DNA from: a virus
Length of the DNA stretch: 64,000 nucleotides
Virus record (IMG/VR): IMGVR_UViG_3300028800_000069
Location: 1 to 64,000 of that record
Strand: one strand, 5' to 3'
Part shown: positions 1 through 64,000 of the stretch, one piece after another
How positions within the stretch are numbered: position 1 is the stretch's first letter
Layout of the letters: each line of letters begins with the position of its first letter
Position numbers and translations under genes: made by a program
Notes under the pieces: model-generated
What the model was told of the DNA's origin: nothing
The model's database searches: none
Seen by the model: the letters and a program-made list of their open reading frames with translations, nothing else

Positions 1-178
1 AACTGTTGAGGAAGGGCTGTGTGAAAGGTGAAATCGTTGGATCGTTCGTGAAGATTTGACCTTCTCCCGGCGTGTCCGTTTGACCTGCTTGGGTATCGTT
101 TACCAAACTGCGTACTAGGTCCATTACTGTTGCAAGACTTGTAGTTTGCTGCCCTACATTAAGGGTTGGTGAAGACAT
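1..178 (-). CDS. Virion structural protein, N-terminal part only (possible head-completion/adaptor protein); runs off the window edge
   Basis: ATG at 178 after GAGAGG; open to base 1 (MSSPTLNVGQQTTSLATVMDLVRSLVND...). Function is inferred only from its position downstream of the capsid operon. Confidence 0.5.
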   Translation of the reverse strand, partial: MSSPTLNVGQQTTSLATVMDLVRSLVNDTQAGQTDTPGEGQIFTNDPTISPFTQPFLNS

Positions 179-762
179 TGTGCATTCCTCTCTACAACTT
201 TAGTACACAACTCTAGGAATCTTTTCTTGGGCAAGTCCATCTTCATAGCGTCGATGTCTGCACAGCAAGGTACACAGTTTTCTTCTGTGTACCCCTTTGA
301 GTTGTCTACCCTGTCTATTCCGTTGTAGGTGTACTGCTCTCCTGAGCGTACTGTTTTCACATTGGACGGCAATTCTCCTGTGTAATAACACGGAGACTGC
401 GTAAGCGTATAAAACTGTTCCTCGGTTAACTCCCAAGTCAGTCCTCTGTGTTTCGCATTTGCCTTGTACTGATCTAGACATCTACGAAAGGCAGTTCCCG
501 GCTTCCTACTCTTAGCCTTCCACTGCTCACTTGCCTGTACTTCTTTCACGTAACAACCACAACTTCTTGTAGTAGTTACTGCGCTTGGACATGACAGGTG
601 GCATCCTCTTATAACTTTAGTTCCTCCACACTCACATGTGCAGAACCAATACCTAATCAACTGCCCTGTTTTACCTTTTGGTTTGGAATGATGCAAACTT
701 TGAACAGTAAGCCTTCCAAACTTCATCCCAACTAAATCCTTGAATTGCCCTAATCTTGGCAT
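154..762 (-). CDS. HNH-type homing endonuclease
   Basis: KFGRLTV...CTCECG...SCGC N-terminal module plus CYY...GIDRVDNSKGYTEENCVPCC; likely start MPRLG after GGAGG. Paralogous to 49115-49642. Confidence 0.8.
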   Translation of the reverse strand: MPRLGQFKDLVGMKFGRLTVQSLHHSKPKGKTGQLIRYWFCTCECGGTKVIRGCHLSCPSAVTTTRSCGCYVKEVQASEQWKAKSRKPGTAFRRCLDQYKANAKHRGLTWELTEEQFYTLTQSPCYYTGELPSNVKTVRSGEQYTYNGIDRVDNSKGYTEENCVPCCADIDAMKMDLPKKRFLELCTKVVERNAQCLHQPLM

Positions 763-1053
763 TATATTCCTCCGCAAAGGTTTGTGAGGCGCATTGCGGT
801 GCGCCCCACCACTGCTTGGGAGCTACCCAAAGCAGGTACAAACTAAACAGAGGGGGACAGGGCTAAGTTTACGGCTTTTGGACTCAGATCAAAAGCGGTT
901 CTCTCCCTGTCCCCCTAAGATTGGTACAGAAATTACATGGCACCCTTGCCCACCCGGAAGTACGGGGGACTCAGAACCCCGCTTCCTGACGGAAACACGA
1001 GTGCCAAGCTTGTTACTGAAATGTGCGCGGCGTTGTTCTGCCGCGACTTGATG

Positions 1054-1905
1054 TTACACAGCCTTTGGCTGTCTTGGTGCATATCGCTCATCTTCTGTTG
1101 CTTCGTACGCCTGTGCGCGACTGCGGACGCCTGCCTTGATAGCTGCATCCCAATCTCCAATACACAAACCGCCTCCGTCCATAGGATGGAACGGTGCACC
1201 GACACGCGCAGGTGATCCGCAACGTGGGCAGTTCTCCAAGTGGACTTCCTTCTTGTGCCAGTTGAAAGTCTCGTGGAAGTAATCCGCTGCAGCGTGGTGC
1301 GCTGGAGTCAACACTGCAGGCAATGCCTGAGGGTTAGATGTCTCCACTGCACGCGCTTCAGTAAGCAGACTACGATAGTGCGCTTCAAGACGGCGCGTAG
1401 CAGCAGCCAGTTCCTTTTCGGTAGGCTCTTCACTCAAAGACCAGAACACTCCCAGTCTTCCAAGGTTTTGTCCTACGGAATCACTGCCTGTAACAACCGC
1501 GTCTTGGTCTAGCGTCCAGTTGTCAGGATTCACGATGTCCATTGCCATGCGTCGTCCGTCCATGACGGTGATGTCAATTTCGTTGGAGTCGATGTTTCCC
1601 TTCGGCATCTTGAAAGGAGAAGGCAGCTTGGTCACTCTTGCATACTTCTCACTCTCTTTACGTGCCGGAATAACCATTTCCTTAATCACTGGCAGGCGTG
1701 AAATCTTGTACTCCTGCTTTGCGATGTTGAACAGATAAACAAAGAAGTCGGCTGGACGACTCAGCATGTAGTCTGCTGTAGAGAAGTTCCAATCGATGTT
1801 GTTGATCTTGCTCAAGCTGGAGGCGGCTCCAGTATTCACTGCTGTGCTACTAACTAGCTTTGCTGAGATTTCGGGCATTATGAGTCCTTCTGGCGCGTAC
1901 GCCAT
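1054..1905 (-). CDS. Hypothetical phage protein with a C-terminal CxxC motif
   Basis: 283-aa ORF co-oriented in the late operon; contains CPRCG. Confidence 0.6.
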   Translation of the reverse strand: MAYAPEGLIMPEISAKLVSSTAVNTGAASSLSKINNIDWNFSTADYMLSRPADFFVYLFNIAKQEYKISRLPVIKEMVIPARKESEKYARVTKLPSPFKMPKGNIDSNEIDITVMDGRRMAMDIVNPDNWTLDQDAVVTGSDSVGQNLGRLGVFWSLSEEPTEKELAAATRRLEAHYRSLLTEARAVETSNPQALPAVLTPAHHAAADYFHETFNWHKKEVHLENCPRCGSPARVGAPFHPMDGGGLCIGDWDAAIKAGVRSRAQAYEATEDERYAPRQPKAV

Positions 1906-1920
1906 TCTGAGTTTCTGAGT

Positions 1921-2655
1921 CTAAATCGTGGGATTTGCTGAGTGCGAACTAAGTCCTCTCCCTAAGGTCTTAGCGTTTGTTACCATCCTGTTCCAGTGCC
2001 GAGTCATTTGCTCAACTTTCTTGTCTATGAGTGAAGTCCTGCACCCTTGCCGTGCGTATGACACAGGGCCTTTGAAGGCAAGAGAAGAATCTCTCATGCA
2101 ATCTTCGATCATAGTTAAGTCTGCTGCATCGTCCTTGTCTTTCTGTTCCTTCAGTGCTGCCATGGTTTTCTCGTAGGAGATTTCCCTAGCCTGCATAATG
2201 ATAGGAACTACTGTGTCCAAGACAAATGAGTTTAGAGGCATTGCTTCAATGTGCATCTTACCGTTTTGCATGTCACGCCAGCACATGTTGTACAGTAGAG
2301 TGTACTTCCCTGAGTAAGGGTACTCTCCTAGCATTTGCAACCCAGTGTCTTCGTCTATGTTTCCAACGTAGTATGACTCTGGTGTTCCGTATGACAGAGC
2401 GTCTTGCCACTGCATCAACATCCAACTAGGAGTTCCTCCACCTACCAGAAGGTCTCTGTACCCTCTGTAGCTGGGTTGTCCTTCTACGGTCCAGTCGCCT
2501 CCGGCGCGGTACGTACACTCGGGTTCGCCGCCCATTCCCCAACGCACAATGAAGCTTGGTTGGTCGTAGCGGTTAGTCCCTCCAATACGCGTAAGCTCTT
2601 CTTGGAACCACTCTGGGCATTGGTTGTACTGATAACTATCCGTTGGATTGGGCAT
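1921..2655 (-). CDS. Hypothetical phage protein
   Basis: 244-aa ORF, tightly packed in the late operon. Confidence 0.6.
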   Translation of the reverse strand: MPNPTDSYQYNQCPEWFQEELTRIGGTNRYDQPSFIVRWGMGGEPECTYRAGGDWTVEGQPSYRGYRDLLVGGGTPSWMLMQWQDALSYGTPESYYVGNIDEDTGLQMLGEYPYSGKYTLLYNMCWRDMQNGKMHIEAMPLNSFVLDTVVPIIMQAREISYEKTMAALKEQKDKDDAADLTMIEDCMRDSSLAFKGPVSYARQGCRTSLIDKKVEQMTRHWNRMVTNAKTLGRGLSSHSANPTI

Positions 2656-2947
2656 CTTGTGTGCTGCCCTCCTGAGCCTTCATTGCTTCGCGCTGTGCAG
2701 CTACCTGCGCCTTCTTCACTTCGACGTAATCATCGATCTCTTTTCGATCAACGATTGCTAGTTTCTTTTCTAGGATGAAGTTGAGCAGAAGTGCTGCGGT
2801 GTCTGCCATACCCATCAACTCGTTGTCGTTGGTGGCTAATTTCATGAACAGAGTCTGTGCCTCACGCCGAGTCATGGGTGCATCCCAGTACTTATCGTAA
2901 GGGCGCTGAATAGGTGATTCGTTTGGATCAATAAGTAGGCTAGACAT
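2636..2947 (-). CDS. Hypothetical phage protein
   Basis: 103-aa ORF overlapping both neighbours, consistent with translational coupling. Confidence 0.55.
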   Translation of the reverse strand: MSSLLIDPNESPIQRPYDKYWDAPMTRREAQTLFMKLATNDNELMGMADTAALLLNFILEKKLAIVDRKEIDDYVEVKKAQVAAQREAMKAQEGSTQDAQSNG

Positions 2948-3542
2948 AGTTGTTCACCTCTACTGGCTTGTACACGCCACGAATGTCTTGCACACGAACC
3001 ACATCTAGGTCTTCGCTGGCTTCGAACTCTACGCCTATTGCATCGCACATAGCTTCTACTTGCGCATCGGGAACCTTAAGCTTCTCCGCATTGTATTCGC
3101 CAAAGAGAACTCGGTACCCCGGCTTGATGATGTCGGACAGTCTGGTTTTGACTCCACCCATAACAACAAAATCACCAACCGCTAGGACAATACCTACGTT
3201 TGAATGCTGTCTGTACTTTGCTGGAATGATGAACCCTGTGCGTTTGTCACGCATAGAGCCGTCTTCAAGCTGTTCCATGTTCTTGTCTTCTGCCACGCGC
3301 TTGATAAGCACACGGTCAAGGATTGGTGTGAAGGGTTCATACTGCTTCTCTGGGAACTTTGGTTCTGCCTTCTTCACTGGTTCTGAGTCGAATCTTGAGC
3401 GTCGGTCAATTACTGTGATCCCACTGCCTAGCTCTTCTGGAGCCACGTTGTGCAGTTCGATAGGATCGTTTACTTCACTACCACCTGCTGAGAACTGGGC
3501 ACTGCGAGCGCCCCGTGCTAATACATCTCCACCTGAGTTCAT
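2940..3542 (-). CDS. groES: GroES/Cpn10-like co-chaperonin with an N-terminal extension
   Basis: FTPILDRVLIKRV...GFIIP...GIVLAVGD...KPGYRVLFGEY...VVRVQDIRGV matches the Cpn10 pattern; start MNSGG after AGGAG. Confidence 0.8.
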   Translation of the reverse strand: MNSGGDVLARGARSAQFSAGGSEVNDPIELHNVAPEELGSGITVIDRRSRFDSEPVKKAEPKFPEKQYEPFTPILDRVLIKRVAEDKNMEQLEDGSMRDKRTGFIIPAKYRQHSNVGIVLAVGDFVVMGGVKTRLSDIIKPGYRVLFGEYNAEKLKVPDAQVEAMCDAIGVEFEASEDLDVVRVQDIRGVYKPVEVNNYV

Positions 3543-3675
3543 TGAGTCTCCTGAGTCTTTCTGAGTTAAGAATCGATCCTCGGAGGACCAGTCCCTATAC
3601 GTTTGCGCGAGAGGGGCTGGGCCGAGGGCATTGCTCATGCACCGCAAAGTGCCAAGCAAAAGTCGTTTTCATTGC

Positions 3676-3708
3676 AAAACAAAAGGCCCTGCGAGTGATC
3701 GCAGAGCC
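3676..3708 (-). terminator. Rho-independent terminator after the capsid and endonuclease genes
   Basis: Minus strand GGCTCTGCGA-tcac-TCGCAGGGCC followed by TTTTGTTTT. Confidence 0.75.
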
Positions 3709-3715
3709 TGCTTTG

Positions 3716-4198
3716 CTAAATTCGTTTGTATGAGTCTAGGTAACGCAACGCACGCCCTGTCCATGACTCCAGTTTCCCTATGAGTGTTGGAAACGGGATG
3801 ACCAAGGCTTCTTTCAAAATTGCTTCTAGGAATCCTACCATGCGGTTGCAATCTGCACAAAGAATGCCACGGTTGCATTTACCACACGTTAGTTCCTTGT
3901 CACAACATGTGTGATCGTGATCTACAGCCATTCGACGTTTATCATCACCTTGTACTGCCTTGCACAGTGCGCAGTGACCGCCTTGTTCTTTTAGCTGCAA
4001 TTCGTACTCTTCCACCGTCATCTTATGGCGTCTTTCCATTTGCTTTCTTCGCCCATACTCCGGTGTGTACCACTTACCGTTTGGAAGTGTTGTCTCCCAC
4101 GCTGCTGTAGCCTCTTGAAGTTTCCGGCGAAACTCCGGGTCTTCAGCGTAGCGTTTACGGTCATTCTTTCTTCGGTCTTCTTTGTTCTTATACGGCAT
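3716..4198 (-). CDS. Endonuclease VII-family (His-Me finger) free-standing homing endonuclease
   Basis: QGGHCALC...MAVDHDH...RGILCADCN is the Endo VII signature; likely start MPYKN after GAGGAG. Confidence 0.85.
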   Translation of the reverse strand: MPYKNKEDRRKNDRKRYAEDPEFRRKLQEATAAWETTLPNGKWYTPEYGRRKQMERRHKMTVEEYELQLKEQGGHCALCKAVQGDDKRRMAVDHDHTCCDKELTCGKCNRGILCADCNRMVGFLEAILKEALVIPFPTLIGKLESWTGRALRYLDSYKRI

Positions 4199-4260
4199 TA
4201 ATTTTCTCCTCTGCAAAGGTAGAGCAGGAACCCTGTTGCAGCAAGGTTCCTACTCCATCT

Positions 4261-4289
4261 ATGGTATCACAACTGCAATTGTAATACAA
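4261..4289 (-). promoter_or_regulatory. Sigma70-like promoter for the Endo VII gene
   Basis: TTGTAT-17 nt-TACCAT; resembles TTGCAA-17-TACAAT upstream of the HNH-AP2 gene (both contain TTGTGATAC). Confidence 0.45.
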
Positions 4290-4297
4290 GGACAAAA

Positions 4298-4387
4298 TTA
4301 CACCGTTGGAACGGCGGCATTCTGAATATACAAGCCAGCGCGAGGAGCCGCATTGGCAAGGTTAAAGCACGTATTGTACGCAAACAT
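4298..4387 (-). CDS. Major capsid protein, exon 2
   Basis: Reads MFAYNTCFNLANAAPRAGLYIQNAAVPTV*, in frame with exon 1 once 4388-4591 is removed. Confidence 0.85.
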   Translation of the reverse strand: MFAYNTCFNLANAAPRAGLYIQNAAVPTV

Positions 4388-4591
4388 CATTTTGTTACAC
4401 GCTTTGCGTGGTGTAGTCATTTCTGCTACACTCTCATGGTTTATTTTCCATGAAGATCGGACTATTGCATCACTCTTTCGAGCGCCCTATCGCTTAGTCT
4501 CTCACGGTCCCTATTGGGTTCCGCCTCGTTGCCGTTTCAGGTTTCGAGTCAATCAGATTGGGTTTTACTCGCACATGTTTTGCGTCGGTTT
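4388..4591 (-). ncRNA. Group I self-splicing intron (204 nt, no internal ORF)
   Basis: P1 UCGCAU/GUGCGA with a U-G pair at the 5' splice site; IGS AAACAU pairs with the 3' exon AUGUUU (P10); P7 elements GAGACUAAG and GCAAUAGUCC; terminal G at 4388. Confidence 0.88.
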
Positions 4592-5833
4592 ATGCGAAGT
4601 CAAATACGTTCCGTTCGTGGTGCCCACGTCTGGAACTGGTGCTACGACGTTTCCGCCGCCGAAGTCATACAACTCCAGTGGGGAAAGCTCACCGATGTAC
4701 CAGTTCTCCATCAGGAGAAGGTCCATACGGCTAGCAGTAGCGGTAGCGCTCTTGTGGTACTTGCGTCCACCGAACGTATCGCTGAAGTAGCGCTTGGACA
4801 TGTCCAGAGTCTTCTCGCCCTTAACTTCCTGAGCGTTGACGATCTGCACATTGTACATCAGGTTGCTCTGGGCAAATGCTTGCTCAAGAGGACCATACCA
4901 AATACCAGACTTCAGGGACTCTGCGTCTGGGCCGAGTGCACGGGTCAGGAGCACTTCTGCACGTTGCGCGATTCCGGGGGTAATAGCTGCACCATTCAGG
5001 TTAATGGTTGGTGTGCTCAAACGTCCGGGGTACGCATTGCGGTTCAGTCCACCGATGGTTCCGGTGTTGCTGTTCACGTCCCAAGCCTTGATACCTAGGA
5101 TCGAGTTGCCGCTGCCGTACGATGCGCCAGCCACAACGATGTAGTCGGTCACGACAACATCAGAGGGCAGTGCGGTACTGAAAAACAGAGTGTTGCTGGG
5201 GCCATCGGAGTAGCTGATGGTTGCGCTAGACACTCCACCAGTGCGCTGAACACCACCCGTGCTGTAGAACTTCACGACCTGTTGGTCGGTGAAAGCCACT
5301 GCGACGTTGATGCCAGTGATGCTGGCGGTCTGGGCTGCAGGTGATCCGCCGCTCAGAACGATGACTGCTGTTGCAGGAATCTGGTCGATCATGCCCGTAC
5401 CATCCGAGTTGATAAGACCTTCAATACCCTGCATTGCGCTGTCCAGAGAGTTCTTCATTTCCTGTGCCTTCACAGCGAAGAGACCCTTCTGCTTGGAATC
5501 GGTGGAAGCCTGAGCTAGCCACGAAATCTCGCAGACGTTGAACAGATAAACCGGGGCCAGAGCGAAGGAAGCCCATTGCGAACCGCTGCCACGTAGCATG
5601 CTGTCTGCATTGCCCGTGCCTTGAGTAATTGCCGCACCAGCCTGCACCCGGAAAGGTACGCGGAATGATGCACGTTGCGTCCCGCCAGCGTTCGACTGGT
5701 TGGACACAGGGATTTTGGTTGCTTCTGCCTTGAACATGCTGTATGCAGTGGTCCCGTGGAAAACTAGATCGGGTATCTCCTTGGCAAACGCATCTAATTC
5801 AACTGCTTCTACTGCGGCTTCTAAAAGAGCCAT
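4592..5833 (-). CDS. Major capsid protein, exon 1 (414 codons; spliced product 443 aa)
   Basis: Position after portal and scaffold, size, and Ala/Gly/Ser/Thr-rich composition typical of HK97-fold capsid proteins. Confidence 0.8.
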
Positions 5834-6113
5834 ATAACCTACTATGCTGCTATGAAAAGTTCCACGTAAAATGATAGGGTCTCTGAGCGAACCTAACCGG
5901 AACTGTTCCGCTGAGTCGTTCTACTGCGTTTGTGCTGCAGCAATTCTTGGTGTGCCCATATTTAAGGTGTTGTCGCCACCGCCACACTTCAGAACTGACG
6001 ATGAGATGTAACTCCGTAATGTCTGAAACCTGCCGTCAGGCTTCGCATGCTAGTTGCTGTCCGTTGGTTCCATCAGACATTACGGAGGCACATCTCTGTG
6101 CTCTCCTTGATTC

Positions 6114-6323
6114 TTACAGAGACTGCGTGCCTACAACGTCCGTTGCTAGAACGGTGATGTTGTATGGTACATCAGGGGCTGTTGGTTGTGCCGCTGAACC
6201 TGTGCATCGCACAGTCAGAGACGCTTGACTTCCAGAACCAGATACAGCAGTTACGACGCCAACGACTGATACTTGATCATTGACTTCGATGGGCTTGCCG
6301 TTACGAGTTGTTCCTGTTGCCAT
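6114..6323 (-). CDS. Small beta-rich protein, possible capsid decoration protein
   Basis: 69 aa, Val/Thr/Gly-rich, lies between scaffold and capsid genes. Confidence 0.45.
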   Translation of the reverse strand: MATGTTRNGKPIEVNDQVSVVGVVTAVSGSGSQASLTVRCTGSAAQPTAPDVPYNITVLATDVVGTQSL

Positions 6324-6357
6324 TTGTTACTCTTTTCTCTGAGATCGGATACGACAT

Positions 6358-7875
6358 CTACTTCCGCCATGTAATGAACTTGACGGACTTACCGTCTGTA
6401 GTCTTAACGAAGCCGCGTCCCATAATCTGTAGCGTAACCAAATCAGAGGAAGAATATTCCTTGCCTCCGACCTTAATTGCGTCACGCACAAGATTTGCAG
6501 GGCGACTTGCAACGTATATTGGCTTTCCTGTGGCTACTGACTTTGCTGCATCTTTGACTGCCGCGTCCTTCTTCACTGTTGCTGCGGCTGCTTTGCCTGC
6601 CGCACTACCGCCCTTTGCGTAACCGGGGTAGCGTGCTTGGATTGTCTTAGTCACAATGTCGTTGGCAATAGACTGGACCTTTGCATCGTGGTATTGAACC
6701 ATCTTTGCACGGTCTGGTGTCTTCTGCTTCCACATCGCGTCCATCTGTATCTGGTAGGCTTTATCGGCCTTCAGTGCAGCGTACAGTCTGTCCTTGATTC
6801 CATTTCCTAAGTCAATGATTGTCTCTCGTGGGAAATCCTTGAAGAAAGGCTTAGACCTTAAAAATGCACCTAAGGATTTTCCTAGAATATCATTGTTCTT
6901 GTGTTCGCACTCTTCAGCGACTCCACTTTCAAATTTCTTACGCTCAGCAGTGGCCGCATCAGTCTTTGTCTTTTCGAATTCTGCCTTTTCTGCTAAGAAC
7001 TTCTTACGCTCCGGTGTTTCCGCTGGAGTTGTGGTTCTGTTCTTTGCATCGTTGCTTAGATCGGTATACCAGTCTGTGAGGCTCTTAACTAAGCTGGTGA
7101 TCTTGGCAACATCAGGAACTGTTTCTCCCTTATCATTCTTTGTTGCAAGCGCAGCGTTGAATTGACTTACAAAGGAATCCATCTTGACTTCCTTCAACGC
7201 TTCTGCAACTACCGGGATGGTCGTATTGTAGAATGCATCGGCATCATGTGCCTTCAGCTTCTGTAATAGCGACGGTGCCAGTACACCTAGTGCCTCTGGG
7301 TGACCGCTGGCTTTAAGGTCTTCAATAACGTTGTCCCACAGCTTTGGATCGGCTGCGTAAAGCAACTCATCTGTTGCAGTAACCGCTTCGATTGCGTCCT
7401 GCATCTTTTGATAGCCTTCTGGGCCACCTACTGAGTCGATGAAGGCTTTGGCTTCTTGCATTTCTGCAACGCCTTTTGGGAAGATTTGCTTTGCAGCATT
7501 CCATCGCTCAAAAGAGCCGTGCAGTTCCTTAACAACTCCAGCGTTCTTTGGGTCTGCATCTCGCATGGCTTTCAGTGCTGTGCGGACGTTTGCTGGGGTT
7601 GCATCTGTCGGAGTATTCTTGGCAGCGGCTGCGGTCTTGAACGCCTCTTGTTCTTCAGGTGTCTTTTCCGTTCCATCTGCATTAAGTGTTTCGGTTTCTT
7701 TACCTGCAGTATCGGTGGTATCATCCGTGCTGATGTCTGTGGTATCCGCTGTTGAGTCGGCAACGGTTGTATCTACTGTTGAGTCTACAGTAGTGTCCAC
7801 AGTGGTATCTGCTGAGTCTGATGTAGCTGCGGCTGAGGAATCCAGCATCGCAAAATCTACGATATCTGTTGCCAT
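6358..7875 (-). CDS. Probable capsid scaffolding protein
   Basis: 505 aa; acidic Asp/Thr low-complexity N-terminus (DTTV/DSTV repeats) and helical body; lies between portal and capsid. Confidence 0.6.
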   Translation of the reverse strand: MATDIVDFAMLDSSAAATSDSADTTVDTTVDSTVDTTVADSTADTTDISTDDTTDTAGKETETLNADGTEKTPEEQEAFKTAAAAKNTPTDATPANVRTALKAMRDADPKNAGVVKELHGSFERWNAAKQIFPKGVAEMQEAKAFIDSVGGPEGYQKMQDAIEAVTATDELLYAADPKLWDNVIEDLKASGHPEALGVLAPSLLQKLKAHDADAFYNTTIPVVAEALKEVKMDSFVSQFNAALATKNDKGETVPDVAKITSLVKSLTDWYTDLSNDAKNRTTTPAETPERKKFLAEKAEFEKTKTDAATAERKKFESGVAEECEHKNNDILGKSLGAFLRSKPFFKDFPRETIIDLGNGIKDRLYAALKADKAYQIQMDAMWKQKTPDRAKMVQYHDAKVQSIANDIVTKTIQARYPGYAKGGSAAGKAAAATVKKDAAVKDAAKSVATGKPIYVASRPANLVRDAIKVGGKEYSSSDLVTLQIMGRGFVKTTDGKSVKFITWRK

Positions 7876-7930
7876 TTGTTGAGTCCTTCAATCTGAGTTA
7901 GGGCCGTGAATAATCACGGCCCCTTTGTTC

Positions 7931-10531
7931 TTACTGTGCTATCGGTTGCTTCAGTGCTTCTGGGATTGCTTTACCAGCAATCTTATGGTCGAGCGCTGTG
8001 CCTGCTGCTTGGGCGAACATGTCAGGTGTTGCATTGATGTTCATCTTAGCCAGAGCTTGCACTGCAATCGGTGGAGGCATCTTAGATACATCGACACTCA
8101 GTGACTCGGATGGTGGTTTACCCGGAGGCATGTTAGCCGCTGCAATCTTCTTAGCCATAGCTACGTGTTCTGCCCAGTGTATGTGGACGTTTTCATAGCC
8201 TGCACTTTGTTCTTCTGTTCCGTGCTTGAACTTCTGTCCCTCCGTAGAGTTCATCCATTCAAAGCACTCGTTAGCTTCTACTGCGTGATTTTCGCTCTCA
8301 TCTTGTGCAACAGGTATAGTGCTCACCATCTTTGGTAGAGAGTTCATAGCCTGTTGTATTTGTGAGACCATAGCGGCGGCTTGAGGCGGTACTTGTTCGC
8401 CTTGTGCCGATGCGGCTGTCATGCCCATTGTTACCTTTTCCAAACCTGCACTCATTTGTAAGAGTTGTGGATTCGGCATAGGTGCAGCGCGTAGCAAGAG
8501 TTCAAACTCACTACGTTGTTTAGTGACTGATGACGCCCCAGCTACTTTGTAGTTTTTCATACGAAGTGCTTTTGACGTTTCCTCTAAGTTCGATGGGCTG
8601 AATACCCATTGTGCAAGAGGTGACGCAGGTGCAAGGTTTGCCTTATCAATCAGCGTCATTATTTTTACTGCTTTTTCTTCTTCAGTCTCTGGCAATGATG
8701 GATTGCTCTCTGGATAACATAGTACGTTACCTCCAAGAAGGTTCGCAGTGTTGACTGTTACGTTTCCACGTCCCTGTATATTCTGCGATATTTCTTTTCC
8801 ATCTCTGCATTCTGCTGCGCACTTAACGGCTTGTCTAGCTGCGGTTGCGAATAGGTCTTGAATGTTATTCCAAGGGCAACCTACGCGCTGCAGTGCTTGA
8901 TCACGCTGTATTACTGCATTTCCTACTGTGTTCTCCCCTGTAGCATTGCCGAACAATGATGGCAGTGCTCCAGATATCTCTTCGGAAAGAGTAGTTATGA
9001 ACCACTTGATAAATTCAGGCAGCGCAGGCTGGTGCTGAGGAGTAGGCTCAACCATTATGTATTGAGACTCTGCCGTCAGTCCGGGCTGAGGTATAAATGG
9101 TCCGATGCTTCCGGGGATGTTTGGTTCTTTCTTAATTGCATCCATATCGAAAGCTTCAGAGTTCATCCACTTCTTAGGTATGGTTCTCTTGAAGAAGTCA
9201 TCTAACAAATCAACCCAGTCGTTTATTCGCTTCTGGACAGATATAAGTGCAGTGCCCATAGCTCTACGATTTTGTCCCTTACCTGCGGTTGGGTGGGCGA
9301 TTGCTAGGTGGTCATCCATCTTCTCATTACGAGAAAAGGCATACTCTTGTCCGGCGCGAGCCAGCAGCACTCCGTCTGGAAATGCTTCTAACAGTTCTGC
9401 TTTTGCTTCATCGCCTACAGAGGGATCAAGAAACATTGCAGGACGCATCCACGTGTACTTAACAGTGGTGTGTCGTGACAATGAGTCACCAGTGACGTAC
9501 GCTCCAAGTACAGCTTGGCGCACGTTCTCTCTTGCGATGCGATCAAGTTGTGTTGCTGATTGTCCATCGGTGCCGGGACTAATCTTACTTGCGATCCACG
9601 GGAACATACCACGAACCATTGCAACGTCATAGTCCAACATCAACTGCACAAACTGCATTTCAGAAAAATTGTCTACGGAAATAGGAACCTTATGATCCAA
9701 CTTGCCGTGAGCAGTAGTGACTTCCATACCAAGTGGTTTCTTAGAACTGTTACCAACTCCTGCGGAGTCCAACAATCCGTCTATATCTCCACCTGTGTCT
9801 GATACTGATTCTGTTACTTGTAAAAAGTCTTCTTGTCCATCTTGTCCAGTAGGTTTGTCGTCTGGAGGATTTAAGATGTCGTCAGGAACGGTAGGAGTAG
9901 TCTTGTCTTCTTCGAATCCGTACTTCTGTCCGTCCAGTTGATAGCGCGTCCATAGAAGGACACGATCTTCGTTCCAGAAAATACGAGCGCACTGCACCAA
10001 AAGGTCATGGAGCTTGTTGTTGCGTGACCAAATGTCTTTGAATCTATCGGCTTCTTCGGCTGCAATCTTGTCCGGTGCCCACTCTGGGTTTACAGGAGAA
10101 AATTCTACCTTCGGTACTTCTCTTGATAGTGCCGATACAATGATGTCACCTTTGGGTCCATACACGTTGGTGTCGTATATGCTATTGTGGTTTCTATCAT
10201 TGGCTTTCTTACCTTGGCCTCCACCGGGGAGTTCCCATCCTCCACGCTTGCCTCTAAGTAAATGCTGATATCCTCTTTCAAAGTGCAGAGCTTCCCACGT
10301 CTGCTCGACTTCCATGCGTCGTGCAGCTACGTCTGTTTTTGTGCAGATGTCATCAAGGGATATCAAAGTACCTCGTGCTATGTCGCTCAACTCAGCAAAC
10401 GGCTCTGGAGAATGAGGGAACGGAGCGTACACACCAAGGGGACTGTTATTAGGGCTTTCAGGCTGAGCTTCGGACCCGCCTTTTGCGCCTTCTGTCCCCG
10501 CCCCTACAACTTCTGAAACATCGTCTGCCAT
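7931..10531 (-). CDS. Portal protein
   Basis: 866 aa, downstream of the terminase; EEISGALPSLFG...TVGNA segment and Gln/Pro/Met-rich C-terminal tail resemble P22-like portals. Confidence 0.75.
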   Translation of the reverse strand: MADDVSEVVGAGTEGAKGGSEAQPESPNNSPLGVYAPFPHSPEPFAELSDIARGTLISLDDICTKTDVAARRMEVEQTWEALHFERGYQHLLRGKRGGWELPGGGQGKKANDRNHNSIYDTNVYGPKGDIIVSALSREVPKVEFSPVNPEWAPDKIAAEEADRFKDIWSRNNKLHDLLVQCARIFWNEDRVLLWTRYQLDGQKYGFEEDKTTPTVPDDILNPPDDKPTGQDGQEDFLQVTESVSDTGGDIDGLLDSAGVGNSSKKPLGMEVTTAHGKLDHKVPISVDNFSEMQFVQLMLDYDVAMVRGMFPWIASKISPGTDGQSATQLDRIARENVRQAVLGAYVTGDSLSRHTTVKYTWMRPAMFLDPSVGDEAKAELLEAFPDGVLLARAGQEYAFSRNEKMDDHLAIAHPTAGKGQNRRAMGTALISVQKRINDWVDLLDDFFKRTIPKKWMNSEAFDMDAIKKEPNIPGSIGPFIPQPGLTAESQYIMVEPTPQHQPALPEFIKWFITTLSEEISGALPSLFGNATGENTVGNAVIQRDQALQRVGCPWNNIQDLFATAARQAVKCAAECRDGKEISQNIQGRGNVTVNTANLLGGNVLCYPESNPSLPETEEEKAVKIMTLIDKANLAPASPLAQWVFSPSNLEETSKALRMKNYKVAGASSVTKQRSEFELLLRAAPMPNPQLLQMSAGLEKVTMGMTAASAQGEQVPPQAAAMVSQIQQAMNSLPKMVSTIPVAQDESENHAVEANECFEWMNSTEGQKFKHGTEEQSAGYENVHIHWAEHVAMAKKIAAANMPPGKPPSESLSVDVSKMPPPIAVQALAKMNINATPDMFAQAAGTALDHKIAGKAIPEALKQPIAQ

Positions 10532-10543
10532 TTGGGACTCCTA

Positions 10544-10744
10544 TTACTTATGCATTGCCTTCAGGCCCTTTGCGCTTGCTATCATGCGACCAAGACGACC
10601 TGTGTGATGCCCAGCTAATTTCTTTTCGGGAATTTTTTCTCCCTGTGGTACTCCTAGCGCCTCGTGGAGTGCGCCGGGGTGATGGATTGTGAATCCACCT
10701 TTCTTTCCAAGATCAACTTTGTGTGCTTTGTGACCTATTGCCAT
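10544..10744 (-). CDS. Small basic phage protein
   Basis: MAIGHKAHK...HPGALHEALGVPQGEKIP, a motif recurrent in phage late regions; RBS AGGAG. Confidence 0.6.
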   Translation of the reverse strand: MAIGHKAHKVDLGKKGGFTIHHPGALHEALGVPQGEKIPEKKLAGHHTGRLGRMIASAKGLKAMHK

Positions 10745-10754
10745 TGCCGTTCTC

Positions 10755-10928
10755 CTAGTACACGTTGACGCCGTTGTTACCACGCTTCTTGGTAGCCGAT
10801 GCGTTCGTGCCTTTACGAATACCCATGGTCACTCTTTTGAAAGAGGTAGGGTTTTGATCTTTTGCAGACAATGGAGGTTGCTGTGGAGATGGGTTTAACT
10901 TTGTTCTTCGTCCGATTCCTACACTCAT
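10755..10928 (-). CDS. Small basic protein (57 aa)
   Basis: MSVGIGRRTK...; ATGA overlap with the upstream gene. Below the ORF-track length cutoff. Confidence 0.5.
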   Translation of the reverse strand: MSVGIGRRTKLNPSPQQPPLSAKDQNPTSFKRVTMGIRKGTNASATKKRGNNGVNVY

Positions 10929-11104
10929 GCTGCCCTCATAGCTTGACGAGAGAGTTGCCCACCTGCATCAAGTTTTGGTTTCTTTTTACGAGGAGGCATA
11001 GGTGCCTCTCCCTGTAACCAACTGGGGAGAGGATTTGGATTTAAAGACGCCGTCTCCGCAGGTACTTCTTGTTTCTTTTTCTTAGGAACTCCGAGACCTA
11101 ACAT
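10925..11104 (-). CDS. Small basic proline-rich protein (59 aa)
   Basis: MLGLGVPKKKK...; start directly follows the upstream stop. Confidence 0.5.
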   Translation of the reverse strand: MLGLGVPKKKKQEVPAETASLNPNPLPSWLQGEAPMPPRKKKPKLDAGGQLSRQAMRAA

Positions 11105-11326
11105 TTACTTAGCCTCCCAGAAGCGGCAGTATGCAACTGCATGAACTTTCACGTCTCCATTTGGCAAACGTGGTTGCTTCGATAGTTCCTTCATCTTTGG
11201 ACCGTTGCATCCACTCTCTGACTTAACAAAGTGCTCACAGTTGAAACAGTGCTCCGAACTGCCGGGATGATGCGACTGGTACCCTGTCTTCGGTTCTTTA
11301 ATTATGGAGAACGCAAATTTACCCAT
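11105..11326 (-). CDS. Four-cysteine HiPIP-like small protein
   Basis: YQ...CFNCEHF...GC...AYCRFWEAK spacing resembles high-potential iron-sulfur proteins. Confidence 0.45.
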   Translation of the reverse strand: MGKFAFSIIKEPKTGYQSHHPGSSEHCFNCEHFVKSESGCNGPKMKELSKQPRLPNGDVKVHAVAYCRFWEAK

Positions 11327-11495
11327 TGACCTTCTCCTTCTTGCGACCGAATCCCGGTGCTTTCTTTTTTCGTTCAGGGAGTCCCTTAGGAGAGCCTGTT
11401 GCACCAATCCACTCCTTGACTCCCGAATCCCCTAGCTTCTCTTTGGCGTCCGCTGTGTGCAACCACCGGAACTGTGCCTTAGATTCTGCTGGCAT
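11319..11495 (-). CDS. Small basic phage protein (58 aa)
   Basis: MPAESKAQFRW...KEW...GLPERKK; RBS AAGGAG. Confidence 0.55.
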   Translation of the reverse strand: MPAESKAQFRWLHTADAKEKLGDSGVKEWIGATGSPKGLPERKKKAPGFGRKKEKVNG

Positions 11496-11504
11496 TGCTG
11501 CTCC

Positions 11505-11981
11505 TTACTTAAGGTCCGGCATTGCAAACCCATCTTCTTCCGATGGTGCTCCAGCTTGCCCCTTAGCGCTGTGACCAAAGCCCTCTTCCTCTTGTCCATC
11601 CTCTTTACCAGCAGGTGGAACCGAGGCTAATTGGCGTGCTTCGTCGTGCGCATTGTGCGCGTGCTCATGAACGTTCGTATGAACATGGCCATCCTTGTGA
11701 TGAGAGGTGACAGTGTGTCGTCCAGACTTTTCATCATGATGGATAATGACCTTATGTGCGGCTCCATGTTCTGACACTACCGGATGCTCCTCACCGTCAT
11801 GTTGCTCTGCTTCGTTCTCTTTTGCGCCTTCTTGTTCTCCAGCTTCAAATTCAGGCGTTTCCTTAGCTTCATGCTCAGGCGACTCGCTGTGCATTCCATC
11901 TTCAGAGTGTGACTCGTCGAACTTGCGTCCCGCGAAGATACTGCCGAACTTCTTTCCCGGTACTTTCTTTGACTCGTACAT
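11505..11981 (-). CDS. His/Glu-rich protein
   Basis: 158 aa with many His clusters (HHDE, HHKDGHVHTNVHEHAH). Confidence 0.6.
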   Translation of the reverse strand: MYESKKVPGKKFGSIFAGRKFDESHSEDGMHSESPEHEAKETPEFEAGEQEGAKENEAEQHDGEEHPVVSEHGAAHKVIIHHDEKSGRHTVTSHHKDGHVHTNVHEHAHNAHDEARQLASVPPAGKEDGQEEEGFGHSAKGQAGAPSEEDGFAMPDLK

Positions 11982-12007
11982 TTATTGCTCCTCTTCGGCA
12001 GTGCCGA

Positions 12008-12217
12008 TTACTTCTTGTCGTCCCCAAGCAATTCACTGACCTTAGCGGTAAGTGCTGCTTTGCTATTACAAACGTATTTGTCTGGTTCCATATAGCATGA
12101 AGGAACCCAACCCTTCTTCTGACTCAGGGTCTTCTTTGGTTCGTAGCTGGCTTCGATTTCGAATCCATTCTTTGCTACTGAGATGCTGATGCGGCACAAC
12201 TTTCCTTTATCTGCCAT
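12008..12217 (-). CDS. Hypothetical protein
   Basis: 69-aa co-oriented ORF. Confidence 0.5.
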   Translation of the reverse strand: MADKGKLCRISISVAKNGFEIEASYEPKKTLSQKKGWVPSCYMEPDKYVCNSKAALTAKVSELLGDDKK

Positions 12218-12219
12218 GC

Positions 12220-12585
12220 TTATACCTTGGCGGCTGTTGCCGCTTCCTCTTCCAATTCCTTTGCGATCCTAGCTTCGTGCTCTTCTTGTTCTGCCTGCCA
12301 ACTCGTCTTGACTTGGGGAGACTGGAAGCTAGCGAAGCTTGGTTTTTCAGGTTTCTTTGCAGTGGGATCAATGCCTACGCGCCGATTTATATTCAGTTCG
12401 TATATACTGATTTTGGTCTGAAGAAACGCCTTCTCCGTTCGAAGCTCAGCGATCACCTGATCCTTGTCTTGTCGTACTCTTTGCAGGTCTTCACGTAGAA
12501 GAAGTAAATCTTTTTCTAAACGATCAACCAGCGACGAGTAGAACAGGTCATCCCAGAAACCTCTTATGCTAGATGCGATGCTCAT
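12220..12585 (-). CDS. Coiled-coil hypothetical protein
   Basis: Heptad-rich; ATGA overlap with the terminase stop. Confidence 0.55.
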   Translation of the reverse strand: MSIASSIRGFWDDLFYSSLVDRLEKDLLLLREDLQRVRQDKDQVIAELRTEKAFLQTKISIYELNINRRVGIDPTAKKPEKPSFASFQSPQVKTSWQAEQEEHEARIAKELEEEAATAAKV

Positions 12586-14261
12586 CCTTGATCCTGCTTT
12601 CCCATCCACACCGCTTGTTCCGGTGGGCGAAACGATGCATGCTTATTCTCGTTCTCTGCATCGAGCTTCATCTTTAGAAAATGTGCTGCTAGAGGATCAG
12701 TCTTTTTCAATGCAGCAACTCTTTCTGCCTCGACTTGCGCTTCGGGTTTCTTTTTGGCTGCTAGGTATCCGTACAGTCCGTATCGGAAACCGTCGTAGCA
12801 GTCATCACCTTTGGCGTTGACCTTTAGCACATCGTCCATCAAATCAGGGTTTCTCATCAACGACGGAATTGCTAAGATTATCTCTTTGCATGTGTCGAGG
12901 ATTACTAATTCACCTTTTTTGATAGCATTGTACATTAGCGATGCAGAACCTATGCGGTCCCTTGTCGCAGATGTAACCGGAGGAAGTCCCACAAGCTTCA
13001 ACGCTCGTGAGTATTCGTCCGCTGGTGTGCGGCTGTCCATTTGTCGATTAAACTTTTCGTGTGAAAAGTATATGGCCTTTAGAGTTACTGGTCTACCGTC
13101 TGGAAGGTGTGCTTTTGCTTTGATGATCGAGGCTAGCTCGTCCATCGTCTTTCCACCTGTTACCACTATCTCTTGAAAGCAAACTGTCTTGAGTCGGTAG
13201 TTGTCTCCAACTGAGTCCTTAACCATCGCTTTCGTAAATAAATACGTAGCGTTGGCGTGCTGCATGCCCCAGTCTTCTCCAGCCCAGCACGGTTGCCAGT
13301 CTTGCCAGATGATAGCCTCGGGGTCTTCTCGCAAATTTAATACGTGGTATGATGGGTCAAAGCAATCGAAGTATTGACCTTCAACTGCACCGTCGAACCC
13401 ATACAGAACTTTGTCGCGTTTCGCTTTTGGCATCGACATCAAACGAGCAACAATGCCGGGGTCGCGTGCTAGCAGTTCTGGGTTATCCAGCACTGTAGAT
13501 CGCTGATAAGCGTACGCATCTGGATCGTAAATCTTATTCCATTCTCCAGACTCTTGAATCCACCATGAACCGTCCACCGGATCACGCTTAGCGTCTTCTC
13601 CGGGGTTCCATGGTTCTTTCTGAACGAACAGCGTGCGGTAGTACTCGTAGTGCGGACCTAATGGGTTGGTGCATCCCACAATGGCCGGGATTGGAAGATT
13701 GCCTGCCTCGTCCCTCTCGCAAGCTGGGTTCACAATGTTACGTTGGAACAGCATCATCCACGCATCCGGCGAGAACTGTCCACATTCATCTACCAGAATG
13801 GCTGGGTATGCTTGTCCTAAGTACTGTTCGATATCTCTATCTTTGTTGTTCTGGCAATGCCCGAAGACTACGCGGGAGCCGTTCTTTAAAGTAGCAACGT
13901 GCTTCGTCTGGTCATAGTCATATAGTTCCTTCGGCATGAAGGTCTTGAAATCGGCAATAGCTCCGTTTTCCAATTCCTTGAAGTTCCTACGAAGGACCAA
14001 CAAGTTGCATCCTGTCCACTGCAGACAGTAATGCATCACAAAGTACATCAACCATCCACAGGTCTTTCCTGAACGGATTCCGCCAGTGCTGAGACACTGA
14101 CCAGCTGCTGGTTGAAGGTACACTTTGCCATCGCGCTGTACATACCTTAGCAACTCTGTTTGCTTTGCCTGAAACTTGAAAATCTTATCAAAGTTCAGCG
14201 TGCCGTCCGAGTTCAGGTACGGCTTTGTTTCTACCGCGTCTGTAGTTTTTCTACGGGGCAC
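12582..14261 (-). CDS. terL: Terminase large subunit
   Basis: Walker A GGIRSGKT, Walker B ILVDE, coupling motif CTNP, nuclease acidic motifs GEDWG and DDCYDGFRYG. Confidence 0.92.
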   Translation of the reverse strand: MPRRKTTDAVETKPYLNSDGTLNFDKIFKFQAKQTELLRYVQRDGKVYLQPAAGQCLSTGGIRSGKTCGWLMYFVMHYCLQWTGCNLLVLRRNFKELENGAIADFKTFMPKELYDYDQTKHVATLKNGSRVVFGHCQNNKDRDIEQYLGQAYPAILVDECGQFSPDAWMMLFQRNIVNPACERDEAGNLPIPAIVGCTNPLGPHYEYYRTLFVQKEPWNPGEDAKRDPVDGSWWIQESGEWNKIYDPDAYAYQRSTVLDNPELLARDPGIVARLMSMPKAKRDKVLYGFDGAVEGQYFDCFDPSYHVLNLREDPEAIIWQDWQPCWAGEDWGMQHANATYLFTKAMVKDSVGDNYRLKTVCFQEIVVTGGKTMDELASIIKAKAHLPDGRPVTLKAIYFSHEKFNRQMDSRTPADEYSRALKLVGLPPVTSATRDRIGSASLMYNAIKKGELVILDTCKEIILAIPSLMRNPDLMDDVLKVNAKGDDCYDGFRYGLYGYLAAKKKPEAQVEAERVAALKKTDPLAAHFLKMKLDAENENKHASFRPPEQAVWMGKQDQG

Positions 14262-14271
14262 TGAGTTGCCT

Positions 14272-14781
14272 CTATTTCTTTTCGTTTGTAGTGACGCTTA
14301 CCACTTCCGCAAATGATGGTTGTTTTGCTTTCTCAACAATGTTGTCCGCGTCTACAATCTTTGGGTTCATAATGTCTGGTGACACTACGATGATAGTCTT
14401 CACAGGCTGAGTCGTCAGTTTGTCCATTTCTTTTTCGGACGGGTCTTCTTTACCCAGCGCACGGCGCATAGCGACTTCATACGCTTTTACTGCTGCCATG
14501 TCAGCTTTCGGGTCTCCTGATCCTTCTCCCTGTGCAATACGCATGACGTTCCTGAATGCTACTTCGTGCTCTGTCAGTCCGGGGTTTTTCTTGTTTGGAC
14601 TGTTCAGGAACTTCCTATCTTTCCTTGTGAAATCTACCACTGGCGCTGGAGGTTTAGGTTTGCGTACGAACTGACCGCTACTTGCGCGAATCATTTCACG
14701 TGTGCCACCCTCCTTCGTCTTGATGACGACTAGGGCGGTCTCAGGTGGGGTTGCCACCTGAGGTTTTTCTGAGTCCGCCAT
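14272..14781 (-). CDS. Probable terminase small subunit
   Basis: 169 aa immediately upstream of terL; SGQFV near the N-terminus and a helical core. Confidence 0.5.
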   Translation of the reverse strand: MADSEKPQVATPPETALVVIKTKEGGTREMIRASSGQFVRKPKPPAPVVDFTRKDRKFLNSPNKKNPGLTEHEVAFRNVMRIAQGEGSGDPKADMAAVKAYEVAMRRALGKEDPSEKEMDKLTTQPVKTIIVVSPDIMNPKIVDADNIVEKAKQPSFAEVVSVTTNEKK

Positions 14782-14793
14782 GTCTTGTTCCTC

Positions 14794-15147
14794 TTACAGT
14801 TTCTTGAATTGAGCTACAGCAGCGTCGAACACGTACTCCGCTTTTGAGAGTCCGTACTTAACGTACAGTTTCTCGACAGCATCAGTAAAGGTCTTAGCCT
14901 TCGCTTCTGCTGAGACTTGTAGTCGGTGCATTTCCAGTTGAATCTTCAGGTACTCCAGTTCCGTTTCGCGGAGCAGAAGTTTTTCCTCTGCTTCGATCTT
15001 AACTAAAGCAGCCTTTACTTTCTCTTCAACCTTTTCCACTTCTGCAACGACTTCCTTCTCGACGGATTTCACTTCTGCAACCACGGCTTCAGTCACGGTC
15101 TTTACTTCGCCTTCAACTGCCTTCACTACGTTTTCTAGTTCGCTCAT
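14794..15147 (-). CDS. Glu/Lys/Val-rich coiled-coil protein
   Basis: Repetitive VVAEVK/VVAEVE N-terminus; RBS AGGAG. Confidence 0.55.
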   Translation of the reverse strand: MSELENVVKAVEGEVKTVTEAVVAEVKSVEKEVVAEVEKVEEKVKAALVKIEAEEKLLLRETELEYLKIQLEMHRLQVSAEAKAKTFTDAVEKLYVKYGLSKAEYVFDAAVAQFKKL

Positions 15148-15176
15148 GTTCTGAGTCTCCTATGAGTTTTGTGCCT

Positions 15177-15569
15177 TTAGAAAATCGTTAGACCTTTCAA
15201 GATGGCACCTTTCTTGAAAATCCCTCTATCAGAAATCTTTTGTCTCTGCTCTTCAAAAGCAGGCCCGTGATCATCACGCATTTTGGTTGCTACATGACAC
15301 ATCTCGTGCGCTAGTGTTGCAAGAACGGCTGTCTTACCGGGATTTTTGGTTTTGCTGATGATGATTATGTACTCGTGTCGATAGTGATCTTCGGCAAATG
15401 CCGTTGGAGAGTCGTGCTTGTCTGAAGTCCATGCAAAGTACTTTTCTTCAAACTTCTCAATCTCCAATTCGTTGATCCATCGTACACACACGTTGCTTGG
15501 AAGTTCATTGTGAAAGAACTTTTTATTTATAAGTCTGTACCAATGCTTTAGACACTTGTCGGATCGCAC
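15177..15569 (-). CDS. SprT-like zinc metalloprotease
   Basis: TLAHEMCH...HGPAF motif. Confidence 0.75.
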   Translation of the reverse strand: MRSDKCLKHWYRLINKKFFHNELPSNVCVRWINELEIEKFEEKYFAWTSDKHDSPTAFAEDHYRHEYIIIISKTKNPGKTAVLATLAHEMCHVATKMRDDHGPAFEEQRQKISDRGIFKKGAILKGLTIF

Positions 15570-15619
15570 TGCGATTCTCCAAGCTCACAACGCCTTCGGC
15601 GCATTCGAGCGTATAAACG

Positions 15620-16085
15620 ACAAAGGCTCAACCCTGTTAAGAGTTGAGCCTTAAACCCACCGTTCTTCACGGCAGGGGTGTATTTGAATGTGTCCTGTTA
15701 CCAGCCACGCGTTAACGCGGTCTTACAAGTTTTAGGGTACAGGTAAATCCCTTATGTGTGACATTCCCGAACTCGTGCCTTGCAAGGGTGAGGATCGGTG
15801 TCACTTGCTGCTGGTATAACCTGAACGCTACAGCTATACGTTCCCGGTCGCTGTTAATAAAGCCTATTGAGATAGAACAGCGAACGTCTCACAGGCTTAG
15901 TCGTTGAGTTGGCCTTGGCGCAACGATACGCCTTATGCGGTTTCCGTACCCCGCGCCGTTGCGTGCGGTGAAGACACGACGGACTAGTGCAGATCGAGGG
16001 ATGATCACTTCCCAAACATCTGCTTTCGATGCATCTCCTCCACCCCTATAGGGCACGTGCTTAAGTTACACCAAGCATCGAATCT
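15620..16085 (-). ncRNA. Candidate large structured ncRNA (~470 nt) ending in a terminator
   Basis: ORF-free; many helices, an H-type pseudoknot and long-range pairings; 3' hairpin AGGCTCAACTC/GGGTTGAGCCT followed by TTGTCGTTT. Confidence 0.6.
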
Positions 16086-16298
16086 TTACTTACTGATCTC
16101 TTTTGACTTTTCAACCGTTGGTCCGTCTTGAGCCAACGCTCCCAGCATTTCAAAACCGGGAGTCGTAATCATTGTGCCGCGCGGTTCGCTACGGTACAGT
16201 GTGTCGAGTTTCCTATGCGAATACGTTTCTTTCACGAAGTCTATCGTGAGGAAGATCGCAAGGAATAACAGAACTAAAAGAACTGTCATTGTGCTCAC
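16086..16298 (-). CDS. Small membrane-anchored protein
   Basis: N-terminal hydrophobic helix VLLVLLFLAIFLTI. Confidence 0.55.
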   Translation of the reverse strand: MSTMTVLLVLLFLAIFLTIDFVKETYSHRKLDTLYRSEPRGTMITTPGFEMLGALAQDGPTVEKSKEISK

Positions 16299-16313
16299 AC
16301 TTTCTTTTCAAAC

Positions 16314-16388
16314 TGGTCGGCTTTGCGAGGGGCGCGTCTCGCGTAGTCCGCGTCTCGCGGTGCATGCCTCGTTCTCTGCCATCAGCCG
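16314..16388 (-). pseudogene. Degenerate tRNA-like element (75 nt, ends ACCA)
   Basis: Cloverleaf spacing with T8-G9-GCAGAG, acceptor CGGCT/AGCCG and a CCA end; anticodon loop reduced and no TTC in the T loop. Confidence 0.45.
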
Positions 16389-16401
16389 TCGTAAAGCTTC
16401 C

Positions 16402-16764
16402 TCAGTCTCTCGCGAGCCGCTGAGGTACCGGGTGCGTTTGTGTCTGCACTTGACATCTGTGAAATTTGCGGTGACAATTCGAACACAGTGTGTCGCACTT
16501 TGCTATTTCCAAAGCAAGGTGTTGCACCGACCAACCGTGATTGATTGCTGTCGCTATTTCCAATTCTTTTTTGCTTGGGTCTCTGTGGTGGAAGTCTAGA
16601 CATGCATCGTCTGCTTCTCCACACTGTATACAGGGATGTGTGCACCTGTACTCAGTTACCCATTTCTTTACTGCGGCTTTACGGTTCTTGTTCTCGTCTA
16701 ATCTTTGTTGCTTGTGCTTCTCGTAAAACCTTCTGCTCCACAACGCTTGTTTGGTCCTTGTCAT
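16402..16764 (-). CDS. HNH endonuclease
   Basis: PCIQCGE...LDFHHRDP...KCDTLCSNCHRKFH. Confidence 0.8.
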   Translation of the reverse strand: MTRTKQALWSRRFYEKHKQQRLDENKNRKAAVKKWVTEYRCTHPCIQCGEADDACLDFHHRDPSKKELEIATAINHGWSVQHLALEIAKCDTLCSNCHRKFHRCQVQTQTHPVPQRLARD

Positions 16765-16814
16765 ACGTTTCTCATTTCTGAGACTTTCGTATAACGGAGG
16801 GTCCACCACTCGGT

Positions 16815-17018
16815 TTAAGTCCGAGAACTTTTTGGAACCCTATAATGATTGCGCTTTGCTGCCGCGAGTTCTGCCTCGCACTTTGTGCGTACTTCCTCGC
16901 TTACATAGAGTGTAGCAGCGAATTGAATAAGGTCTGCCATGCGCTGGTCAAACTCTTCTAAGCTGTTTGCTTTTTTCAGTGCAAAGAGTGGTTCATCCTC
17001 TGGATCGATGTCTGCCAT
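16815..17018 (-). CDS. Hypothetical protein
   Basis: 67-aa ORF with AAGG upstream. Confidence 0.45.
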   Translation of the reverse strand: MADIDPEDEPLFALKKANSLEEFDQRMADLIQFAATLYVSEEVRTKCEAELAAAKRNHYRVPKSSRT

Positions 17019-17181
17019 GGGAACCTTAATGAGTAACGCGGCATGTTTGCCGCATACCGCGTTGCTCGGTGCATCTTTGTCGTGTGCGTGTCTTTGGTTG
17101 CGCTAGACTGATGCAAGATTAAAGGGAGGGAGTGGTGTGCTCAGTCCCTATCGCCAACAACTGTTGGTGTGGTTATAAACT

Positions 17182-17496
17182 TTAGTACTTCTTCAGATAC
17201 TCTAGAGCGCTCTCGAATAGATCAATTCTATCTTGAAACATACCTAGGACTCTGTTACATGTGCCACATAGAAAACCTCGTGGTACCGGAGGGTCTGAGT
17301 GCTTATGGTCAGCATGCAGTCTTCTTCCGTTAGTGGACTTTCTGTGGCATATAGCACACATTCCATCTTGTTTCTTCTCTTGCTCTTCGTAGCGTTCTTT
17401 TGTCCACCCTTGTTTCTTAACACGCCAAAGTAATTTCCTTAAACTTTCATCATAAGGATTGCACTTACACGCGCATTTACATCGTGAACAAGGCAT
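17182..17496 (-). CDS. Endonuclease VII-family nuclease
   Basis: QDGMCAIC...LHADHKH...RGFLCGTCNRVLGMF. Confidence 0.85.
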   Translation of the reverse strand: MPCSRCKCACKCNPYDESLRKLLWRVKKQGWTKERYEEQEKKQDGMCAICHRKSTNGRRLHADHKHSDPPVPRGFLCGTCNRVLGMFQDRIDLFESALEYLKKY

Positions 17497-17686
17497 GTTT
17501 TCTCCAAAGGTATAAGATGGCGAGGTGCGGCAAGTTCTCCGCACCACTGTACAGTTTCGCCAATGTCTCTATGCCGGGGCCGTCACAACCTCGAAAGGAG
17601 ATTACGAGGGACAGGCCCCGGCGTGCTACGCCGCATTGCGCGGTTGGTGCGGAAGAGAACTTTGCCCTTATTTGGGCTACTCTTAA

Positions 17687-17716
17687 AGTATACACCCTAC
17701 CTAAGCCGTCTGTCAA
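17687..17716 (-). promoter_or_regulatory. Near-consensus sigma70-like promoter for the leftward arm
   Basis: TTGACA-18 nt-TATACT, located where the two transcription arms diverge. Confidence 0.65.
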
Positions 17717-18010
17717 GCAAAATCGTTCTCAAAGTGAGACTGAACTAAATTTTGTTCTACGAAGTTTTTCGTACATCCATTTGTTTGCAACGCTATACCC
17801 GCGCCATCAGAACCGTATGTGTTGCAAACAAAGGCATGTTTCACGAGTTGACAGGTTGGGATTCCCATGATATTCTAATCCTGACCCTCCCCGGCAGATA
17901 CCTACACATATACTGTAGGAAGGTAACACTGCTAGGTGGTTACCATTATTAATCAACAAGATAGCTCATTCATAGCACATCTAAGTTATTGAAAGGAAAG
18001 ACCCTCTATT

Positions 18011-18256
18011 ATGTTGAAGACGGCTAAAGCTAGGGAAGCCCGTAGCCAACGGCGGAAGTCCCTGAACGAAGAGCTTTGCGTTTGGCTCCAGCGCGAAAAG
18101 GACATGGCCGTAGCGTTCGACCTGTGCGCCGAGGACCGAGCCGAGAAGCTTGTGTTCATCAGGCAGGAACAAGCGAAGCTACAGAAGGCCCTGCGCGATC
18201 TAGACCGGGGCTTCAGACGGCAGCGAGCGTGGAGCCAAGGAAAGTTACTTTACTGA
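18011..18256 (+). CDS. Basic hypothetical protein
   Basis: 81-aa ORF after AAGGA; first gene of the rightward arm. Confidence 0.45.
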   Translation: MLKTAKAREARSQRRKSLNEELCVWLQREKDMAVAFDLCAEDRAEKLVFIRQEQAKLQKALRDLDRGFRRQRAWSQGKLLY

Positions 18257-18330
18257 TGATCCCCACTGAGTGGGGATGATCATAATTCACAGCATTTCCC
18301 AAAAGTCAACTAGGAGAGTACAATAGTTAC

Positions 18331-20946
18331 ATGCCAGAACTTGTGCAACAATTGCGTCCGCTCGACTTGAGCGCACTGCAGCCTCATCTCAACATCACGG
18401 TTATTAACGATGAGGCCGGACTTCTGCTGTTGAAAGATTATATCGCACGCAAGAAATCTCGCGGGGATTTTTCCGTAGGGTTGGACACTGAAACCAATAT
18501 GTGTGATGACTACTGGTTTCGTCGTGCGCGTACTATTCAAGTTGGAGATCGTGACGAGCAGTTTGTAATCGACCTGTTGGCCTTTGCTGGGTCCAAAGAT
18601 AGACTCATAGCTACGCAGGGAGAATACGGAGCAAACTGCAATGGCGTGTATGACAAAATCTTCGAAGTGCTACGCCCTGTACTGTGCACACGTGACTTCC
18701 TGAAGGTTGGTCAGAACCTTGCATTCGAGTACACGATTTTCTGGTGGAATTTTGGTGTGCGTATCTGGCACTTGTATTCCACGGATTTAGCCGAGCGCGT
18801 AATTCAGGCTGGAACGATTTCATTGAAGAAGATGGCCGAGTTTTCCATGGCGTCGATTGCGGCGCGTCACTTCCAGTTGTTGATTGATAAGACCCTGCAG
18901 CAGACGTTTGATTTAGAATCCCCACTGACTCAGAACCAGATTGAGTACGCTGCGTTTGACGTGCGTTTCCCACACGCGATGCGGCAGGCGCAAGTCAACA
19001 TTATGACTGCGGACCAACTCCTTACCACGGCTCAGATTGAAAATGATGCACTACCTACATTCGCAGACATGCCCATTAACGGGCAGAATCTGGACGACGA
19101 CCGTTGGAAGCTGCGTATTCAACACGTGATGGAGCGGCGTGCAGGCGAGCTAAAGACACTCGATGAAGGATTCATCCCAATAGTCGGTAAGAAGAACGAG
19201 CAGATTGATGAAGCAGAGATAGAGCGTCGATATAAGCACTGGCAGGAAGACTTCCAGTTACCTACGCAACTAGAGACTGATCTTGCAGCACAGAAACGCT
19301 TAGAAAAAGACAAGACAAAGAAGGCAGCACTAGGTGCTCTTTTGAAGGCAGAGGAAAAGAAGCGTGCTGAAGAAAAAGCCAAAGCACGCTCTGCTCACTC
19401 AGAATTAAGCAAGAAGCGCACTGAATGGAAGAAGCTGCTGGAGAAGTGTGAAGGCGAAGCCTATATAAACTATGGCTCACGCGATCAACTATTAGCAGCG
19501 CTGCAACAGATGCCGGGAATGCGAACGATCAAGGATACGACCGATGATACGTTGCTTCGGTACAATGATCGTCCACTCATTCAGACTCTAAGGAAATTCA
19601 ATAAGGGAAAGAAAGACACAGGAACATACGGACTGCAGTGGACCCAACGATGGATTACCAAGCCTTTGTCTAAAGAAGGCTGGAGGCATCCAGTAGATGG
19701 CCGTCTGCATTGTGAGTTCAATCAGCTAGAAGCTGAAACTGGACGCACCTCTTCATCCAAGCCTAACGCACAGAACTTGCCGAAGGACGATGAAGTTCGT
19801 GCCTGTTTCATTTGCGATCCACCTAATCCTTTGGTTCGCGTCTCGGTGTGCTGCGATTCAGACACATACCTTGTGAACAGCAAGTACACCTGCACAAAGT
19901 GTAAAGAGTACTGCGAGACCAAAGACGAAGAGATGTGCATCGTCACCTGCGACATGTCTGGAGCAGAACTCCGCATCATTGCAGAGCTAGCCAATGCCAC
20001 GTCGTGGATCAACGCATTCAACAGAGGGTGGGACGTTCACTCGGTATCTACAGAAATATTAGAGCCGCAGAAATGGCCTGCACTTGCGTGTGTTGGTGGA
20101 GAAACACACTTCGACAAGGAAAAGAACAAAGAAGTAGTTCTTCCTCCGTGCGCCTATTACGAGAAGGATGCAAATGGAGAACCTAAAAGACAGAAGTGCA
20201 AATGCCCCGGACACGTTGAGCTTCGACAAAAAACTAAGTCTATCAACTTCTTGCTTTGTTACGGTGGAGGACCAGCGGCTCTGGCCGATGACCTTGGCAT
20301 TACCGTAGATGCGGCAAAGGAATTGATGCGGCAGCACGAAGCTGCATTCCCTGATGTGTGGTCTTACCTTGAACGTAGCGGTAAGCTGGCAAAGGCTATG
20401 CGAGAAGCTAGGGACATGTTCGGCAGACGCCGTGCGTTCCCCGTGCCTACTCGTGAGATGGCCAAGGAATGGTGGAAGGATGAACACGAAGAGTCTCTGG
20501 AGTTAACAGAGGATGAGCAGAAAGCAAACATCTTCAGGTTCAAATCCACGCAACTGCGCGAGCCAAACAAAGAAGAATTAAAACAGCTAACGCACAGGAA
20601 CCCTACCGAGAAAGAAATCGACAGGGCCTTGTATGCTCTGGCAGGAAGCGTAGAACGCCGAGGAAAGAACCACTGTATCCAAGGAACAAACGCCTCTATC
20701 ATCAAACGTGCTATGGGCTGTGGCTTCGACAAGGACGGAAAGCCCTATCTCTGGCACACGTTGATACAGTACCGTGCCAAGGTACAGAACATGGTGCACG
20801 ATGAGTTGGTCATTGGCTGTCCGAAGAGATTCGGTAAGTTAGTGGCAGAACTTATTGCAGATGCGTTCAAGCGTGCGGCGGCAGAAGTCATGCATCTTGT
20901 GACAATGGAAGCTGACTACCATATAGCAAATCGTTGGATCAAATAA
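18331..20946 (+). CDS. polA: Family A DNA polymerase with 3'-5' exonuclease domain
   Basis: Exo motifs LDTET, QNLAFE and YAAFD; TGRTSSSKPNAQNLP; motif A CDMSGAELR; motif B RQKTKSINFLLCYG; IQGTNA; motif C VHDEL. Confidence 0.95.
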   Translation: MPELVQQLRPLDLSALQPHLNITVINDEAGLLLLKDYIARKKSRGDFSVGLDTETNMCDDYWFRRARTIQVGDRDEQFVIDLLAFAGSKDRLIATQGEYGANCNGVYDKIFEVLRPVLCTRDFLKVGQNLAFEYTIFWWNFGVRIWHLYSTDLAERVIQAGTISLKKMAEFSMASIAARHFQLLIDKTLQQTFDLESPLTQNQIEYAAFDVRFPHAMRQAQVNIMTADQLLTTAQIENDALPTFADMPINGQNLDDDRWKLRIQHVMERRAGELKTLDEGFIPIVGKKNEQIDEAEIERRYKHWQEDFQLPTQLETDLAAQKRLEKDKTKKAALGALLKAEEKKRAEEKAKARSAHSELSKKRTEWKKLLEKCEGEAYINYGSRDQLLAALQQMPGMRTIKDTTDDTLLRYNDRPLIQTLRKFNKGKKDTGTYGLQWTQRWITKPLSKEGWRHPVDGRLHCEFNQLEAETGRTSSSKPNAQNLPKDDEVRACFICDPPNPLVRVSVCCDSDTYLVNSKYTCTKCKEYCETKDEEMCIVTCDMSGAELRIIAELANATSWINAFNRGWDVHSVSTEILEPQKWPALACVGGETHFDKEKNKEVVLPPCAYYEKDANGEPKRQKCKCPGHVELRQKTKSINFLLCYGGGPAALADDLGITVDAAKELMRQHEAAFPDVWSYLERSGKLAKAMREARDMFGRRRAFPVPTREMAKEWWKDEHEESLELTEDEQKANIFRFKSTQLREPNKEELKQLTHRNPTEKEIDRALYALAGSVERRGKNHCIQGTNASIIKRAMGCGFDKDGKPYLWHTLIQYRAKVQNMVHDELVIGCPKRFGKLVAELIADAFKRAAAEVMHLVTMEADYHIANRWIK

Positions 20947-20955
20947 GGAGACTCA

Positions 20956-21162
20956 ATGCCACAAGCAAGTGATGAACTACGTGCGAAGTTCCCCGGTCAT
21001 GATCAAGAAGCGTTCGATGTAATTGACGTTAACTTCTCGACCAGCCGGGGAGGTATAATCTTCCCAAAGAAACTTGGGTATAAGATGACTGAGCGTGAAG
21101 GTGACGCAATAGATTACCTGTGTGATGAATGGGACTACGCCTATTCTCCACAGGCGGTGTAG
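20956..21162 (+). CDS. Hypothetical phage protein
   Basis: AAGGAG RBS; C-terminal AIDYLCDEWDY. Confidence 0.55.
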   Translation: MPQASDELRAKFPGHDQEAFDVIDVNFSTSRGGIIFPKKLGYKMTEREGDAIDYLCDEWDYAYSPQAV

Positions 21163-21309
21163 ACATGGCATACCTAAATTGTCCGTTTTGTCCCGGCCAA
21201 GCGGTTCCTGCAAGCACTCAGGACTCTATGCTGCAATTTGGAATGGGCCTTACTAAACTCCGCTGCATTGCCAGCGGACATTTTTCTTACGTGGAGACTG
21301 AGGAGATTT

Positions 21310-21714
21310 ATGGAAAAAGACAAAAGCCTAGCAATAACTTATCTCAGTAAAGAACTGATCGCTGAGGGTCTTAATGAGATGGCTAAGATTTGCCGAGCAG
21401 AGGCCGATAAGTGGTATCACGAGCCACTTACAGGTGCTCCGTTATCTCTGAACCATGGGGAACGCTTTGCTCTCATGCACAGCGAAATATCTGAAGCCAT
21501 GGAAGCACACCGAAAAGACTTGGTGTCAGATCATATCCTTGAGTTCAAAGGTGTGGAAGAAGAACTAGCAGACGCATTGATCCGTATCTTCGACTACTGC
21601 GGCGACAACAACCTAAGAATCGGTGAGGCATTTGTTGCGAAGTTACAATACAACCGCAACAGACAGGACCACACGAACGCTGCACGACTGTCTCAAGGAG
21701 GTAAAAAGTTTTGA
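21310..21714 (+). CDS. MazG-like nucleotide pyrophosphohydrolase
   Basis: ALMHSEISEAMEAHRK...EEELADALIRIFD (ExxE...EExD); likely start MEKDK after GAGGAG. Confidence 0.85.
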   Translation: MEKDKSLAITYLSKELIAEGLNEMAKICRAEADKWYHEPLTGAPLSLNHGERFALMHSEISEAMEAHRKDLVSDHILEFKGVEEELADALIRIFDYCGDNNLRIGEAFVAKLQYNRNRQDHTNAARLSQGGKKF

Positions 21715-22160
21715 TCACAGCATACACAGACGGAGCAAGTAGAGTCAGTAAACCGGGGATGACTGCCTGTGCATGGGCATTGAATCTCCCCGGTGGTAGG
21801 GTCTCCAAAGGTTATTTCCTAGGCCCTGAGCCACACACAAATAACTATGCAGAGTACCAAGGGTTGCTGCGTCTACTCAGGCACCTGTACGAGAAGCAGT
21901 ACACAGATGTGCTGATTCATTGTGACTCAATGCTTGTAGTCGAGCAGGTGAACGGGCGCTGGGATGTAAAGCACAAAGAGTTGCTTCCATACGTTAACGA
22001 AGCGTATGGTTTGCTCACGCAAGGCCATCACAGGCTTATCCATGTGCGCGGCCATGGTAAGAATGCAAATGCCACGGACAACGAAGGCAACGACTACGTG
22101 GACAAGCTTTGCAATCAGGTTCTGGATCAACAGGAGGTATTGGATGCTGGAAAAGTTTAA
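21711..22160 (+). CDS. rnhA: Ribonuclease HI
   Basis: YTDGAS, TNNYAEY, CDSMLVVEQVNG, HVRGH...GNDYVDKL. Confidence 0.9.
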   Translation: MITAYTDGASRVSKPGMTACAWALNLPGGRVSKGYFLGPEPHTNNYAEYQGLLRLLRHLYEKQYTDVLIHCDSMLVVEQVNGRWDVKHKELLPYVNEAYGLLTQGHHRLIHVRGHGKNANATDNEGNDYVDKLCNQVLDQQEVLDAGKV

Positions 22161-22322
22161 GATGTGGCTACGCTGCGAATGGCTGGTATTCGTAAGAGAC
22201 TACAAGGATGCCACCAGTACGTGCTGGAAGTGTGGACGCTATGGAGCATCTGTGTGCAGCCTAGTGTACCCCAAGCGATTGTGTGACCCATGCGCAGCAG
22301 CGGTGTGTCGAAGGGCGGGACT

Positions 22323-23500
22323 ATGATTTTCATACTAGCAGAAGATCACATGCAAGCTACATGGTTAGCCAATACACTGCGTCTAGAAAAAAAGTCATGG
22401 GTGTACCTTACACGTGTAGTGCAGCTAATGGGTATAAGAGATGCTGTGATTTTGCGCTGGGGTAATTATTACAGGGCCGAAGAGTTTGTATGGATAATGA
22501 ACACCATAGAGTATAACGGTCTGACACTGCTCGATGTTGATGACGACTGGATGAGACGAAGGGAGCAACATGGCAAAGCGACTGACGAAGCGCACAGCAG
22601 TTGAGGCTCCTAAGCCTCTCCCTGCACGCGGCAAAGAGGAAGAGCCAGAGACAACGCTTGGCAAAGGCCCAGAGTCTGTTGCCGGGAAATTTGAGCCGCT
22701 AATAGGCTGGTGTGCTAATTGCGAGAAGTACCCAGCCAACTCCGAGTTCGATTACCTGTGCTACAACTGTCACAAGGATGCAGAGGGATTAGAGTACGAC
22801 GAGGAAACTAAGCTCTGGATCAAGAAAGCAAAAAGGAGAAAGTAATGTGGACTAAAAAAGAATGGAGAGCAATTCATTTCGTTGAAGGACAGACCATTAA
22901 GGAGTTCTTAAAGCAGTTCAAAAACTTCACTGGAGAAGAGACTATAGTGTGGAGTGCTATAGGTGGTATTTTTAGGTCTGCCATTAGTACTCCCGGTCCA
23001 GATGGTAAGGTGCACTGCTACTTAACAGTGGTACCAAAGGAGAAAGGCCAAGAGAAAGGCCAAGGGCCAGAGGTTGACACTACCGTGTTTCCTCCTGACC
23101 AGTTTCAGAAACAAGAGAAGGGTGAGTGTGCCACAAGTAAGACCACGGAAACACTCAGACCGCCACTCACCGAGTTCGAGCAGGAACTACGCAAGCTCAT
23201 CAACAGCTACTCCATGGAGAATCACAGCAACACTCCAGACAACATCCTAGCGGAGTACCTATGCTCATGCTTGGATGTGTTCGGAAGGGCAACTATGCAG
23301 CGTGAGCGCTGGTATGGAAGGAGGGTATTCTGATGACTGACCCAATTGTCGAAGCACTGCTGGGTTTAGTAGAGACAATGCGAAAACTCACAGCGTTTAT
23401 TGAGAGCATCAACCAAAGGCTTTACAAAGTAGAGGACAAGTTGGCACCACGCATACCCACCGCATCAGAAAGCAACGCACGTTTCAATCGAGAGAACTAA
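22323..23500 (+). CDS. Run of four small hypothetical genes (22323-22604, 22570-22845, 22845-23333, 23333-23500)
   Basis: Overlapping start/stop codons; 22570 carries a CxxC...CxxC zinc-ribbon pattern. Confidence 0.5.
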
Positions 23501-23517
23501 ACACATGCCTCACATCG

Positions 23518-23548
23518 GCCCCGCGCCTTTGGTGGGGCATTTTTTTTT
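23518..23548 (+). terminator. Rho-independent terminator ending the polA operon
   Basis: GCCCCGC-gccttt-gGTGGGGC followed by A and nine T. Confidence 0.85.
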
Positions 23549-24041
23549 GGCCCAAACGGCCTCTGGCTCGCGCCACGTTTCTGCCGTAAGGCTTCCCGAA
23601 TTTTTCCAACGGCTCCCGCACAAACCCGTGGCAGTTTGCATGAAACGTTCCTAAGCGGATCGCCGCGCCGGGGCAGGACGCCCTGCGAATCGCAATGTTA
23701 CAAGCTGTAACGTACAGCTACGTATCACAATGAGATTTCCCTGCAAATGCAATGGGTTAGCTACGCAGTGGTCCTGCCATCTTGTTGTAAACAAAAGGAA
23801 AGTTACCGTCCTAGCACATTTCCTAACTTTCCCGTACCTCAGGGCCGGGACGTTACCGTACGGGAACACCCTAGCGAGAGCGCCAGGGTCATGTCGGGGA
23901 CAGGGCCGTGCGTGTGGTACACGCCTCCGCGTAGTCACCCCCACGCGCTGGAAAGGGTGGTCCGTTTAGGGGGTATCTCCGGGTCCGTTCTGCCCATAGA
24001 TTCGCCTGACCTTCGCTGTGTCGATCAGCACACACCGCTAG

Positions 24042-24732
24042 GCATTCGCTACTGTCAAGCTGACCACCCCATGGCATTCGCTATGCATTCGCCCTGCGTG
24101 CCCTATGCTCAGGTACTCACGGCGTACGCCATACGCTTTCCCTTCGCTGCCGCTGCCGCTGGTGTCGAGGCAGGAGAGAGCAGAGCACAGGGTATTCGCC
24201 ACGCATTCGCTATGTCATTGACAACACAGGATCGAGGCATTCGCCACGCATTCGCTATGCAATGGTTGAGCGAGTGGCCAAGCGCATCCGAGGACATTGC
24301 TGTGGACAGGGGCGGGGAACCTGATCCCTAGCGAATACTTAGCGAACGCATTGCGGTGAGCGTAGCTAACGCCTAGGGGAATGAATAAGATAGAGCGAAG
24401 GAAAGGCAAAGCTATGTGCTACAACCTGTAGTGTTACACCATGTAACAAAGCAAGGCAAGGGCTGGGCATGTGCTAAGAGAATACCGTTTCAATATGATA
24501 GATAGGGTTCTGCCTTGCAATCCTGAACTGGCTCGAAGCATGGCAAAGGTACGGCTGGGAACGGTGAAGGAACAATGCTACCGCATGGTATCTGCCTGTC
24601 TTCTCCTTCTATCAGTCACTCCGACTCATGCGCGAGAATGCGAACGTACAGCGTACGCTTTGTGCTGGTGCTGGTGCTGGTGCATTGCCGATTCGAGAAC
24701 AGAGAACGGCATAGCAGACGCGTGGCGAATGC
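24042..24732. repeat. Cluster of (G)CATTCGC(T/C)A repeats in a non-coding region
   Basis: Copies near 24042, 24074 and 24085; duplicated ATTCGCCACGCATTCGCTATG at ~24194 and ~24239; inverted copies at ~24329 and ~24721. Confidence 0.7.
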
Positions 24733-25028
24733 AGGATCGATTCCTAGGCGGTTTCCCTGCCGCTGGCTGCGTGATTTATCCTCCTGTGACAGTCAGAGCC
24801 TCCGCGCCGGGTTCGAGCGTAGAATCGACGCCTAGCAGGCACATAGATAATGAGAAATGCGTGTAAGTTCTACGCAGTCAGTGATATAGCACCAACGTGC
24901 AGAACACATGGCACTAAAGTTGTAATCAGGCAAACTTTATTTCCTTTGTTTGCAACACTTTGGCACTGAAGTGCTATGCTTTCGCACTTTCGTGCTGTTT
25001 TCGTACATGCCCCCTGTGCTATGCTGGC

Positions 25029-25620
25029 TTCAGTCGCCGGAGTCCTCCACCGGACGGGCGATCAGCAGAGCCGATAAGTTAAGAGGCCGAGCGAGTCGGA
25101 AGTTGGCAGGAGAGCCCCTAGCGGGACAGTCCAGCGACAGGCTACGAAGTACAGGGGCGCAGCAGCCCTATATCCCAATCTGCTAGGCAATCGCAGAGCA
25201 CGCAGCGAAGCGACTGGAAAGCACGCCGTAGGGTAAGGCAATCGAGGGTAACTTAGAATGCCGAGGCATACGACGGGCGACAAACATCGACTGACCCCAG
25301 CCGCACACACGCAGCGCAAGCCGAGTGATAGAGACCGAAGCGAATGAATGTAAGGGTGAAGCAACTAGCGTAGCCGTTCTAATCCGTACTGACGGGCAAT
25401 TAACGGTGATCGAGGCGCTGGACAAACCGCACCCTTATATGACGGTGAACCATTCGCAATAGGCAAGCCGAAGCCGTACCAGTCAAGGGAACGAAGCTAA
25501 GCACACCGCCATCTCGTGAGAGATCGTAGGACGCCTAGCGAACAGAGCCTCCCACTGCTACGTTAAACCAACACCTCTGTTAAAGCCGCAAAGAGTGAAC
25601 CTGCAAAGAGTGAATCGGTC
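25029..25620 (+). ncRNA. Candidate large highly structured ncRNA (~600 nt)
   Basis: No credible plus-strand ORF; follows TGcTATGCT (25017-25025); many helices plus two long-range loop pairings. Confidence 0.65.
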
Positions 25621-25775
25621 TAGCAAACCGCGAGTGACCCATGCAGCGAGTGACCCATGCGCACATCTTGAGAAAATGTACAGCACACACGGGGCCTTCA
25701 CAATCTGAGTCTGATGACGCAGGGTTGGCTGCAATCGAGTGTGCTGTGCCGTTTAGTCAAGACACGGAGGACACC

Positions 25776-28700
25776 ATGCGTCTAAACAACTTCGCAACGT
25801 TGCAACGTGGAGACCGCATCAAAGTGAAAATGTATCGCGCTGATAGTCAGGTAATGACTGTCACAGGAGAGCCATTCGAGAGTAATACCTTGGTGCCTGT
25901 CATAGATGAAGCAGGCAAGCAGTACAGCGTTTACTTCCGCGACGTTCTCAAGTTCGAGTACCCCAAAGATCAATTCTAAGGAGACCGCCATGAAGTCCGA
26001 AGCACAGCGCAGCACAATAACAACGTCAGCGCACAACGTATGGTCAGTGGCGGTGCATCATTACCTGACCGAAAAAGAATACCTCACGCTAACGTTGGGG
26101 CATGTGAAGGCTACACACGCATCCTTCAGGACATCAGGACAAGCGCTTGGTTGGATCAAAAGATTAGCCAAGAGTGAACCCGGAGGAGACGCATCCTTCA
26201 ACATAGTGTGCTGGGCAGAGGCAGAGCAACCTTGGGACATATACTTCGAGTAAAGGAGACCACCATGTATGACACGCTAGAAAAACGCCTGACCGCTGCT
26301 GGCCAGCGCACCACGAAGTTACAGCTTGCCTTTGATGCGCTGGAGTTCGCTAACGGACACGTGGGCGCTGCTAAGGACATCATCGCCAAACGTGGTATCC
26401 GCATCAGCGCACGAACATGGAACAAGGCAATCACCGCTCGCCTCTGCCATCTCACCGCAGCCGAACGCTGCCCACGCTAAGGAGACCGCCCCTACACATA
26501 CCAGTGGTGGCTATAGAAACATAGCCGCAGCATTACAAGTCAAGGGTTTGAAATAACAGTGCATTCACTTAGAATCCAATCCCAAGAGGAGAAGATCATG
26601 TTTAGCAAAAAGCATTACGAGTTTCTGGCCGCATTCATTGCGTATGAGCGAAGCGTTTCCACTGGTAACAACTGGGACGCTGACCAGCAGCGCACGGCAA
26701 CTATCGACGGACTTGCACGGCTATTAGCAAGGCGTTTAGAGCAGAACAATACCAAGTTCAATCGTGAGCGTTTCCTCGAAGCATGCGACGTACCGGAGGT
26801 GCTGTAATGACTAGCGCAGACCTTAACAACAGAGCAAAGGCAATTGCTAAGCTACTAACAGATGCAAAACCCTTCAGCGTAGTGCGTCACCAGCGCTTCG
26901 GCAATGAGCAGGCCGCAAGCGTAACAGGTGGCACACTGAGACGCGGACAAATCGTAACTTTGCATCCCATGTGCGGCACTGAACGGTACATCCGCAAAGC
27001 AATCGCTCAGGACATCGCAGAGCAAGAGTGCGAGCCGTTAGTCTAACGCCCACAGCCGCGCTACATGCGCAGGAGAATCCAATGCTTTCACTTTCGCAGA
27101 TGACCCCAGTAGCTTACATAACAGATGGCGCAATCGTTTGCCTCGCATGCGGTGACAAGGCTGGTCTACCAGTCAAGGACCAACTCATCGCCTACAACCT
27201 TGAATCCGACTTCTATGAGGATGGATTGAACTGTGACGAATGTGGCAAGGAACTGGTTGAGCCGTACGTTGAGGATGAACCCGAAGCAGAAGACGAGGTA
27301 TAATCGCGCAGGGCCTTGAGTGCCCTGCACAGCACAGACATAAAGACCGCAAGGATAACCGCCAAGCGATACCATTGGATAACACTTGGTGAGTCTGCGC
27401 TGTGTAGGCTACTCAACTTTCACCGGAGGATACCATCATGGATAACGTTGACGACATCATCGACTACGAAGACGGTAAACAGACGCACGAAGAGACCATC
27501 GCAATGTTTCAAAGCATGATCAATAGTGGCATGGCGTGGAAACTGCAAGGCAGCTATGGCCGCGAAGCAATGTCCCTAATCGAGTCTGGGCAATGCATCC
27601 TCGGTGAAGTAGGGCACCACGACTACTACGGCAACTACGTGCCAAGCCGTTATGAGGTGAAGGCCGGGACCAAAGGCAGTGTTGAGTATGCCGCTGCACG
27701 CAACTAACGTTCGCAGCCTAACGTTCGCAGCCGCGCACAGCGCACAGGAGCACACCATATGATGGGAGCAAGCTATAAAACCAAAAAGGCCCTGAAGGAA
27801 TCCGTAGGGCAATCGCTACGCTACGTTGAAACGTCCATGTTCGGGGAAGAGTACAAAGCGAACGGAACATTCTGCGTAGTCGGACCTAGCCCACTACAGC
27901 GCAAGTGGTTTGCTGAAGTGACCATGAAAGATGGCCTGATCGCAAAGGTAAGCTAATAGCGCACACGCGCAATGGAGACTACCATGCCACGTATCCCGAA
28001 GCACACTGTAGTAGACACAGACTGCACCAAGGCAGGCAGCGGCAACCTAGCACCCAAGGGTGCAAAGGTAGTCACGCTGAACCTGACAGGTCACACTGGC
28101 TCAATCAAGGCACGGCAGCGCATAGAGCAGACCATTGCTCTGGTCACAGCGCAGGCATTGTTAGACGCTGGGTATTCTCTAGGCGTGAACGATGGCGAGG
28201 AGACCACGATACACCACAGTCGAGACATCGCAGCCATACAGAAAGCACTGTTCACTACGGATGAAGATTGGCTCCTTGTATACAAGCACGAAGCTGGTCA
28301 CATCTACAGCGACGCAGACGGCGCACAGCATGAAGACAACCGTGCCGACTACTGGGTACGCTTTGTGTACGGCAATGATGGCTGGGACGTAATCAGCGAC
28401 TACACCGTGCATCTTGAGCCTGTAATCGGGGAAGGCACCATAGTGCAGAAACTGATTGACCACGCTGAAGAGTATGGCGTGGTGCCTGACCTGACGTACC
28501 GCAATCACAAGCTGACCGTGACCGTGTAAGCACTCAGCGCATGAACCTGTACGCCATGCGCTGGAATGTTCGCACCTCATCGAAGGAGCACACCATGACC
28601 AGCAACAAGCGCACCATCGCCCTATCGGAATTGGCATTAGAAATAGCCTATAAGCTGCACTCAAACCATGGGCAGGCGTGGGAGTTTGTTAAGCCTACCG

Positions 28701-31202
28701 AAGACGTGTACAGCGTTTACCTACGCAACGGCAGCGGTGCACGCATCTACCTGCAATTCGACAGCAGCAAAGGCTATGACCTGAACGACCGCGTACTGGT
28801 CACTGGTCACATGCACCTTGGCAAGAATGGATCGTACGTTGAAGTGTACGACCGTGGGGCGGATGGCACAGGCTGGACCAAAGTATCAGCACCGCGTATT
28901 ACCTCCGCATTGTCCCGTGGCCCTATGGCAATCGCAAAGGATATTGCCAAGCGGTTCCTTCCCGAGTACCTTCGCGTATTCGCACTGGCACAGGCCAAAG
29001 TACAGGCCGATGCAGACTATGATGCCGCTATCACAGCGAACCTGCAGCGCTTGGCAAAGGTCGCTGGTGTGAAACTGCCATCAGCACAGCAGTACTACAA
29101 CGAAGTGAACAAGTCATTCCACTTCAGCGTAGGACAGCGGTACTACGATGTGACGGCGAGCGCTAAGGATTGCTCTATGAAGATGAGCAGCCTGAGCATT
29201 GAGCAGGCTGAACACATCATCAAGTATCTACGTGGCAAATAAGCACGGCGAGGCTAAGGTGCCTCGTAGTGCACACAGTGCTGGCATGTCGTGTATATGC
29301 GGCCACAGTGCCAAGCGTACACTCCACAGTGTGCACCACGAAGCACCTAACTCGACTTCTAAGGAGATCACACCATGCAAGCATTCGATTACTACCAGAA
29401 GTATCAGCGCACACCGCTTGGCAGTACCGTGGCCACTCGCAAGGCATCAGCGCAGGACATTCGCCAAGCAACGGGCAGCGATGCCGTAGACTTCCACATC
29501 GAACAAGCAACCGCAAAGGAGTAAGCCATGAACCTGAACCCGTTGCTCACCGAAGCACTGTACGAACTTGGCCCACTGGTAGGATGGATCGTTCTGTGCG
29601 TCGTAGTCTTTGCGTACCTGAGCTAAGGAGACCTTTATGCCGTGGTGCTATCAAGGATTGCTGAGCCGTGCTGATGCAAGGCGCTGGGGTCACTACTGGA
29701 CAACTCTAGGCTGGTCTGTTAGACTGCAACGGACACGTCGAGGCAACTACCATACCTTTTTGAAGTTCCCTAGGAGGGCACAATGATGGACTACAAAGAC
29801 AACATTCAAGCACGCGCTGAGGAGATCGCATGGAATGATTACGACTGCGACTTCTACGACTTGTCTGACGAGTTGCAAGACAAGGTGTACGCATTAGCCA
29901 CAGACGGTTATGTAGACAGCATGGCCGCTCGCGCTGATTACCTGAACGACATTGCAAAGGAGAACTGACCATGGAATACGCAGAGGGCACACTTGAGAAG
30001 TTGCACGCACTGCGAAGGCTTGCTCTGTACAACTTGCCTTTGTACTGGGCGTTGACTCTTGCAATAGACTTCTTATTGCACGTGCCACAGAACAAGGTGG
30101 ACGAGGACATCGAACGAGTACGCACTGTCCACGGCTGGAGGAGCTAAGTTAGTAACTGAGCAGAGAGCACATCGCTGTGTCCTCTGCTCTACTCTCTTAA
30201 AGTTCATGTCAGTGGACTGGCGCAGGTTCGAGTCCTGCCCTGTCAAGAGTAGTTGTGTGGGCCTGACAGCCTGCGCAGCGAAGACAGTGTGTGGAAGCCA
30301 AAGGAGAGTAGAGCAGATGGCACAGATATTACAAAGGAGACAACATGACGCCACAAGCCGCGAAGTCTATCATCTTCAAAGCGCTGAAAGACCTAGGCCA
30401 CAATCCATTTCAATACAAACTGACTGCTCGCACAATTGACTTCAGCGACTTAGCACGCTCTGCTTGCGTGTTTGTGCGAGTGCAAGGATGGGAACCACAT
30501 CCTGACTGGTTATTACTGAAGGCAGAAGCGAAGCGACACGGGTTCTGCATCGAATAAGGAGCACACCATGCATTACATTGCATTTCTAGACCATCCAAAC
30601 CGACGCGTGGAAGTAGAAGGGGAAACCTTCTTAGCAGCACAGCATCAGGCAGCTATGTTGCTAAGCACGCGCAGAGAGCATGACATCTACCTGATAGAGA
30701 CTCCGCAACGCTACACCATTGCAGAGTTCGAAGCAGACACGGAGGAGTGAACCATGACGCGCAACCGAGACGTAGCGCATCGCAATGACTATGACTGCTA
30801 CTGCTACCACCTCCTTTGCACTGCTGCTCAGGAACTGGTACGGTATACCGCGCTGGGATATGACTGCTTCCTGTTTTCGGAGACCTATGGACGAGACAGG
30901 CAGACAGTCTACTATCTAGCGCACAAGAAGCTCAATAAGCCTACGCGCACACAGCGTGGCGCTAGTTTAGGGAGGGCAGCATGAGCACTGCATCAAAAGT
31001 AGCAGCGCACAAAGCAAAGCACCCAGAGCTATACTGTTTGCAACATGGATGCCTGTGGCGTATACCTGAAGATGTTTTGTTCTGTCCGCGACATAGGAAT
31101 CGCCGCAAAGAAGCACCGTACATTGCACAAGCACGGCAGATTGCCACGATGTACAACACACTCGCACAGGCTGAAGCGCGGCCTGACTTGGAGGAACAAT
31201 GA
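25776..31202 (+). CDS. Early-region array of ~20 small hypothetical genes (e.g. 25776-25979, 25990-26253, 26265-26480, 26598-26807, 26807-27046, 27082-27303, 27438-27707, 27759-27956, 27984-28529, 28595-29242, 29783-29968, 30345-30557, 30568-30750, 30754-30984, 30981-31202)
   Basis: Co-oriented short ORFs, most with strong AAGGAG-type RBS. Several carry motifs common in phage early genes (KFNRERFLEAC; WKLQGSYGR). Confidence 0.65.
30176..30325 (+). ncRNA. YrlA/Y-RNA-like permuted tRNA mimic
   Basis: T arm GCAGG-TTCGAGT-CCTGC, then a loop-capped acceptor-like stem CTGTCA/TGACAG, then a D-like arm, all enclosed by a perfect 14-bp stem 30183-30196/30304-30317. Confidence 0.55.
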
Positions 31203-31576
31203 CTGAATGGTGGGAAGACTACGACAACGACCCAGATTACTTTGATGGGAAACGTGCTCCGGTAGAGGGCGAAGTACATAACGGGTTCCCTGATGAAGAA
31301 ACAGAAATGGATGTTGACTACCCTGACCCCGAAGTTGAGGACGCCGAGAACAACCACGGCCAACCACCAGAGCCAGCCTCCGAATACTACGAGAACATTA
31401 CACCAAAGCGTTGCAGCGATGCCTGCGATGTATGGGTGTATGAGTATGCAGGCTGTTGGTACAATTACAACACAGGCATCGCGCATACTTGTGGCTACGA
31501 TCCTGAAGTGGAAGACCATCGTAATGACTACATGCCAACAATGGAATACGTTCTGGGGAAACCCAAGGAGAACACA

Positions 31577-31960
31577 ATGAACAACGTTAAGGTAATTCAA
31601 CGCCCCACTCGCGGCATCTCTGCGCAGTCCCTGAAGATTGGGGAGTTCGCACGCATCTCTGAACCCACTGGCGACTCGCATATCGGAGACATCGTACTCA
31701 AGACGCGCACGAACGTGGTGAACATCACGAACCCGAATGTGGTGTGGGATTCACCGTTCTCTTCTCCGTTTGTCGAGCGCTTGAACACTGGTGATACATT
31801 GCAAATAACCGTTGGCCTGACGACCGACTTCGAAACGCGCATCCGTGACATTGCCAAGAACAACAACAAGATTCTGGCAATCAAGGAAGTGCGCGAAGCA
31901 ACCAACTGGGGATTGAAGGAGTCGAAGGAGTACGTTGAATCTCTGATGTTGCAGTTCTAA
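31577..31960 (+). CDS. Protein with a C-terminal ribosomal protein bL12 (L7/L12) CTD-like domain
   Basis: KILAIKEVREATNWGLKESKEYVE matches the bL12 consensus KI.VIK.VR..TGLGLKEAK..VE. AAGGAG precedes the ATG at 31577; an in-frame acidic extension from 31199 is possible. Confidence 0.8.
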   Translation: MNNVKVIQRPTRGISAQSLKIGEFARISEPTGDSHIGDIVLKTRTNVVNITNPNVVWDSPFSSPFVERLNTGDTLQITVGLTTDFETRIRDIAKNNNKILAIKEVREATNWGLKESKEYVESLMLQF

Positions 31961-32241
31961 GGAGACCACTATGACCAGCGCTGATTATTCCACCATACCG
32001 AGTTCAGCGCTGGTTGCGCTGGCTCAACTGATCCTAACCCGTGCTAAGCTTTCTCTACCATGCACAACACGTGAGCAGGCTTTACGCGTGATCCAAGGTG
32101 TAAAGCCTGCACCTCCCCGTCGTTCTCCACTCAACATCAAGACTCATGTGCCTACGTGCTTCGTGTGCCACAAGCCAATGCCTAACGGTTCGCTGTGCGA
32201 TTCGCTAGGCCGCGTGCATATCAACTGCCAAGGAGATCGCA

Positions 32242-32802
32242 ATGAAACCCGCAAAGCATGAAATTCGATGCGCCTCACATCTAGTACCTATGCTCAATCC
32301 AAAGCGTGCAAAGTTCACGGCCAAGCAGGTTGTAAGGATGATACGTGAGCGCAAGCTGGAGTTTGATGCAATCGCGTGCCGTGGTATCTCTGGTCTGTTG
32401 ATTGCTCCGATTGTGGCGATGCGTCTGAACAAAACTCTCATCGTAGTTCGCAAGGGTGAGAAGACGCATAGCTGCTACGAAGTAGAGGGAGACCACGGAG
32501 CTAAGCGTTACCTCATCCTAGATGACTTCATTGACTGTGGAGATACAGTCAGAGCGATCACAGAGCAAATCTTTGTAGTGAACCAAGGTGCTCGCTGTGT
32601 GGGTTTCATTGCCTATAAGCGCTTGTCCTTTGATACAGACGAGCCATTTGAAAGACAGATGGATCGAGCGTGGTGGGACCAAGAGACCACGGACATTAAC
32701 AGGTTCTTTCCCGAAGAGTACGTTGCACGATTGGAGGAGGGGTTCGAAAGTTTAGCCTTAGCACTGGCCGATAAAGTCAAAAGAAATTGGAGGCATTTAT
32801 GA
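32242..32802 (+). CDS. Type I phosphoribosyltransferase-like protein
   Basis: PRPP-binding loop LILDDFIDCGDTV; also GISGLLIA and VVRK. Confidence 0.8.
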   Translation: MKPAKHEIRCASHLVPMLNPKRAKFTAKQVVRMIRERKLEFDAIACRGISGLLIAPIVAMRLNKTLIVVRKGEKTHSCYEVEGDHGAKRYLILDDFIDCGDTVRAITEQIFVVNQGARCVGFIAYKRLSFDTDEPFERQMDRAWWDQETTDINRFFPEEYVARLEEGFESLALALADKVKRNWRHL

Positions 32803-33350
32803 CTTGGTTAATCAAAGCTACTCGCAGAGGAAACGCTACAGACACACAGACATTTGTAGCTATGGACGGCACAGCACCATGTGAAACAAGACAGCAGGCA
32901 GTGAAGCGCGTAGCAGACTTCAACGCGTACAACGAGTTTTGGACCTACGAACTGGTGGAGCACGTGACTCAAGAAAAGGAGAGCACTGTAATACGAGATT
33001 GGGTAAAAGGTTGGAACTGGGGTTTGACTGGGCCGAACACTCCCTCTACACCTACTGTGGGAATGGCATGTGCCGTACACGACCATAACAAAGCAATGGA
33101 CAATTGGAAGCAGGGACAGCCATTTCCCAAGTCTCCTACTTGGTTTGACTACTACATTCCCATCGCATGTGGCACAGACACTGTGGCGATTGCTGTGGGG
33201 CCTGACCGCGAGGCGACAGCAGATTTTATTGTCAAAGCATGCGTCATGGAGCAGGAACTGGCGATTGCAAAGGAACGCATTGCGGCATTGGAGCGCACCC
33301 TGCAAAGTCTCAAGGACGTTGTAGTAGATCGCATCAAGGAGGTGTTATGA
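32787..33350 (+). CDS. Hypothetical protein with a C-terminal coiled coil
   Basis: Co-oriented ORF; likely start at the ATG near 32799 after GGAGG. Confidence 0.5.
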   Translation: MEAFMTWLIKATRRGNATDTQTFVAMDGTAPCETRQQAVKRVADFNAYNEFWTYELVEHVTQEKESTVIRDWVKGWNWGLTGPNTPSTPTVGMACAVHDHNKAMDNWKQGQPFPKSPTWFDYYIPIACGTDTVAIAVGPDREATADFIVKACVMEQELAIAKERIAALERTLQSLKDVVVDRIKEVL

Positions 33351-33542
33351 CACTTCTGCACACTTGCATTCTGATCCTAGTTGCCGTAGCTACCTTGGTG
33401 GTGGGCTTTGCATTCGGTTTGTGCATCACTGCCAAGCGAGCCGATGAGGCAATGTCTCGCGCAATGGGGAAGTACGATGAAGACCACAACGATCCTAACA
33501 ACAGTGGCACATTCGATCCGAAGTAATTTCAAAGGAGACATA

Positions 33543-34172
33543 ATGAAGAGTTACATCGTCGTGTTCCTCATGTTTATCGTGTCCTCGCTTTGCTGGGGAC
33601 AGAACATTGTGCACCCGTACGTTGCTGCTGGAGCCGTGCTGAATGGCTCTGGACAAGACAACATAGGTGGCTCTGGAGTCACAGGGATCATCGTGGATGC
33701 ACCACACCTCTTCTCATACAGCGAAGCAGGGTATGAGACCGGAGGCAAGACCAACGACAACGCGAATGTGAGTCACAAAGGCCACGACCGATTCCTAGCG
33801 AACGAGACCTTGTTTCGCAAAGGTGATTGGTACGCAGGTGCAGGGATCGACTGGTTGAAGCTATACACTCCTGCCTACACTAAGAGCCATGTGCACCCTC
33901 GCGTGACTGTGGGCCGAGAGTTCCATGGAGGCTATGTTAACAAAGTGCTCATCTCGTACGTGCATCCCGGCACCGATTGGCAAAACGGAGTGCAGGGAGT
34001 AGAGGCACAGGCGTGGTGGACTTTCAATCACGTATTCTTTCGCATGACGGCTGGTGGGTACATCGACCATGATACGCTCACTGACCGCAACAACAAGCCA
34101 ATGACAGCCGTGCAGCTATCACGCCACAGCTTGACAAGCAAAGCGCAGTTTCTGATCGGATACCGATTCTAA
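33543..34172 (+). CDS. Signal-peptide protein, probable outer-membrane beta-barrel
   Basis: N-terminal MKSYIVVFLMFIVSSLCWG-Q; alternating aromatic strands; C-terminal FLIGYRF resembles a BAM beta-signal. Confidence 0.6.
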   Translation: MKSYIVVFLMFIVSSLCWGQNIVHPYVAAGAVLNGSGQDNIGGSGVTGIIVDAPHLFSYSEAGYETGGKTNDNANVSHKGHDRFLANETLFRKGDWYAGAGIDWLKLYTPAYTKSHVHPRVTVGREFHGGYVNKVLISYVHPGTDWQNGVQGVEAQAWWTFNHVFFRMTAGGYIDHDTLTDRNNKPMTAVQLSRHSLTSKAQFLIGYRF

Positions 34173-34623
34173 AGGGAGAAACTATGAAACCAGTAACGCA
34201 CAAAGCAAAGAAGGCCGCTAAGAAGTTGTTCAAGAAGCTTCCACACACAACCCGTCCTTTCTCCTCGGAAGATTACAAGAACCTTCCCAAGGAGTAAACT
34301 AGTAACAGCGCAGGTTATGCCCTGCGCGAACTGTCATGCCTCGTTTAACTACTGGTAGAGGGACCACCACTTGGCAGTTCGCGGAGGGCATCATGCATGG
34401 CTTTCCTTTAAAAAATTCGGAAGAGTTCGCAAGCAGATGCACAAAGCCAAACGTAAGTTTACTACAGAGCAGGCTGCTAGAGAGTTCCCAGCGCACGGCA
34501 TACGCTCCGTGTACCTGTGTCCTTTCTGCTGCATGTATCACATCTCTACGCACGAACATACACCGCGCCATGAACAAGAGCGCTGGTGGATAATCTGGAA
34601 CAAAGAAATAGGAGAACAACAAC

Positions 34624-35538
34624 ATGCCGTTTAAACCAATGCTCGCGCCCAACGAAACACCAGACTTCAGTACATTGCGGTTCCCGTTGCTCTCTTCTAC
34701 AAAGCTGGATGGAATACGCGCTACGTTGCAAGGTGGACAGCTTCTTAGCAGAAGCCTGAAGCCAATTCCTAACCGCTATGTGCAGGAGCGCTTCACTAAC
34801 CTAGGACTGCCCGAAGGTCTGGACGGAGAGTTAATCTGTGGCAATCCGTTTGACGACCCATACAAGCGCACGCACAGCATTGTGATGAGCGACGATAAGC
34901 CTCTGGACTTCTACGGAGACACAGTGCGCTGGCGCATCTTCGACAAGTATGATAAGGACATGGGATTCCGTGACCGTCACAACACGGCTCGCGTAGCAGT
35001 GCTAGACAATCCCAGTCCGTATGTAGTCATAGTCCCCCATGTAGTCCTAAACAGCGTAGAAGAGCTAGAAGCATTCGAACGCAATACGCTGGCACTGGGC
35101 TACGAAGGTGTCATGCTTCGTAGCATGGATGGTCCGTACAAACAAGGGCGTAGCACACTCAACCAAGGTTGGCTCCTGAAGGTAAAGCGCTATCAGGAAG
35201 CAGAAGCGCTAATCATGGACACGTACGCAGAGATGGAGAACACCAATGAAGAGTTCACGAACGAACTGGGTCGCACGGCTCGCTCATCTGCAAAAGCTGG
35301 GAAAGTTGCAAAGGCTCAGCTTGGTGGATTCCACGTCATCGGCCAAGGTGCCTTCTACAACGGCATCGACTTCGATGTGCCAAACTCCAGCATCACGCAT
35401 GAAGATCGCAAAACGCTATGGGAAAAGCGTGACGATCTGAAAGGCAAACTGCTGGTTTATAAGTTCTTTCCATGTGGATCAGACGTAAGGCCGAGGCATC
35501 CAGTGTTCAAATGGTTCCGCGACAGGAGGGATGTATGA
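34624..35538 (+). CDS. ATP-dependent DNA ligase
   Basis: Motif I KLDGIR, LDGEL, IFD, EGVMLR, LLKVK, and C-terminal RHPVF..FR. Confidence 0.92.
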   Translation: MPFKPMLAPNETPDFSTLRFPLLSSTKLDGIRATLQGGQLLSRSLKPIPNRYVQERFTNLGLPEGLDGELICGNPFDDPYKRTHSIVMSDDKPLDFYGDTVRWRIFDKYDKDMGFRDRHNTARVAVLDNPSPYVVIVPHVVLNSVEELEAFERNTLALGYEGVMLRSMDGPYKQGRSTLNQGWLLKVKRYQEAEALIMDTYAEMENTNEEFTNELGRTARSSAKAGKVAKAQLGGFHVIGQGAFYNGIDFDVPNSSITHEDRKTLWEKRDDLKGKLLVYKFFPCGSDVRPRHPVFKWFRDRRDV

Positions 35539-35890
35539 GCGAAGATTGCCATAGTTCTGAAAACGTTCCGCGTATACAAGCGCAATGCGCTGAGTGCGGT
35601 TTTCTATTCGACCTGTGCAAAGGCACAGATTGTCCTGCCTGTCACCACACTGGTGTCAGGTGGGCGCGGCTGGTGAATGAAGATGAAGAGGTAGCCTGCG
35701 GATTGATTGCGCAGCAACGCATGCGTCGAAGGTTAGATGCGTGGGCGAATGAAGAGGAGATGCGCAGGGCAATGCGTAGCTTTTCGCAAGGCATCCAGTA
35801 CAGCAACGAGACTGGGCTACCCTTGTCAAAGGATGAACGCAAGAGCATTGATGAGTGTGAAGCCATCTATGCGTTGAAAGACGAAAGGCC

Positions 35891-36262
35891 ATGAAACACG
35901 CATGGATACTGGCGATTCTCACTACCACGTGCTTTGCTCAGGACTTCTGGACAAAGGAACGCAAGGTGGAGACCACTGGATTAGTGGCCGCTACCTTGGT
36001 GGACGGCTACACGACTCAAACATTGCTCCATCGCGGAGCGTACGAATTGAATCCTGTAGCACGTCCACTGGTAACCCATGGAACAGCAGGGCAGGTTGCA
36101 GCAGACGTGCTGGGCGTTAGCTTAGCGCTGGGCGTGCAGTATGCCTTGCATCGCACAGGTCACACCAAAGCCGCACGCTGGGCAGGCCGCATAGCTCTGG
36201 CAGCGGAGTGGGCAAACGTTGGTAGGAACATCTACTACGTGAAGAAAGGACCAAGCCAATGA
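35891..36262 (+). CDS. Membrane protein
   Basis: Signal-like N-terminus, hydrophobic helices, and a D..TT...G..ELNP motif. Confidence 0.55.
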   Translation: MKHAWILAILTTTCFAQDFWTKERKVETTGLVAATLVDGYTTQTLLHRGAYELNPVARPLVTHGTAGQVAADVLGVSLALGVQYALHRTGHTKAARWAGRIALAAEWANVGRNIYYVKKGPSQ

Positions 36263-36609
36263 ACCGCTACGAGAAACTAGACCTTATCACGGGAATATTC
36301 TACATCGTGGTGTGGATAGTCATTGTGTACTTACACGCAGGAGGACCACGGTGAGAGTTAACCCAAAAGAAGAGTGGGTCAATGAACGGATGAAGCGATT
36401 GACTGCGCGTCCGTTCTGCCCCAAGTGCTTCCTCTTCTTAGAGGAGCATAACAACAGCGCGTGTGACATGCGTTATGAGGAGGACTTACCATGTGTGTCG
36501 TGTGTACCGAAGCAGCCATCGCTGGAGTCGCTGTGCTTGTTGGTTGGAGACTCTGGCTTCACCGTGTGATTAACATTCCCAGTCAACTTAACCGAGCATT
36601 GGAGGCAAC

Positions 36610-37854
36610 GTGGAAAACCTGTTTGAAGTAATCGATGCAGGCAACGGAAAGATTGTGAAGGCGTGGAAGCGTGGTGTACCTTTCGAAGAGGGAGCCATAG
36701 AGCAACTGAAGAAGACCGCACAGATGCCGTTTGTGTTCCGCCACGTAGCAGCCATGCCAGATACGCACATAGGTGTGGGAGCCACGATTGGAACTGTGCT
36801 TCCGACCAAAGGAGCATGTATACCATCAGCCGTGGGAGTGGATTTAGGCTGTGGAATGATCGCACAGCGCTACACTTTCACACGCAAAGAACTGGAAGCC
36901 GTAGGACTTGCCAAGATTCGTGCCGCGATTGAGGCGGCAGTACCGTGCGGACGAACCAACAACGGTGGGCCGGGAGATCGCGGAGCATGGGGCAACGTGC
37001 CTCAAAACATAGTAGATGTATGGGCACGAGAGTTCAACGATGCGTACGAAATTATGTGTGCAAAGCATCCCGGCATGAAAGCACGCAACACATACAACCA
37101 GCTTGGCACACTTGGTACAGGAAACCACTTCATCGAACTGTCCGAGGATGAGCAGGGGCGCGTGTGGCTAGTGCTGCATTCTGGATCACGAGGGCTGGGC
37201 AATAAGATCGGAGTGTATTTCACTGATGTTGCCAAGCAGTTGTGTGCTAAATGGTTCATCACTCTGCCTGACCCTGACCTTGCGTATCTGCCTGTAGACA
37301 CGCAGGAGTTTAAGGACTACAAAGATGCTGTGCAGTTGGCGCAGAGGTTTGCATGGCAGAATCGTTTGCTGATGGTAGATCGCATTCAGCACGTGCTGTC
37401 GGATGTAATGCATGAAGTTCAAGGAGTGCAGTGGGGAGCGATTGAAGAAGTCCACTGCCATCACAACTACATTTCATGGGAGAGACACTTTGGCGAAAAC
37501 ATCATGGTCACTCGCAAAGGTGCAGTTCGCGTGCAGGCTGGAGAGCTTGGCATTATCCCCGGCTCTATGGGAGCACGGACCTACATCGTTGAAGGCTTGG
37601 GAAATCGTGAATCATTCTGCACGTGTTCTCATGGAGCAGGCCGAGCTATGGGACGCAAGCAAGCTGAGCGGACCTTCACTGTTGCTGAGCATGCCGCTGC
37701 GACCGCAGGTATTGAGTGTGATAAGACAGCGGATACGCTTGACGAAACCCCAGCTTGCTACAAGTCAATCGAAGCGGTAATGGCAGCGCAGGCAGACATC
37801 GTAAAACCTGTGCACATACTCAAACAGTTCCTTAACGTGAAAGGAAAGAAATAA
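36610..37854 (+). CDS. rtcB: RtcB RNA 3'-phosphate/5'-OH ligase
   Basis: MPDTHIG, VGVDLGCG, GTLGTGNHFIE, HSGSRGLG, HHN, RKGA, PGSMG, SHGAGR, DETPACYK. Confidence 0.96.
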   Translation: MENLFEVIDAGNGKIVKAWKRGVPFEEGAIEQLKKTAQMPFVFRHVAAMPDTHIGVGATIGTVLPTKGACIPSAVGVDLGCGMIAQRYTFTRKELEAVGLAKIRAAIEAAVPCGRTNNGGPGDRGAWGNVPQNIVDVWAREFNDAYEIMCAKHPGMKARNTYNQLGTLGTGNHFIELSEDEQGRVWLVLHSGSRGLGNKIGVYFTDVAKQLCAKWFITLPDPDLAYLPVDTQEFKDYKDAVQLAQRFAWQNRLLMVDRIQHVLSDVMHEVQGVQWGAIEEVHCHHNYISWERHFGENIMVTRKGAVRVQAGELGIIPGSMGARTYIVEGLGNRESFCTCSHGAGRAMGRKQAERTFTVAEHAAATAGIECDKTADTLDETPACYKSIEAVMAAQADIVKPVHILKQFLNVKGKK

Positions 37855-38352
37855 CATGGCAAAACCAGCAGGCGTTACCTCGAAGCTGAAGAAAAACGAC
37901 AACAAGCACCCACGCGTGCGTGAAGAGTGGATGAAAGCAAAGAAGCTTGGAAGACCAAAGCAAGTCTTTGCTGACACCCGCGTGTCTCCTGAAGAGTTCT
38001 TCCTGATGAGTGATGCAGAAATCCTAGCATTGCCCAAGCCATGGTGGGAGAAGGTGTCGCAATGAGTAAAGGCTGCGGCAAACTCGACAACAACGGCAGG
38101 GCGGTTAGTGGTTCCGCTTTGCCGTGCGGAACGCGTTTAACGTATGGTGTGGGCAAAGAGCCGCGCCGGACAGACGTGCACTTATGCAAAGAGTGCTCAA
38201 AGGAGGAGCCATGTACGAATACAAACTCGCAATAGATGATGAGGACTACTTCCCTACTCCTGAAGATGAGCCTGAAGATGAGTGGTGGGAGGAAGAGGAA
38301 GACACCTATGACTTCCCCGAGAACTGGGAGATGGACGAGTGAGAGGCTTAAT

Positions 38353-38751
38353 ATGGCGAAGTGTAATACAGTAGACAGGGGGTTCTCCGTGGCGTTTGCT
38401 ACGGCACAGCTAAGCGATGCGCCACGCGCAGGTTTGAAGATGGGAGCCGCGTTGTATAGTGGTTCCCGTCTTCTGTCTGTAGGAGCAAACCTGTACGGTC
38501 GCAGCCATCCGGCATCAGAGCAGTCGAATGCATTCTGGCGCAGTACGCATTGCGAACACGTAGCGCTGTTGAAACGGCAGCACTACGACAACCCTAGCGG
38601 ACTTACGCTGTACGTAGCACGTAGGCGCAAGGATGGCAGCATAGGCAGTTCAAGGCCCTGCAAGAATTGTGTAGACCTGTGCAGGCTGGCAGGAGTATCA
38701 CGCGTGTGGTTTTATGATTCGTATGGCAACCGAGAGGAGATTGCACTGTGA
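38353..38751 (+). CDS. Cytidine/dCMP deaminase-fold protein
   Basis: Zinc motifs HCE and SRPCKNC...AGVSRVWF. Confidence 0.8.
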   Translation: MAKCNTVDRGFSVAFATAQLSDAPRAGLKMGAALYSGSRLLSVGANLYGRSHPASEQSNAFWRSTHCEHVALLKRQHYDNPSGLTLYVARRRKDGSIGSSRPCKNCVDLCRLAGVSRVWFYDSYGNREEIAL

Positions 38752-39071
38752 CCAAAGCAGAAGTATATGAAGCATGCCTGCACGCAACATTGTCCTTCAA
38801 AGGACTGCCGGAAGAGGAGATTAACTCTGGTCAATGCTTTGATTGGGCAACGATTGTGTTCGATCTAATCGAAGGCTCCAAGATTGCAGGCCACAACGTG
38901 AATGGCTGTGGGCATTGCTGGGTAGAGTACAAGGGACTGTGCTTCGACGCAGAGGTTCCACGAGGGGTCAAGGACTGGAAGACTCTGCCGTTCTGGAAGC
39001 GCATACGCAAAGAAGCTGGTGAAGAGGAATGGCAGGTTGCTGTGAAGCGCACTGCGTACTGTTGCAAGTAG
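38748..39071 (+). CDS. Hypothetical phage protein
   Basis: INSGQCFDWA...HCWV...FDAE has a Cys-His-Asp arrangement reminiscent of transglutaminase-like folds. Confidence 0.45.
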   Translation: MTKAEVYEACLHATLSFKGLPEEEINSGQCFDWATIVFDLIEGSKIAGHNVNGCGHCWVEYKGLCFDAEVPRGVKDWKTLPFWKRIRKEAGEEEWQVAVKRTAYCCK

Positions 39072-39090
39072 GGCAAATTTGTGATACAAT
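39062..39090 (+). promoter_or_regulatory. Sigma70-like promoter for the HNH-AP2 gene
   Basis: TTGCAA-17 nt-TACAAT. Confidence 0.55.
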
Positions 39091-39114
39091 ACTTAGGGTT
39101 GAAAGAGTCTTCAA

Positions 39115-39597
39115 ATGAGAGAACTGCCGCTAACCAAAGGCTACACAGCAATCTTAGATGACCGAGACTTTGCTGTTGTTTCCCAATACAAATGGCAAGC
39201 CCATGTTGCACCGAATACTGTGTATGCCTATCGCAGCATTTATGACGCAGGAAAACGAAAAAAGATGTATTTGCATCGCTTCTTGTTGGGCATAGAAGAC
39301 CCAAAGGTAGAAGTAGATCATAAAGATCGCAATGGTCTGAACTGCCGCCGTTACAATCTTAGGCCGAGCACCAAGGCTGACAACACCCACAATACCCGAG
39401 CACACAAAGATAGTTCTTCAGGTTTCAAAGGAGTATCGCGTAATCATGGCAAATGGATTGTCCAGATACGAGGTAAATGCATAGGCAGGTTTACTAATGC
39501 CTATGATGCAGCGCGTGCCTATGATGTGGCAGCACTGAAGTTCTTTGGGGAGTTTGCCAAAACCAACGTAATGCTTGGACTTCTGGAGGTACAATGA
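39115..39597 (+). CDS. HNH-AP2 homing endonuclease
   Basis: LHRFLL...VDHKDRNGLNCRRYNLR plus AP2-like SGFKGVS...AARAYDVAALKFFGEFA. Confidence 0.9.
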   Translation: MRELPLTKGYTAILDDRDFAVVSQYKWQAHVAPNTVYAYRSIYDAGKRKKMYLHRFLLGIEDPKVEVDHKDRNGLNCRRYNLRPSTKADNTHNTRAHKDSSSGFKGVSRNHGKWIVQIRGKCIGRFTNAYDAARAYDVAALKFFGEFAKTNVMLGLLEVQ

Positions 39598-39833
39598 AAG
39601 TAGTGAACGTACAAGCGACATTCCCACAATTGAAAGGCGGCAACTCTGGTCAAAAAGGGCGCGGAGAAGGATGCAACGTCACTTCCGCCACAAGAGCCGC
39701 TATTGCAGACCTGTTCAAACATATTAAAGTCCGCAAGACATTCACCGAATTCACCGCCAAGTTTCAGGTGCGAGATTTAGAAGAAGAGCAGGCAGCAGAG
39801 CCACAATCCAAGGACGGAATCGGAGGATACTAA

Positions 39834-41165
39834 GTGATTCTAAAGTTGAAAGACATTCTGCCCAATCCTTTTCGTGATCTGAAGGCCAACCCGCTGATCG
39901 AAGCGAAGGTCGTCAGTTTGGTGGACTCAATCAATCTCACAGGGTTCTGGGACAACGTGGTCGTACGGAAGAACGCGGAGGGGAAGTATGAGTGTGCCTA
40001 CGGGCACCACCGCATAGCCGCTGCGCTCCGCGCTGGTCTCGTTGAAGCTGACTTCATCGTAAAGAAATTAGACGATGCAGCAATGATTCAGATCATGGAT
40101 AACGAGAACCGAGAAACTTACGGCTCTACGCCTGCATCACTCATCGAGTCAGTAAAAGCGATTGTAAAGGCACTGGCCGCTGGGAATATACCTGCATTTG
40201 TAGTTGATCCAAAGACTCGCAAAGACCTAACTTACTACGCTCCGTCTTTTGTTCCGGGGACATCATCCCCACCGAGTGGGGATCATCCCTATACAGCTTT
40301 ATGTATCTCTGTGTTCTTAGGTAGAGCGCGAAAAGGTGGGAAAGAAGCACACAAAGGTGTAGTGGCTGCTTTGGATGCCTTGTACTTAAAAGAACGCGGT
40401 CGATTCAACGATTCGTTGTTGGTCACCAAAGATAAGACAGGTACAAAGGTTCCTATCACCACCAATGAATTGCTAAGAATCACAAGTGACATAAAGCGCG
40501 ACGTTGAACACACAGACAAACGCGCAGTAGAGTCTAAGCAAACGGCAGCGGAGTTCGACAAACAGCAACGCGCTATTCAAGCACAGCTAAAAGCAGTAGA
40601 GGCTGAGGCTGAGGCAGCACGTAAGAAGCTGGTGTCAGACCTTGCCAAGGCAAAAGTTGAGGAGAACAAACCAAAGGTTGAAGCTATCAAAGAGCGGATA
40701 AAGGAGAAGGAAGACCGCGCTGTTGAAAAGAAGCTAGACCTAGAAGTACGCGCTGCGGAACTCGACAAGAAAGTTGAGCAACGCAAAGCACAAGAGGCCG
40801 AGCAGAAAAAAGAAGACGCGTACCTTGCTATCAAAAGAGAGGCAGAGCGTATCCTTCACAAGCTAGAAGGAGACACAGCCACTACAAAAGAAGCACTGGT
40901 AGCAGAGATCAAATCTCTGAGCCGTCTAGCACTGAACAACACCGACCGTGAGCGTTTGCGGCAGGCTGCGCTAACGTACGGCACATGGTACTGTGAATGG
41001 GCTGCACAGCAGTTCCTGCCTCCTTTCGCACCCACCAAGCGCCTAGACGAGTATCGCAGCAGAGAAGCAGCAACCCGTCGAGCAGCAGAAGCGAAGGCCG
41101 AAAGGGAACGAGAGAAAGCCGAGCGTAAAGCCGCAAAGGAGAAGAATGCTAAATCTAAGAAGTGA
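39834..41165 (+). CDS. ParB/Srx N-terminal domain protein with a long coiled coil
   Basis: ILPNPFR...SINLTG...YECAYGHHRIAAA...MDNENR. Confidence 0.8.
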   Translation: MILKLKDILPNPFRDLKANPLIEAKVVSLVDSINLTGFWDNVVVRKNAEGKYECAYGHHRIAAALRAGLVEADFIVKKLDDAAMIQIMDNENRETYGSTPASLIESVKAIVKALAAGNIPAFVVDPKTRKDLTYYAPSFVPGTSSPPSGDHPYTALCISVFLGRARKGGKEAHKGVVAALDALYLKERGRFNDSLLVTKDKTGTKVPITTNELLRITSDIKRDVEHTDKRAVESKQTAAEFDKQQRAIQAQLKAVEAEAEAARKKLVSDLAKAKVEENKPKVEAIKERIKEKEDRAVEKKLDLEVRAAELDKKVEQRKAQEAEQKKEDAYLAIKREAERILHKLEGDTATTKEALVAEIKSLSRLALNNTDRERLRQAALTYGTWYCEWAAQQFLPPFAPTKRLDEYRSREAATRRAAEAKAEREREKAERKAAKEKNAKSKK

Positions 41166-41981
41166 AAGCATCAGCAACGAACGCGTAAATGAGGATGTGG
41201 TCGGTAGCTTCTGTGGCCAGCGTATAGTCACGATTGACGCATTAGGTGCTGACGCAGACGAGGTGGCAGACCTGCACCTCAGGCTTATGGCAAGCTCTGG
41301 TACTAGTTTCCCGGCAGAGGTTTTACCGGGAGAAGAGGTGTGCGCAGACGGAATCATCAGACGCACTACGACAGCAGAGGCTGTAGGCTACGACACTTAC
41401 CACAACCAAGAACAAATAGAGACCGGACAGAAGCGCGTATCCATAGCAGACGCACGGAAAGCCGCAAAGGATGGAGCAGTGGTTTACTTCCGACCAAACC
41501 GTGCCACGCTTGAAGTATATACTGTGGGAACAGAACTGCCTTGCTTGACTACTGAACCGGAGCCGTACGCTTTGATTAAAGAAGGTGATTGATGCTCAGC
41601 CTAAAGGAGGAGCAGTCCGCTATGCGAGAGCGATGGGCTGATCCTGCCTATCGCTGGGAGCATGACTCAGAACTAAGAAAACGTTTTGTAAAGGAGTTCC
41701 GTGACAGACACGAACCGCAGGTACCTAGCAGCATGCAGAGCACAGGCCGCGAAGCTGAAGAAGGAACACGAGAAAAAGGAGAAGGATAAATGCCTAGGCA
41801 AAAGCGCTACCTGATCGAACGTAACTGTGGTGGAGAATGGTTTCCATCTTTTAATTTTGACCACAGAAAAAGTGGGCCAACTTTTAAAACCCGTGCAGCT
41901 GCACAGCGCGGGTTAAAGAAGTACTGCAGCAAAGGGATAAAGTATCGTATCGTGCCTTATGCTAAAGGAGAATCAAAGTAA

Positions 41982-43520
41982 GTGAGTTTTGCTGATCTGA
42001 TTGCGAAGAAGTCCGGCGCGGGGTCCGATGAAGAGTCGTACCCCGAAGCCGAGCTACCCCAACGCTCTGGAGGGCTAGAAGCATTCATCCAGAAGTTTGG
42101 GCATGTGTCGGAAGAGTACAAGTTCTACAACGATGAAGTCACGCTGCGTTTTAACAAAGACGAATGGCGCTGGTATCGCGTAGCAGAACTGGGTAACCTA
42201 ATACCTCTGAACGGTGTGACCAATACTGTAGGCATCATCGACAAGTCTCACATGCTAACACCATGGGCAGCGAAGATGATGGCGCAGAAGTTGCTGCGCA
42301 TTATGCCTACGGAAATGGTAGAGGGCATCATACGTATTAAGGCCCTGACATTCGAAGAGTTCACCACCATTGTTCTAGAAGCCAAGGGAGCACACAAAGA
42401 AAAGCTAGATGAAGCTGGGGACATAGGTCACATGGCGCATGCGTGCCTTGAAGACTCTATCAACCACGCTATGCAGAACGATCCAGAAAGGATTGTACGC
42501 TCCTTAATAAACATACCTGCCGATGTGCAAGCAGCCAACGCGGCTGGCAGTGGCTTCAACTGGATGCAGAAGCACAACGTGCGCTGGTTAGAGACGGAAT
42601 CTAAAATCTATTCCCGTGAGCACGGTTATGCTGGTACAATGGATGGATTAGCAATTTGTGATTCTTGCAACGACAAGGCGTGCTGCCCTGAGGTATTCAA
42701 AGATCGACTCAGCCTCATCGATTGGAAATCGTCGAACTACTTGAAAATCGAGTACCTGTTTCAGACAGCCAGCTACAAACACGCTAAGATGGAAGAGCAC
42801 CCTGAGTTGAATATTCTCGACACATGGATTCTCCGTCTTGGGAAGAGTGATGAGGAAGCTGGTAAGTTTGAGCCATGGCACATGACTCCTAAAGACTACG
42901 AGGAAGACTTCCAAGGGTTCTTGGCATGTCTATCACTCACTCGCTTGGTGGACAGCGTAGAAGAGCGCATGAAGTCTCAGAAGAGCACTATACGCGCTGT
43001 GAAGAAAGAGCAGAAGGCAACGGCTAAGGCAATCGCCAAGGAACAAGAGAAGCTACAGAAGGCGATTGACAAAGCGGCTGCAAAGGTAGCAAAGGAAGCA
43101 GAGAAGCAACGTATCAAAGCAGAGGCCAAAGCAGAGCGCGAGCGGCTGAAAGCTGAGAAGAAACTTGGCAAAATAATGCCAGTGACCACAGCGGTTGCAA
43201 AGATGTTGGACGTGGCTGTTGACACTGCTGATTTGCCCGAAGGAATATTACCACGCGTTGATGACGTGGTGTTTATAGGAGGAGCAACATGTACGTCTAC
43301 ATTAAATCCGAAACCGGACTCTATACCGTTGGTTTCTACACTCCCGCCTCCAGTTGGGGAGACCCAGCCTTCATCTCTGAGTCCGACCACACCAGTGCAA
43401 AGGACGCAGCAGACAGAGTCCACTACCTTAACGGCGGAGATTAACACGCAACACGGACCCGGATTTTACATCGAGTCAGAAGAGCCATCAGCATTACCGT
43501 TTGCTTTACCCATGGAATAG
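41982..43520 (+). CDS. PD-(D/E)XK exonuclease with coiled-coil and Pro/Thr-rich tail
   Basis: GVTNTVG...PWAA...GHMAH...YAGTMD...IDWKSS...QTASY. Confidence 0.8.
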   Translation: MSFADLIAKKSGAGSDEESYPEAELPQRSGGLEAFIQKFGHVSEEYKFYNDEVTLRFNKDEWRWYRVAELGNLIPLNGVTNTVGIIDKSHMLTPWAAKMMAQKLLRIMPTEMVEGIIRIKALTFEEFTTIVLEAKGAHKEKLDEAGDIGHMAHACLEDSINHAMQNDPERIVRSLINIPADVQAANAAGSGFNWMQKHNVRWLETESKIYSREHGYAGTMDGLAICDSCNDKACCPEVFKDRLSLIDWKSSNYLKIEYLFQTASYKHAKMEEHPELNILDTWILRLGKSDEEAGKFEPWHMTPKDYEEDFQGFLACLSLTRLVDSVEERMKSQKSTIRAVKKEQKATAKAIAKEQEKLQKAIDKAAAKVAKEAEKQRIKAEAKAERERLKAEKKLGKIMPVTTAVAKMLDVAVDTADLPEGILPRVDDVVFIGGATCTSTLNPKPDSIPLVSTLPPPVGETQPSSLSPTTPVQRTQQTESTTLTAEINTQHGPGFYIESEEPSALPFALPME

Positions 43521-43534
43521 GAGAACTAATAACA

Positions 43535-44494
43535 ATGCCTGAAGAAACAAATCAACCACAGCAGTTGACCGTGCTTAACCGCGCTCCACAAGAACTGGTC
43601 GTGGCACAGCGTGTCAATGCGTTAGCGAAGTTGTTCCAGTTAAAGCCGAAGACATTGGAGCTAGTCTCTAAGTCCACACGCCAAGAAGGTGCTGAGCCGG
43701 GAACGTTCCGCGTTACCTCTACGAATGAAAAGTTCAAAGAGCTACGCGCTGTGATCCTGTTCGAACCTTTGGAACAGCGCGAGAAGTATCGCAAGGGAGA
43801 GTACACGAAGGATTCTAAGGAATGCTTCTCTCTCGATAATGTACAGCCTCACCCTAAGGCACGTACTCCATTTGCACTGTACTGTGCAAACTGCCCCATG
43901 GGAGACAACGTGAACTGGCCGAAGTATCGTGAAGCAAAGGCAAAGGGGATTAGTGGAGAAGCACTCTCCGCGTATCTGCCTCCTTGCCGTAAGTTCTGGC
44001 ACTTGTTCATCGCGTCACGTGAGACGCAGCGTCCGTACTACTTCAATGTTAAGGGCGGAAGTGTGAAGCCCTTTGAAGATGCTATGCAAAACGTAGCGGA
44101 CCTGTTCCAAATGATTATCCAAAACATGAAAGCAGAGAACAAGACGCATGCCGCAAAGGGCGAGCCGCAAGTTCCTCTTCCAACAAGCATTGGAGACATC
44201 ATCTGGCACATCAGCTTCACGATGTACGCGTGGCAGCAGAACGGTGGTCAGTTTAAGCTGGGCATGAAAGACTTTAAGGTGATGTCTGAAGAAGACCGCA
44301 AGGACTTCGGTAAGATCATCGAAGATGTCAAGGCACGCCGCGAAGCTGGCCAACTGCAAACTCAAGAGGCGAGCGAGGCAGAAGAAGAAGCTGCCGTAGT
44401 AAGTGAACCAGCAGCCGGAAGCATTCCGGTCGCACAAGTCACCTCGGTCACGACCAACGAAGTTGCCGAGAAAAACAAGCAGATTCAAATCTAA
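43535..44494 (+). CDS. Probable ssDNA-binding/annealing protein
   Basis: Follows the exonuclease; contains C..C...PPC and an acidic C-terminal region. Function inferred from synteny. Confidence 0.45.
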   Translation: MPEETNQPQQLTVLNRAPQELVVAQRVNALAKLFQLKPKTLELVSKSTRQEGAEPGTFRVTSTNEKFKELRAVILFEPLEQREKYRKGEYTKDSKECFSLDNVQPHPKARTPFALYCANCPMGDNVNWPKYREAKAKGISGEALSAYLPPCRKFWHLFIASRETQRPYYFNVKGGSVKPFEDAMQNVADLFQMIIQNMKAENKTHAAKGEPQVPLPTSIGDIIWHISFTMYAWQQNGGQFKLGMKDFKVMSEEDRKDFGKIIEDVKARREAGQLQTQEASEAEEEAAVVSEPAAGSIPVAQVTSVTTNEVAEKNKQIQI

Positions 44495-44695
44495 GTTGTC
44501 GGACTAAAGTCCGGCTGGTGGAGGAACGCATGGCATTAGCTGTGCGCTCCCCGGAGATCGACTCAGGGTCTCCGAAGTAACAGAGCCTAAAGATGCCTGT
44601 ACATAGATATGTAACGCACACAGGGCGCGGTGGAACACTCTGTTACTTTGAAGGCCCTGAGCCTTGAACCAAAACAAATTACAAAGGAGAACACA

Positions 44696-44893
44696 ATGCA
44701 ATCACGCACACCTGAAGGCAAGCACACCAAGCGGTTCATCATCTTAGTCGCGGGATCGGACAAGCAATACGTTCGCTCTGGAAACGATGGGCTTAGAGGG
44801 TTTTTTGCCACGAAGGAAGAGGCTCAGGCCGCTCTGGAACCATCCAAGGGTTTGACCAGCACAGGTTTGACCTACAAAGTTCGACAGAAGTAA
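44696..44893 (+). CDS. Small hypothetical protein
   Basis: AAGGAG before MQSRT; F.T...AQ..L...Y.(V/I) motif shared with 41790-41981. Confidence 0.5.
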   Translation: MQSRTPEGKHTKRFIILVAGSDKQYVRSGNDGLRGFFATKEEAQAALEPSKGLTSTGLTYKVRQK

Positions 44894-44904
44894 GTCACCA
44901 AGTT

Positions 44905-45330
44905 ACACACGTCAAAGAATGATTGCAGCATTGCAACACCTCGGTTCGAATCCGAGCAGGTCCACCAAGGGACATACATGCTGTGTACAGGCATGACACT
45001 CAAGAGCGGCGGCTGGTTAACTCAGACCGTGCAGCGTATCAGCGAAGAACTGGACCGCAGAGTGTAAGCTGGGGAACGGCATCCCTACTGTATGTATGCC
45101 CCTCGGTGGGCCTGATACTGGTTATCGACTGCGATGGACTGAGATCATTTTCGTGTCGGATTCTGCCTCGCCACGTTACGGAGAGTCAAAACCAAAAATG
45201 CTAACGATAACATCGTTTCTGCACCCATGAAGGCTATGGGCGCTGCTGCTGGTCGCTAAAGCAGTAGTGCAGTCTCACCACGCGGACCCCGGCTCAGTCC
45301 GGGGCCACCCGCAGTGGGAAAGTGTGGGGA
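44905..45330 (+). ncRNA. ssrA: Circularly permuted (two-piece) tmRNA; outer ends approximate
   Basis: Acceptor piece comes first (T arm CTCGG-TTCGAAT-CCGAG, CAGGTCC-ACCA ending 44967). Coding piece starts GGGCCTG at 45108 and gives a G3-U70 pair; TCGAC follows; P2 pairings join the pieces; tag ANDNIVSAPMKAMGAAAGR* at 45200-45259. Confidence 0.9.
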
Positions 45331-45366
45331 GCAATACCAACGTCTGGAGAATTAGAGGAACATTAA

Positions 45367-46431
45367 ATGGGTAAATTTATCACCAAGTTTGTGGGTACAC
45401 TGTTTTTACTTGTAGCTAGTTGTTTTGGGCAAACGCAGGCTCCGCTGCTGGTAAACGGAGCAACGAATCCAACCGCCATACCGGATAACGCAGCATACAG
45501 TTTAGTTTTCAGAATGCTGGCTGCTCCGCTACAGACTCCTACTAGCACAAGAATAGGTTTAGTAGGATTGACTACTCCTGCTGATGTAACTGCGCTCACA
45601 AATAGCATGGGTTCATTTGCGACACAAGCGTTTAGTCAGCAGCCACCGGATCAACTAGCGCTAGGTCAACAGTACCTATCACAGCTTCAGGTGTCCATGA
45701 CCGCCACAGGTATTGGACAGTTGCAAACTTTTGTGCAGGCACAAAAATCACGCGCAGCAGAATGGGGAATGTTCTCTAAGGGCTGCACAGGTGGAGTGTA
45801 TACTCTTTACACCTACACCTATGCATTTTCTGACGACTACGGAGATTCTAATTCTGATTGGGATTTCTATGGTGACGGAATAGGCGTAGGTACGTGCAAC
45901 TGTAGCGTAACTGCCACTGGCTCATCTTTAACCATCGACTCCAACGTCACACATGGTGTTGTAAGAGGAAGTACAACCTATGTTGAAAAAATCATGGCCA
46001 ATGGAGGCACCTCGCTGTTTGCTGGCACAGGTGCAATAACAACAGAGTATTTCAGCTACTATTTCTACACGGGTTGCGTAGGGTCAGTTGTAGTTACGTG
46101 GTCGATACAAAATGAGTTTGCGTACACTAAGTTTGCCAACGTTGGTCTTAGGCTTGGCGGTGGATGCCAAGTAGTACTTGGTTCTCCTGTCTGTACCTAT
46201 TCTGTGACACCTATCTGTACAAACACTAACAGTCCTGACTGGAGATACCCCGGAGGGCCTATACCTGATGCATGGATACGTGACTATGATTTTCTTGCTT
46301 GGAGATCAGTAGGTGTGTGCACAAGAGTTGTTTTTGGAAGTACACACAGCACTTGGCTATGCATTAACTCAGTAGTTGGTACGATAGGCACCGGAGATTT
46401 GACACCGGGCATTTGTACGTACAACCCGTAA
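45367..46431 (+). CDS. Secreted Cys/Thr/Gly-rich protein (accessory cargo)
   Basis: Signal peptide MGKFITKFVGTLFLLVASCFG-Q; several Cys in the C-terminal half; more T-rich than its neighbours. Confidence 0.65.
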   Translation: MGKFITKFVGTLFLLVASCFGQTQAPLLVNGATNPTAIPDNAAYSLVFRMLAAPLQTPTSTRIGLVGLTTPADVTALTNSMGSFATQAFSQQPPDQLALGQQYLSQLQVSMTATGIGQLQTFVQAQKSRAAEWGMFSKGCTGGVYTLYTYTYAFSDDYGDSNSDWDFYGDGIGVGTCNCSVTATGSSLTIDSNVTHGVVRGSTTYVEKIMANGGTSLFAGTGAITTEYFSYYFYTGCVGSVVVTWSIQNEFAYTKFANVGLRLGGGCQVVLGSPVCTYSVTPICTNTNSPDWRYPGGPIPDAWIRDYDFLAWRSVGVCTRVVFGSTHSTWLCINSVVGTIGTGDLTPGICTYNP

Positions 46432-46709
46432 ACGAGAGTGGGAGGGACAGAACATCGTCCCTTCCTATTATGCAAGGAGAGACAGTGCCATATTTCAAAG
46501 GAGAACATCATGAATAGACTTACCGCATTAAGCAAGCTGGCAAATGCATACCATGATCAGTTAGCGCAACACGGATGCATGAGCGAAGCTGTAGCAATAC
46601 TTGAAGAGAAATTTGGTTACATCCGTCGTAGCCTTACACTGCAAGACCTGAAGCCACAACCAAAGAACGCAGAGGGGCTGAACCCTGTCGGACCAAAGTT
46701 TTTCTAAGC

Positions 46710-47754
46710 AGACACGCGGTTAACGAGACCACCAGTCACAAAAAGGGGGAATATGAAAGCACTTGAGGCGAACAGAGAAGCAATCCGAAAGCGGTGTCTC
46801 GCTGTGGCTACTAAGTTCCCTGGCCTGTCCACGGCTGGTTTCTTCGCGGAGGTGTGGTGGGCGTTCTACCCGAGAGTGGATGAGGTAGACATCAAAGCCG
46901 AAGCCCTGCGAATGGTGCGTTACGGGGAACTGGTGTATACGGTCGATTACACGGTTGAACTACCGAAACAGTGACACGCGGTTCACGGCACCATACGGCG
47001 AGATTGGCCGTAGCGATACAGAACAAACGTTGACACGCGGTTAACGAGACCACCAGTCAAGGAGAATTGTCGGGTACGAGATCAACACTGGTCAAAGGAG
47101 GTATATGCGAGAACTTATATGGCAGTTGCGTCTGTGGTGGAACGACATTTGCCCTAAGCATGGCCCGTTCTTCTCTTACTACTGCTCCCGATGCGACGCA
47201 GAAGAACATACGCAAAAGAAATTCGAACGTGTGCAAAGACGAAAACGCAGAACCGAGATGTTCGACAGCTACAACACCAGTCAAAAGGAGAATCTGGGGA
47301 GAAGACAATGAGCAGCACGCCAACACTAGATAAATTTAACCTTCACCCCCTTGGTGGGCGTTGCACTTGCATCACCCACCCCTACAGTAAGTGCAGCACA
47401 TGTGAGGCGATTAAAAATCTGCAAGCAAGGTGGGCGCGGCTATCGCCTGAAAATAGACAAAGGGCAATGGCCGAGCATGACGCAATGTACGCAACATCGA
47501 ATCAGGACGGACGCTGACCAGCGGTTCACGACACCACTGGTCAAAGGAGAAATTTTAATGTGTGATTGCGACGTGTACATTGACATTCTGAAGGATTGTC
47601 GAGATGCACTCAAGCTACTGCGAGAATGCTTCGGCGACGATGGTAACCTCTCGGAACAATATCAGGACCAACTGTCCTTCGCTCTTGAAAAAGCAGACGC
47701 AGCTATCGCAACGGAAGACAAAGCCTGACTAGCGGTCTGCTCAACCACCAGATA
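46710..47754 (+). repeat. Array of 29-bp imperfect palindromes TGAC-NN-GCGGT-N7-ACCAC-NN-GTCA separating small ORFs
   Basis: Copies at 46710, 46972, 47031, 47515 and 47726; right-arm-only copies end at 47094 and 47283. Confidence 0.85.
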
Positions 47755-47840
47755 AGAGGGGCATAAATGAAACAACGCTACAAACAAGTGAAGATGCTGC
47801 ACGTGAGCCTAGGGAGCCATGTGCGGCACCTAATGGACAT

Positions 47841-48602
47841 TTGGTTTGTCCTTACAGGGAGAGTGTGATGCATGAGCAGAGCATAGTGGGCGAGGCGATT
47901 GCTGGGCGTTCTGCACAGGTGCGTAAGCAGCTTCTACGCATGGCGTTCAGCATGAACATCTCGACTTTCGATATGATCGAACTTTTAGCAGAAGCACAGG
48001 AAAACAACTACGCTTCCCAATGGGGATTCTCCAGTCTGCTAGACTACGGTGCCGAGGAGCTAGGGCTGAAGAAACGTAAGACTCAGTACCTGACACGTAT
48101 TGGAAAAGTAACGAAGGCCGTAGGGCTGACGCGTAGTCAGTACGAACCATCTGGTGTATCGAAACTACGAGAGATATGCGACTCCTTGGACCCAGAGTCA
48201 ACGTACTGGAATCCTGACACGCACGCCAATGAGGACATGGCCGAGCACATCGTCCGGCTCATACTAGACTCAGACAAGATGACCGTGGAGCAAATCAAAG
48301 AAGAGGTTCTGCGATTGCAAGGCAGACTCGGAGCAGACCGCCCAGTCCATCGCACCACAACGTACCCACGCTCTGTGTGGGAGAACGTCATTAAGCCTGC
48401 ACGAGAACTTGCACGGCATCTGCTAGGCAGTTCCGGCAGGGATGCAGATGGTAATGCAAAAGAGTATAGTGACGGAGCGTGCGATGAGGTTATATGTGCC
48501 GCATTCCTAGCAGATTTGAACAACGCGGAAGACCCCGGAGATGTAGCTGCTTCACAAGAGACACCACAAGCACCACCAATTCTACCAATGGAGAGTATAT
48601 GA
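47841..48602 (+). CDS. Hypothetical protein
   Basis: Co-oriented helical ORF; likely start MHEQS near 47868. Confidence 0.55.
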   Translation: MVCPYRESVMHEQSIVGEAIAGRSAQVRKQLLRMAFSMNISTFDMIELLAEAQENNYASQWGFSSLLDYGAEELGLKKRKTQYLTRIGKVTKAVGLTRSQYEPSGVSKLREICDSLDPESTYWNPDTHANEDMAEHIVRLILDSDKMTVEQIKEEVLRLQGRLGADRPVHRTTTYPRSVWENVIKPARELARHLLGSSGRDADGNAKEYSDGACDEVICAAFLADLNNAEDPGDVAASQETPQAPPILPMESI

Positions 48603-49102
48603 CACTAAAGCAGCACGACAAGCACTTGCTAAGAGGACAGTATCTGGAAGAGATGACTTCAAACGGTAGTATTCTTGATGCTGCTGGACCAACTCCCGAT
48701 GGTCTGGGTACTTGGGAAGGTGGTCCTGTTGCATTAAAGGGAAGCCCTCGCTGGGTTGCTGAGAAGTCGCACAGCAGCCGCACAGGTAATGCCAAGAACA
48801 CGCCGGGGATCGACTATGCCACGAAGATCACGCACCGTCAGGACGCGGACTTCAGTGAAGTTCGTGTCATAGAGAACGGTGATGTGATGCTGTACAATGT
48901 CAAGACAGATGCGTGGGACATCAAAGGTGACACTGTGGACATTCCACACTACATCGATGAGAACGACAAAGAATGGGCATTCAACTTCGAGACAGCAGAG
49001 TGGGACGTTCCAGTTGAAGAACTCAACCAAAACGAAGAGGTAGGTGTTGTGGAAGTTGAACGCCTAGACTCAGGTGACGACATTGCTTCAGCGATTGCCT
49101 GA
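48599..49102 (+). CDS. Acidic hypothetical protein
   Basis: ATGA overlap with the upstream gene. Confidence 0.5.
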   Translation: MTLKQHDKHLLRGQYLEEMTSNGSILDAAGPTPDGLGTWEGGPVALKGSPRWVAEKSHSSRTGNAKNTPGIDYATKITHRQDADFSEVRVIENGDVMLYNVKTDAWDIKGDTVDIPHYIDENDKEWAFNFETAEWDVPVEELNQNEEVGVVEVERLDSGDDIASAIA

Positions 49103-49114
49103 TAAGGAGAACGC

Positions 49115-49642
49115 ATGAAAAGAGGCTTTGATTTACTAGGAAAACGTTTTGGTCGTTTAGTGATCACTGCCGAACTAAGTCACCCTGTGGGTGTAATGTG
49201 CCACAGGGTGTGGGTTGCAGTGTGTGATTGCGGAGAGTACACCAAAGTGTTGTCTGGAAACTTACGTGGGGGTCACATAAAAAGCTGTGGGTGCCTTGGT
49301 GCAGAGCTAAGAAAGAAACGACCATACGAAGCGATATACAACAGACTAGTTAGAGCATCTGTGCGTACGCAAGGTAAACCTCTTCTGTATGAAGATTTCC
49401 TACCATTCACAAAGGTTGTAGAGTGTCATTACTGTGGTGCAGAAGTAATGTGGACAAAACACTTCAAAACATGCAGAGGTTCGTCTAGGTACAACCTTGA
49501 CCGCAAAGACAACGCAAAAGGGTATACCAAAGAAAACTTGATAGTATGTTGCAGGTTGTGTAACTTTACCAAAGGAGACCGCTTTACCTACATGCAGTTT
49601 GTTGAGATAGGAAAAGTGATAAGGTCTTTCCGTGAGTCTTAG
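49115..49642 (+). CDS. HNH-type homing endonuclease
   Basis: KRFGRLV...CDCG...SCGC...CHYCG...LDRKDNAKGYTKENLIVCCRLCN; paralog of 154-762. Confidence 0.85.
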   Translation: MKRGFDLLGKRFGRLVITAELSHPVGVMCHRVWVAVCDCGEYTKVLSGNLRGGHIKSCGCLGAELRKKRPYEAIYNRLVRASVRTQGKPLLYEDFLPFTKVVECHYCGAEVMWTKHFKTCRGSSRYNLDRKDNAKGYTKENLIVCCRLCNFTKGDRFTYMQFVEIGKVIRSFRES

Positions 49643-49919
49643 ACTACCTATAGAAGAGTACACAGCACTTTGTAAAGCTGTTTTGCAACGAGATGGGCAT
49701 AGATGCCGTAGCTGTGGAATGCGCTCAGGGCTTCACTGCCATCATGTTGTTTTCAGAAGCCAAGGAGGAGAAGACACTATGGAAAACCTTTGCACTTTGT
49801 GCTCAAGTTGTCACTCTGGTGTCCACACAGCAGTAAAGAACGGGGAGTATGGCTTGGTGATTACCATGGACATAAACGGGTTTACGTTCAGGCGTGCAGC
49901 TTGGTGGAGACCCCAATGA
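49632..49919 (+). CDS. Small HNH endonuclease
   Basis: RDGHRCRSCG...HHVVFRSQGG...NLCTLCSSCH. Confidence 0.85.
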   Translation: MSLRLPIEEYTALCKAVLQRDGHRCRSCGMRSGLHCHHVVFRSQGGEDTMENLCTLCSSCHSGVHTAVKNGEYGLVITMDINGFTFRRAAWWRPQ

Positions 49920-49931
49920 GCTACGAGGAGA

Positions 49932-50531
49932 ATGTCAATGCGAAGGAACTATTTCCTATTCGTGCTCTTGCTTTTGCTCTGCTGCAATGCCGAAGCGAAA
50001 AGGAAGCATTACAAGTCATTAAGTATTTTGCAACCAAGCCATCAATCCCTGCTCCTTCAGAACGAGACGATCAACAAGATGGGGCTGGAGCGCATTGGAG
50101 ATGAGCGTAGACTTTCATATTTGGTAGAGACGGAAAGACTCGTAGCCCTCCCCATAACCGATGCGGTGAAAATCGCGCCAAGTCTTCCGTCTAACAGACG
50201 CTATGCGCTTCCCTTGGTCACCTCCTTCCTTGGGAAGCTAGCGTCTGAGTACTACGCAGAGTTCCACCAGCCCTTAATGGTGGACTCCGCTGTGCGACCG
50301 ATGACAGTTCAGAAGAAGCTACGCAGACGCAATGCGAGTGCCGCGCCTGTGCAAGGAGAGACAGCCAGCAGTCATATGGCAGGGTGTACAATAGACCTGT
50401 CCAGACGAATGACCAAACGTCAGACGCGGTGGATTGAATGGAGACTCGCGTACTACGTACTGCAGCAGTCAGTGCTGGTTGAGGAAGAAAGACATTGCTT
50501 TCACATCATGGTGACCAAGGAGATTGAATAA
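49932..50531 (+). CDS. Signal-peptide M15-like (DUF5715-like) zinc peptidase, candidate cell-wall hydrolase
   Basis: SAVR...Q...SSHMAGCTIDL...CFHIMV (SxH-x6-D...H); hydrophobic N-terminus. Confidence 0.65.
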   Translation: MSMRRNYFLFVLLLLLCCNAEAKRKHYKSLSILQPSHQSLLLQNETINKMGLERIGDERRLSYLVETERLVALPITDAVKIAPSLPSNRRYALPLVTSFLGKLASEYYAEFHQPLMVDSAVRPMTVQKKLRRRNASAAPVQGETASSHMAGCTIDLSRRMTKRQTRWIEWRLAYYVLQQSVLVEEERHCFHIMVTKEIE

Positions 50532-52024
50532 TGGAATTGCCCGGATTAGCAAAGGCATTGTATGGCATGACCAGAGCAGAGGCCATTACCGAAGGAATCT
50601 GCATCGACTGCAAGAAGACTGCGACGTGGTATAGCCCAGCAGGTGCCAAGGAGTACCGCATCTCTGGACTATGCGAACCATGCTTTGACAAAATCACAGG
50701 AGGACCGGACGAAGTGGACAGGAGAGGTAGTGACACTACAGGAACCATACGAGGAGACCACGCTCTGTTTGCAGAAGCGTACCTTAGACAAACAGGCATG
50801 GATGACCAGTGGCAGGTAGTCGTAGCAGACGATAAGACGCTGATGCTGGACTATGACAACAGGCCCTACGATGGTACTCTACCAGAGCAGTTCTACAGCA
50901 CACTGGGAATCTTTGACCAAGTAGTAGGCAGTGATAATTACTTTACACACACTGCTTCCAAAGGCGGCAACACACACGTTGTGATTAATATGAGCGTTGC
51001 TCTGACAATCGCTGAGCGTATCGCGTGGCAAGCTGCATTTGGTTCAGACCCCAAGCGAGAAGCTTTGCACTTGCTAAGCGTATCACGTGACGAACTGAAC
51101 CCTATCCTGCTATACATGCGCAAGCCTGAGCCACAGAAACTGCTAGGAGACGGCAATGCCGATAGACAACCTGACCAAAGTTAACGCCTACGGACAGCCT
51201 ATCAATGTGTCTATAGTCGTACGCGCTCTGATAGGAGCCATGAGGGACCACGAGGTTCCTGCGTACGCACGCATGCACGAGGCTCAGCGAGTGTCGTGGC
51301 ACATGTGCGCAGTTATGTGCAACACAGTAGAGTTCAATCCTGATGAACTGCCAAACTACCCGTTCATCAAAGAGACCGTAGGTGGAGTGCCGCTGGTAGT
51401 AGACAACAAACTATGGCCGAGCACCATCGTGTTCCACAATGCAGAGGGCAAAGCAGTGGCTCGTATTCAGGGCTTAGCAGTGCCTGTAGGTTTTGATGAC
51501 TACCCAGCAATATGGAACAGCAAAGACCAAGCAGAGTACGAGAAACGCATCATAGACGAGGGATGGAAATTCGAGTAACCCAAAGGAGACCTATGATTTC
51601 TAACACGAAGTCCACAAGCATTGAATCTTACGCCATAACCAAGACTACCAATCTAGATAAAGACCTGCTGCTAATAGAAACAGCAGCAGAGAAGGTACCT
51701 ACGTTCACTGTGGACGAGCTAAGGCAGGACATACTGGACGCTAACCCGTCTCTAAAAGGTAAAGATGAGATCGGAGCACGTGTTAAAGATGCACAGCGCA
51801 TCCACGGTTCTGTACAGAAGACAGGGATCAAACGAGAGAGTAAATGCAGCGGAAGAAAAGCATTTGAGTGGTCCTTTGTGCTGCCAATAGGGCGCACAGA
51901 TGCACGCCGCGCGTATTGGGAAGAACGTGCGGCAGGGTTGGAAGCTGATTATCAACAGGCGCGGAGAAAGTTGTACCGCGACGCAGCTAAAGCTGGATTC
52001 CCAATAGTAACGTTAGAAACCTAA
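50531..52024 (+). CDS. Three hypothetical genes (50531-51184, 51156-51578, ~51593-52024)
   Basis: Co-oriented and overlapping or RBS-preceded; 50531 has CIDC...CEPC. Confidence 0.5.
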
Positions 52025-52034
52025 GGAGAACACT

Positions 52035-53882
52035 GTGCTAGAGCTACGACCAAGACAAATCGAATGCCTTGACTCTATTCGCAACGAGTACTTGGCTGGA
52101 ACCTACCAGCAACTCGTCGTAGCCGCTACAGGTATCGGTAAGGCGGTGATCCTTGCGAACATCAGACGCTACATGCTGGACCTTCTCCCCGGCAAGATGC
52201 TGGTGTTCGCACACCGCGACGAACTGGTAAAGCAACTGATTGAAACACTGCGTGAGTGGAACCCCGATTGGAAGATCGGCAAGGAGATGGCAAATGAATA
52301 CGCTGATGTTGATTGTGACATCGTGGTTAGTTGCAATGCTAGTATTGGTCGTGACGGGGCTGCTCGTCTCGGTAGGTTTGGTGGTTTTGATTGCGTCGTT
52401 TGTGATGAAGCGCATCACTCTATTGCGTCAACGTATCTTAACGTATTCGAGCAAACGGGGGTATTAAAACCTGACTCTACGCGCCTGCTGGTCGGATTCA
52501 CAGCAACGCCCAAGCGCAAGAACCTGACGCGCAACCAGAAGAAGCAGTTGACCGTTCTGGACGACGAAGAGCTTCTGTCTCTGAAGTCGGTGTACAAGAA
52601 GATAGTATTCAACTACCCAATCCGCAAGGCAATCAAAGAGGGCTGGCTAGTTCCTCTACATGGTTTTCGGTTGAAGACTAAAGTAGACCTGAGCAACATC
52701 AAGACCACTGCTGGGGATTACCAGCAGGATGAGCTAGAGACCACGGTTAACACTCCTGAGCGCAACTACGCGGTAGTCAATGCGTGGCGCAAGGACTGCG
52801 AGAATCGCCAAACGGTGGTGTTCTGCGTGCAGATTCAGCACGCTAAGGACATGGCCGAGGCGTTCCGCGCCATGGGAGTAAATGCGCAGGCGATATGGGG
52901 AGTTGACCCGGAGCGTGCAACGAAGTTAGCCAAGCATAAAGCAAAAGAGATTACTGTGCTATGCAATGCACAACTGTTGACGGAGGGTTATGATGACTGG
53001 CGAGTCTCATGCATTGTCGATGCAGCACCAACTAAAAGCCCTAGCAAATACACTCAGTGCATCGGTCGAGGTACACGCCTTCAGGCAAGCACAGGAAACC
53101 TTCTTGAAGCAATTCAACGAGGGCTTAGGTTGGAAAAGCAAGATTGCATTATCGTGGATGTTGTCGATAACAACCGCCGCTGCTCCCTCGTCACCTTGCC
53201 TAGTCTTCTCGGACTCAACCCTGAGATGGACCTGCAGGGTAAGTCTGTCACAGCGGTTGCTGATAAGATGGAAGAGTTGCAAGAGAAGTATCCAACGATT
53301 GATCTTTCGCAACTGACGGACATCACCAAGGTAGATGCCTACATCGAGAGCCTTGATTTGTTCGCTGCACCGTACACGGAAGAAGTAGAGAAGTTCTCTA
53401 AGCTTACGTGGATGGGATGTAGCGATGGGTCATACGTACTTCAGATTCCTGAAAGCAAAACTCTGAAGGATGCCAAAGCGTTCTCTAGATTCAAACACGA
53501 GAGGCTTAACATTACTGCAAACGATCTGGATGAGTACGTATTGTCCATTTCCTCCACCAGCGTTGAGGACAAGCAGCTAGGCATATACAACACACTTCAA
53601 GAGGCGTTTACATCAGCCGATGAAGTCATGCAAAGGTGCCGTCCAGACCGTATGAAACTGGTGACGCGAGAGGCAGAGTGGCATACATACCCTGCCACGG
53701 ACCCTGCAAAGAAATTGCTAAGGTCACTAAGCAAGAATACACCTGTGTTATACTGTCTGTGTCCTAACCCAACTCATAAGACGCTCCCAGCGATGTGTCC
53801 TGTATGCAGACTTCAGACAGGCATAACCGCTGGCCAAGCAAGCGTAGCGATCAACCTTCTTCAAGCGAGGAGAAAACGATGA
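52035..53882 (+). CDS. Superfamily 2 DEAD/DEAH-box helicase
   Basis: LRPRQ, ATGIGKA, DEAHH, TATP, LTEGYD, QCIGRGTR. Confidence 0.92.
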   Translation: MLELRPRQIECLDSIRNEYLAGTYQQLVVAATGIGKAVILANIRRYMLDLLPGKMLVFAHRDELVKQLIETLREWNPDWKIGKEMANEYADVDCDIVVSCNASIGRDGAARLGRFGGFDCVVCDEAHHSIASTYLNVFEQTGVLKPDSTRLLVGFTATPKRKNLTRNQKKQLTVLDDEELLSLKSVYKKIVFNYPIRKAIKEGWLVPLHGFRLKTKVDLSNIKTTAGDYQQDELETTVNTPERNYAVVNAWRKDCENRQTVVFCVQIQHAKDMAEAFRAMGVNAQAIWGVDPERATKLAKHKAKEITVLCNAQLLTEGYDDWRVSCIVDAAPTKSPSKYTQCIGRGTRLQASTGNLLEAIQRGLRLEKQDCIIVDVVDNNRRCSLVTLPSLLGLNPEMDLQGKSVTAVADKMEELQEKYPTIDLSQLTDITKVDAYIESLDLFAAPYTEEVEKFSKLTWMGCSDGSYVLQIPESKTLKDAKAFSRFKHERLNITANDLDEYVLSISSTSVEDKQLGIYNTLQEAFTSADEVMQRCRPDRMKLVTREAEWHTYPATDPAKKLLRSLSKNTPVLYCLCPNPTHKTLPAMCPVCRLQTGITAGQASVAINLLQARRKR

Positions 53883-54274
53883 AACCGTTTAGCAAGATGG
53901 AAGCAATTGGATTGAAGAAGCCCGTGGTAACACGCGGCGGTAAGCCTGTGGCTATCATTGGAGAAGCGCAAGCAGACATAGACCAGCCTATCATCGGCCT
54001 TATACAGGACAGCGATGAAGTAGATACATGGTCCTCTGATGGTAAGTACTTCACCCACCATAATGCCGGAGATTCTGTGAATGACCTGCGCATGGCTTCT
54101 GAAAAGAAAGAAGGCTGGGTGGCATTTGGAGCAGTGGCTAAGTACAGTGGCAGACATGGCCTTGTAGGATTCAGTACTCATTTATTTAACACAAAACTAG
54201 AAGCTGAGTCTTCCTTCACCTCCGCAAATGGCATAGCACCTGCAGGTACGCAGAAGATCAGTTGGGAGGAGTAA
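53879..54274 (+). CDS. Conserved phage hypothetical protein
   Basis: PVVTRGGKPV...W..DGKY...DL motif. Confidence 0.55.
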   Translation: MKPFSKMEAIGLKKPVVTRGGKPVAIIGEAQADIDQPIIGLIQDSDEVDTWSSDGKYFTHHNAGDSVNDLRMASEKKEGWVAFGAVAKYSGRHGLVGFSTHLFNTKLEAESSFTSANGIAPAGTQKISWEE

Positions 54275-54592
54275 TGGCAATTCCACAGATTAACGAAGCG
54301 CAACTGACTAGGCTGAAAGCATACGCCAGCGGCCTAGGAGCATTCTCTCAGGTTGTCCCGGTCGAAGAGAAGGATGGCAAGGAGAACTATGAAACGTACA
54401 TGGAGACCGTCAGGGACACTGATCAATTAGTGATCCTAGGACTGGTCAAGGACATCACCGAGCAGTGCAGCGTGAAGGTCGGACAACTCTTCACTATGAC
54501 AGGGCGGTGGTTCAGAATCTACGAAATCACCGAGGTAGGCAAAGCGTTGTTCCAAGGACCAGACAGAACGGTACAATAAAAGGAGAGCACCA

Positions 54593-54790
54593 ATGGCTCT
54601 AGAAAGAGTAAATTGCCCTACGTGCCAAGGTTCAGGCAACAAGAGAAAAAGACCAGCACAGCCACGACGCAAAGTGAAATGTAACTATGGCCACATACAC
54701 ATTGCGCCTGCTCGCAAAGCCTATGTTTCAGTATGCAGAACGTGCGGCGGTGATGGCTGGGTACTGGAGCACAACTTTGGGAGACAATAA
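54593..54790 (+). CDS. DnaJ-type zinc-finger small protein
   Basis: CPTCQGSG...CRTCGGDG. Confidence 0.6.
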   Translation: MALERVNCPTCQGSGNKRKRPAQPRRKVKCNYGHIHIAPARKAYVSVCRTCGGDGWVLEHNFGRQ

Positions 54791-56872
54791 ATGAGCAAGG
54801 CAATACCGTTAGAACTGAGCAAGAGCGCTGCAATGGCGTTTATCATCTCACAGGGATGGAACCACGGGGACTTAACCGGGGGTCAAATCCCTGTAGAGAT
54901 ATGCCCCTTCTGTAAAAAGGGCGAGTTCAAATTCTACGTTGCATGCTGTGATCCCGAAGAGTCTACACGCGATGGCCTTTTCTTTTGTCACCACGGCTCC
55001 TGTCAGAAGACCGGAAACCTACGTACTCTCCAAGAGCATCTGGGTGTTAGAATTGCAGGCGTGGACTCTCGCAGGGAGTGGGCTGGGCACGGCTCAAAGG
55101 ACGAGCCAGAGAAGTTGCCCGATGCGGACATGTGTCACGCAAATCTTCTTAGTGACGCTGATGCCATGGACTATCTTCTGAACGTCCGTGGGTTCTCCAA
55201 GGAGATTATTGAAAAGCAGAAACTGGGGTTAGTAGCACAGCGATTCTTCCGAGAGGCTGGTAACGTCAAAGCCTTGGTCACTCCTTATCTAGTGAACGGA
55301 AACGTAGTGTACGCAAAGTTCCGTACCCTCCCACCCTCCCCCAAGGACTTCACATCCACTACAGGATGGGATGCTCCGTTGTACAACGGCGAGGTGCTGA
55401 ACGAAGACATTCACGACGTAGTGTTCGTTGAAGGAGAGTTCAATACCATCACACTGCTGAGTTATGGAGTGCACAACGTAGTAGGTGTGCCGGGAGCCAA
55501 CGTAAAGAAGGCAGCGTGGATCGAAACTCTGGACAAACTAGGGGACGGCCTGAAGAAGTACATCATGTATGATGATGACAAAGTAGGACGCAAGTCATCT
55601 CAGGAGATCGCGTCACGCATAGGCATTGAGAAATGCTGGAAGATGACTCTGCCATACTTCGAGGTAACTGTTCCTCTTGATGAGTGCAAGCTGTGCAACG
55701 ACGAAGGTTACACAATCAAGGACGGCACCGACAAGCATGTTGTCTGCTTACACAAACGTCAAGGCAAAGACATCAACGAGTGGTTTCAGAAAGGTGGCGG
55801 CACACTAGAAGGTTTTGAGATAATGAAGAAGCATGCCGTGCTCTTCGATGTAACAGGTGTGACGCCTACCAAGGACGCCTTGCAGCAACTGATGGATGAG
55901 CTAGACGGCAAGACAGACTTGGCCCCTACGTACATCACTCCGTGGAAGGACTTAAACAAACTCGTTGGGTTCGAAGACGGAGACGTTATTGACTTTGTGG
56001 CTCCTGAGAAGATTGGCAAGACAACACTAGGACTTAATCTTCTGGATCACATGGTTGAGGCGTACGGAGAAGACGGCCTAGTAGTGTGCTTGGAGATGAC
56101 ACAGGCGCGTCTAGCACGCAAGTGGGTGGCAAAGGTTACAAGTTTTGAGGATACCATCACAGAGCCGGGAACACCTGAGTCGAAAGCTAAGTTGATTGAG
56201 TTGAAAGCCGCTTGCATAAAGGCAAAGGAAATTCAACAGAAGAGAAGTGCTGATTTGTACTTCGCGTACCCCATGCAATGGCAGGAAGACCCAGATTCAA
56301 TCTTCAAACTAATCAAGGACTGTATCAGGCGCTATGGTGTGAAGTGGGTGATGTTCGACAACCTGCACAAGTTCTGCGATGAGTCTCTAAAGCATCAGGG
56401 GCACCGCACGATCTACTTGTCTCAACTAAGCAAAAGATTTGCCTCCATCGCAAAGGACTATAAAATCAAGATGGTACGCATCCTGCAGCCTAAGAGGATT
56501 GAGAAAGGTGCAACGATCAGTACGAACGACGTGGACGGCAGCAGCCAAGTGGCTAAGGACTGTGATTGTATGATCACAGGCTGGCGTAGGGCTATTGGAG
56601 AGCAGACCAAGAGTGCATACGAAGATGCATCTGAGGATTTCTCTTCTACCAACGTGTCATTCGAACCTAAGATGCGCCTCACTGTAGGGTTATCGCGTTA
56701 CTCAAGTGGAGGCTCCTGCTACGTATACTACGACGGAGCTAGGTCACAAGTGCGAGACTACACCGAAGAGATGAAGGGTAAGATTAACGCTAACCTTCAA
56801 AACTTCAACGCAGTAATTCCCATGGAGAACGGACCATCAGTCCCAGTAGCCACAGCAAACATTCCAATCTAA
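54791..56872 (+). CDS. Bifunctional primase-helicase (T7 gp4/Twinkle-like)
   Basis: Zinc finger CPFC...CHHGSC; TOPRIM VEGE...YDDD...KDINE; DnaB-like APEKIGKT, LEM, FDNLH. Confidence 0.9.
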   Translation: MSKAIPLELSKSAAMAFIISQGWNHGDLTGGQIPVEICPFCKKGEFKFYVACCDPEESTRDGLFFCHHGSCQKTGNLRTLQEHLGVRIAGVDSRREWAGHGSKDEPEKLPDADMCHANLLSDADAMDYLLNVRGFSKEIIEKQKLGLVAQRFFREAGNVKALVTPYLVNGNVVYAKFRTLPPSPKDFTSTTGWDAPLYNGEVLNEDIHDVVFVEGEFNTITLLSYGVHNVVGVPGANVKKAAWIETLDKLGDGLKKYIMYDDDKVGRKSSQEIASRIGIEKCWKMTLPYFEVTVPLDECKLCNDEGYTIKDGTDKHVVCLHKRQGKDINEWFQKGGGTLEGFEIMKKHAVLFDVTGVTPTKDALQQLMDELDGKTDLAPTYITPWKDLNKLVGFEDGDVIDFVAPEKIGKTTLGLNLLDHMVEAYGEDGLVVCLEMTQARLARKWVAKVTSFEDTITEPGTPESKAKLIELKAACIKAKEIQQKRSADLYFAYPMQWQEDPDSIFKLIKDCIRRYGVKWVMFDNLHKFCDESLKHQGHRTIYLSQLSKRFASIAKDYKIKMVRILQPKRIEKGATISTNDVDGSSQVAKDCDCMITGWRRAIGEQTKSAYEDASEDFSSTNVSFEPKMRLTVGLSRYSSGGSCYVYYDGARSQVRDYTEEMKGKINANLQNFNAVIPMENGPSVPVATANIPI

Positions 56873-57118
56873 AGGAGACCCATGAACAAAGTGTTTGACC
56901 AATACGTCACACATCTACAGAGGCTCTATAAAAAGAAGCCAAGCGAGTCTGTTAACAAAGGCATAGCCTACTACACAGCAGCCGCTGAGACGTTAGAGGC
57001 GCTGATCAATGCTCCTACCCCGGCGTGGGTTGGGCTGAAGTTCGAACATCCCCTACGCACACGCTAAGAATTGCCCCGGTGAAATTCCGGGGCACCATTT
57101 CTATTTCTGGAGACAAAC

Positions 57119-57391
57119 ATGATTCAGCAAAACAGTGTATTTATTGATCCTGAAAACTGTGGGTCCAGCGTTGGATACTACATATCCATAAGTGAATACA
57201 AACCCAAGGACAAGTCCCCGGAATACTCTCTGTCATCCACTGTGGTGATGGCAGACTGCTCGCACAAGATTGACTGGAATTTCAGCGCTGGGGACATCGA
57301 CAAGATTGACGCAGCAATTCACATGCTTCAGGAGTTTCGCAAGAAGTTCTTAGAGACCGAAAAGCTGATAGCAAAACTAAACAAGAAGTGA
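57119..57391 (+). CDS. Hypothetical phage protein
   Basis: 90 aa with a GGAG RBS. Confidence 0.5.
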   Translation: MIQQNSVFIDPENCGSSVGYYISISEYKPKDKSPEYSLSSTVVMADCSHKIDWNFSAGDIDKIDAAIHMLQEFRKKFLETEKLIAKLNKK

Positions 57392-57397
57392 GGACTT

Positions 57398-58543
57398 ATG
57401 AGCAACAGCACGCATCGAGTTAATGTAGTTCGCATCGAAGAGATTCTGCCTCACCCAAACGCCGACACGCTGGGCATTGTGTACATCGGAGGCTACCAGT
57501 GTGTGGTGAAGAAGGACGCGTACAAGGTTGGAGATTTGGCGATCTACGTTCAACCTGATACAATCGTTCCTGCCGTCAAGCAGTTTGCTTTTCTGTGGGA
57601 CGACCGAGAGTTCCCCGGTGGAGTCCCTGAGCGTAAGCGTAGGGTCACCGTACGGAAGTTCCGCAAGGAATGGAGCGAGGGACTGTTAATGCCCATCCTA
57701 GAGTTCTTGGACCCGTACAACCCAAAGATTCACCCGTTGGATTGGGCTGAGGGCGACGACGTGGCGGAACTGCTGGGCTTCACGCACTACGAAGAGCCAG
57801 AGCCTGCGCAGAACACGCAGCAGCACGGTAAGCAATACAAGGGCTGGCCGAAGTCGCTACGAGGGTGGTTCTACTTCATCCTTGCCAAACTGTACATCTA
57901 CCGCCCTGCGGTTTATGGAGCGGACTGCACCAAAGCACCTAAGCAGTTCGCCCCTATTTATGATGTGGAAGGGTTCAAAAATTACCCACGCACATTCGCA
58001 GAGGGAGAGGAAGTTGTAGTCACGGAGAAAATCCATGGCAGCAACGCGCGGTACATGTTCGACGGCGAGAAGATGCACGTGGGTTCCAAGAACCTGTGGA
58101 AGTCCGAGAAGTCAACGTGCATCTGGCGCAGGGCGTTGAGGGAGTTGCCTTGGATTGAAGAGATGTGCAGAGCATACCCTAACATCACCTTCTACGGAGA
58201 AGTTACCCCTACACAGAAGGGCTATGCATACGGTTGTGCAGAAAGAGAAGTAAGACTCTTTATATTCGATATGCTTCTTCCTGACGGTAGGTGGGAGGAC
58301 AAGCAATGGTTCACTAGATGGACTACAGAGCCAAGCCGAGTGGTACCTGTGCTGTACTCAGGTCCGTATGACGAAGCAAAGATCAAGGCGCTGGTAGAAG
58401 GGCCGTCTGCTGTGCCGGGAGCTAAGCACATCCGAGAGGGCATTGTAATTAGCTCAGCAGTAGAACGCACAGTGCGCGGCCTAGGTCGAGCGCAGCTTAA
58501 ACTGAAGTCCATGAAATTTCTTGAAAAGGATGGTAAAGAATAA
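57398..58543 (+). CDS. ATP-dependent RNA ligase, DRB0094 family
   Basis: N-terminal HPNADTL OB module; motif I TEKIHGSN; YGE, FD, REGIV, KLKS. Confidence 0.88.
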   Translation: MSNSTHRVNVVRIEEILPHPNADTLGIVYIGGYQCVVKKDAYKVGDLAIYVQPDTIVPAVKQFAFLWDDREFPGGVPERKRRVTVRKFRKEWSEGLLMPILEFLDPYNPKIHPLDWAEGDDVAELLGFTHYEEPEPAQNTQQHGKQYKGWPKSLRGWFYFILAKLYIYRPAVYGADCTKAPKQFAPIYDVEGFKNYPRTFAEGEEVVVTEKIHGSNARYMFDGEKMHVGSKNLWKSEKSTCIWRRALRELPWIEEMCRAYPNITFYGEVTPTQKGYAYGCAEREVRLFIFDMLLPDGRWEDKQWFTRWTTEPSRVVPVLYSGPYDEAKIKALVEGPSAVPGAKHIREGIVISSAVERTVRGLGRAQLKLKSMKFLEKDGKE

Positions 58544-58745
58544 TGGCAAACCAATCAGTACGTCTCTGGTCCGTAAAGTACGAAGCCCGTGGGACGCGCA
58601 CGGTAAATCAATACCAATGCTTGTGGATACTAGGGGACGACTCTGAAGTAGTATCACGAAAAGCCAAACGGTTCCTAAAGAAAGATGGAGGAATTAACAT
58701 TCGCATAACAACCGTGGAACAGCACGGCACAGTGGATGTGTTCTA

Positions 58746-59225
58746 GTGATCTACATTGGAATCGATCCGGGCTTGAGCGGAGCGGTGGGGGTGTTGATAC
58801 CTAATGAGGGTGTAATGGTGTATGACACTCCTACTGCCGTCGTTGAAGGTGAGAAAACAAAACGCAGGTATCTCTTTGGGTCTATGGCAGCATTGTTGAG
58901 GCCATATATTGGTAAAGATGTACTGGCAGTGCTGGAGAACGTTCATTCGATGCCGAAACAGGGAGTGGCATCATCATTCTGCTTCGGTGAAGGAAAAGGC
59001 GTGTGGGAAGGTATTCTAGCTGCGTTCGAAATACCTACAGAGCTAGTATCCCCACAGCGCTGGAAGAAAGAGATAATGGCAGACCAAGGAAAAGAAAAGA
59101 GCGCAGCCAGATTCAAGGCGATGGCTCTGTTCCCGTCCTTGGCAGATCAATTGAAACTGGTGAAGCATGACGGCAGAGCGGAAGCTTTGCTAATGGCAGT
59201 GTACGGACAACGATTGAGAAAGTGA
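58746..59225 (+). CDS. ruvC: RuvC-like Holliday junction resolvase
   Basis: IGIDPGLSGA, LENV, PQRWKK, DGRAEALL. Confidence 0.88.
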   Translation: MIYIGIDPGLSGAVGVLIPNEGVMVYDTPTAVVEGEKTKRRYLFGSMAALLRPYIGKDVLAVLENVHSMPKQGVASSFCFGEGKGVWEGILAAFEIPTELVSPQRWKKEIMADQGKEKSAARFKAMALFPSLADQLKLVKHDGRAEALLMAVYGQRLRK

Positions 59226-59229
59226 GAAA

Positions 59230-60133
59230 ATGACGATCAGTGAAGTAGCGAAAAAGCACAGTTACATAGAAGAGTTTAACTGCGTAGTAGCTTTGTACTC
59301 TGTGTTGAAGGCCAATAACATGTCGCTGCGCGTGAAGCAAGTGATGTATAGAGCAGACGAGGTGGCTGCGGAGCCTATTGACTTCATTAGCGATGTAGAA
59401 GTAAAAGTTAAGCGAGCCGTAGGTCAGAGGTTCTACGATATATTCCTTCGCGCCGTCTACAATGAAAACACGGAGATACTTTCAGAGACATTACGCGAAG
59501 CACTCGGCAGAACGTTCGCTGAATATGGCTTGGGTCCGTCCGGTGCGTATGCAAGGCTTTACTACAAGATTAAAAACGATCAAGTCCGTAGCTACATGAA
59601 AGGTGTGACCAATGGAGTCTTCAGAGCAGACGACACAGAACCTGACCAATTCGATTGAAGAAGTAGTTGCACCTGTGCCACCTGAGGCACCTCCACAGCA
59701 CTTTACACGCAAGCAGATTGGGCAGCTACGCAGGCAGTGGATAACCACCACCCACGGCACCGTACGCGCATGCGGTCACCTAGCGAAGTTCTCCAAGGAC
59801 CACGATCCAAAGAATAACTGCATTCATTGCTGGACAGCCTACTTCATGTCGAAGGATAAAGACGGAAATCCTTACGTCGATCTAGACCTGATTCACGCTG
59901 TGCTAACCACTAAGGGTGGCAAGGCACTTGTTGCAATGAGAGGCACGAAGTTCACAAAGATGTTCCACGGGTTCCTTTCTTCACAATTACTCCCTGCACT
60001 CGCAGCGGAAATCAACAGCAAGCCTCAGGACGAGGCCCCAGCAACTATCGTAGGAGGCACCTTTGGAACAGACCAAGAACTCGTACAGACCGGAGTATCA
60101 GGTCTACCAGACAGCGAAGGATCGCTGCACTAA
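59230..60133 (+). CDS. Two hypothetical genes (59230-59658, 59612-60133)
   Basis: Co-oriented overlapping ORFs; the second has CGH...CIHC. Confidence 0.5.
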
Positions 60134-60521
60134 TCCACATAGTCAACGTTGGGCTTCTCATGGTGGGCGTGGCATAAAGTTCTTGTTCAACTCCTTCACA
60201 GAGTTCATTGCAGAACTTGGACCGCGCCCTACATCGGAGCACTCACTGGACAGGGAAGATAACGACGGTAACTACGAACCGGGAAACGTGCGATGGGCGA
60301 CTAGAAGCCAACAACAGAAGAACAAAAGAGCCTACGGCAAAGGTTATGGTTGGCACGAAGCCTCTGGTTTGTGGTACGCAAGAACATGTAGGAACGGAAA
60401 AGAAACATGGCTAGGTACTTTCAAAACAAAGAGAGAAGCCAAAGCTGCACGGGAAAGGGCTGTGGATGAGCAACGCAGAAAAGTTCAAGCAAATAGAAAG
60501 ACTAAGCAAACAACTAGATGA
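60063..60521 (+). CDS. HNH/AP2-type homing endonuclease
   Basis: RCTNP...GGRGI...SLDREDNDGNYEPGNVRWAT plus AP2-like WLGTFKTKREA. Confidence 0.85.
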   Translation: MEQTKNSYRPEYQVYQTAKDRCTNPHSQRWASHGGRGIKFLFNSFTEFIAELGPRPTSEHSLDREDNDGNYEPGNVRWATRSQQQKNKRAYGKGYGWHEASGLWYARTCRNGKETWLGTFKTKREAKAARERAVDEQRRKVQANRKTKQTTR

Positions 60522-61617
60522 GCAGCACTCAATCAAGAATTTAGGGCGAGAAGTGAAGAACTCTCTAGTGCGTTTGGGAGATAAGCCTGTACTTAGGGTA
60601 CCATGTATACAGACTGAACTGCCCACACTAGACTATGATGTCCTACAATATGGGGGAATCCCACGTGGGCGCATTGTGGAGATATTTGGACCCGAGTCCT
60701 CTGGTAAAACCACCACAGCACTGTACATAACAGGTCAAGAACAGCGCACTGGAGGCATAGCAGCCTACATTGACGCAGAGCATAAACTAGAACCTTCCTA
60801 TGCACAGGTGCTGGGAGTTAACATTGACGACTTAGTTTTCAACCAGCCTAACAGCGGTGAAGAAGCCTTGGACACTGTGGATAAATTGGTAGAGTCTGGT
60901 GCTATCACTTTGGCAGTTATTGATTCTGCCGCTGCTTTAGTTCCAGAGGCCGAGCTTGCTGGTGACATTGGTGACCAGCACATGGGACTGCAAGCAAGAA
61001 TGTTCTCCCAAGCCTTACGCATTCTAACAGGCAAAGCCGCTCGCAACGGGGTGACTTTGATTTGGTTGAATCAAATTCGTGAGAAGATTGGTGTGATGTA
61101 CGGCAATCCAGAAACTACTCCCGGTGGACGCGCCCTGAAGTTCTACTCCAGCGTGCGCTTGAGCATCAGCCGGAAAGAAGCGATCTGGGAAGGCACCAAG
61201 GAAAATATTATTGGGCACAGCATTGATCTGCGATGTGTTAAAAATGGAGGCGGAATTCCGTTCCGGCGCACACAGATTAATCTCATCTACCCCGGCAAAG
61301 GTCGTCAACCGGGATTCGACAAAGTAGACAACATGATTGAGTTCGCGGCTGGGCGCAACCTGTTCGACATGAAAGGAAGTTGGTACTGGCTTGACCTTGG
61401 CAATGTGCAGATGAAAGAAGAAAAAGGCAAGCAAGTACCAGTGCTAAAGGACGGCAAGCCCGTGCCTATGGGTCCAGAAAAAATCGCTAACGGAATGGAG
61501 AACCTGAAGTCATTTCTAAGCACCAGACCGGATGTGATTGAGCTACTACAAAAACGAGTAGCAGCACTGATCAAGAAAGAAGAGGAGCAACCAGTTGGGC
61601 AGGTGACCAATGTCTAG
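60466..61617 (+). CDS. recA: RecA recombinase
   Basis: GGIPRGRIVEIFGPESSGKTT, IDAEH, NQIREKIGVMYGNPETTPGGRALKFYSSVR. Confidence 0.97.
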   Translation: MSNAEKFKQIERLSKQLDEQHSIKNLGREVKNSLVRLGDKPVLRVPCIQTELPTLDYDVLQYGGIPRGRIVEIFGPESSGKTTTALYITGQEQRTGGIAAYIDAEHKLEPSYAQVLGVNIDDLVFNQPNSGEEALDTVDKLVESGAITLAVIDSAAALVPEAELAGDIGDQHMGLQARMFSQALRILTGKAARNGVTLIWLNQIREKIGVMYGNPETTPGGRALKFYSSVRLSISRKEAIWEGTKENIIGHSIDLRCVKNGGGIPFRRTQINLIYPGKGRQPGFDKVDNMIEFAAGRNLFDMKGSWYWLDLGNVQMKEEKGKQVPVLKDGKPVPMGPEKIANGMENLKSFLSTRPDVIELLQKRVAALIKKEEEQPVGQVTNV

Positions 61618-62188
61618 CCATCGCGGTTCACTTTACACGTACTCAGGTAAGATCGCCTTCCCCGGTGGAGCACCTTCTCTACTCGACACAGCTATATCGT
61701 TGTCGAGGGAAGGCCGCTTCGCTGGGGCCGGACGTAGGTTCTTCTCAGTAGCCTTACACTGCTTTGTCGTAGCTGATCTTCTGCCTTCACATCTGAAGTT
61801 CGACGGATTGTTTCACGACAACCCAGAGGTGATCACAGGGGACACGCCGAAGCCTGCTAAGACTGCAGAGATAGAAGCGTTCGAAGAGGACTTGTCTATT
61901 GCTGCGTACGCCTCGCACGGCATTACACCGCCTAACGAACTGCAACATGCTACAGTGAAGCTCGCAGACCGTATGGCAATGCGTGGTGAGGTATATACCG
62001 TAGGCAACGTGGCACTGCAAGAATTCTACGAGCCGTGCCCTGAAGCCGAGGAGTTGATTTTCAAGTACGTAAAGGAGTATACTTACGAAGACATGCTGGA
62101 GGCGAGCGGTCGAGTGCCGATGGAGTTTATGAGGAGGTTTCGACAGTACAAACAACAACTAGCACCAGAGAGATTTGTGAAATATTAA
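61610..62188 (+). CDS. HD-domain phosphohydrolase (YfbR-like 5'-deoxynucleotidase)
   Basis: RFAG...SVALH...LFHDNPE...GDTPKP...KLAD. Confidence 0.8.
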   Translation: MSSHRGSLYTYSGKIAFPGGAPSLLDTAISLSREGRFAGAGRRFFSVALHCFVVADLLPSHLKFDGLFHDNPEVITGDTPKPAKTAEIEAFEEDLSIAAYASHGITPPNELQHATVKLADRMAMRGEVYTVGNVALQEFYEPCPEAEELIFKYVKEYTYEDMLEASGRVPMEFMRRFRQYKQQLAPERFVKY

Positions 62189-62206
62189 AATCCTAAGGAG
62201 ACAATA

Positions 62207-62719
62207 ATGTGCGCTGCAAACAATTTACCAAGCAAGACACCCACAACTTCAACCAAGCCCTCGACAAGTACGACCAAGGAGCCGAAGTGGTTAACGATGA
62301 AGAAACAGAACAAGTCTTCAGCCGGAAAGACCGCAAAGCCTATCGCTCCGAAGTCCTCAGAAAGCAGCGCACAGAAGCCTCAGCAAGAAACACGAAACGC
62401 AAAGCGAGCACGCTGGGCTAAGAAGTCGAAGCCCGTGGCAAAGGCTCCGGTGAACCGTGGTCCTGTCCGTGAGTACATCTCTGTGTGCTGCAATGTAGGA
62501 GCTACGAAGCCTCGTGCAGGGGCAAAGGAAGCAGCTAAAGACCCAGAGACAGGTAAGGTCAAGGACAAGTCCAAGGGTCTAGGTCACTGGCGCTGCACTG
62601 GTTGCCGCAAGGCTTGCAAGGTGAAGTCTCAGGCACCAGCACCTAAGTCGGTAGTTATTGCCAGCGTACCTTTGTTCGTTCCTAATCAAAGCGTGGAGGT
62701 GACCGTTGCGACTACTTAA
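62207..62719 (+). CDS. Lys-rich protein with an SVCC...CxxCxxxC metal-binding motif
   Basis: YISVCC...WRCTGCRKACKV; true start may be MKKQN near 62297. Confidence 0.5.
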   Translation: MCAANNLPSKTPTTSTKPSTSTTKEPKWLTMKKQNKSSAGKTAKPIAPKSSESSAQKPQQETRNAKRARWAKKSKPVAKAPVNRGPVREYISVCCNVGATKPRAGAKEAAKDPETGKVKDKSKGLGHWRCTGCRKACKVKSQAPAPKSVVIASVPLFVPNQSVEVTVATT

Positions 62720-63116
62720 GCAATTCGTTGTGGACTACCTAATCGGGGTAGCCCTAGTGGCTCTTATTTGCCTGCTGTCTATTTTCTCGCACGGTGCCGT
62801 AGGCAAACAGCATGTGAACTCTATTGGCACTCCAATGTACATGGACAACCCGTTCACGTATAAGGCTGGAGCGATCATCGCTGTGGCATACGTAGCAAAC
62901 GGCAAAGGACTCGCCGTGCGAGTGCAGCCGATTGGAACCTATGGTCTGTTCACCGAGGACATTCTGTTTTGTGGTACGCCTACGGAGTCGTTCTTGAACA
63001 TGACTAATCCTATGGTGTTGACCTACCGCACCAGAGCGAACAAAATGATTGACTACGTAGGGTGTCACGATTTGATTAGCGTGTACTCTCTCAAACCCAA
63101 GGAGAAGTTACAGTGA
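62706..63116 (+). CDS. Membrane-anchored hypothetical protein
   Basis: N-terminal transmembrane helix. Confidence 0.55.
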   Translation: MRLLKQFVVDYLIGVALVALICLLSIFSHGAVGKQHVNSIGTPMYMDNPFTYKAGAIIAVAYVANGKGLAVRVQPIGTYGLFTEDILFCGTPTESFLNMTNPMVLTYRTRANKMIDYVGCHDLISVYSLKPKEKLQ

Positions 63117-63267
63117 CATTCTTCAACCACTTGTACAAAAACCACGAGAGAGAAGAGCTAATACGCACTGTTGACTCTATGATCTCGATCTTGCTGCAGT
63201 TGACTACCCTAGGTGTGCAGGTATTCGGACTGTGGTGGATCATGCATCACCCTCACTAAGGAGAACT

Positions 63268-63642
63268 ATGAATTGGAAGTACGAACAGAAGACAGGAAAG
63301 CTGTACGATCCGCAAGGCAACTTCGTAGCGAAGGGCTATGCAGGCGGCAACTGTGGGAAGAACCCTGAGGGCATTAACAACGCTGACATGCAAGGCGTGA
63401 AAAGTGTAGGTCCACTTCCGGTAGGTGTTTACACTCGCGGAGCAGTGGTGTTACAGTCGCACCTCGGACCCTTTGCCATTCCTCTGGTACCTGACAAGGA
63501 CAATGACATGCTTGGACGTGGTGGATTTTTTATGCACGGGGACACTACACCTTCTGGCAATGCCTCGGAGGGATGCATCATCATGCTACGTGCCATACGT
63601 GAGTTGTTCTACAAATCAACTGATCCACTGGAGGTGGTATGA
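63268..63642 (+). CDS. Tlde1/DUF2778-like L,D-transpeptidase-fold protein
   Basis: GPLPVGVY...GRGGFFMHGD...ASEGCI (His...Cys pair); start MNWKY after AAGGAG. Confidence 0.8.
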   Translation: MNWKYEQKTGKLYDPQGNFVAKGYAGGNCGKNPEGINNADMQGVKSVGPLPVGVYTRGAVVLQSHLGPFAIPLVPDKDNDMLGRGGFFMHGDTTPSGNASEGCIIMLRAIRELFYKSTDPLEVV

Positions 63643-64000
63643 TCGTAAAGCACATCGGAGCAGATGGAAGAGTACGACGGCAGTTCGAAAGTATTCACTC
63701 CATTTACCAACACGACCACAACCATATTGTGACCGTGAATCGAGTACAAGCAGCAATCGAACCTGTAGACACTTCTAATGCGTTGCCCACAGCTTACATG
63801 CGCAACTGGAGTTTTGAATATCCAGTAGCCATCATTCATTTAGCAGAGGGCGAATCAGTGGAGAGGGTAGAGGATGAACCTACACGGGCTTAACTGGGGA
63901 CAAATCATTGGGTGGTCTGGAGTCATTCAAAGCGCAGGCGCGGCAATCGGCTACGCTTGCGTTAAGGACTTTCGCCACGCTCTCTACTTCGCCTTCGCGG

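Follow-up and report, generated by a model that had tools for sequence, protein, structure and literature searches.

A large, modular and multi-pseudoknotted RNA predicted upstream of the packaging genes in one clade of uncultured phages

What is encoded in a gap of some 470 nt that lies just upstream of the packaging genes of a phage and seems to carry no gene of its own? The question arises from the genome of an uncultured phage whose IMG/VR entry spans 82.7 kb (classed as linear, approximately 75 % complete); the analysis covered its first 64 kb, and this stretch of 64,000 nucleotides is referred to here as the window. An initial annotation, made from the letters of the window, described the gap as free of ORFs and proposed for it a novel large RNA on the minus strand that ends at an intrinsic terminator, perhaps linked to packaging or host takeover. 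To our knowledge, bacteria and phages have few large RNAs with an intricate fold and no known function, and each one found so far (RNase P, tmRNA, group I and group II introns, OLE, GOLLD and ROOL) has sophisticated biochemistry or an unexpected architecture.

The genes near the gap are all on the minus strand (Table 1), and a gene for a family-A DNA polymerase starts at 18331 on the opposite strand. The gap indeed lies between real genes, the 70-aa ORF and the SprT-like gene, and the longest ORFs within 15620-16085 are of 55 and 53 aa (minus strand) and of 49 aa (plus strand); an open run covers at most 63 of the 155 codons across the gap in any frame. A protein-coding gap was ruled out, as all six frames carry stops and close relatives differ by indels of single nucleotides as well as of whole modules. 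The gap holds a minus-strand non-coding RNA gene. Its 5' boundary is the start motif AAAGAUUCG, which stands directly 3' of the TAA stop of the upstream ORF and is kept in 18 of 20 members, and its other end is the terminator that had been annotated. The proposed strand also holds, because the pairing includes G-U pairs that are possible on the minus strand only; one pair of the 3' core is U-G in 17 of the 21 sequences. Folding of the single sequence gave z-scores of -2.69 for the minus and -2.86 for the plus strand, and since these are only modest and alike on both strands, the case rests on the relatives of this RNA.

Table 1. Predicted elements of the RNA and neighbouring genes, in window coordinates
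Feature	Position or pairing	Strand	Details
Whole RNA gene, ~470 nt	15615..16087	-	from start motif AAAGAUUCG to terminator U-tract
P1 hairpin domain	16025..16082	-	16082-16075 with 16032-16025
P1 inner hairpin	16055-16051 with 16045-16041	-	by eye
P2 'GAUCA' hairpin module	15989..16023	-	outer stem 16023-16018 with 15994-15989
P2 inner stem	16013-16010 with 16001-15998	-	loop palindrome UGAUCA at 16007-16002
P3 + P4	15937..15982	-	P3: 15978-15975 with 15965-15962
P3 extension	CCGU 15982-15979 with ACGG 15959-15956	-	
P4 hairpin	15954-15951 with 15940-15937	-	conserved 10-nt loop GGUACGGAAA
Central H-type pseudoknot	15901..15932	-	S1 (4 bp): 15932-15929 with 15920-15917
Central pseudoknot S2 (6 bp)	15926-15921 with 15906-15901	-	conserved loop AAGGCCAACU, GGCC at 15914-15911
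Accessory H-type pseudoknot	15848..15898	-	S1: 15898-15893 with 15865-15860; extension 15890-15887 with 15872-15869
Accessory H-type pseudoknot S2	15883-15876 with 15855-15848	-	
Hairpin with tentative loop pairing	15807..15843	-	stem 15843-15839 with 15827-15823
Pc four-tier stem, lower tiers	15758..15804	-	15804-15799 with 15763-15758; 15798-15795 with 15770-15767
Pc upper tiers	15792-15790 with 15774-15772; tip 15787-15785 with 15780-15778	-	
Universal 3' core	15694..15752	-	Pa: 15752-15749 with 15737-15734
3' core pseudoknot	Pa loop 15743-15739 with 15698-15694	-	second strand after hairpin Pb
3' core Pb	15730-15728 with 15702-15700; 15723-15719 with 15706-15703	-	conserved bulge
3' accessory hairpin	15656..15676	-	15676-15670 with 15662-15656, loop UGAAGAA
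Intrinsic terminator	15615..15652	-	13-bp stem 15652-15623, then U-tract
Endonuclease VII gene	17182-17547	-	
HNH endonuclease gene	16402-16809	-	PHROG E 2.5e-21
70-aa ORF	16086-16298	-	5' neighbour of RNA
SprT-like gene	15177-15569	-	3' neighbour of RNA; PF10263, E 4.6e-7
Two small ORFs	14794-15147 and 14272-14781	-	
Large terminase gene	12582-14261	-	

Related viral contigs were gathered through searches with the SprT-like protein and the terminase, and in many of these contigs nhmmer, with the window gap as query, detected the corresponding non-coding stretch ahead of the terminase. More than 25 related contigs, from viruses and metagenomes, carry the same RNA, and their 3' core amounts to 21 distinct sequences. 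An exact-pattern scan of metagenome contigs gave nine matches, one of them false (L057). Using a covariance model built on the 3' core (R1), from which the pairs of the 3' pseudoknot were left out, the window scored 73.5 bits, the core was found in all 22 chosen sources (21 distinct sequences), and six more loci with the core were detected among 54 searched; with filters off, four weak but syntenic matches (E 0.05-0.09) were added among nine loci. At every R1-positive locus the terminase is at least 67 % identical to that of the window, and on a hand count an R1 match was absent from all 23 loci whose terminase is at most 66 % identical and whose upstream DNA spans 1.6 kb or more. Two contigs hold part of the RNA: L018 begins within the RNA tail, and L023 carries the 5' part only, followed by unrelated sequence.

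In bacterial and archaeal species genomes (n = 185,579), a first exact pattern gave no match and a second gave three, all judged to be chance; two of these (L129 and L128) lie inside coding-like sequence, and none of the three sites was scored significantly by R1. Exact patterns, a method blind to divergent copies, thus gave no prophage copy or host, and blastn in distant mode against GenBank phages gave no match. Literature searches found no description of this RNA. Taken together, the sequences are best described as a new non-coding RNA family whose members are large, modular and multi-pseudoknotted, apparently of one clade of uncultured soil or peat phages. From IMG/VR, PMC10690425 catalogues 8,495 candidate structured RNAs, unnamed and 29-151 nt long, and single modules of the RNA may already be among them.

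Compensatory changes across more than 20 distinct sequences bear out the proposal of a novel large structured RNA, and they were counted column by column for three elements. In the 3' core, 21 distinct sequences (17 in an earlier count) are paired at 95.8 % over 16 pairs, 8 of which are changed on both sides; slid controls were paired at 30-49 %, and none of 500 shuffles reached the covariation score. Since the pairs of the 3' pseudoknot were outside R1, their count was not fitted to that model, and this helix occurs in five variants (CCUGU/ACAGG, CCCGC/GCGGG, CCAGU/ACUGG, CUCGG/CCGAG and CCGUU/AACGG). The central pseudoknot is paired at 99.4 % over 10 pairs in 16 sequences, with 7 of 10 pairs changed on both sides (slid controls 30-46 %; shuffles as high, 0 of 500), and its S2 sequence differs in L012, L044, L024, L032 and L072. 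For P3 and P4, 10 sequences are paired at 95.4 % over 13 pairs, of which seven are changed on both sides, including 5/5 in P3 (slid controls 20-47 %; again 0 of 500 shuffles as high). The P3 extension is uninformative because three of its four pairs never vary. Relatedness of the sequences inflates the shuffle controls, and more weight lies with the slid controls and with the number of pair types that arose independently.

For P1, P2, Pc, the accessory pseudoknot and the loop pairing, the evidence is of weaker kinds than column-wise counts. P1, listed in the initial annotation as the local helix TTCGATGC/GCATCGAA, recurs in relatives with changed sequences; 13 of the 20 members have a contiguous partner of 7-8 bp, and the stem occurs in several different sequences. 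P2 and Pc, the former annotated as GCAGAT/ATCTGC and the latter as GTGACA/TGTCAC, were judged by folds of each sequence, which provide a common shape and no covariation statistic: the 11 homologous P2 hairpins all fold to one shape, and all nine segments homologous to Pc, folded singly, give the same tiers with different sequences. The accessory pseudoknot lies where it had been placed from the window; it is an optional module of five members, all of which keep the helix with a different S1 sequence in each (duplex-versus-shuffle p = 0.0015 to 0.16 for each, Fisher combined 1.4e-4). In the hairpin at 15807..15843, the loop at approximately 15834-15830 may pair with 15811-15807, a tentative assignment drawn from five members (Fisher p 0.017), and the stem changes from GAACG/CGUUC to GAGCG/CGCUC in L044. 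As judged by eye, the 3' accessory hairpin is present in some members only (the window, L002, L003, L041, L033 and L059), and the terminator stem differs in sequence among relatives with its pairing kept.

Other pairings of the initial annotation had to be redrawn. The CGTTG of its helix CGCAACG/CGTTGCG pairs instead with a downstream CAACG, forming S2 of the central pseudoknot, and the GCTGG of ACCAGC/GCTGGT belongs to helix Pb of the 3' core. The two long-range pairings (16041-16047/15674-15680 and 15968-15974/15664-15670) are present in the window but, by eye, are not kept in relatives, and they compete with local hairpins that keep their pairing with changed sequence there. Two further candidates were rejected. 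Pairing of the loop GGUACGGAAA with UAGUCCG is inconsistent across members, and the UCCG is better explained by the P3 extension. A riboswitch-type pairing between the central loop and the terminator was seen by eye in the window and partly in L003, and is absent from L020 and L041. A possible closing helix of 5' UUUGAA with 3' UUCAAA was noticed by eye in only some members and is not counted as part of the fold.

Members of the family range from approximately 290 to 820 nt and vary by swapped modules; between start motif and core end they measure 229 to 751 nt, to which the tail and terminator add 60-115 nt. The conserved core consists of the P1 hairpin, the central H-type pseudoknot, the four-tier stem Pc and the 3' hairpin-loop pseudoknot core, and optional hairpin or pseudoknot modules are gained, lost or duplicated between members. 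Minimal forms (L089, L032 and L084), with approximately 230-240 nt from start motif to core end, hold P1, one hairpin, the central pseudoknot, Pc and the 3' core. Over these the window has the GAUCA hairpin, P3 with P4 and a double-pseudoknot module as extras, L044 carries further modules, some of them duplicated, and other members also add modules. The 3' core is the sole part common to all members and always lies approximately 40-115 nt upstream of the terminator, with a spacer of variable length and content. Invariant unpaired stretches are GGUACGGAAA, AAGGCCAACU and UGUAAG.

Comparison with known families was carried out with Rfam 15 (4227 families, cmscan), which gave no match over the RNA at gathering threshold, nor at E up to 10 on 15400-16300, and no match over the RNA in eight homologous loci at E up to 5. 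Run over the entire phage record at E up to 10, the GOLLD model (RF02032, gathering 150 bits) had no match. The ROOL model (RF03087, gathering 99.1 bits) also had none in the whole record, which is a weak answer as the control genomes gave none either. For RNase P there was no covariance-model match in 15400-16300 at E up to 10 or in the eight relatives at E up to 5 and, by eye, no covarying pairing like P4, the helix that conserved regions CR-I and CR-V form; ARAGORN reported no tmRNA over the RNA, and a permuted tmRNA is located elsewhere in the window (44875-45350; ARAGORN, Rfam). Group I and group II introns gave no Rfam match, the upstream ORF has its own stop, and the SprT-like gene has its own GGAG. 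These scans agree with the initial annotation, which could not assign the RNA to RNase P, tmRNA or a group I/II intron.

In the passages cited, GOLLD is described as a phage- or prophage-borne RNA, often near tRNA islands and often longer than 800 nt, with multiple pseudoknots, a conserved 3' region and a variable 5' region, and ROOL as a phage or prophage RNA of approximately 580 nt near tRNAs, with multistem junctions and three pseudoknots; ROOL cages form via kissing loops, and GOLLD, too, assembles by kissing loops (bioRxiv 10.1101/2024.12.08.627333, PMC5737381). As far as these passages go, GOLLD is like the phage RNA reported here in being large and ornate, in lying near tRNAs, in its conserved 3' and variable 5' regions and in its multiple pseudoknots. 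These likenesses are contextual and fall short of homology: the RNA here is shorter (approximately 290-820 nt), has other helices and conserved strings, and was found in a single phage clade. ROOL, by the same descriptions, is likewise phage-borne, pseudoknotted and near tRNAs, but it is built of six multistem junctions, whereas in the RNA here hairpin and H-type pseudoknot modules follow one another. A homo-oligomer joined by kissing loops is also formed by OLE.

Smaller phage RNAs offer other points of comparison. HK022 put RNA and the lambda pR'-tR' (6S) leader are transcribed elements directly before the terminator of essential late genes, and put-type RNA acts in cis on RNA polymerase, such that downstream terminators are suppressed. 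The 3' core, with two stem-loops and approximately 70 nt, is near put in size, and the RNA, terminator and late genes follow in order; unlike put, the RNA here has a pseudoknot, a 5' body several times larger and a fusion to tRNA genes. T4 species 1 and 2 (rnaC, rnaD) are stable non-tRNA RNAs, simple and of approximately 120-140 nt, processed from a tRNA-cluster precursor, whereas the RNA here is three to six times larger and pseudoknotted. The pRNA of phi29, which serves DNA packaging, oligomerises through loop-loop pairing in which a loop pairs with a different loop. The RNA here adjoins packaging genes and has self-complementary loops, but it has no Rfam match, and the phage clade has a conventional large terminase.

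The gene setting gives further clues. In 9 of 20 members a tRNA gene on the same strand ends 1-270 nt upstream of the start motif, and in five of them the distance is at most 10 nt (1 nt in L029 and L089; 7-10 nt in L002, L058 and L033); the window itself has no tRNA gene just upstream of the RNA. Further upstream, at 17716-17687, a site resembles a promoter at 11 of 12 positions, with no minus-strand terminator-like site between it and the RNA. Downstream of the terminator comes a leader hairpin, which stays paired as its sequence changes, then a GGAG and then the SprT-like gene, and the RNA, terminator, leader hairpin and SprT-like gene have the same order in every member examined; as all members are closely related (TerL identity of 67 % or more), this constant position says little for or against either reading. 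The downstream ORF matches Pfam SprT-like in 8 of 10 tested, two above the cut-off and six below it with E up to 0.0035. In L044 and L018 an ORF with the motif HHKDGNHEN (HNH-like, by eye) stands between the RNA and the late-gene leader. No excess in the window was found for the candidate promoter motifs GTCGTTTATACGC (11 matches, 12 expected) and AAAGATTCGA (4 matches, 3.6 expected).

By analogy with GOLLD and ROOL, we give about an even chance to the reading that this is a stable folded RNA of their kind, acting in trans. Transcription would start at the promoter-like site near 17716-17687, run leftward and also cover the upstream genes, which in relatives include phage tRNA genes, and where a tRNA abuts the RNA its 5' end would be freed by tRNA 3'-end processing. 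The terminator would set the 3' end and would shield the packaging operon from the transcription of the RNA. The folded RNA might then act in trans much as GOLLD or ROOL; in the mechanism that we prefer, copies would associate through the exposed self-complementary loops UGAUCA and GGCC, and the resulting dimer or higher-order complex would bind or hold a partner in the course of infection. The HNH-like ORF of L044 and L018 is a point in favour, as it makes the RNA separable from the late leader. The link to packaging or host takeover that was initially suggested may exist, and its sole tie is the position upstream of the SprT-like and terminase genes.

The RNA could instead be a leader acting in cis, in which the 3' core of approximately 70 nt acts on the polymerase or senses a factor so that the terminator is passed into the SprT-like/terminase/portal operon, with the 5' part accessory; we consider this possible and somewhat unlikely. 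It would account for the constant order from RNA to SprT-like gene in the members examined and for the 3' core as the one universal part, at its 40-115 nt before the terminator. A sigma-70 scan found no promoter-like site in the approximately 54 nt that separate the terminator from the start codon of the SprT-like gene, so the packaging genes may rely on terminator read-through, which favours a cis role; phage-specific promoters, however, would be missed by such a scan. Against it, a length of 290-820 nt with at least four pseudoknots and swappable modules far exceeds the needs of known processive antiterminator RNAs, the variable spacer between core and terminator argues against riboswitch-type alternative pairing, and a 5' end abutting tRNA 3' ends fits a processed stable RNA. 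The trans-acting RNA and the cis leader are compatible and not exclusive readings, and the position at a terminator before the packaging operon makes cis versus trans action testable by transcription assays.

We hold it to be quite improbable that the RNA works as a ribozyme or in RNA processing, for instance by excising itself from a tRNA-containing precursor or by acting on tRNAs. A large pseudoknotted fold with a few invariant unpaired stretches and the fusion to tRNA genes in relatives would suit such a role, but there is no match to a ribozyme family of Rfam 15, neither exons nor a cleavage-site signature can be seen, and most of the length is dispensable, as the minimal members show. A very divergent RNase P RNA, tmRNA, group I intron, GOLLD or ROOL, missed by the covariance models, is more doubtful still. 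A few short strings, none with model support, recall RNase P and group I introns: GGCUGGUAACAG and AAGGCCAA, which we take to occur also in E. coli M1 RNA, GAAAGUC, which presumably resembles RNase P CR-I, and UCAACGACUAAG, presumably similar to the group I R element; the conserved 3' and variable 5' regions, too, are as in the passages on GOLLD. Yet the permissive Rfam scans were empty over the RNA in the window and eight relatives, the GOLLD and ROOL models were empty in the whole record (for ROOL, in the controls too), the tmRNA found by ARAGORN is a separate permuted one at 44.9 kb, and both flanking ORFs are complete, thus leaving no exons to join. Least credible of all is a site acting at the DNA level (cos/pac, an origin or a protein-binding array) with no RNA. 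In HK97-type phages cos lies between the HNH endonuclease and terminase genes, the gap here has the same kind of neighbours, and TGATCA and GGCC are DNA palindromes; the compensatory changes, however, preserve pairing and not sequence, strand-specific G-U pairs are frequent, and pseudoknots are meaningless in duplex DNA.

The trans-acting reading draws attention to the palindromic loops. Amongst the 11 P2 hairpins the loop palindrome is 6-8 nt long in six, reduced to GAUC in three and absent in two (L081 and L082). The loop is UGAUCA in five hairpins, and in L033 it is UCAUGA within GUCAUGAC, self-complementarity being kept. GGCC is present in 15 of 16 central loops, with UGCC in L044, and has no informative variation. 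Judged from these loop sequences alone, the RNA may associate with itself through UGAUCA and GGCC. A bolder form of this idea, which we regard as unlikely, is a homo-oligomer joined by palindromic loops, a third independently evolved phage RNA assembly that would serve the switch to packaging or its mechanics, either by gating the terminator or by pRNA-like work with packaging proteins.

Beside GOLLD and ROOL, this RNA would be a third phage example with the shared tRNA neighbourhood and the conserved 3' and variable 5' regions in an unrelated fold, which suggests that phages repeatedly evolve such large RNAs for a common need. Module swapping, which takes the members from approximately 230 to approximately 750 nt between start motif and core end, provides a natural deletion series for studies of structure and function.

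Modules duplicate within the large pseudoknotted RNA, as is shown by the repeats in the locus L044, where a unit of approximately 17 nt, GCAGATGTTCTGGGCAT, is present in three tandem copies at about positions 2530-2590 and a module of approximately 40 nt (GTCCCGAG...GGGAC/GGGCA) occurs twice. Another change concerns the contig L023 (positions 1-500), whose first stretch, starting within the 5' part of the RNA, corresponds to L024 and gives way to unrelated sequence that appears to be coding; such a transition may represent an insertion that disrupts the RNA.

The leader between the terminator of the RNA and the SprT-like gene carries a hairpin, located immediately 3' of the terminator and just 5' of the GGAG of that gene. 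When the relatives were compared by eye, its stem was found as GCCC/GGGC, GUCC/GGAC and GCUCG/CGAGC, and one subgroup has a second hairpin ahead of it. In two loci, L018 (positions 1-560) and L044 (after 3020), the RNA is separated from the late-gene leader by an inserted ORF with an HNH-like HHKDGNHEN motif; in L018 this ORF is followed at its 3' side by a terminator-like hairpin of its own. Further downstream, the terminase match of L033, L041 and L114 extends over approximately 2.4 kb for about 555 residues, as against approximately 1.67 kb in the other loci, and the terminase gene of these three seems to contain an insertion of approximately 0.7 kb, which would be an intron or an intein.

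On the upstream side, a promoter-like site precedes a block comprising endonuclease VII, HNH, a 70-residue ORF and the RNA. The loci L003, L053 and L059, members without an abutting tRNA gene, carry a conserved hairpin, CUGCC...GGCAG with GUUGGGACUCCACAGC within, directly 5' of the start motif, about 60 nt before the start of the RNA. Amongst the tRNA genes that lie upstream of the RNA in relatives, the Y-RNA-like family YrlA (RF02553) gave weak matches that stay below threshold, at 30-35 bits vs a gathering score of 69.

Elsewhere in the window, a circularly permuted (two-piece) phage tmRNA gene was identified, with an Rfam tmRNA_permuted match of 52.3 bits at 44907-45260 and a tag peptide given by ARAGORN as ANDNIVSAPMKAMGAAAGR.

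Coordinates of features in the window and in related loci
Feature	Location	Strand	Details
Permuted tmRNA gene	window 44875-45350	+	Rfam and ARAGORN
Sigma-70-like promoter match, strong	window 17687-17716	-	TTGACA, 18 nt, TATACT; 11/12
Leader hairpin	window 15575-15612	-	GCUC 15610-15607 with GAGC 15586-15583, enclosing inner hairpin
Long terminase matches	L033 5001-7403; L041 5001-7415; L114 924-3335		
Sub-threshold YrlA (RF02553) matches	L012 2178-2329; L013 157-227; L003 1747-1851

Follow-up and report, generated by a model that had tools for sequence, protein, structure and literature searches.

The gene-free 0.75 kb at the head of the early region of this phage is most likely a folded untranslated leader built of separate hairpin modules, and not one giant RNA. 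The stretch is non-coding, its homologues stand behind promoters, its stems contain compensatory base pairs, and its modules have been exchanged among relatives. The window, by which we mean the whole stretch of DNA analysed here, covers the first 64 kb of a record of 82.7 kb in IMG/VR and encodes a family A DNA polymerase, an RNase H, a terminase, and many small genes. Judged by the polymerase (44% identity), the closest cultured relatives are the Tunturiibacter (Acidobacteriota) phages Tunturi_3 and Tunturi_4; Tunturi 3 is described as a podovirus of 97.6 kb (PMC11924767). The clade itself consists of uncultured soil phages of about 100 kb. The window also holds a permuted (two-piece) phage-encoded tmRNA at 44875-45350 with the tag ANDNIVSAPMKAMGAAAGR, the cmscan match covering 44907-45260. 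The ANDN start of this tag resembles alphaproteobacterial tags and may hint at the host. The host hints differ: the tag would point to an alphaproteobacterium, and the nearest cultured relatives of the polymerase infect Acidobacteriota.

From the terminator of the upstream operon to position 25775 there is no credible gene. The gene-free part up to about 25000 is of ordinary composition, and at the promoter itself (from 25029 on) the T fraction,.21-.26 upstream, falls to.14. The landmarks of the region are these:

23518-23547: strong terminator, end of the upstream operon
24971-24980 and 25016-25025, + strand: tandem candidate extended -10 promoters, two copies of GTGCTATGCT
25031-25775, + strand: predicted leader RNA, 745 nt, T-poor and untranslated, at the head of the early operon, supported by stops in all frames, composition, and homologues
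25776 (ATG)-25979, + strand: first early gene, 67 aa, from the list of open reading frames, with the ribosome-binding site (RBS) GGAGGA at 25766-71

The 67-aa product of the first early gene matched nothing in Pfam or PHROG, and the gene is not conserved among relatives. Further upstream, GCATTCGC occurs in exactly seven exact copies, all within 24042-24732 and none elsewhere in the 64 kb; six are direct and one is inverted (at 24725), and they lie inside longer repeats of 19-24 nt. Situated in a 1.5-kb gene-free stretch upstream of the early promoter, this array looks like the iterons of an origin or an operator.

The first-pass annotation had described 25029-25620 as a candidate purine-rich RNA of about 600 nt with no credible open reading frame. 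Purines do make up.58 of these bases (A.29, C.28, G.29, T.14) and stop codons interrupt all six frames; the proposed extent proved too short, as the element reaches 25775, not 25620. Over the full leader (25031-25775) T stands at 0.149, and in the leaders of relatives at.12-.21. T-poor windows are found within same-strand genes too, so low T is a sign of the transcribed strand, not of a special element, and is not diagnostic alone. Substitutions between the window's leader and its homologue L067 fall on the three codon positions 30, 23, and 31 times, with no three-base periodicity (p 0.51). The stretch is real non-coding DNA. Contigs from four DNA runs represent a near-clonal population with three differences in total, too few to test pairings: two lie upstream (24958 and 24960), and the third, 25357 T>C, lies in the leader and was seen in one low-depth contig. 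This last change would turn a U-A pair into C-A in a window-specific extension of the TGTAAGGGTG helix.

Homologues of the leader, 288-1074 nt long, were found in nine related metagenomic phage contigs, giving ten variants: W (the window), L067, L010, L012, L055, L011, L006, L050, L015, and L018, of which L011 is truncated by the contig end. The polymerase as query led to 29 related loci, while queries with flanking proteins led to 0 and 1 locus, neither useful. The primary sequence of the leader diverges fast. Although the polymerases are 74-87% identical, blastn of 23334-25800 against the 29 polymerase loci aligned the flanks only, at four loci, and nhmmer gave two weak hits; blastn of 24900-25700 against 50,697 phage records found no match. 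T-poor stretches do occupy the syntenic place in relatives, and it was on reading these that shared islands were seen. Additional members came from pattern scans on the islands and on the repeat motif, and the distant L018 and L015 from reading the loci. A scan of viral contigs with the motif of the first conserved hairpin (H1, below) returned 23 stretches, six of them true, with L050 the only new variant; the same scan of metagenome contigs returned nine, three false and six true (three L055-type copies, one L010 copy, and two of W's own leader). The repeat-motif scan yielded 20 stretches, three of them true, with L067 as the sole new homologue, and a scan with CAGCCGCACACACGC yielded 57, the 56 new ones being without similarity to the W or L067 leader. 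L067 and W show 63% identity over the whole leader and agree far more closely in the central part, with conserved islands of about 45 nt. The L015 leader (L063, G001; first 1100 nt after the promoter) measures 1074 nt, and its second half contains long inverted repeats not seen in other members.

Two further relatives have repeats of other kinds. Tunturi_3 (L064, PP885686.1) has, at the syntenic place, an unannotated 1.66-kb gap (17272-18933) with four tandem TTATTGAGTACGTTTA repeats, then TTGACA-17-TACTGT, then a short leader only. L025, a complete relative with direct terminal repeats, carries near its end a gene of tandem GCGCGAACCTCAGG-like units (22200-22442), a pentapeptide-repeat-like coding repeat.

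The extended -10 read by the first-pass annotation just ahead of the RNA is present as TG-n-TATGCT, and the placing of the element directly behind a promoter is well founded, the promoter being conserved and of host type. GTGCTATGCT has exactly two exact copies in the 64 kb, and the second would put the candidate transcription start near 25031. A sigma-70-type promoter candidate precedes all nine leaders that have upstream sequence (W and eight of the nine relatives). In the relatives a -35 of TTGACA type is separated by 17 nt from a -10 at the corresponding position, and these eight reach 8-11 of 12; W reaches 7 of 12 and has the TG in addition. A CAGT begins 0-10 nt after the end of the -10 in eight of the nine leaders; L015 has none. 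We infer from this conserved promoter that the leader is transcribed.

Comparison of the leaders resolves the following parts, all on the + strand:

25070-25087, + strand: hairpin H1, with a GCC stem, the 12-nt loop GAUAAGUUAAGA, and a GGC stem
25191-25328, + strand: branched central domain, from RNAalifold of W and L067
25335-25463, + strand: extended hairpin domain, 129 nt, with seven compensatory pairs against L067 and an MFE z of -3.03 (25335-25462)
25525-25568, + strand: module of a hairpin then UUAAAC, closing stem 25525-29/25558-62
25583-97 and 25598-612, + strand: direct repeats, two copies ending GAGTG, from the repeat family D6/D4 search
25630-44 and 25646-60, + strand: direct repeats GCGAGTGACCCATGC, two copies, from the same D6/D4 search
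25670-25758, + strand: long pre-RBS hairpin, main stem 25678-88/25739-49

A homologue search with a covariation check had been proposed as one way to verify the RNA; homologues were found, and compensatory pairs between W and L067 lie above chance. RNAalifold of W 25186-25500 with L067 146-452 gave 65 pairs, of which 14 are compensatory, five are one-sided wobble changes, and none is broken. Column shuffles that kept the conservation pattern (n=300) gave 4.4 +/- 1.9 compensatory pairs with a maximum of 10, so that none of the 300 reached 14, in a test that consists of two sequences only and with a program that itself prefers covarying pairs; the consensus energy has a z of -2.24 against the same kind of shuffle. 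Compensatory pairs beyond chance are the mark of a structured non-coding RNA, as which this region is thus predicted. The central domain is modelled as an irregular long helix (25191-25217/25298-25328) around three hairpins (25227-30/25269-72, 25238-43/25256-61, and 25275-77/25295-97), with compensatory pairs at 25203/25314, 25228/25271, 25230/25269, 25240/25259, 25242/25257, and 25276/25296. The extended hairpin comprises the outer helices 25340-45/25452-57, 25348-55/25433-40, and 25365-68/25418-21 and the inner helices 25374-77/25403-06, 25380-83/25399-402, and 25384-87/25392-95.

Smaller modules are shared more widely. W, L010, L012, L055, L011, L006, and L050 all preserve the H1 loop motif RATAAGTNAAGA, which L067 has with a single change; the loop reads RAUAAGUNAAGA, and the 3-bp stem alternates between GCC/GGC and GGC/GCC. 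A search for targets complementary to the H1 loop gave 22 near-matches against 16 expected, none convincing. In a seven-sequence alignment of the hairpin that precedes UUAAAC, 28 of 28 cells are paired and six are changed on both sides, which none of 500 shuffles reached; the motif CGTWAAAC shows no enrichment in the window (4 found, 2.95 expected). The pre-RBS hairpin of W and L012 aligns over 30 pairs with four compensatory, none broken, and interior G-U pairs on the + strand, and an analogous pre-RBS hairpin in L006, L010, and L050 has 22 pairs with four compensatory. At the other end, the first 200 nt of L012, L011, and L055 form 37 pairs, five compensatory and eight with a broken or gapped cell, and the 5' domain shared by L010 and L067 forms 27 pairs, four compensatory. 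Between the structured leader and the last hairpin, 25583-25660 holds four to five repeats of GAGTGAMCC type at 15-16-nt spacing; similar direct repeats occur in L010, L006, L067, and L015 and are absent from L012, L055, and L050. The relatives fold more stably than shuffles, with MFE z from -2.4 to -5.2 in all six of L010, L012, L006, L050, L055, and L011, -1.7 in L067, and -1.0 in L018.

GUCCUCC at 25042-25048 is complementary to the RBS segment GGAGGAC at 25766-25772, 720 nt downstream, and a CCUC(C) complementary to the Shine-Dalgarno sequence is found in W, L055, L067, L006, L050, and L012. By our own arithmetic, CCUC is no commoner than composition predicts; the complementarity may be a translational lock or chance.

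The first-pass annotation had named six long pairings from the single sequence, and all six are found in place with zero mismatches:

25029-25037/25210-25218: helix 1, TTCAGTCGC/GCGACTGGA, 8 Watson-Crick pairs and 1 G-U
25117-25124/25180-25187, + strand: helix CCTAGCGG/CTGCTAGG, 7 Watson-Crick pairs and 1 G-U
25340-25346/25451-25457: helix GCGAATG/CATTCGC, 7 Watson-Crick pairs
25349-25358/25430-25439: helix TGTAAGGGTG/CACCCTTATA, 9 Watson-Crick pairs and 1 G-U
25129-25136/25416-25423: long-range pairing A, GTCCAGCG/CGCTGGAC, 8 Watson-Crick pairs
25140-25146/25369-25375: long-range pairing B, GGCTACG/CGTAGCC, 7 Watson-Crick pairs

Taken alone, in one sequence, the named helices are at chance level. 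Perfect complementary 7-mers in 25029-25620 number 11 against 8.1 +/- 3.3 in 500 dinucleotide shuffles, complementary 8-mers 2 against 1.9, and the longest helix measures 8 where shuffles average 8.2. The MFE z of the same interval is +0.65 (+ strand) and +0.83 (- strand), and that of the whole W leader (25031-25775) is -0.08; four of five sub-windows of W lie between -1.8 and +0.9, and only 25335-25462 stands out, at -3.03. What distinguishes the six is their fate in the relatives. GCGAATG/CATTCGC and TGTAAGGGTG/CACCCTTATA, which are the two closing stems of the extended hairpin, persist in L067, where one compensatory and one wobble change are seen, and are thereby confirmed. On alignment by eye, CCTAGCGG/CTGCTAGG is kept in L010 as CCUAGCGG/CCGCUAGG, is weaker in L015 (CUUAGC/GCUAGG), and has two mismatches in L067. 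Helix 1 has a 7-bp counterpart in L010, yet the 5' end of each leader can pair with several segments over 6-8 bp; the 3' arm of the helix is also paired within the central domain, and in L067 the 5' end is missing. Two hairpins that had been proposed further 3' do exist in W, ATCTC-GTGA-GAGAT at 25511 and AACAGAG/CTCTGTT at 25541/25575, but neither is kept in L067, which aligns poorly there, nor, as read from the sequence, in L006 or L050.

The long-range loop contacts A and B find no support in the comparison, neither being kept in L067, whose alignment to W is poor in the 5' and 3' parts. Pairing A overlaps the local helix 25365-68/25418-21, which has three compensatory changes between W and L067, and the 3' arm of B overlaps the helix 25374-77/25403-06. 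The 3' arms of both differ in L067, the 5' domain of which is of another type, and L067 has complementarities of 7 bp and 6 bp instead, at non-homologous places. Two hits of at least 7 bp between the two regions that A and B join arise in 2.9% of shuffles, for regions chosen after the fact. On the shuffle rate, the post hoc choice of regions, and the failure to be kept, A and B are treated as chance.

The architecture that emerges is a modular one. L067 joins an L010-type 5' domain to a W-type centre, and in L006 the repeat part is cut off from the 5' structured part by three or four small genes. The distance between the anchors ACCGAAGCGA and TAGGCAAGCC is 116 nt in W and 16 nt in L012, which for that reason is without the extended hairpin; a model of this hairpin found no further copy in 18 sources, and the domain was seen only in W and L067. 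In a six-sequence alignment the invariant positions are short islands only. The idea of a single RNA tied together by paired long-range contacts thus gives way before local domains that relatives have exchanged, lost, or had interrupted by genes, in leaders that range from 288 to 1074 nt, and the pattern fits a chain of independently folding units, not one globular RNA. Of the larger proposal, a possibly new large RNA made early in infection, much stands, in that the element is non-coding, lies behind a promoter, belongs to no Rfam family, and has compensatory structure; what falls away is the one ornate RNA of about 600 nt.

Several phage leaders offer analogies. The nut RNAs of lambda and the put RNAs of HK022 are cis-acting antitermination elements behind early promoters; HK022 put consists of two stem-loops, about 70 nt in all, that make RNA polymerase resistant to termination. 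The present leader is like them in lying directly downstream of an early promoter, in having small hairpins with conserved loops and covarying stems, and in the prospect of acting on a transcript that crosses untranslated sequence. It differs in its much greater length (745 nt; put has roughly 70 nt), in its branched domains, and in showing no sequence or model match to either. A nut site of lambda type has a boxA beside a boxB hairpin, with the arginine-rich N protein encoded just downstream. A leader hairpin followed by UUAAAC is present here but, unlike in nut, without a U-run, and Pfam and PHROG searches of the 67-aa gene downstream brought out no N-like protein. None of 47 near-matches (at most three mismatches) to a boxA resembling GCUCUUUAACAA, a consensus of E. 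coli type from which the host's may differ, falls in 25029-25775. In T7 the early leader is mostly promoters, and gene 0.3 is preceded by the RNase III site R0.3. T7 and the window have in common early promoters for the host polymerase, an untranslated stretch of several hundred bases, and a long irregular hairpin just before the first RBS; covarying domains are found here where the T7 leader is mostly promoters, and blastn against the phage database detected no homology. The pre-RBS hairpin, long, irregular, and covarying, may by analogy be cleaved as a T7-type RNase III site.

We lean towards a sigma-70-started, modular, cis-acting early leader in which the conserved-loop hairpins are protein sites. 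Host RNA polymerase would start at the TG-n-TATGCT promoter (25017-25025) and produce a 745-nt untranslated, U-poor, purine-rich leader (25031-25775) that continues into the first early gene. The modules would follow one another as 5' conserved-loop hairpin, central domain, 129-nt extended hairpin, UUAAAC hairpin, direct repeats, and pre-RBS hairpin. The RNA would act in cis: its conserved-loop hairpins would bind a protein, as the lambda nut or HK022 put elements do, and with this factor bound, polymerase and transcript would come through several hundred bases that are not translated. Being poor in U, the leader would be spared U-tract terminators and AU-rich RNase sites; its final hairpin would serve processing or stability, as the RNase III site ahead of T7 gene 0.3 does. 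The early operon shows no surplus of terminator-like sites (22 against 20.0 +/- 5.8); with no such excess, no boxA, and no partner protein found, the antitermination role is without direct support.

The next explanation in rank is that of a free RNA: the 0.55-0.65 kb that precede the last hairpin would be released by cleavage or termination, would accumulate early in infection, and would act in trans, perhaps as a host-factor decoy or sponge. We regard this as unlikely, though structure conserved without coding capacity is what it predicts, the long pre-RBS hairpin could be a cleavage site, and fast, mosaic evolution is typical of host-takeover functions. The absence of any known family also suits it. 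The cmscan check proposed in the first-pass annotation found no Rfam family in the element, GOLLD, ROOL, OLE, and group II introns included. Over the whole window at gathering scores only the permuted tmRNA was returned, in 24700-25900 at E up to 10 three unrelated families at chance level, all upstream of 25000, and in L012 18400-19200, L059, and L067 no match at all. The leader resembles GOLLD and ROOL in size range, phage association, and lack of coding capacity (bioRxiv 10.1101/2024.12.08.627333 / PMC12286853). It differs from them in having no Rfam match and no conserved large multi-domain core, and in lying in the sense direction, contiguous with the downstream gene. That sense orientation and direct run into the first early gene make a 5' leader simpler than a free-standing RNA gene. 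There is moreover no terminator between RNA and gene, the length and domains vary (288-1074 nt) with no common large core, the long-range contacts are not kept, and L006 has genes inside the element. In a specific and still more doubtful form, a cut at the pre-RBS hairpin might free a stable early RNA of 0.55-0.65 kb and of a new class, whose exchangeable modules would neutralise host factors such as ribonucleases, termination factors, or RNA-sensing defences; were that true, the mosaic pattern would be the trace of an arms race fought with RNA domains, not proteins.

An element acting at the level of DNA ranks below this, and we think it improbable. Hairpins of single-stranded DNA beside a replication origin might serve in priming, or the repeats might be protein sites in double-stranded DNA, the RNA being a by-product. 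The iteron-like GCATTCGC cluster just upstream, the direct repeats at 25583-25660, and the repeat-rich 1.6-kb gap at the syntenic place in Tunturi_3 speak for it, as does the strand symmetry of compensatory changes: the reverse strand scores as well, with an equal compensatory count in RNAalifold (14) and a lower consensus energy (-67.2 against -54.1). Since the reverse strand scores equally, the assignment of strand rests on promoters, the direction of flanking genes, and the few interior G-U pairs, which together with composition favour the + strand, though not conclusively; interior G-U pairs of the + strand would be C-A on the opposite one. These C-A mismatches count against a DNA element, as do the start of both the T-poor stretch and the first conserved hairpin a few bases from a conserved promoter and the extension of conserved structure right to the RBS. 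Least probable of all, and very much so, are decayed early genes or a neutral spacer with accidental pairings, for although the W leader is no more stable than shuffles, its complementary k-mers are at the chance count, and its primary sequence diverges so fast that blastn aligns only flanks, this reading runs against 14 compensatory pairs where 4.4 are expected, hairpins conserved in seven lineages, and conserved islands of about 45 nt without codon periodicity.

No paper on the leader of this phage clade was found in the literature, and the words non-coding, intergenic, and promoter are absent from the text of PMC11924767. The leader family is not yet catalogued; its ten variants to date all come from a single clade of uncultured soil phages. 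Known jobs for the long folded early leaders of phages are few, namely those of lambda nut, HK022 put, and the T7 RNase III sites. The present element adds to these a set of testable parts: a promoter, a hairpin whose 12-nt loop is invariant, two covarying domains, and a pre-RBS hairpin. It would be one more structured 5' UTR only if neither of two outcomes held. An RNA-based takeover function might emerge; or, if the modules bind host or phage factors, they would show how polymerase can pass over hundreds of untranslated bases without attack by Rho or RNase.
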